This document shows, piece by piece, positions 1-64,000 of a stretch of DNA of 64,000 nt. The DNA is from Acidobacteriota bacterium. Lineage in GTDB: Bacteria; Acidobacteriota; UBA4820; DSQY01. Made by a program: the position numbers and the translations under genes. Where the stretch lies: contig JBMFSH010000011.1 of NCBI GenBank assembly GCA_049967655.1, positions 1-64,000 of the forward strand. The letters are read 5' to 3'. The notes below the pieces were generated by a model that was given only the letters and a program-made list of their open reading frames with translations, made no database searches and was not told the DNA's origin. The number at the start of each line of letters is the position of its first letter. Position 1 is the first letter of the stretch.

Positions 1-509
1 GCATCAACTACTCGGTGGAGCCCTCCAGCACCGGCCCCTCGGCGACGGTGGTCTCCCGGGGCGGCGAGTCGGTGGTCATCTTCCGGGTGCCCTCCTTCAA
101 CCCCGGCACCGCCCTCTCCTTCACGGTCAGCATGAGACCCGGAAAGCTGGCGAACCGCGCCGTCTATCCCAATTACGCCACCCTGGCCGCCGTCGGGAAC
201 GGTGACCTGGAGGCCGCCTTCACCCCCTCCATGGCCACCTTCGATGCACCTCTTAGCGTGGCCACCAGCGGCGTCACCCTCACCCTCGCCCCCGGCCACT
301 ACCGGGGCATCCGCAGACTGGAAGTCACCATCCTGGCCCACCCCGATCCCGGAACCATGCTCGGGGAGGGCCCTGGCGTCAAGGTCGTGGTCTTGAAGGA
401 CAAGAAAGCCGCCTCCGCAAGCCGCGAGTCCGGCATGCTCCAGGACGTCGAGGACGCCCTGGCCCCCGGGGCCGGAACTCAGGCTGCGCCCCCGGCCGAC
501 GCACCGTAA
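1..509 (+). CDS. Hypothetical protein, 3' part only (runs off window start); beta-rich, possibly a surface/Ig-like domain
   Basis: Open frame from the window edge to TAA at 507-509, with GC3-rich codons and a hairpin just downstream. Confidence 0.6.
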   Translation, partial: INYSVEPSSTGPSATVVSRGGESVVIFRVPSFNPGTALSFTVSMRPGKLANRAVYPNYATLAAVGNGDLEAAFTPSMATFDAPLSVATSGVTLTLAPGHYRGIRRLEVTILAHPDPGTMLGEGPGVKVVVLKDKKAASASRESGMLQDVEDALAPGAGTQAAPPADAP

Positions 510-540
510 GGACTCAGCACACCAGACCGGCCCGACGCAC

Positions 541-566
541 GGGGGGAGGCGGCCGCCTCCCCCCTT
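541..566 (+). terminator. Hairpin, probable intrinsic terminator
   Basis: GGGGGGAGGC-GGCC-GCCTCCCCCC followed by TT; the U tail is weak. Confidence 0.5.
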
Positions 567-813
567 CGCTTGCACGGCCCCGCGCCGCCCGTTCTTCAAC
601 CCAAATTCCGCGATAGAAACGCGGGCGCTTCCGGCTACCGCTCGGGTTCACGGGAGAAAGGCGTTATCTCCTGGACGGGGAGGGCCAGGGCCTTGCCCCC
701 CGAACCGCGAGCGAAGCCCGACGGTTCGGGAGATTGCCCTGCGGGGCCCCGCCCCACGGGCAAAGCCCGATGGGGCCCCACCTCTCCCTCGGCGCCCTCT
801 TCGCCTTCGGCTC

Positions 814-913
814 GATGGCCCCCAATCCCTCAGTGGGTGTGACACCCTTTCCTACCGTGCGTGATCTGTCGCGCCTTCCACGACTATTCCCCTCCTCCAT
901 CGCGGGATTGGGG
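814..913. repeat. Dispersed ~100-bp intergenic repeat, copy 1
   Basis: Aligns by eye with 34458-34556; shared blocks include TGTGACACCCTTT, CGTGATCTGTCGCGCCTTCCA and ATTCCCCTCCTCCATCGCGGGATTGGGG. Confidence 0.85.
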
Positions 914-1015
914 TTCGGGCTGGCTCTTGACCGCCAGCCAAGGAGGGACGGCGCTCGCGAGGCCGCTTCCTTTTCCGGCAAGCGGCCTCTTCCAATACCT
1001 CCCCCCATCCGGAAC

Positions 1016-1053
1016 TTGACAACGGGGATTTAGTGTACTACTGTACCGATACA
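1016..1053 (+). promoter_or_regulatory. Sigma70 promoter overlapped by a YtrA/GntR-type operator
   Basis: TTGACA (1016-1021), 17 bp, TACTGT (1039-1044); imperfect palindrome TGTACTACTGTACCGATACA (1034-1053) covers the -10, upstream of a YtrA-like regulator. Confidence 0.75.
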
Positions 1054-1133
1054 GTGATTCACGGGGAGCCCGGCTGGCCGCCGGTGAAGTCCCGCGAAAC
1101 CATTGGGAGCCACCTTTGCGGGGAGGATTCGCG

Positions 1134-1535
1134 ATGAAGAGACGACTGACGGTGGACCCGGCGGACGCCGTCCCGATCTGGAGGCAGGTCGAGGAGGGGC
1201 TCCGGCGCCTGGTGGCCTCCGGGGCCCTCGCGCGAGGCGCGCCCGTGCCGTCGGTGCGGGAGCTGGCCAAAGATCTCAGGATCAACCCCGCCACGGTGGC
1301 CAAGGCCTACCAGCGCCTCACCGAGGCGGGGGTCCTGTCGGTCCGGCGCGGCGAGGGGACCTTCGTGGCGGCCGATGCGCCCGCCCTGGCCTCGAGAGAG
1401 AGACGGCGCACCTTGCGCGAGGGGGCCGAGCGATACGCCAGCCTGGCCCTGACGCTGGGCGCGGCGAAGCAGGAGGCGCTAGGCGCCGTGACGACCGCCT
1501 GGGACGGCCTGGGCGAGAAGGGAGGCCGCTCGTGA
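1134..1535 (+). CDS. GntR family transcriptional regulator (YtrA subfamily)
   Basis: PIWRQV...PSVRELAKDLRINPATVAKAYQRL...RRGEGTFV winged HTH with short C-terminus; first gene of an ABC operon. Confidence 0.92.
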   Translation: MKRRLTVDPADAVPIWRQVEEGLRRLVASGALARGAPVPSVRELAKDLRINPATVAKAYQRLTEAGVLSVRRGEGTFVAADAPALASRERRRTLREGAERYASLALTLGAAKQEALGAVTTAWDGLGEKGGRS

Positions 1536-2452
1536 GCAGCCATGACGGACAGATGGCCCTGCACCTCGATCGCGTGAGTGTGCGCTACGGGAAGACCACC
1601 GCCGCGGAGGCCGTGAGCTTCGCGGTTCCCAAGGGCTCGGTCTTCGCCCTGCTGGGGCGGAACGGCGCGGGCAAGAGCTCCCTCATCCGCTGCCTGCTCG
1701 GCCAGCAAAGAGCCCAGGAGGGAGCGGCGACGATCTTCGGCGAAGACCCCTGGTCCAACCGCGCCCGGCTGATGGCCCGCCTCGGCGTGGTGCCCGAGGA
1801 GCCGGACGCGCCCCCGGACATGACGGCCCGCCAGCTCGCGGCCTTCTGCTTCCGCCTCTACCCCTCCTGGGACGGCAAGGGCGTAGAGACGAGGCTCCGG
1901 CGGTTCGCGGTCCCCGGCGACGTGCCCTTCGCCCGCCTCTCCAAGGGCCAGAAGGGACAGCTCGCCCTGGCCCTGGCCCTCGGCAGCCTGCCCGAGCTGC
2001 TGGTGTTGGACGACCCCACGCTGGGCCTCGACGTGGTGGCCCGCAAGGCGCTCTTCGAGGAGCTCGTGGACGAGCTGGCCGAGCGCGGCACCACCGTGCT
2101 CCTGACGAGCCACGACCTCGCCGGCGTGGAGGCCATGGCCGACCGGGTGGGAATTCTGAAGGAGGGGCGGCTGCTCGTGGACGAGCCGCTGGATGACCTC
2201 AAGGCCCGCTTTCGCCGGGTGAGCTTCGGACGGTCCGATGCCACACCGCACGGGTCCGACGTCCTGAAGGCGCTCAGCCCGCTCGCGCTGAAGCAGGCCT
2301 CCTGGGGCGCGGAGGCGTTGGTCTCCGGTTTTTCCGAGGAGGCCTTCGCCCGCTTCGCCGAGGCGCCGGGCGTGAGCGACGCCGAGGCATCGCCCCTGTC
2401 CCTGGAAGAGATCTTTATCGCCCTGTGCGGCGAAGAGGGAGGACGGCCATGA
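1532..2452 (+). CDS. ABC transporter ATP-binding protein (YtrB-like)
   Basis: Walker A GRNGAGKS, signature LSKGQ, Walker B LLVLDDP, H-loop TSHD; GTG start overlaps the GntR stop. Confidence 0.9.
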   Translation: MSSHDGQMALHLDRVSVRYGKTTAAEAVSFAVPKGSVFALLGRNGAGKSSLIRCLLGQQRAQEGAATIFGEDPWSNRARLMARLGVVPEEPDAPPDMTARQLAAFCFRLYPSWDGKGVETRLRRFAVPGDVPFARLSKGQKGQLALALALGSLPELLVLDDPTLGLDVVARKALFEELVDELAERGTTVLLTSHDLAGVEAMADRVGILKEGRLLVDEPLDDLKARFRRVSFGRSDATPHGSDVLKALSPLALKQASWGAEALVSGFSEEAFARFAEAPGVSDAEASPLSLEEIFIALCGEEGGRP

Positions 2453-4410
2453 GAGGCTTCACCGCCGTGTTGTCGCGCGAGCTGGGCCTGAGAAAGGCGA
2501 TCTGGGCCGCGGCCCTCGTGGCGGGCCTCCTGCCCTTCCTCCTGGCGGCCTTGCCGGGCATGGCTTACGGGTACGCTGAGGTGCGGGACGCCAGCGCCCT
2601 GGCCATCGCCGTGGGCGCGGGCGAGCTGCTGGCGCTGGTCCTGGGCGCCACCGTCCTGGGCCGGGAGCTGGCCGAGCGCCGCCTCTCCTTCGACTTCGCC
2701 CGCCCCATCGGCGGCCTGGCTATCTGGGCCGGCCGCATGGCAGCCGTGCTCATCCTTTCGCTGGGTTCGGCCCTCGTGATCCTCCTGCCGGCCACGCTGG
2801 CCGGAGGGGGGCTTGTGACGCTCGCGGCGGGAGCCGCCGCTCGCCCGGGGCTCCCCTGGTATTGGCCCCCACCGGGCCCGCTGGGCATGATCCTGCTGTA
2901 CGTCCTGAACGTGCTCTTCCTGGCCGCGCTGGCCCACGTCCTGGGAGCGCTGGGCCGCTCCCGCTCGCCGTGGCTGCTCCTGGACGCGGGGCTCTTGGTC
3001 GCCATCGGACTGGTCGTCTTTCTGGCCGGCCGCGGTCTCTATCGCCAGAATGCCTTCTTCGGCCTGGCGGCTGGCGCTCTGGGCTGTGCGCTCCTTCTCG
3101 TGACGGCCCTCCTGGCGGCGGGGGCCGCCCAGGTGACCCGCGGGCGCACCGATCCGCGCGCAGGCCACCGGGCCCTGTCTACTACGCTCTGGTCGCTCTG
3201 CGCCGTGGGCGCCCTCGGCTTCGCCGGCTACGCCCGCTGGTACACTCACCTCTCCCCGGCCGATCTGGCGGACATTCAATTCGCCCGGGTCTCGCCCGGC
3301 GGACAGTGGATCTACGTGGGGGGAGGGGCGCGCCACCGCTCCGACCTCTCGCCCGACTTTCTGTACAACCCCGCGACCGGCGCCTCCCTCCGGCTGAACA
3401 TCCAGTGGTGGGGAGAGGATCCGGCCTTCTCGGAGGACGGGAACCGCGCCGCCTGGGTCCAGGGGCGCGACCGGCGCGAGATCATGACCGCCGATCTGCG
3501 GCGGACCCGCCCAAGGGCCATCCCGACGGGCATCTCCGTGGCGGGTCTGGACTGGCGCCTCGCCCTTTCTCCGGACGGGCACAGGCTGGCCGTGCTATCA
3601 GACGGCACCCTCTCGGTCTACGAGCTGGCCGGCGGGAGGCTGCTGGCCTCGGCCCGCGTCTCGATCTGGAGCGGAGAAAAGGGGCAAGAAGAGGCCTTCT
3701 GGACGAGCCGCCTGCTCTTCCCCGACGAGGGGCACGTGGCCCTCTTCGCGGTTCTGAGGCCCGGCGCGAAGCAGTCCCCGGGCAGCGTCGCGATCCAGCG
3801 GTTCGACGTGGCCTCCCGGACGCTGGAGACCACGGGAGAGATCGGCGGCCTGTCGGGGCTCATCTTGCTGGCGCCCAACCGAACGGGCTCCAAGCTCATC
3901 GTGAGCCAGAAAGACGGGGACCTCTGGTCGACCTCCCTTCGCGACGGAATCACGGGGGCGCTGATCGCCCCCCTGGGGCCGGAGGGGCGTGCCATCCGGG
4001 CGGCCTTCCTTCCCGAGGGCGGCGTGGTGGCATGGGGCCGATCGAAGGGAGAGTCCGATCTCTGGTTCTACGGAGACGACGGAGCCCTGAAGACCACGGC
4101 CAATCTGGGAAACATCGGCGAGGTGGTGTTTGGCTCGGAGCCCAGGCCGGGAGAGCTCTTCATCGGGATCGCTCCCGCCGTCCATGAGTGGTACCGGCAC
4201 CTCTCCTTGGCGTCGGTGAATTGCTCCACCGGCTCCAGCCGGCTGGTGGCGGCCGGGCTCGCCCCTCTCTGGTGGCCCTGGGCCCGGGTCCTGTGGAGCG
4301 GTCCCGCCGCGTCGCTCGCCCTCACTTCCGACGGCTCCCTCGTGCGCGTGGACCCGGCCACCGGCCGGGAGACCGCCCTCATCCGGGGCACCCTCAAGCC
4401 GAAGGAGTGA
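2449..4410 (+). CDS. ABC-2-type permease fused to a C-terminal beta-propeller-like soluble domain
   Basis: Multiple hydrophobic helices in the N-terminal ~270 aa, then WD40/TolB-like repeats (VSPGGQW, FSEDGNR, LSPDGHRLAV); ATGA overlap with the ATPase. Confidence 0.75.
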   Translation: MRGFTAVLSRELGLRKAIWAAALVAGLLPFLLAALPGMAYGYAEVRDASALAIAVGAGELLALVLGATVLGRELAERRLSFDFARPIGGLAIWAGRMAAVLILSLGSALVILLPATLAGGGLVTLAAGAAARPGLPWYWPPPGPLGMILLYVLNVLFLAALAHVLGALGRSRSPWLLLDAGLLVAIGLVVFLAGRGLYRQNAFFGLAAGALGCALLLVTALLAAGAAQVTRGRTDPRAGHRALSTTLWSLCAVGALGFAGYARWYTHLSPADLADIQFARVSPGGQWIYVGGGARHRSDLSPDFLYNPATGASLRLNIQWWGEDPAFSEDGNRAAWVQGRDRREIMTADLRRTRPRAIPTGISVAGLDWRLALSPDGHRLAVLSDGTLSVYELAGGRLLASARVSIWSGEKGQEEAFWTSRLLFPDEGHVALFAVLRPGAKQSPGSVAIQRFDVASRTLETTGEIGGLSGLILLAPNRTGSKLIVSQKDGDLWSTSLRDGITGALIAPLGPEGRAIRAAFLPEGGVVAWGRSKGESDLWFYGDDGALKTTANLGNIGEVVFGSEPRPGELFIGIAPAVHEWYRHLSLASVNCSTGSSRLVAAGLAPLWWPWARVLWSGPAASLALTSDGSLVRVDPATGRETALIRGTLKPKE

Positions 4411-4461
4411 GTAGGCCGAACCCCTGACCTTGCCTAAGGAGTGAATCTCCTCCTACCTTCG

Positions 4462-4492
4462 GGGGGCGGACGGCGTCCGCCCCCGCTTTTTT
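4462..4492 (+). terminator. Intrinsic terminator of the ytr-like operon
   Basis: GGGGGCGGAC-GGC-GTCCGCCCCC followed by GCTTTTTT. Confidence 0.75.
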
Positions 4493-4550
4493 CTGCGCAC
4501 CACCGGCTGGCCCGAACCCACCGCGCCCCCTTCGAAGGCCTCCCCCCGCC

Positions 4551-4604
4551 CTCCTCAACTCCTCAACTCATCAACTCCTCACCTCATCAACTTATCAACT
4601 CATC
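4551..4604. repeat. Tandem octamer array (consensus CTC[C/A]TCAA), about 6.7 units
   Basis: ctcctcaa ctcctcaa ctcatcaa ctcctcac ctcatcaa cttatcaa ctcatc. Confidence 0.85.
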
Positions 4605-4641
4605 CGGCTATACTGGGGCGACGCAGAGGAGGGAGGAGGCG

Positions 4642-6393
4642 TTGTCCAACCACGAGACCATCACGCTCACCCTCGGTCTGGCCCTCTGGATGGGGGTCAC
4701 GGCCATGAGCCTGGCCCGGCGTCTGCGCGTGCCACCCCTGCTCTTCTACCTCCTGGCGGGCCTCGCGCTGGGTCCCATGGGGCTGGGCTGGATGAAGCCC
4801 GAGGCCCTGGGCGACCGCCTCTCGACCCTCGTGGAGTTCGGCCTGGCCATCATCCTCTTCGAGGGGGCCCTGAGCCTTCCCAGCTCGGCGAGCGGTGCCC
4901 TGCCCCGCTCCTCGCGGCGTCTGCTGGGCATCGGCATGCCGATGACGGCCGTGCTCTCCGCCCTCACGGCGCACTTCGTCGCCGGGCTCGATCCTCTGGC
5001 ATCCGCCGCCTTCGGCGCCCTCATCTCGGTCACCGGCCCCACCACCATCGGCCCCCTGCTCCGGAGCCTGGCCATCAGCCGCCGGCTGGAGGTCCTCTTA
5101 CGCAACGAGGCCATCTGGGGGGACTGCCTCGGCATCCTCATGGCGAGCCTGGTGCTCCCCTTCTGGATCCAGCGCGGGCCGAAGGCCCTCGCCAGCCTCC
5201 CCTACCACCTCTTCGAGATGGTCGGGCTGGCGGCGGTGATGGGCGTCGTCGCCGGGGTCCTGTTGGCCAGGTGGGTACTTCCGGCGTTGGCCAAGCTCGG
5301 GGAGCCCGAGCTGCCGGGCATGGCGGCCCTGGCGTGGGCCATCCTCGCCTTCACCGCAGCCCAGACCCTGAGCCCCGGGAGCGGCCCCATCGCCAGCGCC
5401 GTCGCTGGCTTCACGCTGGTCACGATGAAGGGCCCCTTCGCGGCGGAGATCCGCCTCTTCAAGGGCCAGGTGGCCTACCTCTTCATCAGCATGCTCTTCG
5501 TCCTGCTCTCGGGCCTCTTTCACCTGTCGGCGATCCAGGGAAACCTCACCAGGCTCCTGCTGACGGCGCTCATCCTGGGCCTCGTCGTGCGCCCCGCCAG
5601 CCTCTTCCTCTCCCTCTGGGGCACCGAACTGCCGATGGCGGAACGGCTTTTCACGGCCCTCATCGGCCCTCGCGGCATCGTCGCCCTGGCCACCGCCTCC
5701 TTCGTGCTGACCCAGCGGGGCGATGACCCCATGGCCCGAAAGGCCTTTGCCCTGACCTTCCTGGTGATCGCCCTCTCGGCGGGCTTCGCCACCCTCATGG
5801 GACGCCCCCTCGCCTGGCTCCTGCGTATCCGGGTGGCGGAGTCCCGGACGGGCATCGTGATCGTGGGTATCAACCCCTTCTCCACGGCTCTGGCCACGGC
5901 CCTTTCGGGAAGGGTCCCCGTGCGGCTGCTGGACAGTGACCCGGCCAAGGTGCAGGCCACGACCATCCCGGGCGTGGAGGTGGTGCAGGGCAACGCCCTC
6001 GATGAAAGCCTTTACGAGGACGCCTCGGAGCTGGGCTACCGGAGGGTCCTCGCCGCCACCCCCAACGACGCCCTCAATGGTATGGTCCTCGAACACGCGG
6101 AGCCGGTCTTCGGGAGGAACCGCCTCTTCCGCATCGCCAACAGCCCCTCCGCCGCCCTCGTCCGCCTGCGGCCCCACCTGGCCAAGACCCTGGCCTTCAG
6201 CGAGGAGTTCCACACGGGCCTCCTGCCGAAGGGCGGGGGCTGGCGCATCCGCGAGGCCGCCGACACCGCGCCCGGCCTCTGGCCCCTGGTCTCTCTCAAG
6301 GGGGACGGGGTCCGGCTCATCCGCGGAGGCGGGAGCGAGCCGCCTCCCTACCTCGTGCTGGAGATGGACGGGCCGAACCCGGCCTCCCGTTGA
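4642..6393 (+). CDS. Cation:proton antiporter (CPA1/NhaP-like) with C-terminal TrkA-N (RCK) domain
   Basis: AIILFEGAL, VTGPTTI, GPRGIVA motifs; C-terminal IVIVG...GNALD...ATPNDALN; GGAGG RBS before TTG at 4642. Confidence 0.88.
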   Translation: MSNHETITLTLGLALWMGVTAMSLARRLRVPPLLFYLLAGLALGPMGLGWMKPEALGDRLSTLVEFGLAIILFEGALSLPSSASGALPRSSRRLLGIGMPMTAVLSALTAHFVAGLDPLASAAFGALISVTGPTTIGPLLRSLAISRRLEVLLRNEAIWGDCLGILMASLVLPFWIQRGPKALASLPYHLFEMVGLAAVMGVVAGVLLARWVLPALAKLGEPELPGMAALAWAILAFTAAQTLSPGSGPIASAVAGFTLVTMKGPFAAEIRLFKGQVAYLFISMLFVLLSGLFHLSAIQGNLTRLLLTALILGLVVRPASLFLSLWGTELPMAERLFTALIGPRGIVALATASFVLTQRGDDPMARKAFALTFLVIALSAGFATLMGRPLAWLLRIRVAESRTGIVIVGINPFSTALATALSGRVPVRLLDSDPAKVQATTIPGVEVVQGNALDESLYEDASELGYRRVLAATPNDALNGMVLEHAEPVFGRNRLFRIANSPSAALVRLRPHLAKTLAFSEEFHTGLLPKGGGWRIREAADTAPGLWPLVSLKGDGVRLIRGGGSEPPPYLVLEMDGPNPASR

Positions 6394-6465
6394 GAACGCG
6401 TGGACCGGCCTGCCCGTCAGGGGTAGGATGCCCGCAGCGGCAGTGGGCCGCCGAGGGAGGTGCTC

Positions 6466-7350
6466 ATGAGGAAGGCCGTGCGGCGCATCCTGGTGCGAAG
6501 GGGGGTCCGCCTCGCGGAGGACTACCTGCTCCTGACCGCGGGTGCGCTCACCGTGGCGGCGGGGGTGGACCTCTTCCTGACGCCGAACCACGTGGTGGCG
6601 GCGGGGGTCACCGGCCTCGCCATGCTCGCCTTCTTCCTCTGGAAGTGGCCGGTGGGGCTCGTCACCCTGGCGCTCAACGTGCCGCTGCTCCTGGCCGGCA
6701 TGCGGTGGGGCGGCGGCTACAAGGTCCTGGTGAGGACCATCTACGCTACGGTGGTGATGAGCTTCGGGATCGACCTGCTCCAGCCGCTCCTTCCGGCGGT
6801 CCACGGCGACCCGCTCATCTACACCCTCTTCGGGGGGCTGGTGGACGGCTTCGGCATCGGGCTGGTGCTGCGGGGGCGGGGCACCACCGGCGGCACCGAC
6901 ATCATCGCCCAGCTCCTCCACCGCTACCGCCGCATCCCCTTCGGCCAGGTCTTCCTGGTGAGCAACACGGTGATCTTGCTGGCCGCCATCCCCGTGGTCG
7001 GCCTCGTGCCCGTGCTCTACGCCCTCATCGTGAACTACATCTCCAGCCGGGTCCTGGATACGGTGCAGGAGGGGCTCGGCTACGCCCGCTCGGTGCTCAT
7101 CGTGAGCAAGAAGATGGACGAGGTGCGCGAGGCCATCCTGAAGGAGGTGGGCCGGGGGGTCACGGTCCTCCAGGGCTGGGGAGGCTACAGCCGCGAGCCG
7201 AGGCCGGTCCTCTACGTGGTGGTCTCCCGCTCCCAGATAACGGCCCTCAAGCGGATCATCGCCGAGGTGGACCCCCTGGCCTTCGTCGTGGTGTCGGAGG
7301 CCCACGAGGTGCTCGGCGAGGGCTTCCGGCCGGTGGCGGGCGAGCCGTAG
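6466..7350 (+). CDS. YitT family membrane protein (DUF2179 C-terminus)
   Basis: AGVTGLA, LNVPLL, TTGGTDII, RGVT...G.GGYS, DPLAFVVV..AHEVLGEGF. Confidence 0.92.
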   Translation: MRKAVRRILVRRGVRLAEDYLLLTAGALTVAAGVDLFLTPNHVVAAGVTGLAMLAFFLWKWPVGLVTLALNVPLLLAGMRWGGGYKVLVRTIYATVVMSFGIDLLQPLLPAVHGDPLIYTLFGGLVDGFGIGLVLRGRGTTGGTDIIAQLLHRYRRIPFGQVFLVSNTVILLAAIPVVGLVPVLYALIVNYISSRVLDTVQEGLGYARSVLIVSKKMDEVREAILKEVGRGVTVLQGWGGYSREPRPVLYVVVSRSQITALKRIIAEVDPLAFVVVSEAHEVLGEGFRPVAGEP

Positions 7351-7425
7351 CGAGTCCCGGGGCCGGACGGGTGCGGCGGCGCCCTCGGTGGAGGTTCGGC
7401 CGCGAGGGCCAGCCCGGTGTTTCCA

Positions 7426-7454
7426 TTGACATCGCTATCCTTGTGTACTAACTT
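7426..7454 (+). promoter_or_regulatory. Putative sigma70 promoter
   Basis: TTGACA (7426-7431), 17 bp, TAACTT (7449-7454). Confidence 0.5.
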
Positions 7455-7479
7455 GTTGCCATAGGACTGGGGGGCCCAT

Positions 7480-8787
7480 TTGAAGCGATCGCCCGCAAAA
7501 CGCGCCGAGAGACCTTCGCCTAGAGCAAGGCCCAGTTCGTCCGCCCTCCGCGAGCGGGTGCGGCGGCTCAAGGCGGTGGTGGACGCCGGCGCCCTAGCCC
7601 AGCGGACCTTCGACTTGTCAACCATAGCCGAGCAGATCATCTCGACGGCCGCTCGTTGCATCGGCGCGGAGCGGGGCAGCCTCTTCTTGGTTGACCGGGA
7701 GACGGGAGTCCTCTCCTCCCTGGTGGCGCAGGGCGTGAACGGCCGCCTGCTCACCCTGGCCCCCGGCGAGGGCATCGCGGGAGCCGTGGTGCGCACGGGG
7801 AAGCCGATCCTCCTCTCCAATCCCTACTCCGACTGGCGCTTCGATCCCTCGGTGGACGAGGCCACGGGCTTCACCACGCGCTCCCTGCTGACGGTGCCGG
7901 TCCGGAGCAGGGAGGGCCACCTCGTGGCCGTGCTCCAGCTTCTCAACCACCGGCGGGGCCGCTTCACCCAGGGCGACGTGTCGTTCCTGGCCGAATTGGC
8001 GGTCCCCTTCGCGGCGGCCCTCGAAGCGGCGCACAACCACAAGGCCATCCTGGAGCGCGAGCGCCTGCTCCAGGAGATCAGGACGGCCGCCGATATTCAG
8101 GAGACGCTCAGGCCCAAAGACCTTCACGCGATCCGGGGATTGGAGATCTCGGTGCTCTGCAAGCCCTGCCTGGAGGTGGGCGGCGACTACTTCGATTGCA
8201 TCCCGGGGAGGGACGGCTCGTGGTGGCTGGTGGTGGCCGACGTATCGGGCAAGGGCGTTCCGGCGGCGCTCATCGCCTCCAACATGCAGGCCTTCCTCTG
8301 GTGCCGCAGAAACTCGGGAACGCCGCTGGCGGAGACGGCCGCAGAGGGAAACAACCTGTTGTACAAACTCGCCGAGGGCCGAAAGTATCTTTCACTGGTC
8401 CTGGCGGAGTGGTGGCCAGACAGCCGTGAGCTGCGCTGGCTCAACGCGGGCCACCCGCCCATGCTCCTTCAGAAGAAGAGAAAAAAGATCCAGCGGCTGG
8501 GCGCCACGGGGCCGCCCCTGGGGCTTCTGCCGGACATCTCCTTCACCAGCGGGTCGCTCCTTCTCCACAAGGGAGACCTGCTCCTTGCCCTCACCGACGG
8601 GGTGACCGAGGCCTCTCGGGAGCTGGGCGGCGAGGAGTTCGGGTTGGAGCGTGCGGCCCAATGCCTGAAGAGGAGCGGGGGCGCCGAGACGGCGGTGCAT
8701 ACCCTGAGCGAGGCCGTGACGGCCTTTCTGGCCGGGGGCTCGCTGCGAGACGACCTGACGGTGCTCTGCGCCCGCTGCCTCGGCTGA
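7480..8787 (+). CDS. GAF domain plus PP2C/SpoIIE (RsbU-like) protein phosphatase
   Basis: GAF (ERGSLFL, GIAG.V, D.RF...[13 protein letters not shown]); PP2C motifs [26 protein letters not shown]. Confidence 0.92.
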
Positions 8788-8923
8788 GGCTACGCGCCAG
8801 AGCCCTCCCGGCCTCACGCCTCGGCCCTCCAGCGCTCCATCACGGCTCCTTCGTTCGGCGCCTCTCTTTCGCCCGGCGGAAGAGGGCGCCTCCCGCGAGC
8901 GTTCATGCAAAGGGAGGCGAACT

Positions 8924-9328
8924 TTGGACGAGACGCTGGAGCGGGTCACCGAGGCGCTGGGCATCCCCCGCCTGCGACGACACATCTTCCTCTGCTGCGA
9001 CCAAACCAAGCCCAAGTGTTGCCAGAGGGAGGCGGGGCTTGAGTCCTGGGCCTACCTCAAGCGGAGGCTCGACGAGCTGAAGCTCGCGGGGCGGGGCGGG
9101 GTCCACCGGACCAAGGCCAACTGCCTGAAGATCTGCCGCCAGGGGCCCATCGCCGTGGTCTACCCGGAGGGCACCTGGTACCGCTCCTGCACACCCGAGG
9201 TCCTGGAGCGCATCATCCAGGAGCACCTCATTGGCGGAAGGCCCGTGCGGGAGCTGGCTTTCGCCGACCATCCGCTGGAGGGCGGCGAGTGTCCGGACGC
9301 GTGGCCCGGCGGCACGCCCCCCGGCTGA
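8924..9328 (+). CDS. Thioredoxin-like [2Fe-2S] ferredoxin
   Basis: RHIFLC...KCC...[20 protein letters not shown]...IIQEHLIGG. Confidence 0.9.
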
Positions 9329-9337
9329 GAGGCGGCC

Positions 9338-9643
9338 ATGGCCCAACGCTACCCGAGCTTTGCTGAGTTCTACCCCTTCTACCTCTCGGAGCACGGCAAC
9401 CGCACCTGCCGGAGGCTCCACTTCATCGGGAGCCTCGTGGTGCTCGCCCTCCTGGCCTCGGCCGCGATTACGAGGATCTGGTGGCTCCTGCTCTTCATGC
9501 CCGTGGCGGGCTACGGCTTCGCCTGGGTGGGCCACTTCGTCTTCGAGAAGAACCGGCCCGCCACCTTCACCTACCCGCTCTACAGCCTGGCGGGCGATTG
9601 GGTGATGTTCTTCTCCATCCTCACCGGCAAGATTTCGTTCTAG
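9338..9643 (+). CDS. DUF962 / Mpo1-like small membrane protein
   Basis: FYPFYLSEH...RRLHFIG...GYGFAWVGHFVFEKNRPATF.YP. Confidence 0.9.
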   Translation: MAQRYPSFAEFYPFYLSEHGNRTCRRLHFIGSLVVLALLASAAITRIWWLLLFMPVAGYGFAWVGHFVFEKNRPATFTYPLYSLAGDWVMFFSILTGKISF

Positions 9644-9836
9644 TGTGCTGTCCCAGTAAAGCCTTGACACTGGGCGAAGGTGGCGGACAGCACACCAAGA
9701 GGTGCGGGGAAGAGGCTTCCCCGCTCTTTCGGGGTCACAGCCCGCCGCAGGCGGGCGCCCTAGGGGCGGAGCCCCTGGGGAAGTGTTGTGTCCCTGGTGA
9801 CCGCCTTCTAAGGCTATTTCAGGGACACAACACTAG
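9640..9836. mobile_element. MITE-like element (~197 bp) bounded by CTAG and imperfect terminal inverted repeats
   Basis: Left CTAGTGTGCTGTCCCAGTAAAGCCTT; right end read on the minus strand CTAGTGTTGTGTCCCTGAAATAGCCTT; no coding capacity. Confidence 0.7.
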
Positions 9837-10924
9837 GGGGACCTCGTCCCGTCTGCCTCCCCGTCTTGAACCGGGTAGCGCTGCACGGCGGGGGGCACGA
9901 TCCGCAGGTACTCCTCCCGGCCGATACCGTTGCGCCAGTGGCCCGCGGCCATGGCCAGGGCGATGCCGCCGAAGTAGACCAGCAGCACGAGGGCAAGAGC
10001 CGCGAGGGAGAGGCGGGGGCGCTTGAGACCCGGACGCGGGCCCACCACGAGCGCCGCCGGCTCCGGGCAGGCATCCACGCAGAGCAGGCAGGCCGTGCAC
10101 TCGGGCGAGCGGACGGTCTCCAGCTCGTGGACCTTCAGGTGCATGGGGCAGGCTCTCGTGCAGGCCTGGCAGTGGGTACAGGCCTCGTCCACCCGCCGCA
10201 CCTTCAGCGGGCTCAGCAGGCTGACGAGGCCGGTGAGCGCGCCGTAGGGGCAGAGGTAGCGGCACCAGGCGTTCTGCACGAGGAAGGAGAGGAGCAGGAG
10301 CCCCGCCAGCACCGCGACGGTGAGGGTCGAGGGGTGGGCGAAGAAGGCCAGCATCCGGACGTCGGCCACGCGGTTGTAGGGCCCCTCGATGAAGGCCTCC
10401 AGAGCCCTCAGCGGCATGGCCACGAAGATGAAGTAGGCGAAGAAGGCCAGCAGGAGATACTTGGGCGCCATGAGCACCCCGTCCAGCCAGCGGGGGATCC
10501 GGTGGGCCGGCCAGCGCGGAAAGAGATTCGCCCTCAACCGCCAGAGCCACTCGGAGAGCGCGCCGATGGGGCAGAGCCAGGCGCAGAAGGACTTTTTGAG
10601 CAGGAGGCTCGCGAGGAGGGCCAGCAGAAGGAGCACGGCGGCGGAGGGCTGGACGGCGTCCAGGCGGCCCGTCGCGAGCCAGTGGCGCAGCCCCATGAGG
10701 CCGGCGATGGGCAGGAAGCCGCCCACCCCCGGCGGCCTCGCCGAGGCGGGCAGGCGCGGGTCCAGACAGGAGGCGACGAAGCGGCTGAACTGGACGCCGA
10801 TGGCGAGGACCAGGAGGACCATGAAGAGCTGGAGAGCTCTGCGAAGGCGGGTGGCCGTGGGCTTGAGCCGCCCGCCGTGCTCCTTTTTTTCGGCCTCCCG
10901 GTGCGCGATCTCGGATGCGGCCAT
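9833..10924 (-). CDS. Membrane 4Fe-4S binding protein (NapH/YccM-like)
   Basis: FCAWLCPIG, WCRYLCPYG and two CxxCxxCxxxCP ferredoxin motifs with TM helices; GGAGG RBS. Confidence 0.9.
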   Translation of the reverse strand: MAASEIAHREAEKKEHGGRLKPTATRLRRALQLFMVLLVLAIGVQFSRFVASCLDPRLPASARPPGVGGFLPIAGLMGLRHWLATGRLDAVQPSAAVLLLLALLASLLLKKSFCAWLCPIGALSEWLWRLRANLFPRWPAHRIPRWLDGVLMAPKYLLLAFFAYFIFVAMPLRALEAFIEGPYNRVADVRMLAFFAHPSTLTVAVLAGLLLLSFLVQNAWCRYLCPYGALTGLVSLLSPLKVRRVDEACTHCQACTRACPMHLKVHELETVRSPECTACLLCVDACPEPAALVVGPRPGLKRPRLSLAALALVLLVYFGGIALAMAAGHWRNGIGREEYLRIVPPAVQRYPVQDGEADGTRSP

Positions 10925-11072
10925 GGGCCACCTCCCCAGCGAGGCGGCCAATATGATACCGAATCAGTCCCTTTTCAACGCGGCGGGCTCACGGCCCCCC
11001 CGCCGGGCGCCAGATGCCCCAGGCGCACCACCAAGCAGGCCGGGGAGACGCGAGAGGCGAAAGGCGGAGGCG

Positions 11073-11129
11073 GTGGAGAGTGGAGCGTGGAGGGTGGAGC
11101 CTTCCGCTCATCCATCATCCACCATCCCT
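11073..11129. repeat. Heptamer micro-array GTGGAGN x4 followed by CATCCNN x3
   Basis: Read directly from sequence; related arrays at 13216, 39642, 42980 and 46412. Confidence 0.7.
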
Positions 11130-11266
11130 TATGCGATCTCCCAGCGCGAATGACATCGTATTGCAAGACCCCGTTACGCGCGTCAATAGCGGCGAGGCCC
11201 GTCCCGCCGGGGACGGGCCTCGCTCGACGGATCGCATGCCCGGGGGCGGCAGGAAGGGGAGACCCC

Positions 11267-12184
11267 CTACCACCTCCTCTCGGTGGCCGGGGAGAAGCCC
11301 ACGAGCTGGGCGTGCTCCCCCTCCACGGGCTCGAAGGCCGACATGACGCCCACGCGCCCCGGCCCGTGCAGCCTCAGCCACGTGTAGCGCTGGCTGTAGC
11401 CGCCGAAGAAGCTGAAGGTCTGGCTCGGGTGCTCGAAGTGGAGCTGCATCTGCACGCTCGGGTCCTTGTAGAGGAGCGAGGTGGGTTTGATGAGGATGGT
11501 CTCTCCCGGCTGCAGGTTGCGCACGAAGACGTTGCCCGAGGCGTGGATCAGCAGAAAGCCGGGGCCGGCGGAGGCCGTGAAACGGTCCATGAGCATGCCC
11601 ACGGGGTAGATGGTCTCGGTCTCCGTCTCGTTGCCCTTCCGGATGCGGATCTTGTACCAGACGTTGGTCTGGAACCAGTCGTAGGCCACAGAGTGGGTCG
11701 CCACCACGAGGAGGTGCTCGCGCACGTCCACCGCGTCCCCCTTCTGCAGGGGCAGCGCCAGCAGCTCCCCGGGCGCGTCCCGCGAGAAGGCGATGCGGCC
11801 AGGCCCCTTGGCCTCGGTCATGACGATGGGCATGCCGGCGAGCATGCGTTTGAAGGCTCCCTTGAGGGGCATGGCGCCCACCTGGACCTGGCCGTCCATC
11901 CAGAGGAGCACGTGGTGGGCGAAGTAGACGCCGTCGCCCGCGGCGAGCTGGAGGTCGGCCACGGGCACGTAGGCCCCCTCGATCTGGCAGACGGAGTCGC
12001 CGAACTTGAGCTTGGCCATGTCCTTCTGCGCGGGGGCCTCGCTCCAGCGCGCGGGGGAGACGATGGAGCGCACGTCGATGGGCGAGCCGCAGCCCGGGCA
12101 GGAGAGCGCCGTGCCGTCGCTCGCGGCGCCACAGTAGGGGCAGGTGTAGGTCCGGCCGGCGGCCGGTGCGTTCTGGTCCGCCAT
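11267..12184 (-). CDS. AIM24 (DUF124/TRAP-like) family protein with N-terminal zinc ribbon
   Basis: CPYCG...CPGCG N-terminus; AIM24-like core ending RLHGPGRVGVMS. Confidence 0.85.
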   Translation of the reverse strand: MADQNAPAAGRTYTCPYCGAASDGTALSCPGCGSPIDVRSIVSPARWSEAPAQKDMAKLKFGDSVCQIEGAYVPVADLQLAAGDGVYFAHHVLLWMDGQVQVGAMPLKGAFKRMLAGMPIVMTEAKGPGRIAFSRDAPGELLALPLQKGDAVDVREHLLVVATHSVAYDWFQTNVWYKIRIRKGNETETETIYPVGMLMDRFTASAGPGFLLIHASGNVFVRNLQPGETILIKPTSLLYKDPSVQMQLHFEHPSQTFSFFGGYSQRYTWLRLHGPGRVGVMSAFEPVEGEHAQLVGFSPATERRW

Positions 12185-12193
12185 GGCACCCTC

Positions 12194-13042
12194 CTATTCG
12201 CCCGAGGCGTGGTGCACGTACATGGACTGGATGCCCACCCGGCCGGGGCCCGTCATCTTGGCGAGGCTCATGCCGAAGCCGCCGAAGAACCCCGAGGTGA
12301 GCTTCTGCTGCTGCACCGCCATGGTCACCGTCGAGTCCTTGTAGAGGAAGGCGCCCGGCTCGAGGAGGATGCTCTCGCCCGCCTTCAGGGTCCGCTCGAA
12401 GACGTTGCCGTAGCCGTGGAGGATGAGCAGCCCAGGGGCATTGGTGGTGACGAAGCGGTCCATGAACATGCCCTGCCCGCCGAAGAGGATGTTGGCCAGC
12501 CCCTTGATCCGCACGAAGGAGTAGTGGATGGTGTGGGAAGCCAGGAGGAAGGAGTGTTCCCGCACGTCCAGCTCCATGCCGGGGTGGAGCGGGAGGACCA
12601 CCAGCTCGCCGGTGGCGTCGCGCGAGAAGGCGATGCGGCCCTGTCCCGAGGCCACACTGATGATGAAGGGCATGCCCGCCAGCACCCGCTTGATGCCGCC
12701 GGGGAGCTGGAGGGTCGTCAGCGGGACCGTCTCCTCCTTCCAGAGCATGACGTGGTGCTCGAAGTAGACCGAGTCGCCCGCGGCGATGTGGAGCTCCGCC
12801 ACGGGGACGATCTCGCCCTCTACCTGGCAGGTGCTCTCGCCGAAGTGGATCTCGGTCATGTCGCGGAGCCGGGGCGCCTCACGCCAGCCCGACTCGCTCA
12901 CCAGGTTCCGCACGTCGAGGGGCGCCCCGCAGAAGCGGCAGCTCGTGGCCGTTTTCTCGTTCTGCCCCTGGCACCACTGACACTGGATCCGCTCCAGCGG
13001 GGCCTCTGGCCCGCCGGGCTGGTTCTGGACGCCGTCGCTCAT
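12194..13042 (-). CDS. AIM24 family protein with N-terminal zinc ribbon (paralog of the neighbour)
   Basis: CQWCQ...CRFCG; GGQGMFMDRF, HGYGNVF, KMTGPGRVGIQSM. Confidence 0.87.
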   Translation of the reverse strand: MSDGVQNQPGGPEAPLERIQCQWCQGQNEKTATSCRFCGAPLDVRNLVSESGWREAPRLRDMTEIHFGESTCQVEGEIVPVAELHIAAGDSVYFEHHVMLWKEETVPLTTLQLPGGIKRVLAGMPFIISVASGQGRIAFSRDATGELVVLPLHPGMELDVREHSFLLASHTIHYSFVRIKGLANILFGGQGMFMDRFVTTNAPGLLILHGYGNVFERTLKAGESILLEPGAFLYKDSTVTMAVQQQKLTSGFFGGFGMSLAKMTGPGRVGIQSMYVHHASGE

Positions 13043-13256
13043 GGGACCCCCTCGGGAGCCGTCCGCGGCCGGCCAACCCCCGCGCCGAACCGCCCCGTCT
13101 CGTTCTCTGCCGCGCTCACCGTCTCCCAACGGCCCCGGTCAACCCTGAACTATGCGGCGATTATAACACCACGGAGGCCCTTCCTATTTCAGGAGCGTAT
13201 GGAACGAGTACCGCGGTGGAAAGTGGAGGGTGGAGCCGCCATCTCCGGCTGCGCGC

Positions 13257-14213
13257 CTATCGGGCGGCGGCCCGCTTTCGCTTCGCCTTTTCGGTGGGCC
13301 GGCCGTGGTAGGCGGGCGGGAACTCCTCGCGGACGACGTGCTGGGGCTCATCGGGAACAGCGCGGTAGAAGGCCACGTCGGCCCGGTCGAAGAGGCCGCT
13401 ACTCTCGTGGTGGAGCCTCCGCCACGCCATGCGCAGGTAGTCGATGTCCACGTCCACCCCGATGCCGCGGCGGCCCGTCTTCATGGCCGCGAGGAGGGTG
13501 GTGCCCGTGCCGCAGAAGGGGTCGAGGACGGTGTCGCCGTGGAAGGAGAACATCCGCACCAGCCGGTGCGCAAGGGTGAGGGGGAAGGGCGCCGGATGCT
13601 GCTTGGTGGAGGCCCCGCTGAGGTTCCAGAACTGCTGGAACCACTCGGCGTGCTCCTCCTTGCTCATCCGGCTGAGGCGCCTCTGCTCCTCGGTGGGCTT
13701 GCGGTAGCCGCCCGGCTTGCGCTGCATCAGGATGAATTCGATGTCGTTCTTGATGATGGCGTTGGGCTCGTAAGGCTTGCCGAGGAAGGTGCTCCCGTTG
13801 CTCACCTCGTAGCTGGCATTGGCGATCTTGTGCCAGATGATGGGGTTCAGGTTGTCGAAGCCGATCTTCCGGCAGAGCACCGCGATGTCGGCGTGCAGGG
13901 GCACGACCACGTGCCGCCCGAAGGTCCTGCGGGAGAGGCAGACGTCACCGACGACGCAGACGAGCCTCCCGCCGGGCACGAGCACCCGGAACACCTCCCG
14001 CCAGACCTGGCGCAGGGCCTCCAGGAACTGTTCGTAGTCGGCCACGTGGCCGAGCTGCCCCTCCACCTCGTTGTAGCGCTTCAGCGTCCAATACGGCGGT
14101 GAGGTCACCACGAGGTGGACCGACTCGTCGGCAAGGTAGGGCATGGCGCGCGCATCGCCCAGAATGAGCTGATGGCAGGAGGGATCAAGAAGCTCGTCGG
14201 GCATGATGGCCAT
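13257..14213 (-). CDS. Site-specific DNA methyltransferase, beta class (N4-C/N6-A)
   Basis: Catalytic motif VTSPPY precedes SAM-binding motif VLDPFCGTGTT; HPAPFP. Confidence 0.92.
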   Translation of the reverse strand: MAIMPDELLDPSCHQLILGDARAMPYLADESVHLVVTSPPYWTLKRYNEVEGQLGHVADYEQFLEALRQVWREVFRVLVPGGRLVCVVGDVCLSRRTFGRHVVVPLHADIAVLCRKIGFDNLNPIIWHKIANASYEVSNGSTFLGKPYEPNAIIKNDIEFILMQRKPGGYRKPTEEQRRLSRMSKEEHAEWFQQFWNLSGASTKQHPAPFPLTLAHRLVRMFSFHGDTVLDPFCGTGTTLLAAMKTGRRGIGVDVDIDYLRMAWRRLHHESSGLFDRADVAFYRAVPDEPQHVVREEFPPAYHGRPTEKAKRKRAAAR

Positions 14214-14214
14214 C

Positions 14215-14955
14215 CTAGCTCGTCGCATGGACGGCGATCTGGGCCGCCAGCGAACGGGCAAACAGGGCGAAGGTGAGATCCTCGGCGGGGCAGGCGTACC
14301 GCCCTTGCAGGCCACTCTCCGCGTCCGAGGTCAGAAAAGCCGCGGCGCTGTAGTGGCGCTCGCGCACGAGCTTGCGGCAGAAAAGCTCGTAACGCCGTGC
14401 ATAGGAGGCGCCCTTGAATTCGGGAAAGACCTGGAAGTGGGGCTCCTGGACGGAGACGGGCCGGCGGGAGCCCGCGCAGTCCTCCAGCAGGAAGAGGTAA
14501 CCCAGCCAGGGGCGGGCGGTCCGGCTGAAGGCGCCTTCGCGGTAGGCGGTCCACAGGTCCATGGCGCTCCCCACGGCCTCCTCGGTGCGGTTATTGAAGT
14601 TGTTGCCGAAGGAGGGGCCGACCTGGGACTTGGCCTCGATGACCGCCACCAACTGGCCCTCTTTCACTACCAGAAGGTCCCACTCCTTCGTGGGCCTGAA
14701 GAAGCCGGGCAGCTCGAGGGCCCTTTGATAGTGGATGTGCCTCGCCTCCAGGCCCGTGGCGAGGATCACCTCGGTCAGGAGCCCGATGAAACCATCCATC
14801 TGCGCGCCCCCCGTGACCGCGCTGCGGGCGCCCTGGTCTTTCTGCCCCGAAGCGCCCTGCCTGCGGGCCTGTCTCTCGCGCGTCCTCCAGAAGTGCCGCA
14901 CCGCCTCTCCCACTCGAACGTCCAGATCGTGAAGGACCATGGAGAGATCAGGCAT
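14215..14955 (-). CDS. Type II restriction endonuclease, XhoI/PaeR7I family
   Basis: LPGFFRPTKEWDLLVV...IEAKSQVGPSFGNNFNNRTEEAVGSA.DLWTAYREG signature; adjacent to the methyltransferase. Confidence 0.88.
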   Translation of the reverse strand: MPDLSMVLHDLDVRVGEAVRHFWRTRERQARRQGASGQKDQGARSAVTGGAQMDGFIGLLTEVILATGLEARHIHYQRALELPGFFRPTKEWDLLVVKEGQLVAVIEAKSQVGPSFGNNFNNRTEEAVGSAMDLWTAYREGAFSRTARPWLGYLFLLEDCAGSRRPVSVQEPHFQVFPEFKGASYARRYELFCRKLVRERHYSAAAFLTSDAESGLQGRYACPAEDLTFALFARSLAAQIAVHATS

Positions 14956-15085
14956 ACGCGGCTCCCCGAGCCGAACCCGTGTCCGCGCTGCCCGCGCCCA
15001 CGCTTTCGTCCTGAACGTGCTCCCGCAGGATCACCAGCTTGTCCCCGAAAGACGGCCCGCTCCGCCTGTTCGTCCCCTTGCTCAT
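14948..15085 (-). pseudogene. Possible truncated XRE/controller (C) protein remnant, 45 aa
   Basis: MSKGTNRRSGPSFGDKLVILRE resembles helix 1 of an XRE HTH; overlaps the endonuclease start as C genes do; the rest of the HTH is absent. Confidence 0.3.
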
Positions 15086-15563
15086 GTCGGGAATCCCTCC
15101 GCGGGGCATTATAGCGCAGGGGCGGCAAAGACAAGCCTTCCTTCGACTGCTGCCGTCCCTTCGATTTTCGCTGCAAGAGAAAAGCGGCGTCCCGGTGACG
15201 GATGCGGAGGGAAGACAGAGTCTCATCAATGCGGCCGGCGCGGGCCGGCCGCCGCGCGGAAGGCGCGGCGCGATCGGCGGGGCAAGAACAGTGAGGAGTG
15301 CGGAGTATGGAGGTCTGCCTTCGAAGGGCCGGCGAAGGGCTTCGCCTCCCACGGCGGCGGCGGGCGCCAGCCGTCGAGTTGGCAGGACTCCTGGTCGTCG
15401 TGCGGGCGCCGCCCCCCACTATCAACCATCAGTAGGGCACCCTCCGAAAGATCGCGGCCGGAAGGCCGGTCCCGCGACGGCGGCCTGAGGGGAGAGGGCG
15501 CCAGCCGATGCGAGCATCGGCCGCTACGGCAGAATGCCTTGCCTTCGAAGGCCCTCCCGCGCC

Positions 15564-15595
15564 CTCCTCACTTCCTGACTTCCTCACCTCCTCAC
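15564..15595. repeat. Tandem octamer array (YTCCTCAC-like) x4
   Basis: ctcctcac ttcctgac ttcctcac ctcctcac; related to the 4551 array. Confidence 0.65.
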
Positions 15596-15737
15596 GGTGT
15601 CGCGCTCTGGAGAGCGCTCCTACAGGTTTTTCAATAGCGTGCCCTTCTCCGTGCTCTCCGCGCTCTCCGTGGTGAGGCTTCTCCCCTTCGCCTTTGGCGC
15701 TCCGGTTGCTACAATCCACCTGGAGGTTTCACCGCCC

Positions 15738-17420
<1,683 letters not shown>

Positions 17421-17539
17421 GGCGAGAAGCTAGGCGGGAAACGTGAGGCGCGAGGCCGAAGGATACAGGTGGAGACGAGGAACCCCGGCGCCCTGTTCGC
17501 TTCCTCGCCTCCTCACGATCTATCCGTAAGGAGGCACCC

Positions 17540-18259
17540 ATGAAGGTCCTTGGGAACCATCTGCTGACGGCCGTGCTGGCGGGAATTCTGCTGGTCGCGG
17601 GTACTTGCCCGGCACCCCGGACGCAGTTGGACAGGCTCCTGTCGCGGGGCGGAGGAGTGGACGAGAAGACAGCCGCGGCGGGGCTGAAGGAAGCGCTTCA
17701 GGTGGGGGCGGAGCGGGCCGTCCTCCAGACCTCCAAGGTGAACGGCTTCTTGGGCAACGCCCTCATCCGCATCGCCCTGCCGAAGGAAATCCGCCCCATG
17801 GCCGACGCGCTGCGCAAGATCGGCATGGGCAAGGAGGTGGACGAGCTGGAGGTGGCCATGAACCGGGCTGCGGAGAAGGCGGCCGGCGAGGCGAGGCCCA
17901 TCTTCGCCGACGCCATCCACCAGATTACACTTAAGGACGCCCTCCACATCCTGAGCGGTGGTGACACGGCCGCCACCCAGTACTTCCGCGCCCATACCTC
18001 CGCCGCCCTGGACGCCAAGTTCCTCCCCATCGTGACGAAGAGCATGGAGAAGGTGGGCGCGGCCCAGCAGTACAACCGCCTGATCGAGCGCTACAACGAG
18101 CTGCCCTTCGTCACGAAGCCGGCGGTGAACCTCGACCAGTACGTCACCAACCGGACCCTCGCGGGTCTCTTCACCGTCCTGGGCCAGCAGGAGAAGCACA
18201 TCCGGAAACACCCCGCGGCGAGGACCACCGATCTGCTCAAGGAGGTCTTCGGCCGGTAG
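17540..18259 (+). CDS. DUF4197 domain-containing secreted protein
   Basis: Signal peptide; GLKEAL..G, MNRAAE.A, AATQYF, E..IR..PAARTT.LLKEVFG. Confidence 0.9.
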   Translation: MKVLGNHLLTAVLAGILLVAGTCPAPRTQLDRLLSRGGGVDEKTAAAGLKEALQVGAERAVLQTSKVNGFLGNALIRIALPKEIRPMADALRKIGMGKEVDELEVAMNRAAEKAAGEARPIFADAIHQITLKDALHILSGGDTAATQYFRAHTSAALDAKFLPIVTKSMEKVGAAQQYNRLIERYNELPFVTKPAVNLDQYVTNRTLAGLFTVLGQQEKHIRKHPAARTTDLLKEVFGR

Positions 18260-18340
18260 GCCGCGCCGGGACCACTCCCTCCGCCGGCCGGGCTAGCGCC
18301 CAGCCGGCCGGCGACCCACAATTTGGCCATCTTCATGGAC

Positions 18341-18373
18341 TGAAAGGGCCGCCCGAGCGGGCGGCCCTTTTCA
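18341..18373. terminator. Bidirectional intrinsic terminator
   Basis: AAAGGGCCGCCCG-AG-CGGGCGGCCCTTTT between convergent genes. Confidence 0.85.
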
Positions 18374-18396
18374 GCCTCAAGTAGTAAGAAACCCGG

Positions 18397-21300
18397 TCAC
18401 GGCCCCGGCGGGGGCAGGACGGGGTGGTAGTCGGGGTAGGGCGGCCGCTCGTAGTGGGGCGGGGGGTTCTCCTTGAGCTTCTCCATCAGGAGCTCCACCG
18501 TCTTTTCGAGCTGCGGATCGTGCCCCTCGCGCACGAGCTTGGGGTCCTGCCAGACCGTCACGTCCGGGGCAATGCCGTGGTTCTCCACGTCCCAGTGGCC
18601 GCTCAGGCCGTAGATGGCCCAGCGCGGCGCCGTGACCATGCCGCCGTCCATGAGGCGCGGGTAGCCGCCGATGCCCACGAGGCCGCCCCAGGTGCGCTCC
18701 CCCACGAGGGGGCCGATGTGGGCCTTGCGGAAGTACCAGGGCATGGCGTCCCCGCCCGACCCCGCGAACTGGTTGATGATCATCGCCTTGGGGCCGTAGA
18801 TGGCCTCCGTCGGCTCGGTGTAGGCCTCGCCCTCGCGCGTCATGACCCGGCTCATGGGGACGCGGCTCAGGGTGTCGATGATGTAGTCGGCGAGCTGGCC
18901 GCCGTGGTTGTAGCGCTCGTCGAGCACCGCCCCCTCCTTGCCGACCTGGGCGAAGTAGTAGCGGTTGAAGCTGGTGAAGCCGCCGAACTGGGTATCGGGG
19001 AGGTAGACGTAGGCCAGCTTGCCGCCGCTCAGGGCGTCCACCTTCCGCCGGTTGGCCTCGACCCAATCCTCGTGGCGCAGTCCGAACTCGCTCTCCACGG
19101 GCACCACCGTGACGTCGCGGGCGCCCGTGCCGTCGGGGTTGGGCCCCACGCGGATCACGGTCTGCTGGCCCGCCGTTCCCTGGAAGAAGCTGAAGACGTT
19201 GTCGGAGGCGGTCAGGTTGCGGCCGTTCACGGCCAGCAGGTAGTCGCCCGCCTTCACGTCCATGCCGGGCTGGGTGAGAGGTGCCTGGAGCTTGGGGTTC
19301 CAGTTCTCTCCGCTGTAGATCTTGGCGAAGCGGTAGCGGCCGTGGTCGATGGCGTAGTCGGCTCCCAGCAGGCCCACGGAGACCTTGTGCTCCTTCGGCT
19401 CCGTCCCGCCGCGCACGAACATGTGACCCACGGACAGGTAGGAGAGCATCCGCCGGAAGAGGAAGGTGAGGTCGTCCCGGCTGGCGATGCCGGGGAGGTA
19501 GACCATGAAGGTCCTCTTCGCCGCGGCCAAATCGAGGCCGTGGAAGTGCGGGTCGTAGAAGAAGTCCCGCTCGATGCGCCACACCTCGTCGTACATCTGG
19601 CGCCACTCCTCGCGAGGCACCACGTAGACCTTCATGGCGGCCGTGTCGATCTTGCCCTCGCCCGGCTTGGGCGGCGCGCCGGTCTTGGCGATGAACCAGT
19701 CTTTTCCCTTTTGGTAGAGCATCTTCTCGCCGTTGAAGGAGAGGACGAAGTTGTTCACCCCGTCGAGGAGAGGCTCGAGCTTGCGCTTCTCGAGATCGAA
19801 GTGCTTCACGGCCATGGCCGGCGGCTCGTCTCCGACCTCCACCACGGGCTCCTCCATCAGGAAGAGCTGGCCGGCCGTGCCCGCGGAGAGCCCCGTGTAG
19901 TTGGCGGCGGGAACGGGCAGGGCGAGGGTCCTCTGGAGCAGGCCGTCGAAGTCGATGCGCACCTCGGGCGGTTTCTCGCTCTCCTCCTTGGCCGCGCTCT
20001 TGGCCGGGGCGGCGCCCTCCTTCTTCTCGCCCTCCTTGGGCTTGGGGGCCTTCTCGTCGTCGCTTTGGGGCGCCAGCGGTGAGGGGAGCTCCTTGCGCAG
20101 GACGGCCACGTAGACGGAGCTCGTCACGGGCCGCGCCTCGCTCGTCATGTCCAGCCAACCGGCCGCCAGGCCCGTGTCGGTGCTCGCCGTAAAGAAGAGG
20201 TACTTGCCGCTCCGGTCGAAGACGGGGTAGAGGCAGTCGCTCATGCCGTCCGTGACCTGGGTCGCTTTACCCGTGGCAAGCGAGTAGACGAAGACGGCGT
20301 GGAGGTGGTTGGGGAGCTGCTTCGTGTAGGTCAGCCAGCGGCTGTCGGGCGACCATTCCTGGTCGAACTCGTGGGCGGGCGTGTCGTAGAGGTCCGTGTC
20401 CACCTTCACCGGGACGGGGTGATCGAGGTCCACGAACCATAGGTTCAGGCGTTTGTCGCTGTAGGCGATCTTCTTGCCGTCGGGCGACCAGACGGGATCG
20501 TAGAAGAACGAAGGCGGCTCGCCGAGGGAGATGTCGCGCACGGGCCCCAGGCCGGTTTGGCTTGCGATGTGGAGCGCGTACTCGCCGGAGGCGTCGGAGA
20601 AGTAGGCGATGGACTGGCCGTCGGGCGACCAGGCGGGGTTGCGCTCCATGACCCCCGGCGTGGAGGTGATGTCACGCACGTCGCCCTTCTCGGCGGGTAC
20701 CGTGAGGATGTCGCCGTGGGCCTCGAAGACGGCGCGGGCGCCGGTGGGCGAGAGGTCGGCGTTGGCGATCTGATTGGCGACCTTCTCGAAGTGGGGCCGC
20801 ACCTGCGGCATGTCGCCCGCGACCCTGATCGCGACGGGCGAGGTGGTGCGCGTGGCGAGGTCGTAGAGGAAGATTTCCCCCATCCGCGAGTAGACGATGG
20901 CGCCGGGGCCCGCCGAGGCGGAGTCGATGTTGTAGCCCTGGTTGTCGATGCACCGCGTGACGGTGCCGCTCTTGGTGTCGTAGGCGAAGAGGGTCTGGGG
21001 GCCGCTGCGGTCCGAGAGGAAGTAGACCGTGTCGCCCACCCACATGGGGTCGCGGTCGTTGGAGTTCTCCCGCGGGATCTTGACGACGCTCGAATCGGAG
21101 AGGCGCGCGATCCAGATGGGCGTGGTCTGGCCGCCCCGGTAGTCGCGCCAGTCGGGCTCCCACTGGAAGACGGGGCTGTAGGCGATGCGGCTGCCGTCGG
21201 GCGAAAAGGAGCCGTCCTCCGCCATGGGGAGGGGCAGGGGCGTGGGCAGGCCGCCCGTCAGCGGCACGAGAAAGAGCTGGTCCGAATCGTTCGTAGCGTC

Positions 21301-21681
21301 CCGGTGGGAGCGGAAGAGCACCTCCTTGCCGTCGGGGCTGAAACCCACGGCCACGTCGGGATCGGGATGCCAGGTGAGGCGGCGCGGCTCGCCCCCCGAG
21401 GCCGGCACGACGTAGACGTCCACGTTGCCGTCGTACTCGCCCGAGAAGGCCACCAGGGAGCCGTCGGGGGAGAAGATGGGGCGGCTCTCCAGGTCCATCC
21501 CCGTCACCAGGCGGTGGGCGTCGCCGCCGGAGCGGCTCGCGACCCAGATGTCACCGCCGTAGACGAAGGCGATCTGCGTCTTGGAGAGGGCGGGCTCCCG
21601 AAGGAGCAGGGGGGGAGCGGCGGCCGCCAGGCAGAGCGAGGCGGCCAGGAGGATGAGGGCTGCGAGCAGGGCTTTGCGCAT
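18397..21681 (-). CDS. Tricorn protease (S41 family), secreted
   Basis: Signal peptide, PD40 propeller repeats, VGHMF, PDZ, DERYNHGG, AGSGGD (catalytic Ser), GERTWGG, ENHGIAPD. Confidence 0.95.
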   Translation of the reverse strand: MRKALLAALILLAASLCLAAAAPPLLLREPALSKTQIAFVYGGDIWVASRSGGDAHRLVTGMDLESRPIFSPDGSLVAFSGEYDGNVDVYVVPASGGEPRRLTWHPDPDVAVGFSPDGKEVLFRSHRDATNDSDQLFLVPLTGGLPTPLPLPMAEDGSFSPDGSRIAYSPVFQWEPDWRDYRGGQTTPIWIARLSDSSVVKIPRENSNDRDPMWVGDTVYFLSDRSGPQTLFAYDTKSGTVTRCIDNQGYNIDSASAGPGAIVYSRMGEIFLYDLATRTTSPVAIRVAGDMPQVRPHFEKVANQIANADLSPTGARAVFEAHGDILTVPAEKGDVRDITSTPGVMERNPAWSPDGQSIAYFSDASGEYALHIASQTGLGPVRDISLGEPPSFFYDPVWSPDGKKIAYSDKRLNLWFVDLDHPVPVKVDTDLYDTPAHEFDQEWSPDSRWLTYTKQLPNHLHAVFVYSLATGKATQVTDGMSDCLYPVFDRSGKYLFFTASTDTGLAAGWLDMTSEARPVTSSVYVAVLRKELPSPLAPQSDDEKAPKPKEGEKKEGAAPAKSAAKEESEKPPEVRIDFDGLLQRTLALPVPAANYTGLSAGTAGQLFLMEEPVVEVGDEPPAMAVKHFDLEKRKLEPLLDGVNNFVLSFNGEKMLYQKGKDWFIAKTGAPPKPGEGKIDTAAMKVYVVPREEWRQMYDEVWRIERDFFYDPHFHGLDLAAAKRTFMVYLPGIASRDDLTFLFRRMLSYLSVGHMFVRGGTEPKEHKVSVGLLGADYAIDHGRYRFAKIYSGENWNPKLQAPLTQPGMDVKAGDYLLAVNGRNLTASDNVFSFFQGTAGQQTVIRVGPNPDGTGARDVTVVPVESEFGLRHEDWVEANRRKVDALSGGKLAYVYLPDTQFGGFTSFNRYYFAQVGKEGAVLDERYNHGGQLADYIIDTLSRVPMSRVMTREGEAYTEPTEAIYGPKAMIINQFAGSGGDAMPWYFRKAHIGPLVGERTWGGLVGIGGYPRLMDGGMVTAPRWAIYGLSGHWDVENHGIAPDVTVWQDPKLVREGHDPQLEKTVELLMEKLKENPPPHYERPPYPDYHPVLPPPGP

Positions 21682-21780
21682 GAAGCCTCCTTATCGCGAT
21701 GCGAGAAACAGGGATACGGAGCCACAAGTCTCCTGAGACGGGCCGTCCGGGGCCGAAGTTTCAGCACCCCCTTATTCTCT

Positions 21781-21924
21781 AACCACAGAGACACAGAGAC
21801 ACTGAGAAGAGCCATTCAGGACCCAAGAGAAGCGCAAGTCGCGACCCGTTGCCCTTCCTCCTCGAAGGCCCTCTTGGTCCTCACTCAAGAGCGCTTCCCT
21901 CTGCGGCTCTGCGCCTCTGTGGTT
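21781..21924. repeat. Cassette bounded by inverted octamer arrays (AACCACAGAG-ACACAGAG... / ...CTCTGTGGTT)
   Basis: Left aaccacagag acacagag acactgag; right ctctgcgg ctctgcgc ctctgtggtt; internal GGACCCAAGAG / CTCTTGGTCC inverted repeat. Confidence 0.75.
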
Positions 21925-21947
21925 CATTTCTTTCGAAGATAACGCCC

Positions 21948-22529
21948 TCAGCCGCCTAGGGCGGAGACCACGGCCTGGGTGTCTCGCACGCGTCCCATGC
22001 GCGGGAAGATGCGCGTGAGGCAGTGCTCGTGGGCCGAGGCGCTGAGCGCGCCCATGGCGTCCGAGACGAAGAGCTGCTCGAAGCCGCGCTCGAAGGCGTC
22101 TCGCGCCGTGCTCTCCACGCCGTACTCCGTGGCGATGCCGCAGAGCACCAGGGTCGTCAGCCCCCGGCGCCGGAGCTGGAGCTCCAGGTCGGTGCCGTAG
22201 AAGGCTCCCCACTGGCGCTTGAGGATGACGAGGTCGCCGGGCGACCGTTCGAGCTCGGGGATCAGCTCGGACCAGTCGGGCGGCAGGGGGCCGGAGGCCC
22301 GCATGGGCTCGTCGGCCGCGGGGTTCAGGCGGTCCCGGCCGTCGGGGGAGCCGCCCACGTGGACGAGGATGGGCGTCGCGCCGGCGCGTCGGGCCGCGCG
22401 CAGGAGGCGCACCGTGTTGGCCACCACGGTGGCCGCCGGGTGCGGCGCCGTCGCGCGGCCCACGATGCCCTTTTGCAGATCGATGACGACAACGGCGGTG
22501 GTGGCGGGATTCAGAATCGGGTCGGCCAT
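21948..22529 (-). CDS. Isochorismatase family hydrolase (YecD-like)
   Basis: VVIDLQKGIV, KRQWGAFYGTDLELQLRRRG, GIATEYGVESTARDA. Confidence 0.92.
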   Translation of the reverse strand: MADPILNPATTAVVVIDLQKGIVGRATAPHPAATVVANTVRLLRAARRAGATPILVHVGGSPDGRDRLNPAADEPMRASGPLPPDWSELIPELERSPGDLVILKRQWGAFYGTDLELQLRRRGLTTLVLCGIATEYGVESTARDAFERGFEQLFVSDAMGALSASAHEHCLTRIFPRMGRVRDTQAVVSALGG

Positions 22530-22664
22530 GGCCATCTCCTTCGGGAAGCCGTCCCCCTTCCTCCGGCCAGGATAAACCACGGCGCCTTGGATGGGGATAG
22601 CCTCCGCTTGATCCCCGGAGGGGCTCGTCCCATGATGGAGGCCGGGCACGTCAGGGAGGTGGCC

Positions 22665-22973
22665 ATGGTCGTCGTCCTCGTTCACTACGTGAAGCCGCTG
22701 GAGGAGGTGGACCGGCTCGTCCCCTCTCACAAGGCCTTCCTCGCCGAATACTATCGGCGGGGGCTCCTGCTCCTCTCCGGTCCGCGCACCCCGCGCACCG
22801 AGGGCGGGCTCATCCTCGCCCGCTCTGGGAGCGTCGAGGAGCTGCGGGCCCTCTTCGCCAAGGACCCCTTCGCCGTGGCGGGGGTGGCCGAGTACGAGTT
22901 TCTGGCCTTCGAACCCACCATGCGCGCCGGGGGGACCGAGCCCTTCCTGGCCGCGCCGGCCGCCGCGGAGTGA
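22665..22973 (+). CDS. YciI family protein
   Basis: Y.KPLEEVD...H..FL...Y..G..L.SG...PR..GG.ILA...DPF. Confidence 0.88.
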   Translation: MVVVLVHYVKPLEEVDRLVPSHKAFLAEYYRRGLLLLSGPRTPRTEGGLILARSGSVEELRALFAKDPFAVAGVAEYEFLAFEPTMRAGGTEPFLAAPAAAE

Positions 22974-22977
22974 ACCG

Positions 22978-23466
22978 GTGTCCCGCCCGGAGGCGCCCGT
23001 CACCCCGGCCACCCGGCTGTTGAGGGCAAGAGGGGTTCCCTTCGCGCCCCACCTCTACCCCTTCCAGGCCCGCGACGTGGCGCGCCACGCGGCCCACGCC
23101 CTGGGGGTGGACGAACACGCCGTGGTCAAGACCCTCGTCATGGCGGCCGACCCGAAACGCCCCTTCCTGGTGCTCATGCACGGGGATTGCGAAGTCTCCA
23201 CGAAGGCGCTGGCCCGGCTGCTTGACGTCAAGGAGGTGGCCCCGCTAGGCCGGGAGGAGGCCGAGCGCGCCACCGGCTACCAGGTGGGCGGCATCAGCCC
23301 CCTGGGCACCCGCCGGCCCATGCTCGTCTACGCCGAAGCCACGCTCTTCGACCTGCCCCTGATCTACCTGAACGGAGGCAAGCGGGGCTTTCTCGTGGCG
23401 CTCGATCCGGCGGCCCTTCGGGCCCTTCTCGCCCCCGTCGAGGTGCGCGTAGCCCAGACCGGGTAG
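22978..23466 (+). CDS. ybaK: YbaK/EbsC family aminoacyl-tRNA deacylase
   Basis: [34 protein letters not shown]. Confidence 0.88.
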
Positions 23467-23519
23467 GCGGCTTGCGCCGCGGCGCGCCGAGGCGGTACAG
23501 TGCAGGGCGTGGAGCACCC

Positions 23520-24200
23520 ATGGAGATCCTTCTGACCCCCGAAGAGACGCGCGTCCTGGGATGCCTCGTGGAGAAGGCGGTCACCACGCCGGAGTACTAC
23601 CCCCTCAGCCTGAACGCCGTGCGCAACGCCTGCAACCAGAAGTCGGGGCGCGACCCCGTGGTGGCCTACGACGACGCCACCGTGCAGGCGGCCCTCGACG
23701 GCCTGCGGGACAAGCACCTGCTCTGGGTGGTCAGCCCCGCCGAGGCGCGCGTCCCCAAGTACCAGCACCGCTTCCCCGAGGCCCTCGACCTCTCGCCGCC
23801 CGAGGTGGCGATCCTCTCGCTCCTCATGCTGAGGGGCCCCCAGACCCCAGGCGAGCTGCGGGGCCGGAGCGAGCGGCTCTACCGCTTCTCCGGGCTGGAG
23901 GAGGTGGAGGCCGTCCTGCGCGGGCTCGCCGAACGCCCCGGCGGGCCGTTGGCCGTGCGCCTGCCGCGCCAGCCCGGCCGGAAGGAGCACCGCTACGCCC
24001 ACGCCCTCGAGGGGATTCCAGCCGAGGAGCCCGGCTCCGAGGCGCCGCCCGCCTTCGAGACCCAGCCGCTTCGGGTGACCCATCGCCTGGCCGAGCAGGA
24101 AGAGGCGCTCTCCGTGCTCCGCGAGGAGCTCCAGCGGCTGCGCGAGGAGCTGGCCGAGCTGAGGAGCGAGTTCGAGGCCTTCCGCCAGGAGTTTCAGTGA
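23520..24200 (+). CDS. YceH / DUF480 family protein
   Basis: [22 protein letters not shown]...[28 protein letters not shown]-terminal coiled coil. Confidence 0.93.
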
Positions 24201-24778
24201 AGCGCCTCTGCGTCTTCTGCGGTTCGAGCGTGGGCGACGACCCCGCCTTCGCCGAGGCCGCCGAGGCCGTGGGCGGGGCCCTGGCCGAGCGCCGGATCAC
24301 GCTGGTGTACGGCGGCGGCAACGTGGGGCTCATGGGCGTCCTGGCCGACGCCGCGCTTCGGGCCGGAGGCGAGGTCATCGGCGTCATCCCCAAGGCGCTC
24401 ATGGAGTGGGAGGTGGGCCACCTGGGGCTTTCAGACCTGCGCGTGGTGGACTCTATGCACGAGCGCAAGGCCCTCATGGCCGAGCTCTCCGACGGTTTCG
24501 CGGCCCTGCCCGGAGGCATCGGCACCCTCGAAGAGTTCTTCGAGATCTGGACGTGGGCCCAGCTCGGGGTCCACCACAAACCCTGCGGCCTGCTCAACGC
24601 GAAGGGCTACTACGACCCGCTCGTGGTCTTCCTGGACGCCATGGTGGAGCGAGGATTCCTCAAGCCCCGCCACCGGAGCATGGCCATCGTGGAGCGCGAG
24701 GTCGGCCCCCTCCTCGCCGCCCTGGAGGTCTATCGCCCGCCCGAGGGGGAGCCCCGCCTGAACGGGCGGCGGACCTGA
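24197..24778 (+). CDS. LOG family nucleotide phosphoribohydrolase (TIGR00730-type)
   Basis: [35 protein letters not shown]. Confidence 0.93.
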
Positions 24779-24787
24779 GGGCCCCTT

Positions 24788-25360
24788 ATGACGGCCAAGA
24801 TCAAAACGCCCCTGCTGACGACCGAGCGGCTCCACCTCCTGGTTCCGGGGCCCAGGGACGCCCGGCGCATGCTCTGGTACGTGCTGGAGAACCGTGACCA
24901 CCTGGCGCCCTGGGAGCCGGTGCGGTTCCAGGCCTACTTCACGGAGGAGTTCTGGCGCCAGGAGCTGGCCGCGGCCCAGCGGGAGTACTTGGAGGGCCTC
25001 TCGCTCAGGCTCGCCCTCGTGGAGAGCGGCGATCCGGGCGGCCCCATCGTCGGCACCGCGAACTTCCGCAACATCGTCCGGGGCGTCTTCCAGGCCTGCC
25101 ACCTGGGCTACAGCCTGGACCACCGCCTCCAGGGTCGGGGCCTCATGCAGGAGGCCCTGACGGCGGCCATCGCCCACGTCTTCGAGGAGCTGGGCCTCCA
25201 CCGGGTCATGGCCAACTACATGCCCCACAACGAGCGAAGCGCCAGGCTGCTTCAACGCCTGGGATTCACAGTGGAGGGCCAGGCCAAGAGCTACCTCTTC
25301 CTCGACGGGGCCTGGCGCGACCACGTCCTGACCTCCCTCGTCAATCCGAAGGAGGTCTGA
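24788..25360 (+). CDS. RimJ-like GNAT N-acetyltransferase
   Basis: NRDHLAPWEP, NIVRGVFQACHLGYSL, LHRVMANYMPHNERS, YL..DGAWRDHVLTSL. Confidence 0.9.
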   Translation: MTAKIKTPLLTTERLHLLVPGPRDARRMLWYVLENRDHLAPWEPVRFQAYFTEEFWRQELAAAQREYLEGLSLRLALVESGDPGGPIVGTANFRNIVRGVFQACHLGYSLDHRLQGRGLMQEALTAAIAHVFEELGLHRVMANYMPHNERSARLLQRLGFTVEGQAKSYLFLDGAWRDHVLTSLVNPKEV

Positions 25361-25362
25361 GC

Positions 25363-25704
25363 GTGACCTTCCTCCTGGTGACGGACAACCTCTTGACGAG
25401 GTCGAGGCTGGAAACGGCCGCCCGGGCGGCCGGAGCCGAGGTGCTGGCCAGAGGGTCGGAGCGCGCGCCCAACCTGGTGGCCGTGGATCTCACGGCCCGG
25501 GGCGCGCTGGAGGCCATCGCCTCCTGGAGGGCCGGCCATCCCTCCGCCCTCATCCTGGCCTTCGGGCCGCACGTTCAGACGGCACTTCTGGCCGCGGCCG
25601 GCGAGGCGGGCGCCACGGAGGTGGTCCCGCGAGGGGCCGCCGAGCGGAGGCTGGTGGCGCTGCTCCGCCGGCCGAAACCGGGAAGCGCCCAACCGGGGGG
25701 CTGA
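25363..25704 (+). CDS. Small receiver-like (CheY-fold) hypothetical protein
   Basis: VAVDL...LAFGPHV...AGATEVVPR pattern; in operon context. Confidence 0.6.
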   Translation: MTFLLVTDNLLTRSRLETAARAAGAEVLARGSERAPNLVAVDLTARGALEAIASWRAGHPSALILAFGPHVQTALLAAAGEAGATEVVPRGAAERRLVALLRRPKPGSAQPGG

Positions 25705-25723
25705 GCCCCCGAGGGAGGAGGCC

Positions 25724-26092
25724 GTGTTCGAGCACCGGAGAGAACCGCTGCTGCCGCGCAGCGCCTTCCTGCGACGCGTGGCGGCGAGCGCCGCGGCGGC
25801 CTTCGGCCTGGTGGCCTTTTCGCTGGCCACCGGGGTCCTTGGCTACCACTTCCTGGAGGGCCAAGCCTGGATCGACGCCCTGGTGAACGCCTCCATGCTG
25901 CTGGGCGGCATGGGCCCCGTGGGCGACCTGCACACCACCGCGGGCAAGCTCTTCGCCAGCTTCTACGCGCTCTACTGCGGCCTGGTGCTCATCGTGGCCG
26001 TGGGGATCGTCTTCGCGCCCCTCTTCCACCGCTTCCTCCACCGCTTCCACCTCGAGGTGGAGGAGGGGGCGCCCGAACAACCCGAAGAGTAG
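25724..26092 (+). CDS. Two-TM membrane protein with pore-helix-like segment
   Basis: GYHFLEG..WIDALVNASMLLGGMGPV......GKLFASFYAL; GGAGG RBS. Confidence 0.75.
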   Translation: MFEHRREPLLPRSAFLRRVAASAAAAFGLVAFSLATGVLGYHFLEGQAWIDALVNASMLLGGMGPVGDLHTTAGKLFASFYALYCGLVLIVAVGIVFAPLFHRFLHRFHLEVEEGAPEQPEE

Positions 26093-26099
26093 CGGCGCC

Positions 26100-27230
26100 T
26101 CAGGTCACGCTCTCGCGGAAGACCACCCCCCGCTTGGCCAGCTCCTGCATGACGAAGAGGTAGCAACCCGGTTCCCGGCCCAGAAACTCGGGCGGGGAGA
26201 TGCCGGGGCGGCGGTAGAGCCCCCGCGCCACGGCGCGAACCCCCGCCGTGCAGGTGTAGCCCGTGGCGCGTGCCATGGAGGTGATGCCCGAGGCGGGGTC
26301 GTAGCGGTCCAGCAGGTCGAAGACGTGACGGACCCTCCGCCCCTCCTTCTCCCCCTCCACGGTGACGCGCATCACCGTGATGTCCTCCTCCCCCTCCCCG
26401 AGCCGCCACTCGTGGAAGAGCAGTTTGGCGGTGAGCTCCAGGGGGCTGACGCGCCCTCCCGGCAGATCCACGGGCTCCTTGCGGAAAAAGCCGGTCTCCC
26501 GGAGCATCCTCATCTTCTCGATGTGGCCCGGGTAACGGAGGGTCCGTTCCTTCATGAAGGGAGCCTTGACCGTCGTGATGAGGGAGCGCAGGCCGTCCGT
26601 GTTGAAGGCTTCGAGGGTGCCGACGCCGGGGAAGTCGATGAGCTCGGGTTCGGACAGGGCCGGCATGGAGACCACCCGGCCGTGCGAGACGTAGCGCGCC
26701 GGCCGCGTGTACTCCTCGATCACGTCCGCCGGAGAGAAGACCGCCTTGTACTCGTAGGGCCAGGTCCGCACCACGGGAAGTCCGCCCACGAGGCACTCGA
26801 AGCTGTGCAGGCGCTCCAGGACCGTCTCCAGATAGCCGAGGATGATGTTGCCGCAGCCGGGGGCGATGCCGCAGTCCACCACCGCCGTGACCCCCTTCTG
26901 CCTGGCCAGATCGTCCAGGAGGAAGGGGTCCTCCTCGAAGAAGGAGATGTCCACGATGGGCTTGCCGCACTCGATGGCCCGCTTCACGGTGGTAAAGCCC
27001 ATGGAGCCCGGCACGGCCCCCACCACCAGGTCCGCCGGCTGCACGGCGGCGGCCACCTCGCCCGGGTCACCCAGGTCCGTCCTGCGGGTGGCGATGCCTG
27101 CCACCTCCGCCAAGCGGTCGAGGGCCCCCTGGGAGAGATCCGCCGCAGCCACCTCGAACTCGCCTTCGGCCGCCAGGTCCCGGGCGATGGCGCTGCCCAC
27201 CCGCCCGGCGCCCAACACCACGATCTTCAT
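26100..27230 (-). CDS. Saccharopine dehydrogenase / lysine 6-dehydrogenase family oxidoreductase
   Basis: GAGRVG Rossmann motif, DCGIAPG, EYTRPAR, LEAFNTDGLR, TLRYPGH, SMARATGY. Confidence 0.9.
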   Translation of the reverse strand: MKIVVLGAGRVGSAIARDLAAEGEFEVAAADLSQGALDRLAEVAGIATRRTDLGDPGEVAAAVQPADLVVGAVPGSMGFTTVKRAIECGKPIVDISFFEEDPFLLDDLARQKGVTAVVDCGIAPGCGNIILGYLETVLERLHSFECLVGGLPVVRTWPYEYKAVFSPADVIEEYTRPARYVSHGRVVSMPALSEPELIDFPGVGTLEAFNTDGLRSLITTVKAPFMKERTLRYPGHIEKMRMLRETGFFRKEPVDLPGGRVSPLELTAKLLFHEWRLGEGEEDITVMRVTVEGEKEGRRVRHVFDLLDRYDPASGITSMARATGYTCTAGVRAVARGLYRRPGISPPEFLGREPGCYLFVMQELAKRGVVFRESVT

Positions 27231-27485
27231 GACCGCCTCCTTCTCCCTATCCGCACCGGGGATTCCGAGCCCTCCGCGTTTTTTCAGTATAGCTTAGTCC
27301 TTGCTCCTCCCGTCCTCATTCCTTCAAGGTCCGTCGGGGAGGAATAAACCGGGCCATCGAATCGGTTTCAAGGGCAGGAACCCTACGAAAAATCCAGGCC
27401 CCGGGACTGACCGGCTTCAGTTCAGTCCGGGGATGACGCGGAAACGTCCTGCTCTATTCCACCTACATCGGCGGCGCCGGGACCC

Positions 27486-29138
27486 GTGGGCCCGGCCAGC
27501 CCCCGCACAACCGCCGCCGTCAATACGCAGTACGCCCGCCTTCCGCTGGCGTTCGAGGAGAACCGGGAGCAGACGGATGGTCACGTGCAGTTTCTCGCCA
27601 GGGGGGGGAACTACCTCCTCTTTCTCACGTCCGGCAAGGCGGTTCTTAAATTGGCCAGGCCGGAGGGCGGCGGGCCCTCCGACGGAAAGCCCGGTTGGGT
27701 TCCGGTGCCGCCGAAGATCGAGGTGCTGAAGATCGGCCTCTCGGGCGCCAACCCGAGGGCGAAGATCACGGGCGTCGGTGAGCTTCCTGGACGCACCGCC
27801 AGCTTCATCGGAAACGATCCCAGCAAGTGGCGGAGGGACATCCCCTCTTACGGCCGGGTCGTTTACGAAGATCTCTATCCCGGCATTGACCTGGCCTTCT
27901 ATGGGAAGCAAGGGCAGATGGAGTTCGACTTCATCCTCAAGCCCGGCGCGAAGCCCGAGGCGGTGTCGCTGGACATTTCGGGGGCCGGCGGGCTCTCGAT
28001 CGGCCCGGCGGGCGACTTGATCCTAAAGACTTCGGGTGGGACGCTCCAGTGGACGAGGCCGGCGGTCTACCAGGAGCTGGACGGCCGGCGGACACCCGTG
28101 GAGGGGCGCTTCGTCCTGAAGGGAACGCGCGTGGGCATCGCCCTTGGCCCCTATGACCCCGCGAGGCCCGTCGTGGTGGACCCGGTGCTGGCCTACTCCA
28201 CCTACCTGGGGGGGAGCGGGAGCGACAGGACCTACAGCATCGCCCTGGATTCGACCGGAGCCATGTACGTGTGCGGGGTGACCTCCTCCACCAACTTCCC
28301 CACGGCCTTCCCTCTGCAACCTAACAACCACGGCGCGCAGGACGCCTTCCTAGCCAAGCTCAGCGCCGTCCCGACCCTGACGGCCACCGCATCGGCCACC
28401 CCCACGTCGGGGCAGGCGCCACTGGCCGTCAGCTTCACCGGCTCCGCCTCGGGAGGGACGGCGCCCTACACCTACGCATGGTCCTTTGGGGACAGCATCA
28501 CCGGATCAGGCGCCGCCACCACCCACACCTATTCGTCGGCCGGCGTCTACCCCGTCACCCTCACGGTGACCGACTCCGCTTCCCTGGCCGTCACCGACAG
28601 CCACCTCGTGATTACGGTGGCGGCTCCCGCGGCGCTCACCGTGAACGCGACCGTCACGCCGCTCTCGGGCAATGCGCCGCTGGCCGTCACTTTCGCGGGT
28701 ACGGCCTCGGGTGGGGTGCCGCCGTACGCCTACGCGTGGACCTTCGGAGACAGCACCAGCGGGGCGGGCGCCAGCATCAGCCACACCTACACGGCGAGCG
28801 GGACCTTTACCGTTCGCGCCACGGTAACCGATTCGGCCAGCGTGACGGCCTCGGCCGCCACCACCGTCCAGGCCATCAACCCGCCCGCCATCAGCAGCGT
28901 CTCCAAGGCGGGCAACCCCTTCCGGCTTAAGATCTACGGCAGTAATTTTCACAGCAACTGCACGGTCAAGGTCAACGGGGCGTCCGTCCCCCTCTCCCAG
29001 TACAAGAGCCCCAGCCTGGTGATCGCCAAGAAGGGCGCCGCCCTCAAGGCGATGGTGCTCAAGGGGGTGACCGTCCAGATCACCGTCACCAACAACGAGG
29101 ATGGAGGCGTCTCCGCACCCTTCAGCTTCACCTGGTAG
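27486..29138 (+). CDS. Surface protein with SBBP-associated N-terminal domain, one SBBP repeat, two PKD domains and a C-terminal Ig-like domain; 5' end possibly damaged
   Basis: LPLAFEEN..Q, Y.DLYPGIDL, DPVLAYSTYLGGSG.D, two G.APL.V.F...Y.W.FGD...HTY...G PKD motifs; no signal peptide in frame. Confidence 0.75.
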   Translation: MGPASPRTTAAVNTQYARLPLAFEENREQTDGHVQFLARGGNYLLFLTSGKAVLKLARPEGGGPSDGKPGWVPVPPKIEVLKIGLSGANPRAKITGVGELPGRTASFIGNDPSKWRRDIPSYGRVVYEDLYPGIDLAFYGKQGQMEFDFILKPGAKPEAVSLDISGAGGLSIGPAGDLILKTSGGTLQWTRPAVYQELDGRRTPVEGRFVLKGTRVGIALGPYDPARPVVVDPVLAYSTYLGGSGSDRTYSIALDSTGAMYVCGVTSSTNFPTAFPLQPNNHGAQDAFLAKLSAVPTLTATASATPTSGQAPLAVSFTGSASGGTAPYTYAWSFGDSITGSGAATTHTYSSAGVYPVTLTVTDSASLAVTDSHLVITVAAPAALTVNATVTPLSGNAPLAVTFAGTASGGVPPYAYAWTFGDSTSGAGASISHTYTASGTFTVRATVTDSASVTASAATTVQAINPPAISSVSKAGNPFRLKIYGSNFHSNCTVKVNGASVPLSQYKSPSLVIAKKGAALKAMVLKGVTVQITVTNNEDGGVSAPFSFTW

Positions 29139-29163
29139 CGGCTCGCGTCTGAACAGGGCGCAA

Positions 29164-29196
29164 ACGAAAGGGCGGGCAGCCAGCCCGCCCTTTCGT
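29164..29196. terminator. Intrinsic terminator
   Basis: ACGAAAGGGCGGGC-AGCCA-GCCCGCCCTTTCGT, a 14-bp stem. Confidence 0.8.
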
Positions 29197-29332
29197 GCTT
29201 CTCCTCTTCTTCTGCCCTCAGGGGACGCTACTTCCTGCCGCCGGAGCCGCGGAAGGGGATGAGATCGCGGCTGGGGCGGCGGTGCTCCCACGGCGTGATG
29301 TGCGAGGAGGGGCGGCATCCGCTCCTCCCCCT

Positions 29333-29361
29333 TTGACATGGAAGCGCGGGGGCCTTATGGT
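29333..29361 (+). promoter_or_regulatory. Putative sigma70 promoter of the PilZ gene
   Basis: TTGACA, 17 bp, TATGGT. Confidence 0.6.
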
Positions 29362-29383
29362 TGTTCTGTAAGTCAACTTCTCA

Positions 29384-29845
29384 TTGGAGCCGGTCATGCC
29401 AGAGCGTAGGGCGGCGTTGCGCATCAAGCCCGAGAAGCCCATCCGGGCCAAGGTGAAGGCCTACATTCCCGTCCGGGTGATGGACATCTCTCCCCGCGGG
29501 GCTCTGCTGGAGATCACCCAGCCCCTGCCGCCCAAGACGAAGTGTGACCTCAGGGTCCAGGAAAACGGGGACGAACTGGTGCTCCAGGCCACGGTGAGGC
29601 GGTGCTGCGTCTGGGGATACGGGACCAACGACCGGCTGGAGCGCGTGGTGGTCTACCGGGCCGGGCTGCAGTTCCGCGACCTCTCGGGGGAGCAGGAGGA
29701 GCGGCTCTCCACCCGGGTCATGCAGCCGGTCGGTGCGGACCTGAGCTCCGGCGGTCGGGACGGGGCCGACTCGGACTCGCCGATCCTCGTGGGCATCGAC
29801 CCGTCCGACCTCCGGAAGGAGCCCGGCGGCTCGCCGGAATCCTGA
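29384..29845 (+). CDS. PilZ domain protein (c-di-GMP receptor)
   Basis: ERRAALR (RxxxR), DISPRG (D/NxSxxG), YRAGLQF; start may be the ATG at 29396. Confidence 0.82.
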   Translation: MEPVMPERRAALRIKPEKPIRAKVKAYIPVRVMDISPRGALLEITQPLPPKTKCDLRVQENGDELVLQATVRRCCVWGYGTNDRLERVVVYRAGLQFRDLSGEQEERLSTRVMQPVGADLSSGGRDGADSDSPILVGIDPSDLRKEPGGSPES

Positions 29846-29890
29846 GGTCGCCGCCGGCCGAGGGCTCGGCGTCCAGGCGAGGCGGCTCTT

Positions 29891-31039
29891 CTACCAGCCG
29901 CCGATCCTGCGCCATTCTCCGCAAACGGCCCCCTCTCTCAACACCACATACCGATCGAAGCAGGCCGCCGCCAGACACGAGTGGTTGGGCACGACGCGCA
30001 GGCAGCTCCCCACGGGCAGGCTCGCGTAGTCTATGGGCGCCAGGCCTCGGACCAGCCCGTGCTCCTGGGAGAGGGACCACAGCCGAAGGTGCCGCAGGGG
30101 GAGGCCTTGTGCCGTGTACAGCCCGCCGAACCCGCTGTCCGGGGCCACGTGGACGGGACCCGGGTCCTTGGAGAGGGCGAGCGCCCCGGCGTTGAGGAGC
30201 AGCTCGTTGCGGCCTGGGTAGTGTCCGATCACGGTGGCCAGGACCGAGAAGGCCAGGGCGTCCTCGGCTTCGCAGCTCCCGATGGCCGCCTGGAACGCGT
30301 CGAAGAAGACGTAGTTGCCCGGCCTGATCTCCGTGACGCCCGCCCACCCCTCCGCCGCGCAGCAGGTGGGCGTCGAGCCCACGCTCACGGACTCAACGCG
30401 GACGCCCGATTCACGTAGCCGCCGCGCGAACAGGTCCATGACGGCGCGCTCCTGCTCGGCCACCGTCTTGGCCTCGTCGCGGGACCGGCAGGCATAGCTC
30501 TGGCCGGCGTGCGTGAGGATGCCCAGAAACTCCACGCCCGGTGAGTCCTGAAGGCGCCTGGCGAGGGCCAGGGCGCGGTCGGACCGCGGGTCCACGCCGG
30601 CTCGGTGATAGCCGCAGTCGACCTTGAGGAAGACGCGGAACCGAGCCCCCTGCGCCTCGGCGAAGGCCTCCATCGCGGCTAACGTCGCCTCGTTGTCCAG
30701 GAGCAGGTTGAGCCGGATGCGGCGCCCCAGCTCCGCTGCGTCGGGCAGGACAGGGAGGGGAAGGGGCACGGCGTAGGTGACGTCCCGGAAGCCTGCCTCC
30801 GCGAAGCCCCTCGCCTCCGCCAGCGTGGAGACGGTGACGGGGGCCGGGCTGCCGCCCGACTGGATGAGCCCGATCTCCACGCACTTGTGCGTCTTCACGT
30901 GGGGGCGCAGGGCCACCCCGAGGCGGGATGCCTTCCGGGCCATGCGCGCCGTGTTGGCCTCCAGCCGGCGCAGGTCCACGAGGGCGGCGGGAGTTCGGAG
31001 GCCCTGAATTCGCACGGGAAAATTCTCGGGGACGATCAC
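29891..31039 (-). CDS. Fold-type III PLP enzyme, DSD1 / D-threonine aldolase family
   Basis: TPAALVD, LRPHVKTHK, DCGYHRAG, THAGQSY, GSTP, EIRPGNYVFFD, SQEHG, PNHSC. Confidence 0.92.
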   Translation of the reverse strand: MIVPENFPVRIQGLRTPAALVDLRRLEANTARMARKASRLGVALRPHVKTHKCVEIGLIQSGGSPAPVTVSTLAEARGFAEAGFRDVTYAVPLPLPVLPDAAELGRRIRLNLLLDNEATLAAMEAFAEAQGARFRVFLKVDCGYHRAGVDPRSDRALALARRLQDSPGVEFLGILTHAGQSYACRSRDEAKTVAEQERAVMDLFARRLRESGVRVESVSVGSTPTCCAAEGWAGVTEIRPGNYVFFDAFQAAIGSCEAEDALAFSVLATVIGHYPGRNELLLNAGALALSKDPGPVHVAPDSGFGGLYTAQGLPLRHLRLWSLSQEHGLVRGLAPIDYASLPVGSCLRVVPNHSCLAAACFDRYVVLREGAVCGEWRRIGGW

Positions 31040-31051
31040 TCGACCACTCGA

Positions 31052-31405
31052 TCACCGGTGGGGTTCAAACAGGCCGATCACGTTTCCGTCCGGGTCCTTG
31101 ACGCGTGAAAACCACCCCACGCCGGGGATCTCGGCCTTCGGCGTCACCACTGCCCCGCCGAGCTCCTCGGCCTGCTCGCTGCTGGTGGCGACGGAGGGGA
31201 CTTGGACGTAGACGGTCGGAGAATCCCCCGGCCTCACTTCGGCCATCCGCTGGACGCCCACATCCGGGCCCTCGGGCGCGGTGAAGAGGAGGTAGTCCTC
31301 CCCGAAGGGCTCGAACTCCCACCCGAAGAGCCCCCAGAGGAAGGCCTTGGTCCGCTCGAGATCGGTGCAGGACCATTCCACGCGGCAGACGCCGTGAAGA
31401 GCCAT
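31052..31405 (-). CDS. VOC / glyoxalase family protein
   Basis: DLER.KAF...LFGWEF; LGG.VV.PK.EIPGVGWF....DPDGNVIGLFE; GGAGAGG RBS. Confidence 0.88.
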   Translation of the reverse strand: MALHGVCRVEWSCTDLERTKAFLWGLFGWEFEPFGEDYLLFTAPEGPDVGVQRMAEVRPGDSPTVYVQVPSVATSSEQAEELGGAVVTPKAEIPGVGWFSRVKDPDGNVIGLFEPHR

Positions 31406-31803
31406 GTCCACCTCTCCTTCCGGCCCCTCTTCCCGGCCGGCGCCCGGGGGCACAGCGCAAGGGGAGGAGCCCGTTCTGAAATGGGGCGGCCGTCCCCAAT
31501 CGGACGGCCGCCCAGGGATCGCTCGCCTGAATCCCCCTATTTGGGGGCCGGCGGTGGAATCTTGTGGACCTGCGGCGGCTGGCTCGGGGTCTCCGTGCGG
31601 CTCTGGGTCCGCTCCCGGCCCACGCGCGAAGCCTGCCCCGGCACGGCGGCGTGCTCCTCCGGCCACGGTCCACGGTAGCTTCTGTGTTGGATGGTCTTCC
31701 CGTGTTTCTTTCCGGGCATAATGCACCTCCCGGCACGCGAGTCAATGGATAAGGGTGCCTGTCCTCAATTTAGGGCCCGGCGCCCCCCGGCGCAAACGGT
31801 TCC

Positions 31804-33273
31804 TCACACTCGCTGCAGCGCCCGCACAAAGGCTTCCGCGTAAGACCCTCCCGGGAAAAGGCTCTCCAGAAGTGCGGGGGCAAGGTGGAGGGTCTCCTCC
31901 CGCGTCAGGCAGAAGCGCATGGTGCTGAAGCGCGCGCGGTACTCCGCCACCTCCTCGCCCACCGGCCTCCGTCGCACGACCACGTGGGCGATCAGGCGCG
32001 CCAAGTGCTCGAAGTCCGCCTCCTCCATGCCGAACCGGGTCATCTCCTGGACGCCCAGCCTCAGGCCGCTGGGGTGGTAGAAGCTCTCGTCGTCGGGCAG
32101 GGCCTGGAAATTCACGATGAGGTTGTTCCGCTCCAGGCTGCTCGCGATCTCCTTCGCGTCGCCGAAGGGGGCCACCCGCAGGACCACCTGGTGGGTGTGG
32201 GTGAAGCCCTCGGCTTCGCCGCCCTCCACCGGGATGCCGGCATCGGCGCAGAAACGGGCGAAGGCCCTGGCGTTGGCCAGGACCTGGCTCTGGTAGGCGT
32301 CCCGAAAGTGGTTCATCTCAAGGGTCGCCGCCAGCATGGCGAGCTGGGTGCCCAGGTGGTGGTTGCTCGTGGAGCCCGGGAAGGCCCGGCCGACGATCTC
32401 CATCCAGAGCTTGCGAGCCGACGTCCCCTTGGCCAGGTTGGAGGCGATGATCCCCCGCTGGGGGCCGAAGAAGGTCTTGTGGGTCGAGCCGGTGACGATG
32501 TCGGCGCCCTCCGCCATGGGGTCCTGGAAGCGGGGACCGAGAAGGCCCAGGACGTGGGCTCCGTCGTACATGACCACCGGCCGGGGCCCGGAGGTCCCGC
32601 CGAGGCGCTCCCGCAGGGCCCGCACGGGCTCCGGGTGGAGGAAGAGGCTCTTGCCGAAGACCACCAGCGCCGGGCGGTGCCGCTCTACCAGCTCCAGCAT
32701 GCGGGGAACGTCGATCCGGTAGGGGTTGTGGGATTCCACGGGGAAGTGCACCACCTCCCCCTCGACGAAGTTGAAGAGGGCGCCGAAGGGCTGCGCCGAG
32801 AGGTGGCCGCCCGCGTTCAGGTCGTTGTTCATCACACTGGACAGCCGGCCCGTGGGGCCCAGGGCCTGAAAACCCTCGGGGGCACCGGCCAGGAACTTCA
32901 CCACCCCCTTGAAGACAATCTCGTTGGCCATCTGGCCGCTGACGGGCCTCGTCTCCACCTCGCTGCCGCCGATGTAGGCCGCAAATTCCCGCTTGAGGCG
33001 CTCCTCCACCTCGTAGATGAAGTCCGTTCCCTGGTAGTAGTAGACCTGGTCCCCTTTGAGGGCGCCCGATCCCTGGAGGGACTCCAGCTCCCGCTTAAGG
33101 GCCGTCTTGTGCTCGGCGTAGCGACCGGCGGGATCGCTGATCTCGCACAGCTTCACCAGGAGCGATGGCGTGTTCTCCGACGGGATCAGGTTGAAGCACC
33201 GCCGCTGCCGCCAGAGGTTGTTCTCCACCACCTTGCCGACGAGTTCGCGCAGGCTCTCTTCCAACGGTCTCAT
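31804..33273 (-). CDS. Serine hydroxymethyltransferase-like PLP enzyme (atypical GlyA family member)
   Basis: NLIPSEN, SGQMAN, GGHLS, YDGAHVLGL, GSTHKTFFGPQRG, SNHH, SGLRLGVQEMTRFGM. Confidence 0.82.
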   Translation of the reverse strand: MRPLEESLRELVGKVVENNLWRQRRCFNLIPSENTPSLLVKLCEISDPAGRYAEHKTALKRELESLQGSGALKGDQVYYYQGTDFIYEVEERLKREFAAYIGGSEVETRPVSGQMANEIVFKGVVKFLAGAPEGFQALGPTGRLSSVMNNDLNAGGHLSAQPFGALFNFVEGEVVHFPVESHNPYRIDVPRMLELVERHRPALVVFGKSLFLHPEPVRALRERLGGTSGPRPVVMYDGAHVLGLLGPRFQDPMAEGADIVTGSTHKTFFGPQRGIIASNLAKGTSARKLWMEIVGRAFPGSTSNHHLGTQLAMLAATLEMNHFRDAYQSQVLANARAFARFCADAGIPVEGGEAEGFTHTHQVVLRVAPFGDAKEIASSLERNNLIVNFQALPDDESFYHPSGLRLGVQEMTRFGMEEADFEHLARLIAHVVVRRRPVGEEVAEYRARFSTMRFCLTREETLHLAPALLESLFPGGSYAEAFVRALQRV

Positions 33274-33426
33274 GTCGTCCCCCTCAGCGTCGGGAACAGT
33301 ATATCGCCACCGCGGCGGCCCAAAACCATTCGCGCCCCCTGCTGGACTGCCCGTCTTGGGGGAGCGAGGCCGAGGAGGGCGAACTACGGCGCCCCGGTGG
33401 GGCCAGCCGGCGGGCCGGCCACCGCC

Positions 33427-33657
33427 CTAGCCGTTCCCGCTGGCCTTCTGGTCCACCTTCTGCTGGATCTTCTGCCCGCCGCGTTCGATGGCCGAACCGG
33501 TCTTTTCCAGGGCCGTGCCGACGGCGTCGGCCGTCTTGTTGGCCGCGTGGTCGACGGCTTGGCCGGCCCTCTCCATGGGGCCGTGGTGTTCGGCGCAGCC
33601 GGCAAGGGCGCCCAGGGCCAAGGCGAGGGTGAGTACGATGATGACTTTCCGGCACAT
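33427..33657 (-). CDS. Small lipoprotein
   Basis: MCRKVIIVLTLALALGALAG-C lipobox; GPMERAGQAVD; GGAGG RBS. Confidence 0.78.
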   Translation of the reverse strand: MCRKVIIVLTLALALGALAGCAEHHGPMERAGQAVDHAANKTADAVGTALEKTGSAIERGGQKIQQKVDQKASGNG

Positions 33658-33790
33658 GGTCAATCCTCCTCGCTCCCTCCCTTGCAAGAAACAGACCGGC
33701 AGACGCCTTTCATTCCCCCGAGGCGGGGCGGTAAGGCCTCCGGGCGGACCGGGGAAAACTTCCCTATATTTTCACTTGGAGGTGGAGTTC

Positions 33791-34459
33791 ATGTGCGGGC
33801 GGTTCACCGTTCGGCTTCCGACGCCCGATCTTGCCGCGGCCTTCGGCGTCGCAGCGAGGGCGAGAGAGACGGCCCCCAGCTTCAACGTGGCACCCGGCCG
33901 GGAGGTCCCCGTGGTCGTGGACGAGGGGGAGGGGCGTCGGCTCGATGCCTTCCGGTGGGGCCTCATCCCTCGTTGGGCCAAGGATCCCTCCATCGGAGAG
34001 CGGCTGATCAACGCCAGGGCCGAGACGGTAGCCGAAAAGCCCGCCTTCCGCCAGGCCTTTCTGCACCGGCGCTGCCTCATTTTGGCGGACGGGTTCTATG
34101 AGTGGAAGGCAGAGGGGACACGAAAGACGCCTTACTTCATCTCCGTCGAGGGAGTTCCCGTCTTTGCCTTCGCCGGCCTATGGGAGCGGTGGGCTCCTCC
34201 GGACGGCGAGCCCGTCTTGAGCTGTGCCATTTTGACCGTGGAGGCCAACGCCTTCATGCGGTCCATCCACCACCGGATGCCCGTCATATTGCCGCCCGAG
34301 GCCCATGGAGCCTGGCTCGATCCCCATAACGGGGACCGCCAGGCCCTGCTCGCCCTACTCAGGCCCTTTCCTTCGGAAGGGATGCGGGCCCATCCCGTCT
34401 CCACCTTCGTCAACGCGGCGAGGCACGACTCCATCCAGTGCGTCCTGCCGCTGGAGTGA
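33791..34459 (+). CDS. SOS response-associated peptidase (SRAP/YedK/HMCES family)
   Basis: MCGRF start with catalytic Cys2, WGLIP.W, INARAET, RRCLILADGFYEW, IHHRMPVIL. Confidence 0.95.
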   Translation: MCGRFTVRLPTPDLAAAFGVAARARETAPSFNVAPGREVPVVVDEGEGRRLDAFRWGLIPRWAKDPSIGERLINARAETVAEKPAFRQAFLHRRCLILADGFYEWKAEGTRKTPYFISVEGVPVFAFAGLWERWAPPDGEPVLSCAILTVEANAFMRSIHHRMPVILPPEAHGAWLDPHNGDRQALLALLRPFPSEGMRAHPVSTFVNAARHDSIQCVLPLE

Positions 34460-34556
34460 TGGCCCACCCAAATCAGTGGTTGTGACACCCTTTTCCATTG
34501 TACGTGATCTGTCGCGCCTTCCAAGGCCATTCCCCTCCTCCATCGCGGGATTGGGG
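34458..34556. repeat. Dispersed ~100-bp intergenic repeat, copy 2
   Basis: Same orientation as, and closely similar to, 814-913. Confidence 0.85.
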
Positions 34557-34654
34557 CCCCCGCGTCCCGAGGACAGCCCTAGGGGCCTCTGGTATGCTGG
34601 TGGCGCGACGGTCCGCCCGCCCCGAAGGGGCCCCGCAGGCCAGAGGAGGTAACC

Positions 34655-35350
34655 ATGAGCGAGACCTTGAAGCCGCCCTACCTGGAAAGGGACGAGACCC
34701 GAGGCGACATCCAGGTGTGGATCGTGGACGGCCCCTACATCCGGGGCCGACTGGACGAGGAATTCACGAACTTCGGCCAGCACTACCGCTTCCCCTACAT
34801 CCCCGAGAAGGAGTTCTGGATCGATCGCGAGGCCGAGCACGACGAGCGGCGCTTCTTCATCGACCACCTCCTCGTGGAGCACCGGTTGATGGCCGCGGGC
34901 ATGCCCTACGAAAAGGCCATCGTGCTGGCCGACCAGGCGGAACGAAAGGAGCGCCGGAGGGCCGGCGACGTGCGCAAGCTGACCCACGCCGGAACACAGC
35001 TTCCCGAGGGAAAAGAGGTCCACGAGCGCCTCTGGAAACGCCTTGAGAGCGGCGTCTCGGTCTGGATCGTCAACGGAAGGCTGGTGCGCAGCGCCTTCGA
35101 CATTGACTACACCGAGGGCGGTCACGACTACGTCTACGAGTTCGTGCCCCAGAACGAGGTCTGGATCGACGACGCCATCGAGGAGGCGGAGCGCCCCTTC
35201 GTCCTCCTCCACGAGCTCCACGAGCGCAACCGGATGGCCTCGGGCTGGCCCTACAGCAAGGCCCACGCGGAATCGAGCCGGGTGGAATTCCACTGCCGAC
35301 ACCACCCCGATGAGCTCCACGACGCCCTCGCCGCTGAGGGTTGGGCGTAG
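34655..35350 (+). CDS. Hypothetical protein made of two tandem homologous domains, the second with HELHE
   Basis: VWIVDG...WID...ERRFFIDHLLVEHRLMAAGMPYEKA versus VWIVNG...WID...ERPFVLLHELHERNRMASGWPYSKAH; GAGGAGG RBS. Confidence 0.8.
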   Translation: MSETLKPPYLERDETRGDIQVWIVDGPYIRGRLDEEFTNFGQHYRFPYIPEKEFWIDREAEHDERRFFIDHLLVEHRLMAAGMPYEKAIVLADQAERKERRRAGDVRKLTHAGTQLPEGKEVHERLWKRLESGVSVWIVNGRLVRSAFDIDYTEGGHDYVYEFVPQNEVWIDDAIEEAERPFVLLHELHERNRMASGWPYSKAHAESSRVEFHCRHHPDELHDALAAEGWA

Positions 35351-35456
35351 TTGAAGTGGAACCACAGAGGCACCGAGACACAGAGGATAACTTTTGGCCT
35401 GATGGCCAAAAGACATTAAAGAAGATCGTCCACAGGTTGAGACCCTGTTTCCCCCT

Positions 35457-36278
35457 TGTCAACACTCTTTAGAAATGTCCCCTTGTGTGATCAGTGGCAG
35501 GGGCTGTGGGAGGTGTGGGAAACCTGAGGGGCGACGCCCCGAAGGTTTTCCAAGACCTGTGGGAAAGCCGCAGGCTTTTCCATGGGGCGGCACCTTCTCG
35601 AACCGCCGGTTGAGATCCTCCAGATACCCCGAGAGGAGAAAGGCGTTGGCCGCCTCGATCGTTTGGATCCCCCTCAGCTTCATCTCCTTCACCAGCCTGC
35701 CCTGGTAGACCCCGTGCTTGCGCCCCACCCGGCCCTTGGCCTGCGGCGAGGAGGCGGGGATGATCTGGATCCCCAGCCTATGGCACGCCTTCCCGAAGGC
35801 CGTGAGCGGCGGTAGACCCTGCTCCGCCTCCTCCCTCGTGGGCTCCTTCCGGTCCGTGACGTAGATCGTGTGGTGGTCCGTGTACAACGCGCACGGAATC
35901 CCGTACCGCTCGATCCACCCCCTCAGCACCCGCATGGCCGCCTCCGTCGTCTCGTGCGGGAAGAACAGCGCAAAGCTCCGGCCCGTCGCGTCATCCGCCA
36001 GGTTCATCAGGCAGCACTTCTCTCCCGTTCCGAACCAGTCGCGCGGGCTCCCGTCCAGCTGCACCAGCTCCCCGAAGTGCTCCTTGGGCTCCCTCCAAGC
36101 TTCGCCTGCGCGTCTCTCAGCGATTGCTTTGCCTCCACCACCTGCCGCAACCCCACCAATCAAGTCCGCTCTCTCTCGCTCATTCGAAGCATCTCCTCCA
36201 CGGTGGCTCCTTCCACCACCAGTCTGAGGGGACATTTCTATCGAGTCCAAGAGGGGACATTATCAGAGAGTCACGACA
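35457..36278 (-). mobile_element. Internally deleted IS1202-family (ISNCY) insertion sequence with a 17-bp target duplication
   Basis: Ends TGTCAACACTCTTTAGAAATGTCCCC and (minus strand) TGTCGTGACTCTCTGATAATGTCCCC; flanks AGACCCTGTTTCCCCCT (35440-35456) and AGACACCGTTTCCCCCT (36279-36295). Confidence 0.85.
35459..36250 (-). pseudogene. IS1202-family DDE transposase remnant
   Basis: GELVQLDGS..DWF, DDATG, GIPCALYTD, SSPQAKGRVGR (expected GRVER); N-terminal HTH and C-terminus missing. Confidence 0.82.
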
Positions 36279-36449
36279 AGACACCGTTTCCCCCTTTGAC
36301 TTAGGACCCGCCCAGGAATAACTTAACGTTTTCGCATCCCCTCTTCGCGCGATCTGGGCACGAATTCCGTTAACCTATTCCTGTTCCTGCGCGGGTCCTT
36401 GATCCTTTTCCTCGGTGCCTCTGTGTCTCTGTGGTTTATGCCAAGTCGT

Positions 36450-37199
36450 TCATTCTTTGCCATCCGGCCCGGGAATGCGCTGGCGGATTTTCTGCCAGGT
36501 CTCCCGTTCGAGGAAGCTGCCCGTCACCCGGTCCTCCATGGCCAGGAAGAGCGGCCAGGGCACGGTGAAGGTCAGCAGGTCGGGATCCAGATAGGGGCGA
36601 GCCGAAATGTCCATGCCGCCCAGCACGGCACGGGGCTTTCGCTTCTTGGACTCGGCGTAGGGGAGGAGGCAGATGGACTGGCAGCCCGAGGCGAAAGGGG
36701 CGATGACGCCGTCCCCCTTGGGGCGGTCGTAGTTGGCCAGGACCCACAGGGCGCTGGCCTGGTCGGCGTTGGGCAGGAGGACCACGAGCCGGGGCTCCTC
36801 CCGTTCGGGATCGACCTTCCGCAGGGGCTTGAGCACCACGTAGCTCTCCGAGATGTCGGTGTAGGGAATGCCTTCAAGGTAGGCCCGCGCCACCTCGGGG
36901 CTCTCAAGGTAGCCGAGCCCCTCTCGGCCATCGTCCCTGGGGCCCGAGGAGAGGAAGCGGGCCATGTCCCGCCCCTGGTAGCCGTTGCCGAAGCAGAGGC
37001 CCACCTGGCCGCCCACGCAGCCCGTTGTCTTCCGGTCAAAGAGGGCCGTGAAGCCCCGGGCGGAGGCGGCGAGCATGGACATGACGCAGCCCCAGCGATG
37101 CTCCTTGAACCGGGCCGCCCCCTCCGGTTTCTCATCGGTGAAGAGGATGGCCACCGGCTGGTGGCGGAGCTTGAGCTCCTCGGCTATCAGGCTCTCCAT
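36450..37199 (-). CDS. DUF169 family protein
   Basis: L.LRHQPVAI, GCVGGQVGLCFG, NADQ.SAL..LANY, APFASGCQSI, GGMDISAR. Confidence 0.85.
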   Translation of the reverse strand: MESLIAEELKLRHQPVAILFTDEKPEGAARFKEHRWGCVMSMLAASARGFTALFDRKTTGCVGGQVGLCFGNGYQGRDMARFLSSGPRDDGREGLGYLESPEVARAYLEGIPYTDISESYVVLKPLRKVDPEREEPRLVVLLPNADQASALWVLANYDRPKGDGVIAPFASGCQSICLLPYAESKKRKPRAVLGGMDISARPYLDPDLLTFTVPWPLFLAMEDRVTGSFLERETWQKIRQRIPGPDGKE

Positions 37200-37279
37200 G
37201 GCCTCGCTCCTGCGCAAGGCTAAACCATAGGGCCCCGACCCTCCCCGCGCAAACCGGCGCTCCGCCCGGGCCGTACGCG

Positions 37280-38053
37280 CTAATCGGCACCGCCCGGCAG
37301 CCACCGGGAGGCCCAGGCGGCGATGCAGCGGCCCGCGTACCGGGAATCCTCCTCCCGGAGGAGCAGGTGGTCGGCGCCATCGAGGGGTATGAAGGCCTTG
37401 GGGTGCGGCGCGGTCGCGAAGAGGCGCTCGGCGTTGGCGAAGGGCACCACCTCGTCCGCCGGGGCGTGGAGCACCAGGAGGGCGCAGGGCAGCGTGCCGA
37501 CCGCATCTTCCCGGGACTGCCGGTCCAGATCCTCGAAAAACTGGCGCTTCAGGGTGAAGGGCCGGCCCGACACGAGCACCCTCGCCTCCCCCCGCCGCTC
37601 GATCTCCTCCAGGGAGCTCTCGAAGTGGCGCCTTAGTTCCAGCGGCTCGCTGGGCGCGGCCAGCGTCACCACCCCTCTCACCGAGGGGAGACGGTGCGCG
37701 GCTCTCAGCGCCGCCTGTCCGCCCAGCGAGTGGCCCATCACCAGGCGCGCGGGCTCGTGGTTCTTCTCCAGGTACTCGGCCGCCAGGCAAAAATCCTCCA
37801 CGTTGGAGCCGAGGTTTGTCTCGGCGAAGTCCCCGCCGCTCTCCCCCAGCCCCGTGAAGTCGAAGCGGAGCACCCCCCACCCCTTCTCCGTCAAGGTCCG
37901 GTTGATGTGGAAGACGGACTTGTAGTCCTTGGTGCAGGTGAAGCAGTGGGCGAACAGGGCGTAGGCGCGCGCGCCACCTTCGTCGGGGCCGTCGAGCAGT
38001 CCCGTCAGCATCTGACCCTTCGAGCCTTCGAACCGGACCTTCTGGGAACGCAC
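37280..38053 (-). CDS. Alpha/beta hydrolase (homologous to the N-terminal domain of OsmC-fused hydrolases)
   Basis: ALFAHCFTCTKD, LRFDFTGLGES.G, GHSLGG, H.PADEVV, HPK.FI.LDGADHLL. Confidence 0.9.
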   Translation of the reverse strand: MRSQKVRFEGSKGQMLTGLLDGPDEGGARAYALFAHCFTCTKDYKSVFHINRTLTEKGWGVLRFDFTGLGESGGDFAETNLGSNVEDFCLAAEYLEKNHEPARLVMGHSLGGQAALRAAHRLPSVRGVVTLAAPSEPLELRRHFESSLEEIERRGEARVLVSGRPFTLKRQFFEDLDRQSREDAVGTLPCALLVLHAPADEVVPFANAERLFATAPHPKAFIPLDGADHLLLREEDSRYAGRCIAAWASRWLPGGAD

Positions 38054-38122
38054 GCTGCGTCTCCTCGCCCCAAGCCCCGGTCAGTATAACGCCGGGGCGG
38101 GCCGGCCCTTTCAGAGATCGGT

Positions 38123-38620
38123 TCACCGACGGCGGGGCGGGGGTTGGCGAGGATTTGGCGGGAGGGGAAACTCCAGAAGGTCGGGGGAGACGACGGCCCT
38201 GAGCAGCGCCGTCCAGCCATCCCGCGACGGACGGCTCTGGAACCACCAGATGGCGCCCTTTTTGATGCCCAAAGGCGCCTCGCGTCCGGTGAGCAGGAAG
38301 GACGCGGCCAGGCCCAGGTCCGGCTGGTGCCCCACCACCACCGCGGCCCCGTTCGCTCCGGGCCAGCCGGCCGCGGCCAGGATGACCCGGACCGAGGCGC
38401 CCGGGGAGAGCGAAGGGAGAACTTCGGCGCGCGGGGAGAGCGCCGCGGCCGTCCCCACGGCCCTGGCCGCGGGACTGGTCAGCAGCCGGGCCCCCTCGAT
38501 TTTCGGCGCCAGCCACGCGGCCATTCGCTCCGCCTGCCTCATGCCTTTCGGGGTGAGCACGCGGGCCTCATCCGGGAAGCCGTCCTGTGCCTCCGCATGG
38601 CGCCACAGAATTAAGTCCAC
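38123..38620 (-). CDS. sixA: SixA-type phosphohistidine phosphatase
   Basis: LILWRHAEA, R.LT.KG..QA, TSPA.RA..TA, VVGHQPDLG, KKGAIWW. Confidence 0.88.
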   Translation of the reverse strand: MDLILWRHAEAQDGFPDEARVLTPKGMRQAERMAAWLAPKIEGARLLTSPAARAVGTAAALSPRAEVLPSLSPGASVRVILAAAGWPGANGAAVVVGHQPDLGLAASFLLTGREAPLGIKKGAIWWFQSRPSRDGWTALLRAVVSPDLLEFPLPPNPRQPPPRRR

Positions 38621-38753
38621 GGTGACCTCCGCTCCGGTCAAAGCGCGACGACAGGGCTTGCGCTGCCGGTCCAGGATACCACGGCCGCCCCTGCGGAGAC
38701 ACAACGGGCGGGGCCCGCGGCCCCGCCCGAAGGGGGTTCGGGTCATCGAGCCG

Positions 38754-39338
38754 CTATTTCGTGGCCGGGTGCGCCGCTGGCGCCGGGGTGGCCGGGGCCT
38801 GCGCGTTGAAGCGGGCCAGGACCACGGCGGTCTGGTCCACGGCATCCGAGGCCCAGATGACGTCCTGCTGGCCCTTGTTCAGGACCACGTCCCAGCCCTT
38901 TTCCTTAGCCAGGCTGTCCATCACGGGGCCGAAGGCGGCTTGCATGCGCTCGCCCGCGGCCTGCTGGCGCTGCTGGTACTCCTGCTGCGCCCTACTCTGC
39001 ATCTGCTGGAGCTCTCCACGCAGGGTGTCTAGCTCCTCGTTGCGCTTCGCCTTGTCCGCGGCGGACAGTTTCGCTTCGTCCTTCTTGAAGGCGGCCTCCT
39101 TCTCCTGATAGGCCTTTATCTTGGGCTCCATCTGGGCCCGCATGCTCTCGCCCCAGCTTTGCAGTTCGGCCTGGATCTGCTTGGACAGGTTTGATTCGCG
39201 GACGATCTGGCCCATGTCCACGACCACCACCACGGGATTCTTCTTGGTGGGTTTCTCGGAGCCGGCTTTCTCCGCGTAGACGGTCGCGGCGACCAGCGCG
39301 AGAAGGACAACCAGGGCGGCAATCCACAGCTTCTTCAT
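38754..39338 (-). CDS. OmpH/Skp periplasmic chaperone
   Basis: Signal peptide, VVVVDMGQIVRES, long coiled coil, AKEKGWDVVL, D.T..VL. Confidence 0.85.
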   Translation of the reverse strand: MKKLWIAALVVLLALVAATVYAEKAGSEKPTKKNPVVVVVDMGQIVRESNLSKQIQAELQSWGESMRAQMEPKIKAYQEKEAAFKKDEAKLSAADKAKRNEELDTLRGELQQMQSRAQQEYQQRQQAAGERMQAAFGPVMDSLAKEKGWDVVLNKGQQDVIWASDAVDQTAVVLARFNAQAPATPAPAAHPATK

Positions 39339-39694
39339 TTCCACTCTCCACAGGGTCTCGGGGGTTTGAGGGACGGCTTTGCCGCCCCGGGGGAACGGGG
39401 TTGATGAAAACGCGGGAGGACGGCCCCTCCTCTCCTCGGACCGAGCTTCCACACCCGCATTACCGGCCTCCGGCCCGGCGAGGCCGGCGGCCCAAACTCC
39501 TATGGTGGACCCCGGGAGGCGGGCTGTCAACACGCGGGGCGAGACGTGAGCCGGGACAGGAGTGAGAGGGAATTCCGGACGGCAGATCGGGGATGGCCGC
39601 CACGGCGCCTACCCCCGACCGAGCCGCCCTCTTTCCTCCCTCAGCCATCATCCATCATCGTTCATCCGATCCGGCCTTTTGCGGACATAATAGG

Positions 39695-39723
39695 TTGACT
39701 CATAAGCCCTTCCGGGGCATAAT
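39695..39723 (+). promoter_or_regulatory. Putative sigma70 promoter of yajC-secDF
   Basis: TTGACT, 17 bp, CATAAT. Confidence 0.6.
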
Positions 39724-39891
39724 GCGGCGTTGGGACTTCCGGGCTCTCCGGAAGTCTTCTTCTGCGACCCCCCTGCGGTCCAGAACCCCCGGGATAACGG
39801 GGGCGGAGGGGAACCACGGCAGGCGGGCCGGAGGCACCGCGCCTCCCGAGCGGGGCACGGTAGGGTGGAGGTTCCCAGAAGGAGGAGTGCA

Positions 39892-40197
39892 ATGCCCTGG
39901 TTTCTCTTGATGGCTCAGCCGGCCGGGGGGGGCAGCCAAAACCCGCTGGCCGCCTTCATCCCGATCATCCTCATCATTGTGGTCTTCTATTTCCTGCTCA
40001 TCCGGCCCCAGCAGAAGCGGGCGAAGTCCCACCGGATGATGCTGGATGCCCTCAAAACGGGGGACCAGGTGGTGACCATCGGCGGGATCCGGGGCAGCGT
40101 CACGGCCGTGGATCAGGACACCGTGGTCCTCCGCGTGGCCGAAAACGTGAAGCTCACCTTCAACAAGTCGGCCATCGCCGGACTCATCAAGGAATAA
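39892..40197 (+). CDS. yajC: Preprotein translocase subunit YajC
   Basis: VFYFLLIRPQQKR, LKTGDQVVTIGGIRG, KSAIA; AGGAGG RBS. Confidence 0.95.
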   Translation: MPWFLLMAQPAGGGSQNPLAAFIPIILIIVVFYFLLIRPQQKRAKSHRMMLDALKTGDQVVTIGGIRGSVTAVDQDTVVLRVAENVKLTFNKSAIAGLIKE

Positions 40198-40207
40198 GGG
40201 GGCATCC

Positions 40208-42976
40208 ATGCGCGACAGCATCAAGTGGCGGCTCCTCCTGACCCTCGCCGTCATCGCGTTGAGCGTCTTTTTCTTCTTCCACAACGGCCTCAAGGAGGGC
40301 CTCGACCTGAAGGGCGGCGTCCACCTGGTCCTGCTGATGGACACCGACGTCTCCGTGTACAACCGGGTCCAAACCGACATCCGGACGGTCGAAGATACGC
40401 TCAAGAATAAAAACATTCCCTATTCCCAGGTTTACTCCAACAAGCCGGACATCAACACCATCGTGGTGGAGGGGAGCGACCCGAACCTGGGGCTCGCCGT
40501 CCGAAACCTGGCCGACGGCTCGCTGAACAACTACAGCTTCGCCTCCCAGGGTATCGGCCACTACACACTGACGCTCAAGAATGCCTTCGAACAGAAGCTG
40601 AGGGACCAGGCCGTCCAGCAGTCGGTGGAGGTGATCCGGAACCGCATCGACAAGTATGGCGTTTCCGAACCCTCCATCCACAGGGAGCTCGGCTCCAACA
40701 AGATCGTGGTCGAGTTGCCTGGGGTGCAGGACTCCACCGAGATCAAGGCCCTCATCGGCAAGGCCGCCCAGCTCGAGTGGCACCTGGGGGTCAAGCCCAC
40801 CCAGGGAGCCGCCTCCAAGGAGGAGATCCTTAAGGATTACGGCGGCACGCTGCCGCCCGACGTGGAGATCCTGCCTGGCAGCAAGGAGAAGTTTGGCGGG
40901 CAGGTCTACTTCGCCGTGAAGAGCGTGGCCCCCATTACGGGCGCCGACATCGAGGAGGTCCGCGTGGAATCGGGCCAGTTTGGTGAACCGGTCGTGGGCT
41001 TCCAGCTCTCCGCGTCGGCTGGCGAACGCTTCCGGCAGTTCACCCGGGCTCACCTCCACGAGCCGCTGGACATCATCCTGGATGGCGTGGTCATCTCCAC
41101 GCCCACCATCAACGCCGAGATCGGCGACCGCGGGGTCATCGAGGGCCGCTTCACGCCGCAGGAGGCCCAGGATCTCGTCTTCCAGCTCAAATCCGGGGCC
41201 CTGCCCGCCATTCCAAAATTCGCAGAGGAGCGCACCGTCGGCCCCAGCCTGGGCATGGACTCCATCCGCAAGGGAACCATCTCGGGCCTCGTGGGCCTCA
41301 TCGCCATCTTGATCTTCATGTTGGGCTACTACCGGCTTGCCGGCCTCAACGCCAACATCTGCCTCATGCTGAACCTCGTGATCCTGACCGGGGTCATGTG
41401 CATCTTCGGCTTCACCCTTACCGTGCCCGGCATCGCCGGTGTCATCCTCACGCTGGGCATGGCCATCGACGCCAACGTCCTGGTCTTCGAGCGGATGAAG
41501 GACGAGATCATCGAGAAGAAGTCCGTTCTCACGGCCATCGCCAACGGCTTCTCGAAGGCCTTCATCACGATCTTCGACACCCACGTGACGGACTGGGTGT
41601 CGGCTCTGTTCCTCCTGCAGTTCGGCACCGGCCCCGTGCGTGGTTTCGCCGTGACCTTGACGGTGGGCCTGCTGGCTAACATGTTCACCGCCGTCTTCGT
41701 CTCCCGCCTCATGTTCGACATCGAGACCCACTTCCGCACGGGCGGCGGGAAGAAGGCCGCCACCATCTCCATCGGCCCCATCCACTCCTTCCGCGGCACC
41801 AAGATCCCCTTCATGAAGTACAAGGTCCACTTCATCGTGGCCTCCTTCATCCTCATCGGCATCGGCATGTGGAGCGTGGTGACGCGGGGAATGAATTGGG
41901 GCATCGACTTCCGAGGCGGCCAGGAGATCCAGGTGCGCTTCATTCACCCGGTCAACGCCCGCGCCGTGGAGGCCGCCCTCGCCAAGAGCGTGAAGGGTAC
42001 GGTCACGGTGGTGCGCTTCGGCAAGCCCGAGGACAACACCATCCTCATCCGGATGGACGCCCGAGACGACAAGGGTGCCCTCCTGTCCGAGGACGCCATC
42101 GCCAAGCGGAGCCAGCAGATCCTTGCCGGGCTGAGGACGCCGCAGGACGACGCCGAGCTGGCCGCCCATCAGCTCGACCTCAACACCGCCAACACCAAGG
42201 ACGTGGAAGATCTGATCTCCACCGCCATCACGAGCGGCGCCATTTCCGGGACGCAGGAGCAACCAGCGGAGGTGGCCCAGGCCATCTACAACGCCCGGCG
42301 CGACCAGGGCGGTGTGCTGCCCAGCCTGGATGCCATCCGAAGCGTAAAGGGGATGACCGAACCCCTCTTCGCCTACCTGAAGGCCCACGCCTTCGCCGGG
42401 AGTTACGGCATCCAAAGCATCGACATGGTGGGCCCCACCGTGGGACGGGAGCTCAAGACCAAGGCCATCGAGGCCGTTATCGGCTCGCTCATCGGCATTT
42501 TGCTCTACGCCTGGTTCCGATTCCAGTTCCGCTTCAGCGTGGGCGCCATCCTCTCCCTGGTGCACGATACGGCCATGGCCATCGGCGCCCTCTCCCTCTT
42601 CCGGGTAGAGGTGAACCTGCCCACCATCGCCGCGCTACTCACCCTGCTCGGGTACTCCATCAACGACACCATCGTGGTCTTCGACCGCATCCGTGAGCAC
42701 ATGAAGCTCACGCGCAAACAGGAGGACGACGAGCTCTTCGACAAGGCCATCAACGAGACCCTCTCCCGGACGCTCATCACCTCCATGCTCACCTTCTTCG
42801 TTGTGGTCGCCATGCTGCTCTTCGGCGGCGAGGTGCTCTACTCCTTCTCCTTCGTCATGACCGTGGGCATCATCGTGGGCACCTACTCCTCCATCTTCGT
42901 GGCGAGCCCCTACGTGCTCTGGTGGAACAAGCTCGGCCTCCAGAAGTACTTCACCAAGAAGAAGCGCCGCCGCTAG
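40208..42976 (+). CDS. secDF: Protein translocase subunit SecDF (fusion) with an extra periplasmic HhH-like insertion
   Basis: GLDLKGG, RNRIDKYGVSEP, TVGPSLG, GMAIDANV..FER, GIDFRGG, VGPTVG.EL, GYSINDTIVVFDRIRE, TLSRT. Confidence 0.95.
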   Translation: MRDSIKWRLLLTLAVIALSVFFFFHNGLKEGLDLKGGVHLVLLMDTDVSVYNRVQTDIRTVEDTLKNKNIPYSQVYSNKPDINTIVVEGSDPNLGLAVRNLADGSLNNYSFASQGIGHYTLTLKNAFEQKLRDQAVQQSVEVIRNRIDKYGVSEPSIHRELGSNKIVVELPGVQDSTEIKALIGKAAQLEWHLGVKPTQGAASKEEILKDYGGTLPPDVEILPGSKEKFGGQVYFAVKSVAPITGADIEEVRVESGQFGEPVVGFQLSASAGERFRQFTRAHLHEPLDIILDGVVISTPTINAEIGDRGVIEGRFTPQEAQDLVFQLKSGALPAIPKFAEERTVGPSLGMDSIRKGTISGLVGLIAILIFMLGYYRLAGLNANICLMLNLVILTGVMCIFGFTLTVPGIAGVILTLGMAIDANVLVFERMKDEIIEKKSVLTAIANGFSKAFITIFDTHVTDWVSALFLLQFGTGPVRGFAVTLTVGLLANMFTAVFVSRLMFDIETHFRTGGGKKAATISIGPIHSFRGTKIPFMKYKVHFIVASFILIGIGMWSVVTRGMNWGIDFRGGQEIQVRFIHPVNARAVEAALAKSVKGTVTVVRFGKPEDNTILIRMDARDDKGALLSEDAIAKRSQQILAGLRTPQDDAELAAHQLDLNTANTKDVEDLISTAITSGAISGTQEQPAEVAQAIYNARRDQGGVLPSLDAIRSVKGMTEPLFAYLKAHAFAGSYGIQSIDMVGPTVGRELKTKAIEAVIGSLIGILLYAWFRFQFRFSVGAILSLVHDTAMAIGALSLFRVEVNLPTIAALLTLLGYSINDTIVVFDRIREHMKLTRKQEDDELFDKAINETLSRTLITSMLTFFVVVAMLLFGGEVLYSFSFVMTVGIIVGTYSSIFVASPYVLWWNKLGLQKYFTKKKRRR

Positions 42977-43061
42977 GCGGTGGAGGGTGGAGGGTGGAGA
43001 GGGCGAGCCAGCTTCCACCTGCCGGATGGGTATTAGGTAGCCATAGCACCCGATAAGCGAG

Positions 43062-43096
43062 AAGGCCCGGGGCAAAACCCCGGGCCTTTTTCTTTC
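43062..43096. terminator. Intrinsic terminator between convergent secDF and tal
   Basis: AAGGCCCGGGG-CAAAA-CCCCGGGCCTT followed by TTTCTTTC. Confidence 0.85.
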
Positions 43097-43122
43097 TTCC
43101 CCGTTTCCCTGTCTTGCTGTCT

Positions 43123-43761
43123 CTATCTCTTCTCCCAGTCTCTCAGGAAGCGCTCGATGCCGATGTCCGTGAGGGGGTGTTTCAGGCACTGCTCCAGCAC
43201 CTTGTAGGGGACCGTGGCGATGTCCGAGCCGGCCAAAGCCGCATCGATCACGTGGAGGGGGCTGCGGACGGAGGCGGTGATGATCTCGCACTCGGGGTCG
43301 TAATTGTCGAAGATGGCCCTCACCTGCTCCACCAGCTCCATGCCCACGTGGCCCACGTCGTCCAGCCGGCCCACGAAGGGCGAGATGAAGGAGGCTCCGG
43401 CCTTGGCGGCCAGGAGCGCCTGGGCGGGCGAGAAGATGAGGGTGACGTTGGTGCGGATACCCTGCCCCTTGAGGGCGTGGACCGCCTTCAGCCCCTCGGC
43501 CGTCATGGGCACTTTGATGACCACGTTCTTGTGGATGGCCGCCAGCGGCTTGGCCTCGGCCACCATGGCCTCGGCGGTCGTGGCGGTCACCTCCGCCGAG
43601 ACGGGGCCGTCCACGATGGAGCAGATCTCCGCCACGACCTCCTCGAACTTGCGTCCGCTCTGGGCGATGAGGCTCGGGTTGGTGGTGACCCCGTCCACCA
43701 CGCCCCAGGCGTGGGCGGCGCGGATCTCCTCGACGATGGCCGTGTCCAGAAAAATTTTCAT
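43123..43761 (-). CDS. tal: Transaldolase / fructose-6-phosphate aldolase (short type)
   Basis: [54 protein letters not shown]. Confidence 0.93.
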
Positions 43762-43791
43762 GCGTTCCCTCCTCGCCGGCGGCGCCCCGCC

Positions 43792-46308
<2,517 letters not shown>

Positions 46309-46439
46309 GGGTTGCCCTCTGGAAAACGTCCTTCGCTAGAGAATCCGAGGACAGGGGACGGGAGGCCGAGATTCCTTTTTCCCCGACACTACTCCGACCT
46401 CACCTCTTCTGGTCCCTTGTCCCATGTCCCCTATCCCTA

Positions 46440-48884
<2,445 letters not shown>

Positions 48885-49958
48885 TTACGTCGCCGGCGGG
48901 AACTCTTCCAACACCCTTCCCGATTCCACGCGAAAAATCGTCGAGGGTTTGAGGGAGGGCAGGTCGGGCCTCGTGGCCGTGACCACGAGCTGGGCTCTTC
49001 CCTGCGTCAGGTCCATCAGCTGCCCGATGCGCTCCCTGTCCAGCTCCGCCTCCACGTCGTCCAGCAAGAAAAGGGGGGGCCTCTCGCCCCGTTCGGAGAG
49101 GACCTGCACTCGTGATAATTTCAGCATCCACAAGGCCGACCGAATCTGTCCCGATGAGCCGTAGCTCCCGATGGGCCTTCCATCCAGGAGAATCTGGACC
49201 TGGTCCCGCTGAGGCCCCGCCAGGGAGACGCCGCGGCGGATCTCCTGGGCCCGGGCTTCCCGCATTGCCCTTTCCAAATCCTCGCCCCCGCTGGGTTCGT
49301 ACACCAACTCGATGTGCTCGTCAAAATTCAACCTCTGCCGGAGGGATTTCAGGGCGCCGTTGATCGTCTCGGCGGCCGCCTTTCGCTCCAGTCTGATCGG
49401 GGAGGCCAGTCGGCGGAATGTATCGCTCCAGGCATCCAGCTCCCGAGCCCTTCGGGGCGAGTAGTCCCGCAGAACCTGATTCCGCTGATCCTTGCACCGG
49501 CCGAAGGCCAGAAGCGTATCGAGGTGGGCGGGGCGTCTCCAGACCGCCGTGGCATCAAGAAAGTTCCTCCGATGCCGCGGGGACCCTTCCACCAAACCGC
49601 GGTCCTCCACGCTCAAGACTACCACAGGCAAGCCCTGAACGTAAGTCGCCAGGGGGACGGACTGCCCGTCGCGGCGGTACTGCCTCCCCCGCCGGCTCAG
49701 GTGAAGGGTGAGGAGGTGGCGGACCTTTTCCCCCTCCACGGAGGCCTCCAGCGTGGCCGACTCCTGCCCGTGGGCGATCAGGACTTCGGACCGGCTTTCG
49801 CGGAAGGAGCGCGTCGTCGCTATCAGGTAGAGGGCTTCAAGAAGGTTGGTCTTTCCCTGCGCGTTGGCCCCGTAAAACAGGGTAACGGGCCCGCGGAAGT
49901 CGATCCGCGAGCCCGCCAGATTGCGAAAGCCCTTCACGCTCAGCGAGTGGAGCCTCAA
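48885..49958 (-). CDS. recF: DNA replication and repair protein RecF
   Basis: FRNL, GANAQGKTNLLEA, GPQRD, GSSGQ, LLDDVEAELD; lies between dnaN and gyrB. Confidence 0.93.
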   Translation of the reverse strand: MRLHSLSVKGFRNLAGSRIDFRGPVTLFYGANAQGKTNLLEALYLIATTRSFRESRSEVLIAHGQESATLEASVEGEKVRHLLTLHLSRRGRQYRRDGQSVPLATYVQGLPVVVLSVEDRGLVEGSPRHRRNFLDATAVWRRPAHLDTLLAFGRCKDQRNQVLRDYSPRRARELDAWSDTFRRLASPIRLERKAAAETINGALKSLRQRLNFDEHIELVYEPSGGEDLERAMREARAQEIRRGVSLAGPQRDQVQILLDGRPIGSYGSSGQIRSALWMLKLSRVQVLSERGERPPLFLLDDVEAELDRERIGQLMDLTQGRAQLVVTATRPDLPSLKPSTIFRVESGRVLEEFPPAT

Positions 49959-51082
49959 TCAAACCTCAGGGGCATGACGACGTACTTGTGGATCAACTCC
50001 CCCTCTCCACGCAGAGGCTGAAAGAGAACCTGGTAGTAAGGATCTCTCATGGCCATGACGATCTTCTCGGCATCACTCACCGTGAGGAAGTCAATCAGAT
50101 AATCCACGTTGAAGACGATGCCAATGGCCTCCCCCTCATAGCTCTCGCTGGTGAGGTATTCGCGACCCTCGTCGCCCGTCTCCTGATTGCGGACCATCAC
50201 CTCCAAAGTCCCAGCAGGATCGAAGGCCACACTGACCGCCCTGGTCTTGCTCTCGGCCACCATGGAGACCCTCTTGAGCCTTTCCAGGAAAGCCGTCCGT
50301 GAGAGGATCGCCTTCTTGTCGGATTCGGCGGGCAGGACCTTCTCGTAAGCAGGGAAGGTCGTGTCCATGAGCCTGCTGTAGAGGAAGCGCCGGCCCATCT
50401 CCAGAAAAACGTGGTTGTCCCTGAAGGCGAGGGTGACGCCGTCGGCGTCCTCCAGCTTCAGAAACTCCGTCAGGGTCTTCCTAGGGATGAGCACGCGCAG
50501 AGGCTTCTCCACAGCCAGAGGGCCGTTCCACTGGGAATAGGTCAACCGGTGGGAGTCGGTGGAGACCATGGTGAGCTGATCCGGTTCCAGGATCAGCAGG
50601 CCGCCCCGTACCGAGAAGCGGTTGTCCTCCACGCCGACAGAAACCAGAACCTCTGAAATGCAGCGCTTGAACACCGAGGTGGGAATCTTCAGTTGCTGGG
50701 TCTCTCCCGAGCCCAGAAGGGTGGGGTAGTCTTCCTCGGGAAGGGTCTGGAGGTGATACTCCTGCCTGCCTCCCACGGGCTGAAGAAAGAGTTTTCCTTC
50801 GGCCGTCGTCTTGAGGGATAGGGGTGCGTCGGAGGTGGCGAAGGCCCGCACGATGGAGCCGAATTTACGCGCTGGAACGGTGATTCCACCCGGGGAGACC
50901 ACCTCGGCTGGGCACTGCGTTCGCAAGGTGACCTCCAGATCGGTGGCCGCCAGTTCCACGTGGTCCCCTTCCGCCTTCAGCAGCAGATTGGACAGGATGG
51001 GGATGGTGGCCTTGCTTTCGATGACGCCGAGCGCGAGGTTCAACTCGGACTGCAGGGCCCGCGCATCAACTCTGATGTCCAT
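49955..51082 (-). CDS. dnaN: DNA polymerase III beta sliding clamp
   Basis: TIPILSN, ATDLE, STDSHRL, FPAYEKV, FNVDYLIDFL, YVVMPLR. Confidence 0.97.
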   Translation of the reverse strand: MDIRVDARALQSELNLALGVIESKATIPILSNLLLKAEGDHVELAATDLEVTLRTQCPAEVVSPGGITVPARKFGSIVRAFATSDAPLSLKTTAEGKLFLQPVGGRQEYHLQTLPEEDYPTLLGSGETQQLKIPTSVFKRCISEVLVSVGVEDNRFSVRGGLLILEPDQLTMVSTDSHRLTYSQWNGPLAVEKPLRVLIPRKTLTEFLKLEDADGVTLAFRDNHVFLEMGRRFLYSRLMDTTFPAYEKVLPAESDKKAILSRTAFLERLKRVSMVAESKTRAVSVAFDPAGTLEVMVRNQETGDEGREYLTSESYEGEAIGIVFNVDYLIDFLTVSDAEKIVMAMRDPYYQVLFQPLRGEGELIHKYVVMPLRFD

Positions 51083-51103
51083 AGGTATCCCTCCTAATCA
51101 GCA

Positions 51104-51275
51104 AAGAAGAAGTAGTAGGACCTGTGGATCCGTGAAAAAATGGCGTAACTGCTTGCGAAGTAGAGAAAAATCCTCTACTGGAAATTGTGGATAATACCGG
51201 CGGGACACCTGCAAAAACGACCTTACCTTCCCCCATAGCGTTTTTCCACATCCCTTCGACAGCCTGTTTTGCACA
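51104..51275. other. oriC unwinding sub-region between dnaA and dnaN: DnaA boxes and DnaA-trios
   Basis: TGTGGATAA (51186-51194, perfect), TTTTCCACA (51242), TTTTGCACA (51267), tandem TGTGGATCC/CGTGAAAAA (51123-51139) next to AAGAAGAAGTAGTAG; AT-rich. Confidence 0.85.
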
Positions 51276-51289
51276 GCCGCCCCCTATCT

Positions 51290-52633
51290 TCAGTGTAATG
51301 CCTGGATAAAATTGTGGATCTGCTGTTGAATTCCTGGGTCCTTGGCCATTCGCTCCTCCACCTTCCGAATGGAGTGAAGCACCGTTGTATGATGCTTGCC
51401 GCCGAACTTGCGGCCGATCTCGGGAAGGGAGGCGTCGGTGAGTTCCTTGCATAGGTACATGGCCAGCTGCCGCGGCACGACCACGTCGGCCTTATTGGTC
51501 TTGGCCTTCAGGTCCGCCAGCTTCATCTTGAAGGCGGCCGCCACGTGCTTCTGAATGGCCTCCACGGTGAGGGCGTGACCGTCCTCGTGAAAGAGGCTCT
51601 GAAAGGTCTCACGGGCGAGATCGAGGGTGATCGGCTTGCCCTTGAAGTTGGAGAAGGCAATCAGCCTGAGCAGGCACCCTTCCAACTCGCGGATGTTGCT
51701 CTTGATTCTGCTGGCGATGAAGAGGGCCACCTCCTCGGGGATGGCAATCTTGTGGGCCTCCGCCTTCTTGTACAGGATGGCCACCTTGGTTTCCAGCTCC
51801 GGGGGCTGGATGTCGGCGATCAGGCCCCATTCGAAGCGGGAGCGCAGCCGCTCCTCGATGCTCTGCAGGTCTCGCGGCGGGCAGTCGCTGGAGAGGACGA
51901 TCTGCTTCTGCGCCTCGTGGAGAGCGTTGAACGTATGAAAGAGCTCCTCCTGGGTCCCGGCCTTGCCGGCCAGGAACTGCACGTCATCCAACAGAAGGAC
52001 GTCCACCTGCCGGTATCGTTCACGGAACTCCGGCTGCTGCCGGTGCGCGATGGAGCTGATCATCTCGTTCATGAACCGCTCGGTGGAGAGGTAGGAGATT
52101 CGGAGAGAGGGAAAGTGGGTGAGCAGCTCCTGGCCGATGGACTGCATGAGGTGGGTCTTGCCGAGCCCCACACCGCCGTAGATGTAAAGCGGATTGTAGG
52201 ACTTGGAGGGAGTCTGGGCCACGGCCTGGCATGCGGCGAAGGCGAATCGGTTGGAGGGGCCGACGACGAAGGAGTCGAACCTGTAGTTCGAATTGAGGCT
52301 GAACGGACGCCCCGCCGGGGCGCCGGTCTTGGGCCGCGTCTCGGACGGGAGAACGACTGGCGCGGAAAGAACCAGGTCCTGGGAGGGATCATCGGAGAGG
52401 TCCACCAGCTCCACGGTCACCTCTCCTAGCCCCAGCTCCTGGGCCACCTCAGAAAACAAACTGGAGTAGTGATTCTCGATCCACTCCCTGAACAGGGGGT
52501 TGGGCACTTGGACGTACAGTCTGTGTCCGTCCATACGAAGGCACTTGAGGGGCTTGAACCAAGTGCTGAAGTTGGTCTCGGAAACCCTGCCTTTGACGCC
52601 GTTCAGCAGTTTGGTCCACGTGTTGGAGGACAT
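51290..52633 (-). CDS. dnaA: Chromosomal replication initiator DnaA
   Basis: YNPLYIYGGVGLGKTHL, LLLDDVQF, RLRSRFEWGL, SNIRELEG, SLPEIGRKFGGKHHTTVLH. Confidence 0.98.
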   Translation of the reverse strand: MSSNTWTKLLNGVKGRVSETNFSTWFKPLKCLRMDGHRLYVQVPNPLFREWIENHYSSLFSEVAQELGLGEVTVELVDLSDDPSQDLVLSAPVVLPSETRPKTGAPAGRPFSLNSNYRFDSFVVGPSNRFAFAACQAVAQTPSKSYNPLYIYGGVGLGKTHLMQSIGQELLTHFPSLRISYLSTERFMNEMISSIAHRQQPEFRERYRQVDVLLLDDVQFLAGKAGTQEELFHTFNALHEAQKQIVLSSDCPPRDLQSIEERLRSRFEWGLIADIQPPELETKVAILYKKAEAHKIAIPEEVALFIASRIKSNIRELEGCLLRLIAFSNFKGKPITLDLARETFQSLFHEDGHALTVEAIQKHVAAAFKMKLADLKAKTNKADVVVPRQLAMYLCKELTDASLPEIGRKFGGKHHTTVLHSIRKVEERMAKDPGIQQQIHNFIQALH

Positions 52634-52665
52634 GTTTTCACAGCCTTATGCACAGATGTGGAAAA
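52634..52665. promoter_or_regulatory. DnaA box cluster immediately upstream of dnaA
   Basis: GTTTTCACA (52634), TTATGCACA (52646), TGTGGAAAA (52657). Confidence 0.78.
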
Positions 52666-52915
52666 CTCCGCCGTGCTCTCTCCCGGGTCCCGAAGCGGGC
52701 GCGAAATCAGAACTCCCGTCCCGGGCCTGGTGCAAACCGGCCGTGAAGAGAGAGTTTTGCCCCTGGGATCGCGGCTGCGTTCGGAGCACTCCCTTCCCTG
52801 GACCCGGACGACCAGTACCATTTCTAGTATGCCCCCGGACCTCCCTCGAAGGGAAGTCCCCCTCCACCGTCGGGGGCGCCCCCTAAGCTTGGCTCTTTCG
52901 ACAAGAAGACTTACG

Positions 52916-54583
52916 ATGAAAGCAGGGGCAGGGGAGAAGGCGGGGCCGTTCGCGGAAAGGCGGTGGTTCGTGGGGACGAAGCAGCAGGTGGGGAACAGCA
53001 AGGCCAGCAAGAGCGCAGCCGGAGGGAAGGCCCGGCCGGCTCCCGCCTTCCCGCTCCGCTGCGCGGCCGTGGATGTGGGCACCAACGCCCTGCGGTACCT
53101 GGCCGTCGAATTCAGCGCCCCGGGTCAGTTTCGCGTCTTGGAGAATCTCCGTAACGCGGTGAGGCTGGGCCACGGAGTTTTCCTGAGCGGACGACTCGCG
53201 GAGGAGCAGGCGGCCGAGGCCTTGGAGGTCCTCAAAAGCTATCGAGAGCGCATGGATGCCCTATCCATCTCGCGCTACAGGGCCGTGGCCACCAGCGCCG
53301 TGAGAGAGAGCGCAAACGGAGCAGCCTTCCTAGCTCAGGTGAGGCAGGTCGCCAAGATCGACCTCGAGACCATCCACGGCTCCGAGGAGGCGAGGCTGGT
53401 TCACCGGGCCGTGAAGAGCCGAATCGACCTCGGGACCGCCTACTGGATGCTGGTGGACCTGGGCGGCGGCAGCGTGGAGGTCTCCCTCGTCGACGCCAGC
53501 GGCCTTCAGTGGAGCGAATCCCACACCATGGGCTCGGTTCGCTTGCTGGAGGAGCTCACGGGGAGCGCCCGGGACCGAGGGCGATTCCTGCGACTGCTCA
53601 CGGAGTACGCGGGAACCCTGCGGGTGCGCTCCGGGCTGGAAGAGGTGCGGCCCTCGGGCTACATCGCCACAGGGGGGAATATCGAGACGCTTGCGGAGAT
53701 GGCCACGGCGGTGCCGGACGCCGCCGGCGTCAGCCGACTCCCCGTGGAAGACCTGGCGAGGCTCATTCAGCGGCTCTCCTCCCTGAGCTACCGCGAGCGC
53801 GTGGAGAAGCTGGGCCTGCGAGAGGACCGGGCCGACGTGATCCTCCCCGCCGCCATCATCTACGAGCGCCTAGCTACCCTGGCTCAGGCCAGGGAGATCC
53901 TCGTGCCCTACGTGGGCGTCAAGGAGGGCATCGTGCTGGATCTTGCGGACGGGGCGTCGCCGCTCGGGGCGGGGCAGGTGCGGCAGGCGGAGCAGCAGGT
54001 GGCGAGGACCGCCGTGGCCCTCGGGCGCAAGTACCACTTCGACGAGCCCCACGCCCTCCACGTGGCGTCGCTCGCCCTCTCGCTCTTCGACCAGACGCTC
54101 GCGGTGCATGGCATGGGCGAGGAGGAGCGGCGGATCCTGCACGCCGCGGCGCTCCTGCACGACATCGGCTCCTTTGTCAGCTACACGCGGCACCACAAGC
54201 ACTCGCTCTACCTGATCGCCCACTCCAACCTGGCCGGCTTCACGCCGAGGGAGACGCTCATGGCGGCCAACGTGGCCCGCTACCACCGGCGGAGCTTTCC
54301 CAAGCCCCAGCACGAGCCCTTCACGGCGCTGCAGAAGGACGACCGGGACAAGGTCTCGGCTCTGGCCGCCCTGCTGCGCCTGGCGGACGCCATGGACCGG
54401 GAACACCGGCAGAGGGTGGAGCGGATCAAGGTCAGCGTGAGCCGATGGGCCCTGAAGGTGGGGCTGGAGGGCCAGGGAGACCTCCTGCTGGAGGCCTGGG
54501 CGCTGAAGAGGAAATCGGACCTGCTCCAGAAGGTCTTCGGGAGGCCCGTCGAGGTGGCGCGCCTTGAGAAGGGGGGGAAATGA
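52916..54583 (+). CDS. ppx: Ppx/GppA exopolyphosphatase with HD domain (start uncertain)
   Basis: AVDVGTNA, VRLG, AVATSAVRE..N, G.EEARL, DLGGGSVE, ATGG, DRADVI, AALLHDIG, HHKHS, ARYHR, LRLADA.D. Confidence 0.93.
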   Translation: MKAGAGEKAGPFAERRWFVGTKQQVGNSKASKSAAGGKARPAPAFPLRCAAVDVGTNALRYLAVEFSAPGQFRVLENLRNAVRLGHGVFLSGRLAEEQAAEALEVLKSYRERMDALSISRYRAVATSAVRESANGAAFLAQVRQVAKIDLETIHGSEEARLVHRAVKSRIDLGTAYWMLVDLGGGSVEVSLVDASGLQWSESHTMGSVRLLEELTGSARDRGRFLRLLTEYAGTLRVRSGLEEVRPSGYIATGGNIETLAEMATAVPDAAGVSRLPVEDLARLIQRLSSLSYRERVEKLGLREDRADVILPAAIIYERLATLAQAREILVPYVGVKEGIVLDLADGASPLGAGQVRQAEQQVARTAVALGRKYHFDEPHALHVASLALSLFDQTLAVHGMGEEERRILHAAALLHDIGSFVSYTRHHKHSLYLIAHSNLAGFTPRETLMAANVARYHRRSFPKPQHEPFTALQKDDRDKVSALAALLRLADAMDREHRQRVERIKVSVSRWALKVGLEGQGDLLLEAWALKRKSDLLQKVFGRPVEVARLEKGGK

Positions 54584-55266
54584 TGGACAGGGCGGGTGAA
54601 CACCTCCCCGGCAAGCTCGTCGCCGTGGAGGGGCTGGACGGCTCGGGGAAATCCACGCAGGTCTACCTGCTCTTCCGCTGGCTTCAGAGCCGCGGCTGCC
54701 GGGTCTTTTTCACGGAGTGGAACTCCTCGCTGCTCGTGCGGGAGGCCACCCGCAAGGGGAAGCGGCGGCAACTTTTGACCCCCACGACCTTCAGTCTGAT
54801 CCACGCCACCGATTTCGCCGACCGGTACGAGCGCCAGATCCTCCCCCTCCTGAGGGCGGGCTACATCGTGCTCTGCGACCGCTACATGTTCACCTCCTTC
54901 GCCAGGGATGCGGTGAGGGGGTGCGACCCCGCGTGGCTGCGGCGGATGTACGGCTTCGCCAGGGTTCCGGACATCACCTTCTTCTTCAGGCTCCCCCTCG
55001 AGGTGGCCCTGGGCCGCATCCTGGAGGGGCGGCCCAAGCTGAAGTACTTCGAGGCGGGCATGGACCTGGGCCTGAGCCCAGACATCACGGAGAGCTTCCG
55101 CCTCTTTCAGGGGCGGGTCCTCGAGCAGTACCTCGCCATGGCCGAGGAGTTCGGGTTCACCGTCCTGGACGCCACCCGGCCGGTCCACAGCCAGCAGCAG
55201 GTCGTGCGCCAGATCGTGAACCAGAAGCTGGACCTGGCCACCTTCCACAAGAGGTTCGTGCAATGA
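54580..55266 (+). CDS. Thymidylate-kinase-like P-loop kinase, copy A
   Basis: VEGLDGSGKSTQ P-loop, CDRY, PDITFFF; atypical TEWNSS, HATDFADR and YFEAGMDLGLS. Confidence 0.85.
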   Translation: MMDRAGEHLPGKLVAVEGLDGSGKSTQVYLLFRWLQSRGCRVFFTEWNSSLLVREATRKGKRRQLLTPTTFSLIHATDFADRYERQILPLLRAGYIVLCDRYMFTSFARDAVRGCDPAWLRRMYGFARVPDITFFFRLPLEVALGRILEGRPKLKYFEAGMDLGLSPDITESFRLFQGRVLEQYLAMAEEFGFTVLDATRPVHSQQQVVRQIVNQKLDLATFHKRFVQ

Positions 55267-55976
55267 GCGCCAAACGGTGCTTCGGCAATGCCCCGGCGGG
55301 GGTGGACGTCTCCAAGCTCTCGGGCTCCCTGATCGTCATCGAGGGGCCCGACAGCTCGGGCCGTTCCACCCAGATCGCCCTCCTGACCGAGTGGCTGGAG
55401 CAGCAGGGCTACGCCGTGGAGCAGGTGGGCCTCAAGCGCTCCACGCTCGTGGGGCCGGAGCTGGAGCAGGCCAAGCAGGGCAACGTCCTGAGCCCCCGGA
55501 CCCTCTCGCTCTTCTACGCCACCGATTTCTTCGACCAGCTCGAGAACCGCATCGTGCCCGCCCTGAGAGCCGGCTTCGTGGTGCTGGCGGACCGCTACAT
55601 CTACACCCTGATGGCGAGGGACATCGCGCGAGGGGCCGAGCCCGAATGGGTCTCCTCCATCTACTCGCTCGCCCTGGTGCCGGACGCGGTCTTCTACCTC
55701 ATGGTCTCGCTGCGCACGCTCGTGGAGCGGACCTTCCAGTCGCACGCCGACCTGGACTACTGGGAATCCGGGATGGACTGCGGCCTTTCGAGGGACTGGT
55801 TTCAGAGCTTCGTGAAGTACCAGCGCCGCATGCGCACGGAGTTCATCCGCATGCAGAAGCAGTACGGATTCGTGCCCATCAACGCCAACCGCAGCGTGAT
55901 CACCGTTCAGAAGGACCTGAAGGCCCACATCCAGGAGGTTCTGGACAAGTTCGAAAAGCCCGTGTACCATGGGTGA
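55263..55976 (+). CDS. Thymidylate-kinase-like protein, copy B (variant P-loop)
   Basis: IEGPDSSGRSTQ, YATDFFDQ, LADRYIYT, PDAVFYL, YWESGMD; ATGA overlap with copy A. Confidence 0.85.
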   Translation: MSAKRCFGNAPAGVDVSKLSGSLIVIEGPDSSGRSTQIALLTEWLEQQGYAVEQVGLKRSTLVGPELEQAKQGNVLSPRTLSLFYATDFFDQLENRIVPALRAGFVVLADRYIYTLMARDIARGAEPEWVSSIYSLALVPDAVFYLMVSLRTLVERTFQSHADLDYWESGMDCGLSRDWFQSFVKYQRRMRTEFIRMQKQYGFVPINANRSVITVQKDLKAHIQEVLDKFEKPVYHG

Positions 55977-56406
55977 CATGACTGAACCCGTCAGAGAATC
56001 CAAGCTGGGGAGCCGACCCGCTCCCGGGAAAAGCAAGGCCGCCGAGCCCGTCCCGAAGGGGAAGGCCAAGGCGGCGGGCGCGGCGCGCGTCTCGGCCGAT
56101 GGCCGGCGAAAGAAGCTGGGCCTTGCCGTGGCCGAAGAGCTCCAGGCCACGAGGGGGATCCTGCGCGAGGCGGGCGAGGCCGTGCTGGTCCGCCTGGACG
56201 CCGAGCTGGCCGCCATGGCCTCCTACCTGAGGGGCGAGGAGCTGGAGGGGGAGCACCCCCGGCTTCCCTCGCCGCGCACGCTCGCCGCCATGGTGGAGGA
56301 GTGCCGGGCGCTCAAGGTGAAGCCCAAGAAGGGGCGCGTGAAGGACCTGGCCCGCATTGAGGCCCTGCTGAAGGCCCTCTCGGCCATGATGCCGCCCGAA
56401 GCCTGA
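55969..56406 (+). CDS. Basic helical hypothetical protein
   Basis: Overlaps the upstream stop; GC3-rich; Lys/Arg-rich N-terminus and LKVKPKKGRVKDLARIE. Confidence 0.7.
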   Translation: MGDMTEPVRESKLGSRPAPGKSKAAEPVPKGKAKAAGAARVSADGRRKKLGLAVAEELQATRGILREAGEAVLVRLDAELAAMASYLRGEELEGEHPRLPSPRTLAAMVEECRALKVKPKKGRVKDLARIEALLKALSAMMPPEA

Positions 56407-56434
56407 TGAGCCCGTCCGGCGGGAGGAGTGCGCC

Positions 56435-57160
56435 GTGAGGGTCGCTTTTCTCTCCGACGTCCACGCCAACCTGCCCGCCCTCTGCCGCGCACTGGAGTCC
56501 GCCCGGCGGAACGGCGCCGAGTTCCTCTTCTGCGCCGGCGACCTCGTGGGCGGAGGGCCCCATCCCACCGAGGTGGTCCGCCTCCTCATGGAGCGCGAGA
56601 TCCCCTGCATCCTGGGCAACGTGGACCGCAAGGTGCTCTCCCTGGGGCGGGATCCCAAGCGGCTCCGCAGACGAATCCGCGAGGGCAAGGGGGCCGTGGC
56701 GGCCTGGGCGGCCCTCTCCCTCGGCGAGGCGGAGTGCGCCTGGCTTACCTCCCGGCCCGCGGAGCTGAGGCTGACCCTCGGCGGGACCGACGCGTGGATC
56801 GTCCACGGCAGCCCCCTATCGGATGAGGACTATCTCTATCCCAGCCTCACGACCAGGGCCCTGGGGCCGAGGCTCAAGGGTGAGCGGCCCGGCCTGCTCG
56901 TCTGCGGCCACACGCACATCCCCTTCGCTCGGGCCGTGGGGGCGGTACGCGTCGTCAATTGCGGATCCGTGGGGCGCCCCATCGACGGCGACCCCAGGGG
57001 CTCCTACGCCCTCTGCGATTTCGGGGGTGGAAGACGGCTGCAGAGCCGCATCGTTCGCTTCACCTATCCCGTGGAGGCGCTCGTGGCCGACCTGGAGTCC
57101 CGGGACGTGCCCAAGAGCCACCCGGCTTTCTACCGGACGGGGAGGGGCCACGCCCTCTGA
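56435..57160 (+). CDS. Metallophosphoesterase (calcineurin-like)
   Basis: SDVHAN, GDLV, GNVD, HGSP, GHTH, NCGSVGRP.DGDPR. Confidence 0.92.
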   Translation: MRVAFLSDVHANLPALCRALESARRNGAEFLFCAGDLVGGGPHPTEVVRLLMEREIPCILGNVDRKVLSLGRDPKRLRRRIREGKGAVAAWAALSLGEAECAWLTSRPAELRLTLGGTDAWIVHGSPLSDEDYLYPSLTTRALGPRLKGERPGLLVCGHTHIPFARAVGAVRVVNCGSVGRPIDGDPRGSYALCDFGGGRRLQSRIVRFTYPVEALVADLESRDVPKSHPAFYRTGRGHAL

Positions 57161-57199
57161 CGGGCCTCGGCGCCGGGAGGGCGGGAAGGGAGGCGAGAG

Positions 57200-58810
57200 G
57201 TGGAGGGATCGGGGCGCTCCATTTCATTCCGCCTACCCGCCGCGCGGAGCCTGGCGGGGCTGTTGCGCGCCCTCAAGGGCGTGGGGTACGTCGCAGGCCC
57301 GGTGGGCCGGACCGCCTACCGCACCCTCTTCTTCGAAACCCAGGACGGGCGGCTCTTCCGTGCGGGGCTTCGCCTCGGCCTCGGCCTCCGGAAGGGGCGG
57401 CCCGTCTGGCGCCAGGAGGGGACGGGCGCCCCCTTGGAGACCCCGGCGCCGACGGCCCTCACCGCCGCGCTGGAGGGACGCGCCTGGCTGGAAGCCTCGG
57501 CGGCCGGATGCCCCGAGGCCGCGGCTTCGGCGGCGGGACCGCGTAGGCTTCTTCCCCTGGTGCGCTTGGCGGGCCGGCGCTCCGAGGCGGACCTGGCCTC
57601 GCCATCGGGGGCCGGGCTGGATGTGAGCCTGGACGTCTTCTGGGCGGCCTCTCCGGGCGAAGCACCGCGTCGGGAGGGGCCTCCCCTGCGCCTCCTGACC
57701 GTGCGCCTGTCGGAGGGGGAGCCGGCGGCGCTCCAACACGCGGCGGCCTTCCTCCGGGACCTGCTCCGCCTGGAGCCTTACGAGGGGGACGCCTGCTCGG
57801 CGGGGCTTTTAGCCGTCGACCTCTCCCAGCCGGGGGCGCCGCTTCCGGCCCGGCTGGCGGTCCTTCCCACGGACCGCATGGCCGAGGCGGCGCGCAAGGT
57901 CGTGGAGCGGCAGGCGCTCTTGATGGAGAGGAATTCGGCCGGCACCCGTCTGGACCTGGATCCCGAGTACCTGCACGACCTTCGCGTGGCCACGCGGCGG
58001 CTGCGGGCGGCCCTCCGCCTCTTCGGCGCCGTGCTCGGCGTGCGCCGGGCCGAGGCCCTGCGCTGCGAGCTGCGATGGATCGGCGGTCTTCTTGGGGGAG
58101 TGCGGGATCTGGATGTGCAGCTCCGCGACCTGGAGCCCTTCGGGGAGCGGCTGGGAGAGGCCGAGCGGGTGCTGGCCGTGCTCCGGACTGAGCTCCTGGT
58201 GCGGAGAGGCCCCGCGCTGGAGGCCCTCCGGTCGGCCCTGGCGAGCCGGCGCTACGCCTCGCTCCTACGGCGCCTGCTCGCCCTGGGGAGCTCGCCTGTC
58301 CCCAAGCGCCTCCCGGCCGGGGGTGCGCTTCCCGTCCTCGCGGCCGCCCCGCCCCTGATTCAACGGGCCGCCCGGCGCGTCTTTCGGGTGGGCCGCGCCG
58401 TGACGCCCCAGAGCCCGCCTCCGGAGCTACACCGGCTGCGCATCCTCTTCAAGCGCCTGCGCTACACCTGCGAGTTCTTCCGGGAGGCCTTCCCCGAGGT
58501 CCTGCCGGAGCTCATCGAGTCCATGGTCCGGTTCCAGGACTGCCTGGGGGAGCACCAGGACGCGGTGGTGGCCATGGCCCGCATCCAGGACTTGGCCCGC
58601 CAACTGGTGGCCCGGGGCCGCATGGCGCCGGAGGAGCTTCTGGACCTGGGCGGACTCATCCAGGTGCACCGCGAGGTGGCCCGCGACCGCAGGGCTCGCC
58701 TGGCGGGGCTCTGGAAGGGTTTCGACCGGCCCTCCGTGCGCCGGGCCCTGGCCGGCCTGGGCGCGCCGGCGCCGGAGGGCCGTGAAACAACCGGCCGCCC
58801 GATGGCGTAG
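57200..58810 (+). CDS. Degenerate CYTH domain fused to a CHAD polyphosphate-binding domain
   Basis: FFETQDGRLFRAGLRL (CYTH-like); CHAD motifs E.LHDLRVATRRLRAAL, LG.VRDLDV, LHRLRI.FKRLRY..EFF, QD.LG.HQD. Confidence 0.88.
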   Translation: MEGSGRSISFRLPAARSLAGLLRALKGVGYVAGPVGRTAYRTLFFETQDGRLFRAGLRLGLGLRKGRPVWRQEGTGAPLETPAPTALTAALEGRAWLEASAAGCPEAAASAAGPRRLLPLVRLAGRRSEADLASPSGAGLDVSLDVFWAASPGEAPRREGPPLRLLTVRLSEGEPAALQHAAAFLRDLLRLEPYEGDACSAGLLAVDLSQPGAPLPARLAVLPTDRMAEAARKVVERQALLMERNSAGTRLDLDPEYLHDLRVATRRLRAALRLFGAVLGVRRAEALRCELRWIGGLLGGVRDLDVQLRDLEPFGERLGEAERVLAVLRTELLVRRGPALEALRSALASRRYASLLRRLLALGSSPVPKRLPAGGALPVLAAAPPLIQRAARRVFRVGRAVTPQSPPPELHRLRILFKRLRYTCEFFREAFPEVLPELIESMVRFQDCLGEHQDAVVAMARIQDLARQLVARGRMAPEELLDLGGLIQVHREVARDRRARLAGLWKGFDRPSVRRALAGLGAPAPEGRETTGRPMA

Positions 58811-58819
58811 AATGGGCTC

Positions 58820-59755
58820 ATGAGCGTGGTCCTCTCGGTCCGGGACATCCGCGTCAGCTACGGCCCCACCCAGGCCCTGAGGGGCGTCACCTTCGAAGTC
58901 CCCGGAGGCGCCGTGGGGCTTCTGGGCCCCAACGGCGCGGGCAAGTCCACCCTCATCAAGGCCATCCTCAACCTCGTCCCCCTCTCGGGGGGGCGCATCA
59001 CGCTCATGGGCCAGGACAGCGGCGCCCTGGGGCCCGCTCTCCGCGACCGCGTGGGCTACGTGCCGGAGCGCGAGGGCCTGCGGCCGGGCATGAGCGGGGT
59101 GGGCTGGGTGGCCCTCCTGGGCGAGCTCTCGGGGCTGCCGCGCCGCTCCGCCGTGGAGCGCGCCCACGAGGTGCTCCAGTACGTGGGCCTCGAGGAGAGC
59201 CGCTACCGCAACGTGGAGACCTTCTCCACGGGCATGCGCCAGCGCCTTAAGCTCGCGGCATCCCTGGTGCACGATCCGGCGCTGGTGCTCCTGGACGAGC
59301 CCACCTCGGGCATGGATCCCGTGGGCCGGGAGGAGATGCTGGAGCTCTGCCGGGACCTCGTGAAGCAGGGCAAGACGCTCCTTCTCTCCACGCACATCCT
59401 GAAGGACGTGGAGGCCCTCTGCAGTCAGGTGGTGATCCTGCACGAGGGGCAGGTGCTCGCCGGCGTGACGGTGGAGGACTGGACCCGGAGCGAGGCGCAG
59501 CACTTCCTGGTGCAGTGGGAGGGTCAGGGCCGGGCCTTCGAGAAGGCTTGTAGGGGCAGGGGCTGGACGGTGGAACCGAGGCGGGACGGCCTCATCAAGC
59601 TGGTCCTGCCCGTCGGCGAAGGCCCCCGCTCGGTCTTCCAGGCGGCCCGCGAGGCGGGCGGCGGGCTCAACCGGTTCGTGCGGGAGGAGACCTCCCTGGA
59701 GGAGCTCTTCCTCTCGGCGCTCAATCGCAACGGAGCCGACCATGCCGGTCTATGA
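58820..59755 (+). CDS. ABC transporter ATP-binding protein
   Basis: GPNGAGKST, FSTGMRQR, LLDEPT, STH. Confidence 0.93.
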   Translation: MSVVLSVRDIRVSYGPTQALRGVTFEVPGGAVGLLGPNGAGKSTLIKAILNLVPLSGGRITLMGQDSGALGPALRDRVGYVPEREGLRPGMSGVGWVALLGELSGLPRRSAVERAHEVLQYVGLEESRYRNVETFSTGMRQRLKLAASLVHDPALVLLDEPTSGMDPVGREEMLELCRDLVKQGKTLLLSTHILKDVEALCSQVVILHEGQVLAGVTVEDWTRSEAQHFLVQWEGQGRAFEKACRGRGWTVEPRRDGLIKLVLPVGEGPRSVFQAAREAGGGLNRFVREETSLEELFLSALNRNGADHAGL

Positions 59756-60617
59756 ACAGGGCTACGAGGCCTACGCGGGGGCGAGAAGGCCCCTCGGGCG
59801 CCGCTGGCTTCCCCTCTTCCGGGATGAGCTGCTGCCCTACTTCAGGAAGCGCCGTTTCGTCTTCCTGCTCCTGCTGGCCATGATTCCCTGGCTCTACGGC
59901 ATCGCCCTCACCTTTCTGCACACCCAGCTCGGCGACGCGCAGTGGGCGAAGGAGCTGGTGGGCCAGCTGCCGAAGGTGGACGAGGCCCTGGTGGCCAAGC
60001 TCATGGCCAACGGATTCGACCTCTTCCTCCTGCTCGTGGTCTGCATCTGGGTGGGCTCGGGGCTCGTGGCCAGGGACCGCAGGGACAGGACCCTCGAGGT
60101 CTTTCTGGGCCGCGGCCTCGGGGCGGGCCAGTACCTCTGGGCCAAGGGGGCGGCGCTGGGACTCTTCCTCCTGCTCTTCTCGCTGCTGCCCACCCTGGTG
60201 CTCGTGGTCTTCCAGGTGGGGCTGACGGGCGATGCGGGCTGGATCTTCGTCCATTCCCGGGTGCTGTGGGGCAGCCTGCTCTACACCGTCCTCGGGCTGG
60301 GCTCGCTGACCGCGTTCGTCCTCGCCCTCTCTTCGCTGGGGCGCTCGCCCAGGGTGGTGGGGCTCGTGCTCGTCGGGATCGTCTTTTTCGGCGACGTGGC
60401 CTGCGGCATCCTCTACGGGATCACCCGGAATCCGGCCATTTGGTTCTTCTCCGTGGCCAAGGAGCTGGAGGTCCTGGCCTGCCGCTGCCTCGGCGCCCCT
60501 CCCCCGCACTTCATCTCCCTTCCGCTCTGGCTGAGCGTGCTCTTCTTCGCCGGCCTGGCGGCCCTCAGCGCGGGAGTGCTCTTCCTGCGCTTCGCGCGCA
60601 GGGGGGTGCTGCAATGA
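59742..60617 (+). CDS. ABC-2-type transporter permease
   Basis: About 6 TM helices; GSGLVARDRRDRTLEVFLGR.L....Y...K. Confidence 0.85.
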   Translation: MPVYEQGYEAYAGARRPLGRRWLPLFRDELLPYFRKRRFVFLLLLAMIPWLYGIALTFLHTQLGDAQWAKELVGQLPKVDEALVAKLMANGFDLFLLLVVCIWVGSGLVARDRRDRTLEVFLGRGLGAGQYLWAKGAALGLFLLLFSLLPTLVLVVFQVGLTGDAGWIFVHSRVLWGSLLYTVLGLGSLTAFVLALSSLGRSPRVVGLVLVGIVFFGDVACGILYGITRNPAIWFFSVAKELEVLACRCLGAPPPHFISLPLWLSVLFFAGLAALSAGVLFLRFARRGVLQ

Positions 60618-61528
60618 TCCGGGTCGAGAACGTCTCCAAGTGGTACGGCATGGTGGTGGGAGTGAACCGCATCTCCCTGGAGCTGGAGCCCGGCGTCACG
60701 GGCCTCCTGGGCGTGAACGGCGCGGGCAAGAGCACGCTCCTCAACCTCATGGCGGGCCTTCTGCGCCCCTCTTCGGGCACGGTGGCCCTGGACGGCCAGC
60801 CCACCTTCGCCAACCCGGCCGCCCTACGGCACATCGGCACCTGTCCCAGCCCGGACCACCTCTACGAGGAGCTGACCGGACTCCAGTTCGTGGAGCTCAT
60901 GGGGCGGCTCTCGGGCCTCCCGGCGGCCGAGGCCAGGGCCCGCGCCCGGGCCTCCTGCGACGCCGTGGCCATGGGCGAGGAGGCGGGCAAGCGCATCCGC
61001 TCCATGAGCAAGGGGATGCGGCAGAAGGTGAAGATGGCCCAGGCCCTGGTCCACGAGCCCAAGGTCCTGCTGCTGGACGAGCCGCTCAACGGCATGGACC
61101 CGCCCAGCCGGGCCCAGACCATCGAGGCCATCCGCCGCTGGGGCGAGGAGGGGCGCTACGTCCTGGTCTCCTCCCACATGCTGCACGAGGTGGAGGCCAT
61201 GACCTCGCGCATCCTGCTCCTGCACCACGGCAAGCTCCTGGCCTCCGGGGAGGTGCCCCAGGTGCGCCAGGCCATCGCCTCGCGGCCCATGCGCGTCTTC
61301 GTGCGGTGCGCCCAGGCCCGCCTCCTCGCCTCCGAGATGATCGGGTGGGACTGCCTGGCCTCGCTCTCCTTCGGCTCCGACGGCCGGTCGCTCACGGCCG
61401 AGGTGAGCGACACGGGGGCCTTCCGGACCCGCCTGTCGGAGCTGATGGCCGAGCGGGACCTGGGCCTCGAGATCCTGAACCCCCTGGACGACAATCTGGC
61501 GGCTGTCTTCTCCTACCTGGTGGCCTGA
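60614..61528 (+). CDS. ABC transporter ATP-binding protein
   Basis: GVNGAGKST, MSKGMRQK, LLDEPLNGMDP, SSH. Confidence 0.93.
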   Translation: MIRVENVSKWYGMVVGVNRISLELEPGVTGLLGVNGAGKSTLLNLMAGLLRPSSGTVALDGQPTFANPAALRHIGTCPSPDHLYEELTGLQFVELMGRLSGLPAAEARARARASCDAVAMGEEAGKRIRSMSKGMRQKVKMAQALVHEPKVLLLDEPLNGMDPPSRAQTIEAIRRWGEEGRYVLVSSHMLHEVEAMTSRILLLHHGKLLASGEVPQVRQAIASRPMRVFVRCAQARLLASEMIGWDCLASLSFGSDGRSLTAEVSDTGAFRTRLSELMAERDLGLEILNPLDDNLAAVFSYLVA

Positions 61529-61529
61529 G

Positions 61530-62318
61530 ATGGATTCGGCGACGCTCACCCTCTTCTCCTTCACGGCCCGGCAGATGACGCGCTCGGTCAAGGCCTGGCT
61601 CTTCGGCCTCATGGTGGCCGTGCCCTGGGGCGTGGTCCTGCTACTGAGGCTTCTCATCGCCCAGGGGGTGCCCGTGCCGATGGGTGGAGTCACGCTCTAC
61701 GGCATGCTCGTGCTCGGGTACGTGCTCGGCTTTTTCGTGCCGCTCTCGACGCTCTTTTTCGGGACGGCCCTCATCGCCGACGAGGTGGAGGGCGGAACCC
61801 TGCCCTACCTCTTCGGCCGGCCCATCCGGCGCGAGAAGCTTTTCCTCGTCCGGTACGCGGCCATGACGGCCATCCTGCTGGCGGGAACGTGGGCCAGCGT
61901 CCTGGGCACCTACGTCCTGGCCATGACGAGCGGATCGCCCGCGGGAGAGCTGGGGACCTTGGGCGGCGACCTCTTCACCGTAGGCCTCGCCGTGGCGGTC
62001 TACGGGGCCCTCTTCTCCTTCCTCGGCATGGCCCTAAAGAAGCCCCTCTTCTGGGGGCTCCTCATCGGCTTCGGCTGGGAGAACCTGGTGGCGTGGCTGC
62101 CGGGCTTCCTCAAGCGCCTCACCCTGCTCTTCCACCTCCACACCCTGCTCCCCCACGCCTCGGGGCCCCAGGGCCTCCTCCAGCAGCTCCTGGCCTCCAG
62201 CGAGAGCCGCCTGGCGGCCCTGCTCTTCCTGCTCGTCTACGAGGCCCTCTTCCTGGCCCTAGGCTGCCTCCTCATCCGCCGCATGGAGGCCTCCGTTGGC
62301 GAGAGGGAAGAAGGGTAG
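61530..62318 (+). CDS. ABC-2-type transporter permease
   Basis: About 6 TM helices; LIADEVEGGTLPYLFGRPIRR. Confidence 0.87.
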   Translation: MDSATLTLFSFTARQMTRSVKAWLFGLMVAVPWGVVLLLRLLIAQGVPVPMGGVTLYGMLVLGYVLGFFVPLSTLFFGTALIADEVEGGTLPYLFGRPIRREKLFLVRYAAMTAILLAGTWASVLGTYVLAMTSGSPAGELGTLGGDLFTVGLAVAVYGALFSFLGMALKKPLFWGLLIGFGWENLVAWLPGFLKRLTLLFHLHTLLPHASGPQGLLQQLLASSESRLAALLFLLVYEALFLALGCLLIRRMEASVGEREEG

Positions 62319-62469
62319 GGCCGGAGGAGGAAAAGAGCCGTCCGGCCCCGGGGCCCCGTCCGCCAGCTGGCTTCGGAAGATACAATAGACATGGCTGGAC
62401 ATGCCTTTTCGGGAAAAGCCAAGAAAGACGGCCTCCCTTCCTTGCGGTTGTGGGTTTGCGGGCTGCCCC

Positions 62470-62500
62470 TTGAAAAAAAAAGGGGGGGGGGGCATATATT
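62470..62500 (+). promoter_or_regulatory. Putative promoter with homopolymer tracts (A9, G11) in the spacer
   Basis: TTGAAA (62470-62475), 19 bp that are almost all A and G runs, TATATT (62495-62500). Confidence 0.55.
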
Positions 62501-62546
62501 TGCGCTAACCCCAGCGGGAAGGGCAGGAAAGAAAGGAGGGTGCTTC

Positions 62547-62753
62547 ATGAAAAAGCTGTTCACGGTTAGTGCTATTTTGGGAGCGTTGCTGTTGGTGACA
62601 GTTTTGGTCTTCGGTAGCCAGGCTCCCCCGCCCCCTATTATCTTGCCCCCGGGAGGCAATTGCGGGCCGGTTTATGGCTGCACTTTCAGTCGTGTGACCG
62701 GCTACTGCGAGGGTACCTCGGGGGCCTGCCAATGCATGGACTGTTACCCTTGA
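62547..62753 (+). CDS. Small secreted Cys-rich peptide (68 aa, six Cys)
   Basis: AAGGAGG RBS; signal-like MKKLFTVSAILGALLLVTVLVFG, Pro-rich linker, NCGPVYGCTFSRVTGYCEGTSGACQCMDCYP. Confidence 0.72.
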   Translation: MKKLFTVSAILGALLLVTVLVFGSQAPPPPIILPPGGNCGPVYGCTFSRVTGYCEGTSGACQCMDCYP

Positions 62754-62806
62754 TGTGAAGGATACCCCTGTCCCGCCGGCGGTTGATATGCGTGAGGAGG
62801 TGAGCG

Positions 62807-63880
62807 ATGAGAGGAAGGGGGCGGCACGGCGGTTTGGTGCTGCTTCGCTCGGTGACAATTCTCTGTTTAGGGCTCTTTGGTGGATCGCTGCCCATCGCGT
62901 CTGCTGCACCAAGGCTCCTTTCGGTTGAACCCCTTGTCCTACCCGGCCTGCCGAAGGCCGTGGAGGGGCTCTGCGCGGGCCCTCAAGGGCGCCTCTTCGT
63001 GCTGGACAGGGTGAACGGAGAGGTGCTCGTTTTCGATAAAGAGGGCCGAAAGATAGGCTCCTTCGGCAAGGGAAGGATAGTAGGCCCACGCTCCATCACG
63101 GCTGCCGGCTCAGAAGTCGCGGTTGTGGAGGGGAGAGGGTCCCTCCTTTTTTTCAATGGGCGAACCCTCTCTTACGAGAAGACGACAACCGGCCTCACCC
63201 GTTACTGCCCTGGCTTGGGGGCCGCGCTCACACCCAAAAGGATCGTCTATGGCGGCATGGGCTACGAAGGGGAGCGGCCCGAACGGGGGGAGACCTTCGA
63301 CGCCCTGGTGCTCTTTTCGACCGACTGGGAGGGCCGGGATCTTCGCGTGTGCGCGCGCAGGAAGGTTTTGTGGGAGGAGGAGAAGGGCTTTCAAATCCTT
63401 GCAGGAAGTCATTTCTTTCCTTTACAGGGAGGGGGGATTGCGGTGGCTCGGGTCTTTCCACCCAAGATCTGGTTGCTCGATTCGGAGGGCCGGGTGGTGA
63501 GGCAATCGCAGGGGGGAAACGAACCTCTGCCACGCGCTCCCTCGGAAGGGCGCCTTCCTCCCGATCAGGAGTGGGATGCCATCTATTTCGGAACACCGCA
63601 CGTGGAGGGTCTTTTCGCCGCCGGAGACCGCTTCGCTCTCATCGTCCGGGAACACACCCAAATGGGGCACGTGCTCTACCTTTCTTGGTATGACAAGGAT
63701 CTTCGGCCTTACCAAAGAGAACCCCTCCGGCTCCCGGTCGTCCTGGGGAGTGACGATTTTGTACGCGGGACGGTTTCCTGGGGGAGCAACGAGATTCTTC
63801 TTCTCCTCGTTCGCCGGCAAGAAAGGCCCTGGGGCATCGGGATCTCACGGGTGTTTCGGCTCAAGTTCTCGCACGGATAG
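62807..63880 (+). CDS. Secreted NHL / 6-bladed beta-propeller-like protein
   Basis: GAGGAGG RBS, signal peptide, GPQGRLFVLDRVNGEVLVFDKEGRKIGSFGKG NHL-type blade. Confidence 0.75.
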   Translation: MRGRGRHGGLVLLRSVTILCLGLFGGSLPIASAAPRLLSVEPLVLPGLPKAVEGLCAGPQGRLFVLDRVNGEVLVFDKEGRKIGSFGKGRIVGPRSITAAGSEVAVVEGRGSLLFFNGRTLSYEKTTTGLTRYCPGLGAALTPKRIVYGGMGYEGERPERGETFDALVLFSTDWEGRDLRVCARRKVLWEEEKGFQILAGSHFFPLQGGGIAVARVFPPKIWLLDSEGRVVRQSQGGNEPLPRAPSEGRLPPDQEWDAIYFGTPHVEGLFAAGDRFALIVREHTQMGHVLYLSWYDKDLRPYQREPLRLPVVLGSDDFVRGTVSWGSNEILLLLVRRQERPWGIGISRVFRLKFSHG

Positions 63881-63894
63881 GGCTCGCAAAGACG

Positions 63895-64000
63895 ATGCGC
63901 CGAAACGGTCAATCGTTTTTCCTCGCCTTAGCGCTGGTCGTTTTTTGGGCTGGCTGCCGGGCGCCCTCCCCGGAGAACGCCTGGACGCGGTTGCAAAAGA
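63895..64000 (+). CDS. Probable lipoprotein, 5' part only (runs off window end)
   Basis: MRRNGQSFFLALALVVFWAG-C lipobox-like sequence; open to the window end. Confidence 0.5.
   Translation, partial: MRRNGQSFFLALALVVFWAGCRAPSPENAWTRLQK

Follow-up and report, generated by a model that had tools for sequence, protein, structure and literature searches.

What does a pair of genes resembling thymidylate kinase do directly behind an exopolyphosphatase gene (ppx)? The question is raised by the window, the 64,000-nucleotide stretch of an Acidobacteriota genome analysed here, for which a first-pass annotation had proposed that the two products, kinase A and kinase B, form an unrecognised polyphosphate (polyP) kinase. 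We found that the polyP kinase part of this reading is supported by kinship with PPK3, but 'unrecognised' did not hold, as PPK3 has already been published. PPK3 is a heteromeric polyP kinase made from two dTMP-kinase-like genes beside ppx, with Acidobacteriota among its carriers (PMC12995831), and was described in Sulfolobus in 2024-2026 (10.1101/2024.08.28.610084; PMC12995831). On the evidence below, the operon of A and B is very probably a bacterial PPK3 operon.

Gene order and conservation

All six open reading frames of the operon were located on the plus strand, as the first-pass annotation had described:

52916-54583, plus strand: ppx, Ppx/GppA exopolyphosphatase with a domain III/HD C-terminus; 555 aa counted from the chosen ATG, the start being uncertain
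54580-55266, plus strand: kinase A, 228 aa, putative equivalent of cPPK3, the catalytic subunit of PPK3
55263-55976, plus strand: kinase B, 237 aa, putative partner subunit; P-loop Lys replaced by Arg, DRY retained, several of A's basic residues absent
55969-56406, plus strand: basic gene, 145 aa, unnamed family
56435-57160, plus strand: metallophosphoesterase, 241 aa, YfcE/MJ0936-type
57200-58810, plus strand: CYTH-CHAD protein, 536 aa, CYTH being the triphosphate tunnel fold; YgiF-like layout

ATGA overlaps join ppx to A and A to B. The overlap between B and the basic gene is 8 nt, or becomes a gap of 1 nt if the second ATG (55978) is the start, and gaps of 28 and 39 nt precede the metallophosphoesterase and CYTH-CHAD genes. 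The earlier gene calls were supported by Pfam (Ppx-GppA with domain III/HD, Thymidylate_kin twice, Metallophos_2 and CHAD), and the six-gene operon is confirmed. The ppx product matched PF02541 (E 2.6e-43) and PF21447 (E 1.1e-33), fell under every NCBIfam equivalog cut-off and was the sole ppx detected in the genome by tblastn. The metallophosphoesterase matched PF12850 (E 1.6e-23), with a TIGR00040 score under the cut-off, and the CHAD domain matched PF05235 (E 1.8e-54). Pfam gave no CYTH match in the window's CYTH-CHAD protein and found one in 5 of 31 aligned relatives; the predicted model of residues 1-220 matched triphosphate-tunnel enzymes, with E. coli YgiF at the top (E 4.3e-7), and a profile of the region gave no match among PDB sequences.

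When 80 loci were picked on A, many of them cut by contig ends, B was present in 78, the basic gene in 57, ppx in 54, CHAD in 39 and the phosphoesterase in 29. Because the arrangement recurs among these loci it is not due to chance, and the proposed link to ppx and CHAD proved to be conserved. Most loci had ppx, CHAD or PPK2 near the pair, and polyP genes flank it across several phyla. A promoter and terminator scan of the operon gave no useful signal above chance, and a search of the 297 bases upstream of ppx for Pho-box half-sites was negative.

Kinship of the two kinases with PPK3

The motifs read at first pass were all recovered: the P-loop is GLDGSGKST in A and GPDSSGRST in B, ATDF.D, DRY and Y.E.GMD.GLS are common to both, and TREPGG is absent from both. 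A and B were also, as claimed, closer to each other (39% identity over 210 aa) than to the genome's housekeeping tmk (31% over 198 aa for A, 28% over 145 aa for B). Pfam and NCBIfam label both as thymidylate kinase only, and against the TIGR00041 (dTMP kinase) cut-off of 83.25 bits A scored 83.2, barely under it, and B 80.5. The top PDB match of A was 2PLR/5H70 (E 2.5e-58, 200.6 bits), the next reaching 67.9 bits and true thymidylate kinases (TMKs) 9e-18 or weaker; a profile of 57 relatives gave 258 against 67 bits. 2PLR was also the top match of B, by a wide margin (E 5.6e-37). These structures (2PLR, 4NZY, 4RZX, 5H70) are of STK_15430 from Sulfurisphaera tokodaii, which shares TEWNSS, LLTP.TFSLIHATDF.DRYER and DRY...ARD.VRG with A and, unlike A and B, is archaeal; deposited as 'Probable thymidylate kinase', it has since been named as a homolog of Saci_2019 and so reassigned as a cPPK3 homolog (PMC12995831).

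Saci_2019 is the cPPK3 of SaPPK3, whose second subunit, rPPK3, is Saci_2020; the operon order is sixA-ppx-pair-CHAD (Hofmann et al., J Biol Chem 2026, PMC12995831; preprint 10.1101/2024.08.28.610084). Saci_2019 synthesises both polyP and ATP, and neither NMR nor coupled assays showed any dTDP formation; Saci_2020, inactive alone, raises activity about 6-fold at 1:1, and the enzyme is a heterotetramer (PMC12995831). The first-pass proposal of an active and a variant subunit, mis-annotated as dTMP kinase, thus matches what was shown for this pair. Like SaPPK3, the window genome has a TMK-fold tandem pair straight after ppx, CHAD in the operon and a separate canonical tmk, and it lacks PPK1; in both, the first gene has an intact P-loop and DRX, the second lacks several conserved basic residues, and the EP motif is absent. 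Unlike the archaeal operon, the window's six genes include no sixA-like open reading frame and add the basic protein, the metallophosphoesterase and a CYTH domain fused to CHAD; a further difference is the PPK2 encoded in the window genome.

Elements conserved in A are GxxGxGKS, WNSS, DR and ExGxD, with GSGKST and the DRX arginine found in 81 of 81 rows. A and 2PLR have in common K59, K61, H75, R82 and R85 (or, in place of these, another basic residue); the A clade conserves these positions, which are candidates for a basic polyP-binding cleft. By sequence, A is the counterpart of cPPK3. With canonical TMKs (TIGR00041) the two kinases share the fold, P-loop and DRX motif; they differ in branch and in the EP motif, the one set of dTMP-binding residues checked by name, which occupies its two columns in 93% and 100% of 16 TMKs, whereas A has WN (95% and 93% of 63) and B other residues. 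In the phylogeny that had been called for, the PPK3-like domains, 188 in total, were all separated from the 16 canonical TMKs with a FastTree support of 0.979 and a UFBoot of 100, the latter from a tree of 59 of the 205 domains with support computed from unrooted splits, and A and B fell outside the TMKs. The PPK3-like clade includes P0249, chosen as anchor for its match to 2PLR at E 2.1e-87; Saci_2019 and Saci_2020 are absent from the tree. Saci_2020 is missing from every comparison, and a primer-derived pattern for the S. acidocaldarius locus gave no metagenome match.

A separate canonical tmk, sought elsewhere in the genome, was present on contig C28 (6203-6784), with TREPGG and 154.8 bits against the cut-off of 83.25. 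Another tmk-type match was found in 33 of 37 other pair-carrying genomes; the four others are all draft assemblies, one of them rated 100% complete. Three genomes with a single match were considered as carriers of lone genes, which was excluded by a very diverged second TMK-like ORF adjoining the match in each. As for the suggested kinship with PPK2, the shared P-loop core stood but nothing beyond it, A matching the genome's PPK2 at E 0.18 or weaker. PF03976 (PPK2) had no match in A or B and its only match in the genome was on contig C29. The PPK2 family resembles the proposed PPK3 in being P-loop kinases that transfer phosphate between polyP and nucleotides, with two-domain forms in which one half is inactive, but it shows no significant similarity in sequence to either kinase and is encoded separately.

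Gene order, family placement, motifs and co-occurrence come from this analysis, and the chemistry and the heteromer from the S. acidocaldarius paper, where no bacterial PPK3 is among the assays in the parts cited here (PMC12995831). From these we infer polyP kinase activity for A and B, the inactive-partner role of B and what the remaining four genes do. A would bind ADP or ATP at the P-loop and polyP in a basic cleft occupying the dTMP site of TMKs, and would transfer terminal phosphate reversibly (polyP + ADP = ATP). B, a paralog, may be non-catalytic or weakly catalytic, oligomerising with A and boosting its activity. Ppx would trim phosphate from the ends of polyP chains, and granules and short phosphates may be the business of the CHAD, CYTH and phosphoesterase proteins.

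Direction of transfer and the role of kinase B

The first-pass annotation had noted that ppk1 and ppk2 are absent from the window. This is true, but the genome carries the PPK2 on contig C29, which passes TIGR03709 (405 bits, cut-off 247); PPK1 was not found in the genome, which is 99.3% complete. PPK1 was present in 6 of 38 pair-carrying genomes against 134 of 210 without a match, a contrast overstated by the relatedness of the genomes compared. PPK2 was present in 32 of the 38, and 3 of the 38 had neither enzyme. The expected co-occurrence with ppk loss was therefore seen for PPK1, which is mostly missing, but not for PPK2, which is mostly present. In the paper most carriers lack both PPK1 and PPK2, as a majority trend and not a rule, and in support of the PPK3 reading ten Chloracidobacterium genomes are entered in its Data S1 with PPK3 1, PPK1 0, PPK2 0 (PMC12995831); the PPK2 counts here run against that trend and so against the PPK3 reading, as do the 6 pair-carriers that retain PPK1 and, among 19 genomes from the same family as the window, the 7 that are without both the pair and PPK1. 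A's score just under the dTMP kinase cut-off also weighs against it. PPK3 mostly replaces PPK1, alongside PPK2, and the replacement is not strict.

This distribution bears on whether A and B might act almost solely as a polyP-consuming ATP regenerator, with the separate PPK2 making polyP. SaPPK3 favours ATP formation about 50-fold (PMC12995831), the genome's PPK2 passes its family model, and PPK2 was found in 46 of 50 genomes behind related loci. Pair-carriers are depleted for PPK1 and not for PPK2, however, which points to overlap with a synthetic enzyme, and three of them are without either other kinase. We consider an almost purely consuming role a serious contender, yet less probable than not. 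Since PPK3 is mostly found in PPK1's place beside a separate PPK2, it would probably also be the main polyP-making enzyme here at a high ATP/ADP ratio.

B departs from the archaeal partner. Inactivity of rPPK3 was attributed to loss of the DRX arginine, and rPPK3 is also without the basic cleft (PMC12995831), whereas B keeps this arginine (78 of 78 rows, after L059, L072 and L076 had been excluded as actual A genes; 54 of 54 in the wider clade) and carries Arg for the P-loop Lys (78 of 78 rows; 51 of 54 in the wider clade). Retention of DRX, where replacement defines rPPK3, counts against the PPK3 reading, and because of it B is not classed as a strict rPPK3, although its position and its loss of basic residues make it rPPK3-like. 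Y85, Q92, N95, H161 and D165 of B occupy the positions of A's conserved H75, R82, R85, R151 and K155, while basic K71, R119, R123 and R156 are kept. Invariant in 57 of 57 B rows were G33, R34, D110, R111, Y112, R119, R123, R156 and W167-E168-x-G170-x-D172.

Such conservation, on a long and fully supported branch (B forms its own clade, UFBoot 100), together with replacement of the Lys by Arg and not by a random residue, would fit a B that is not inert. It may hold a nucleotide or phosphate ligand through the Arg-type P-loop and intact DRY, sensing energy or phosphate status or carrying out a second transfer to another NDP or NMP acceptor, and perhaps arose separately from archaeal rPPK3. Against this, a Walker A Lys-to-Arg change usually preserves binding and blocks transfer, and the grouping of B, with A or with archaeal sequences, has a UFBoot of 67-69 only. 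The absence of A's five basic residues, moreover, fits an rPPK3 without a basic cleft (PMC12995831). We hold this possibility only tentatively.

It is highly improbable that A, alone or together with B, serves as an additional ATP-using dTMP or other NMP kinase with an incidental link to polyP genes: its database labels, the PDB title of its closest relative and the four pair-carriers without a visible tmk speak for it, but Saci_2019 formed no dTDP (PMC12995831), the EP motif is absent, a canonical tmk is encoded separately, polyP genes flank the pair in several phyla, and a cPPK3-like domain was found fused to Ppx (P0361).

The basic protein, fusion proteins and implications

The basic protein consists of a variable Lys/Ala/Pro-rich N-terminus and, in the alignment, a 100-aa three-helix core with a KPxKGRxKD motif, and its predicted model had a pLDDT of 93. 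It belongs to no Pfam or NCBIfam family, and a Pfam search of 47 members gave scattered weak matches only. Fold comparison returned only helical bundles of a generic kind (top scores E 2.1 in Foldseek and Z 6.5 in VIA), and two unnamed Atlas clusters at 0.76 are a lead only. Of 37 pair-carrying genomes, 25 have its gene directly 3' of B. The 12 others lack the gene, and 31 of 80 homologs from metagenomes lie away from any PPK3 gene, so that an obligatory third subunit was rejected. A complex predicted from A, B and the basic protein scored 0.00, which is evidence in neither direction.

Among the distant relatives we found single chains that join a cPPK3-like kinase to other domains. In Elusimicrobiota the kinase is combined with an MFS transporter and a kinase-like DUF2252 domain, and an MFS form also occurs in the rotifer Rotaria sordida. 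An N-terminal SPX domain is found in two proteins of eukaryotic type, one of them belonging to the protist Ancoracysta twista. A literature search for cPPK3-like MFS or SPX fusions found no paper. It is possible, if still speculative, that the PPK3 family reaches beyond the paper's text through these fusions, some of them eukaryotic, and that in the window operon the Arg-P-loop B senses nucleotides and the basic helper binds polyP.

PPK3 explains how bacteria without PPK1 can both make and use polyP, which is already published, and thousands of PPK3 genes carry the dTMP kinase label. What was still undescribed is the second subunit of the bacterial form, the small helper gene and the distant fusion proteins. 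The additions from the operon are small: a partner subunit unlike the archaeal one at the residue said to explain inactivity, replacement of PPK1 beside PPK2, and an unnamed basic protein that accompanies the pair in one branch. The fusions carry more weight than the operon, since in many eukaryotes no enzyme that makes polyP has been identified (10.1101/2024.08.28.610084) and SPX would link the kinase to phosphate signalling. If these fusions make or use polyP, some eukaryotes would have a polyphosphate kinase under SPX control that is related to neither VTC4 nor PPK1.

The polyphosphate operon and its kinase pair

The operon proposed in the first-pass annotation proved to be real. It comprises six genes, with dnaA divergent from them:

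52916..54583, + strand, ppx (Pfam: Ppx-GppA)
54580..55266, + strand, A (Pfam: thymidylate-kinase fold)
55263..55976, + strand, B (Pfam: thymidylate-kinase fold)
55969..56406, + strand, basic gene encoding a three-helix protein (Pfam: unknown)
56435..57160, + strand, metallophosphoesterase (Pfam: metallophosphoesterase)
57200..58810, + strand, CYTH-CHAD protein (Pfam: CHAD)

ATGA overlaps occur at ppx/A and at A/B, and the remaining gaps are shorter than 40 bases. Modelling and a fold search assigned a triphosphate-tunnel (CYTH) fold to the N-terminal part of the CHAD protein.

Hofmann et al. (PMC12995831) describe two genes adjoining ppx in S. acidocaldarius, both annotated as dTMP kinases. 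Saci_2019 makes polyphosphate (polyP) from ATP, and ATP from ADP and polyP, with no dTDP formed; Saci_2020 is inactive alone but, in a 2:2 complex, raises activity ~6-fold. S. tokodaii STK_15430 (PDB 5H70) is, according to these authors, the Saci_2019 homolog, and bacterial operons with both subunits are predicted, with Acidobacteriota mentioned. The earlier idea of a polyP kinase pair is very likely right, and the operon is very likely a variant of this PPK3 system; the description of the kinase as unrecognised was overtaken, since PPK3 is already in print. We consider it highly probable that A and B constitute a functional PPK3 in this organism. A would move phosphate between polyP and ADP/ATP and would be activated by B, its partner in an oligomer; breaking down or organising polyP would fall to Ppx and the downstream proteins.

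The genome (99.3% complete) contains a canonical tmk on contig C28, bearing out the suggestion to look for one elsewhere, and a PPK2 on contig C29; a search of it gave no match to PPK1. The absence of ppk1 and ppk2 that the first pass noted for the window extends to the genome for ppk1 and not for ppk2. A and B might mainly regenerate ATP, with PPK2 acting as the polyP synthase, a reading that we regard as a sizeable minority possibility and that is compatible with PPK3 membership.

Within the dnaA-ppx intergenic region (window 52634-52915), TTATGCACA resembles a DnaA box, and the opposite strand carries another box-like nonamer. Of 80 loci, 10 have dnaA next to the operon; PMC12995831 lists dnaA among PPK1-associated genes. 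Four ABC-2-type transporter genes (window 58820-62318, same strand) start 9 bases after CHAD; they probably lie outside the system, because such a permease adjoins the operon in only 9/80 loci, all close relatives. Further on, the later part of a short ORF (window 62391-62753) resembles a signal peptide with a small Pro-/Cys-rich peptide behind it. A Pfam search assigned this ORF no family, and a beta-propeller-like gene (62807-63880) lies downstream.

Motifs and placement of A and B

A retained GSGKST and DR in 81/81 rows and carried WN at the columns where TMKs have EP, so that by the criteria tested its sequence passes as a counterpart of cPPK3, the catalytic subunit. The P-loop lysine of B was replaced by arginine in all 78 true rows, confirming the contrast between an intact and an altered P-loop drawn in the first pass. 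Residues H75, R82, R85, R151 and K155 of A are not present in B. The stated mark of rPPK3, the archaeal partner subunit, is loss of the DRX arginine (PMC12995831), whereas DRY is retained throughout bacterial B. B thus appears to work like the partner subunit but departs from rPPK3 in this one respect. An active or sensing role for B, which would also fit PPK3 membership, is a minority possibility.

The best solved match of both proteins was S. tokodaii STK_15430 (A, 200.6 bits, runner-up 67.9; B, 130.8 bits, runner-up 45.7), and profiles from 57 relatives ranked the solved matches identically. In a tree of the 205 kinase domains left once 80 partial ones had been removed, a set in which Saci_2019 and Saci_2020 are absent, 188 PPK3-like domains, A and B among them, separated from 16 canonical TMKs with a support of 0.979 (UFBoot 100 on 59 chosen rows). 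B formed a separate clade (UFBoot 100); branching among A, B and P0249, an archaeal-like anchor sequence, reached only UFBoot 67-69. That A/B is a plain nucleotide kinase is very improbable; 33/37 pair-carriers have a tmk-type gene apart from the pair.

Distribution of the pair and the basic gene

Eighty loci chosen on A came from Acidobacteriota, Methylomirabilota, Spirochaetota, Gemmatimonadota, Verrucomicrobiota and others. B was present in 78, the basic gene in 57, ppx in 54, CHAD in 39, the phosphoesterase in 29 and PPK2 in 8. These loci represent 79 distinct genomes, and of 50 searched, 8 had PPK1 and 46 PPK2. An even sample of the phylum placed the pair in 38/251 genomes. PPK1 occurred in 6/38 pair-carriers versus 134/210 genomes without a match (the 134 including one unpublished genome, G073), a contrast between related, non-independent genomes, for which reason its P value is given no weight. 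Two families, f48 and f50, agreed with it, each having a pair-carrier without PPK1 and listed kin with PPK1. Against a strict swap, 7/19 genomes of the window's family showed neither pair nor PPK1. PPK2 was found in 32/38 pair-carriers, and only 3/38 lacked both enzymes; according to the PPK3 paper (PMC12995831), by contrast, the majority of carriers lack PPK1 and PPK2. Of the predicted co-occurrence pattern, the ppx/CHAD link and the scarcity of PPK1 were upheld, and the absence of PPK2 was not.

Three genomes (L096, L097:4883-6248 and L098) keep PPK1 and have a divergent PPK3-like gene (~40% to A); the TMK-like ORF after it is strongly degenerate, and tblastn detected no polyP gene nearby. 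In Verrucomicrobiota loci (L083:8449-10406, L069:8461-9444) a gene that appears to resemble ROK-family kinases comes after the pair, in several of them together with a short Ppx; a polyP-linked sugar kinase is possible there.

The core of the basic protein was modelled with confidence as three helices, and its KPxKGRxKD loop is nearly invariant; Pfam and fold searches returned no named family and no clear fold match. Its gene is an optional companion of the pair: among 60 genomes tested it occurred in 25/37 pair-carriers, always directly after B, in 0/3 genomes with a diverged pair and, as a weak partial match only, in 1/20 others. When 80 metagenomic loci were chosen on the basic gene, 38 also had B and 31 had no polyP gene, 30 of the latter forming one weakly supported group. 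Members standing alone with the same motif include L151, L164, L167, L170, L175, L176 and L190, and the inspected loci of this group place it between what we take to be pyruvate dehydrogenase genes and a gene resembling mnmG. The basic protein plausibly binds polyP or phosphate.

Fusion proteins of the cPPK3-like family

A cluster-representative search returned 370 proteins (E 1e-30 or better). The cPPK3-like domain was found fused to Ppx, Ppx domain III, NUDIX or an inorganic pyrophosphatase domain, as well as in two-kinase single chains; such fusions are independent evidence that the family belongs with phosphate metabolism. Examples (P0122, P0357, P0133, P0153, P0154, P0361, P0256, P0257 and P0254) include A-B single chains (Alicyclobacillus), two kinases with Ppx domain III, full Ppx with cPPK3 (Phycisphaerales), NUDIX with a kinase, and a kinase with an inorganic pyrophosphatase domain.

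In one clade that stands apart (UFBoot 98), the kinase is linked to a DUF2252/APH-like domain and, in most members, to an MFS transporter as well. About 50 proteins of ~1200 aa (P0175, P0221, P0264 and P0304-P0353) have all three parts; the named members are Elusimicrobiota proteins annotated as dTMP kinase or MFS transporter, and a related 1350-aa protein, P0360, is on record for a rotifer, Rotaria sordida. Hofmann et al. may have met such fusions, since their data score one Elusimicrobiota genome as PPK3-positive (Data S1) and root Fig S19 on an unnamed eukaryotic sister clade (PMC12995831).

Two proteins, P0186 and P0303, grouped together (UFBoot 99) and combine an N-terminal SPX domain above the Pfam cut-off with the cPPK3-like kinase and DUF2252, P0303 additionally having an MFS transporter. 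Both keep Y.DY..LKK and N.TGF.KILKK, which we take to be the inositol-phosphate-binding motifs of SPX domains. The P0186 kinase matched 2PLR, the STK_15430 structure, at E 2.9e-35 versus 1e-16 for TMKs. The source of P0186 is a transcriptome assigned to the protist Ancoracysta twista, a species label that could reflect prey or contamination. The SPX/MFS fusion kinases keep the P-loop, WNS and DRX; their polyP activity is less certain because the basic residues of A are not all kept. Our literature search found no paper joining an SPX domain with a thymidylate kinase. Judged from sequence, P0186 and P0303 represent a candidate eukaryotic polyP kinase, and the most interesting observation of this analysis lies outside the window.
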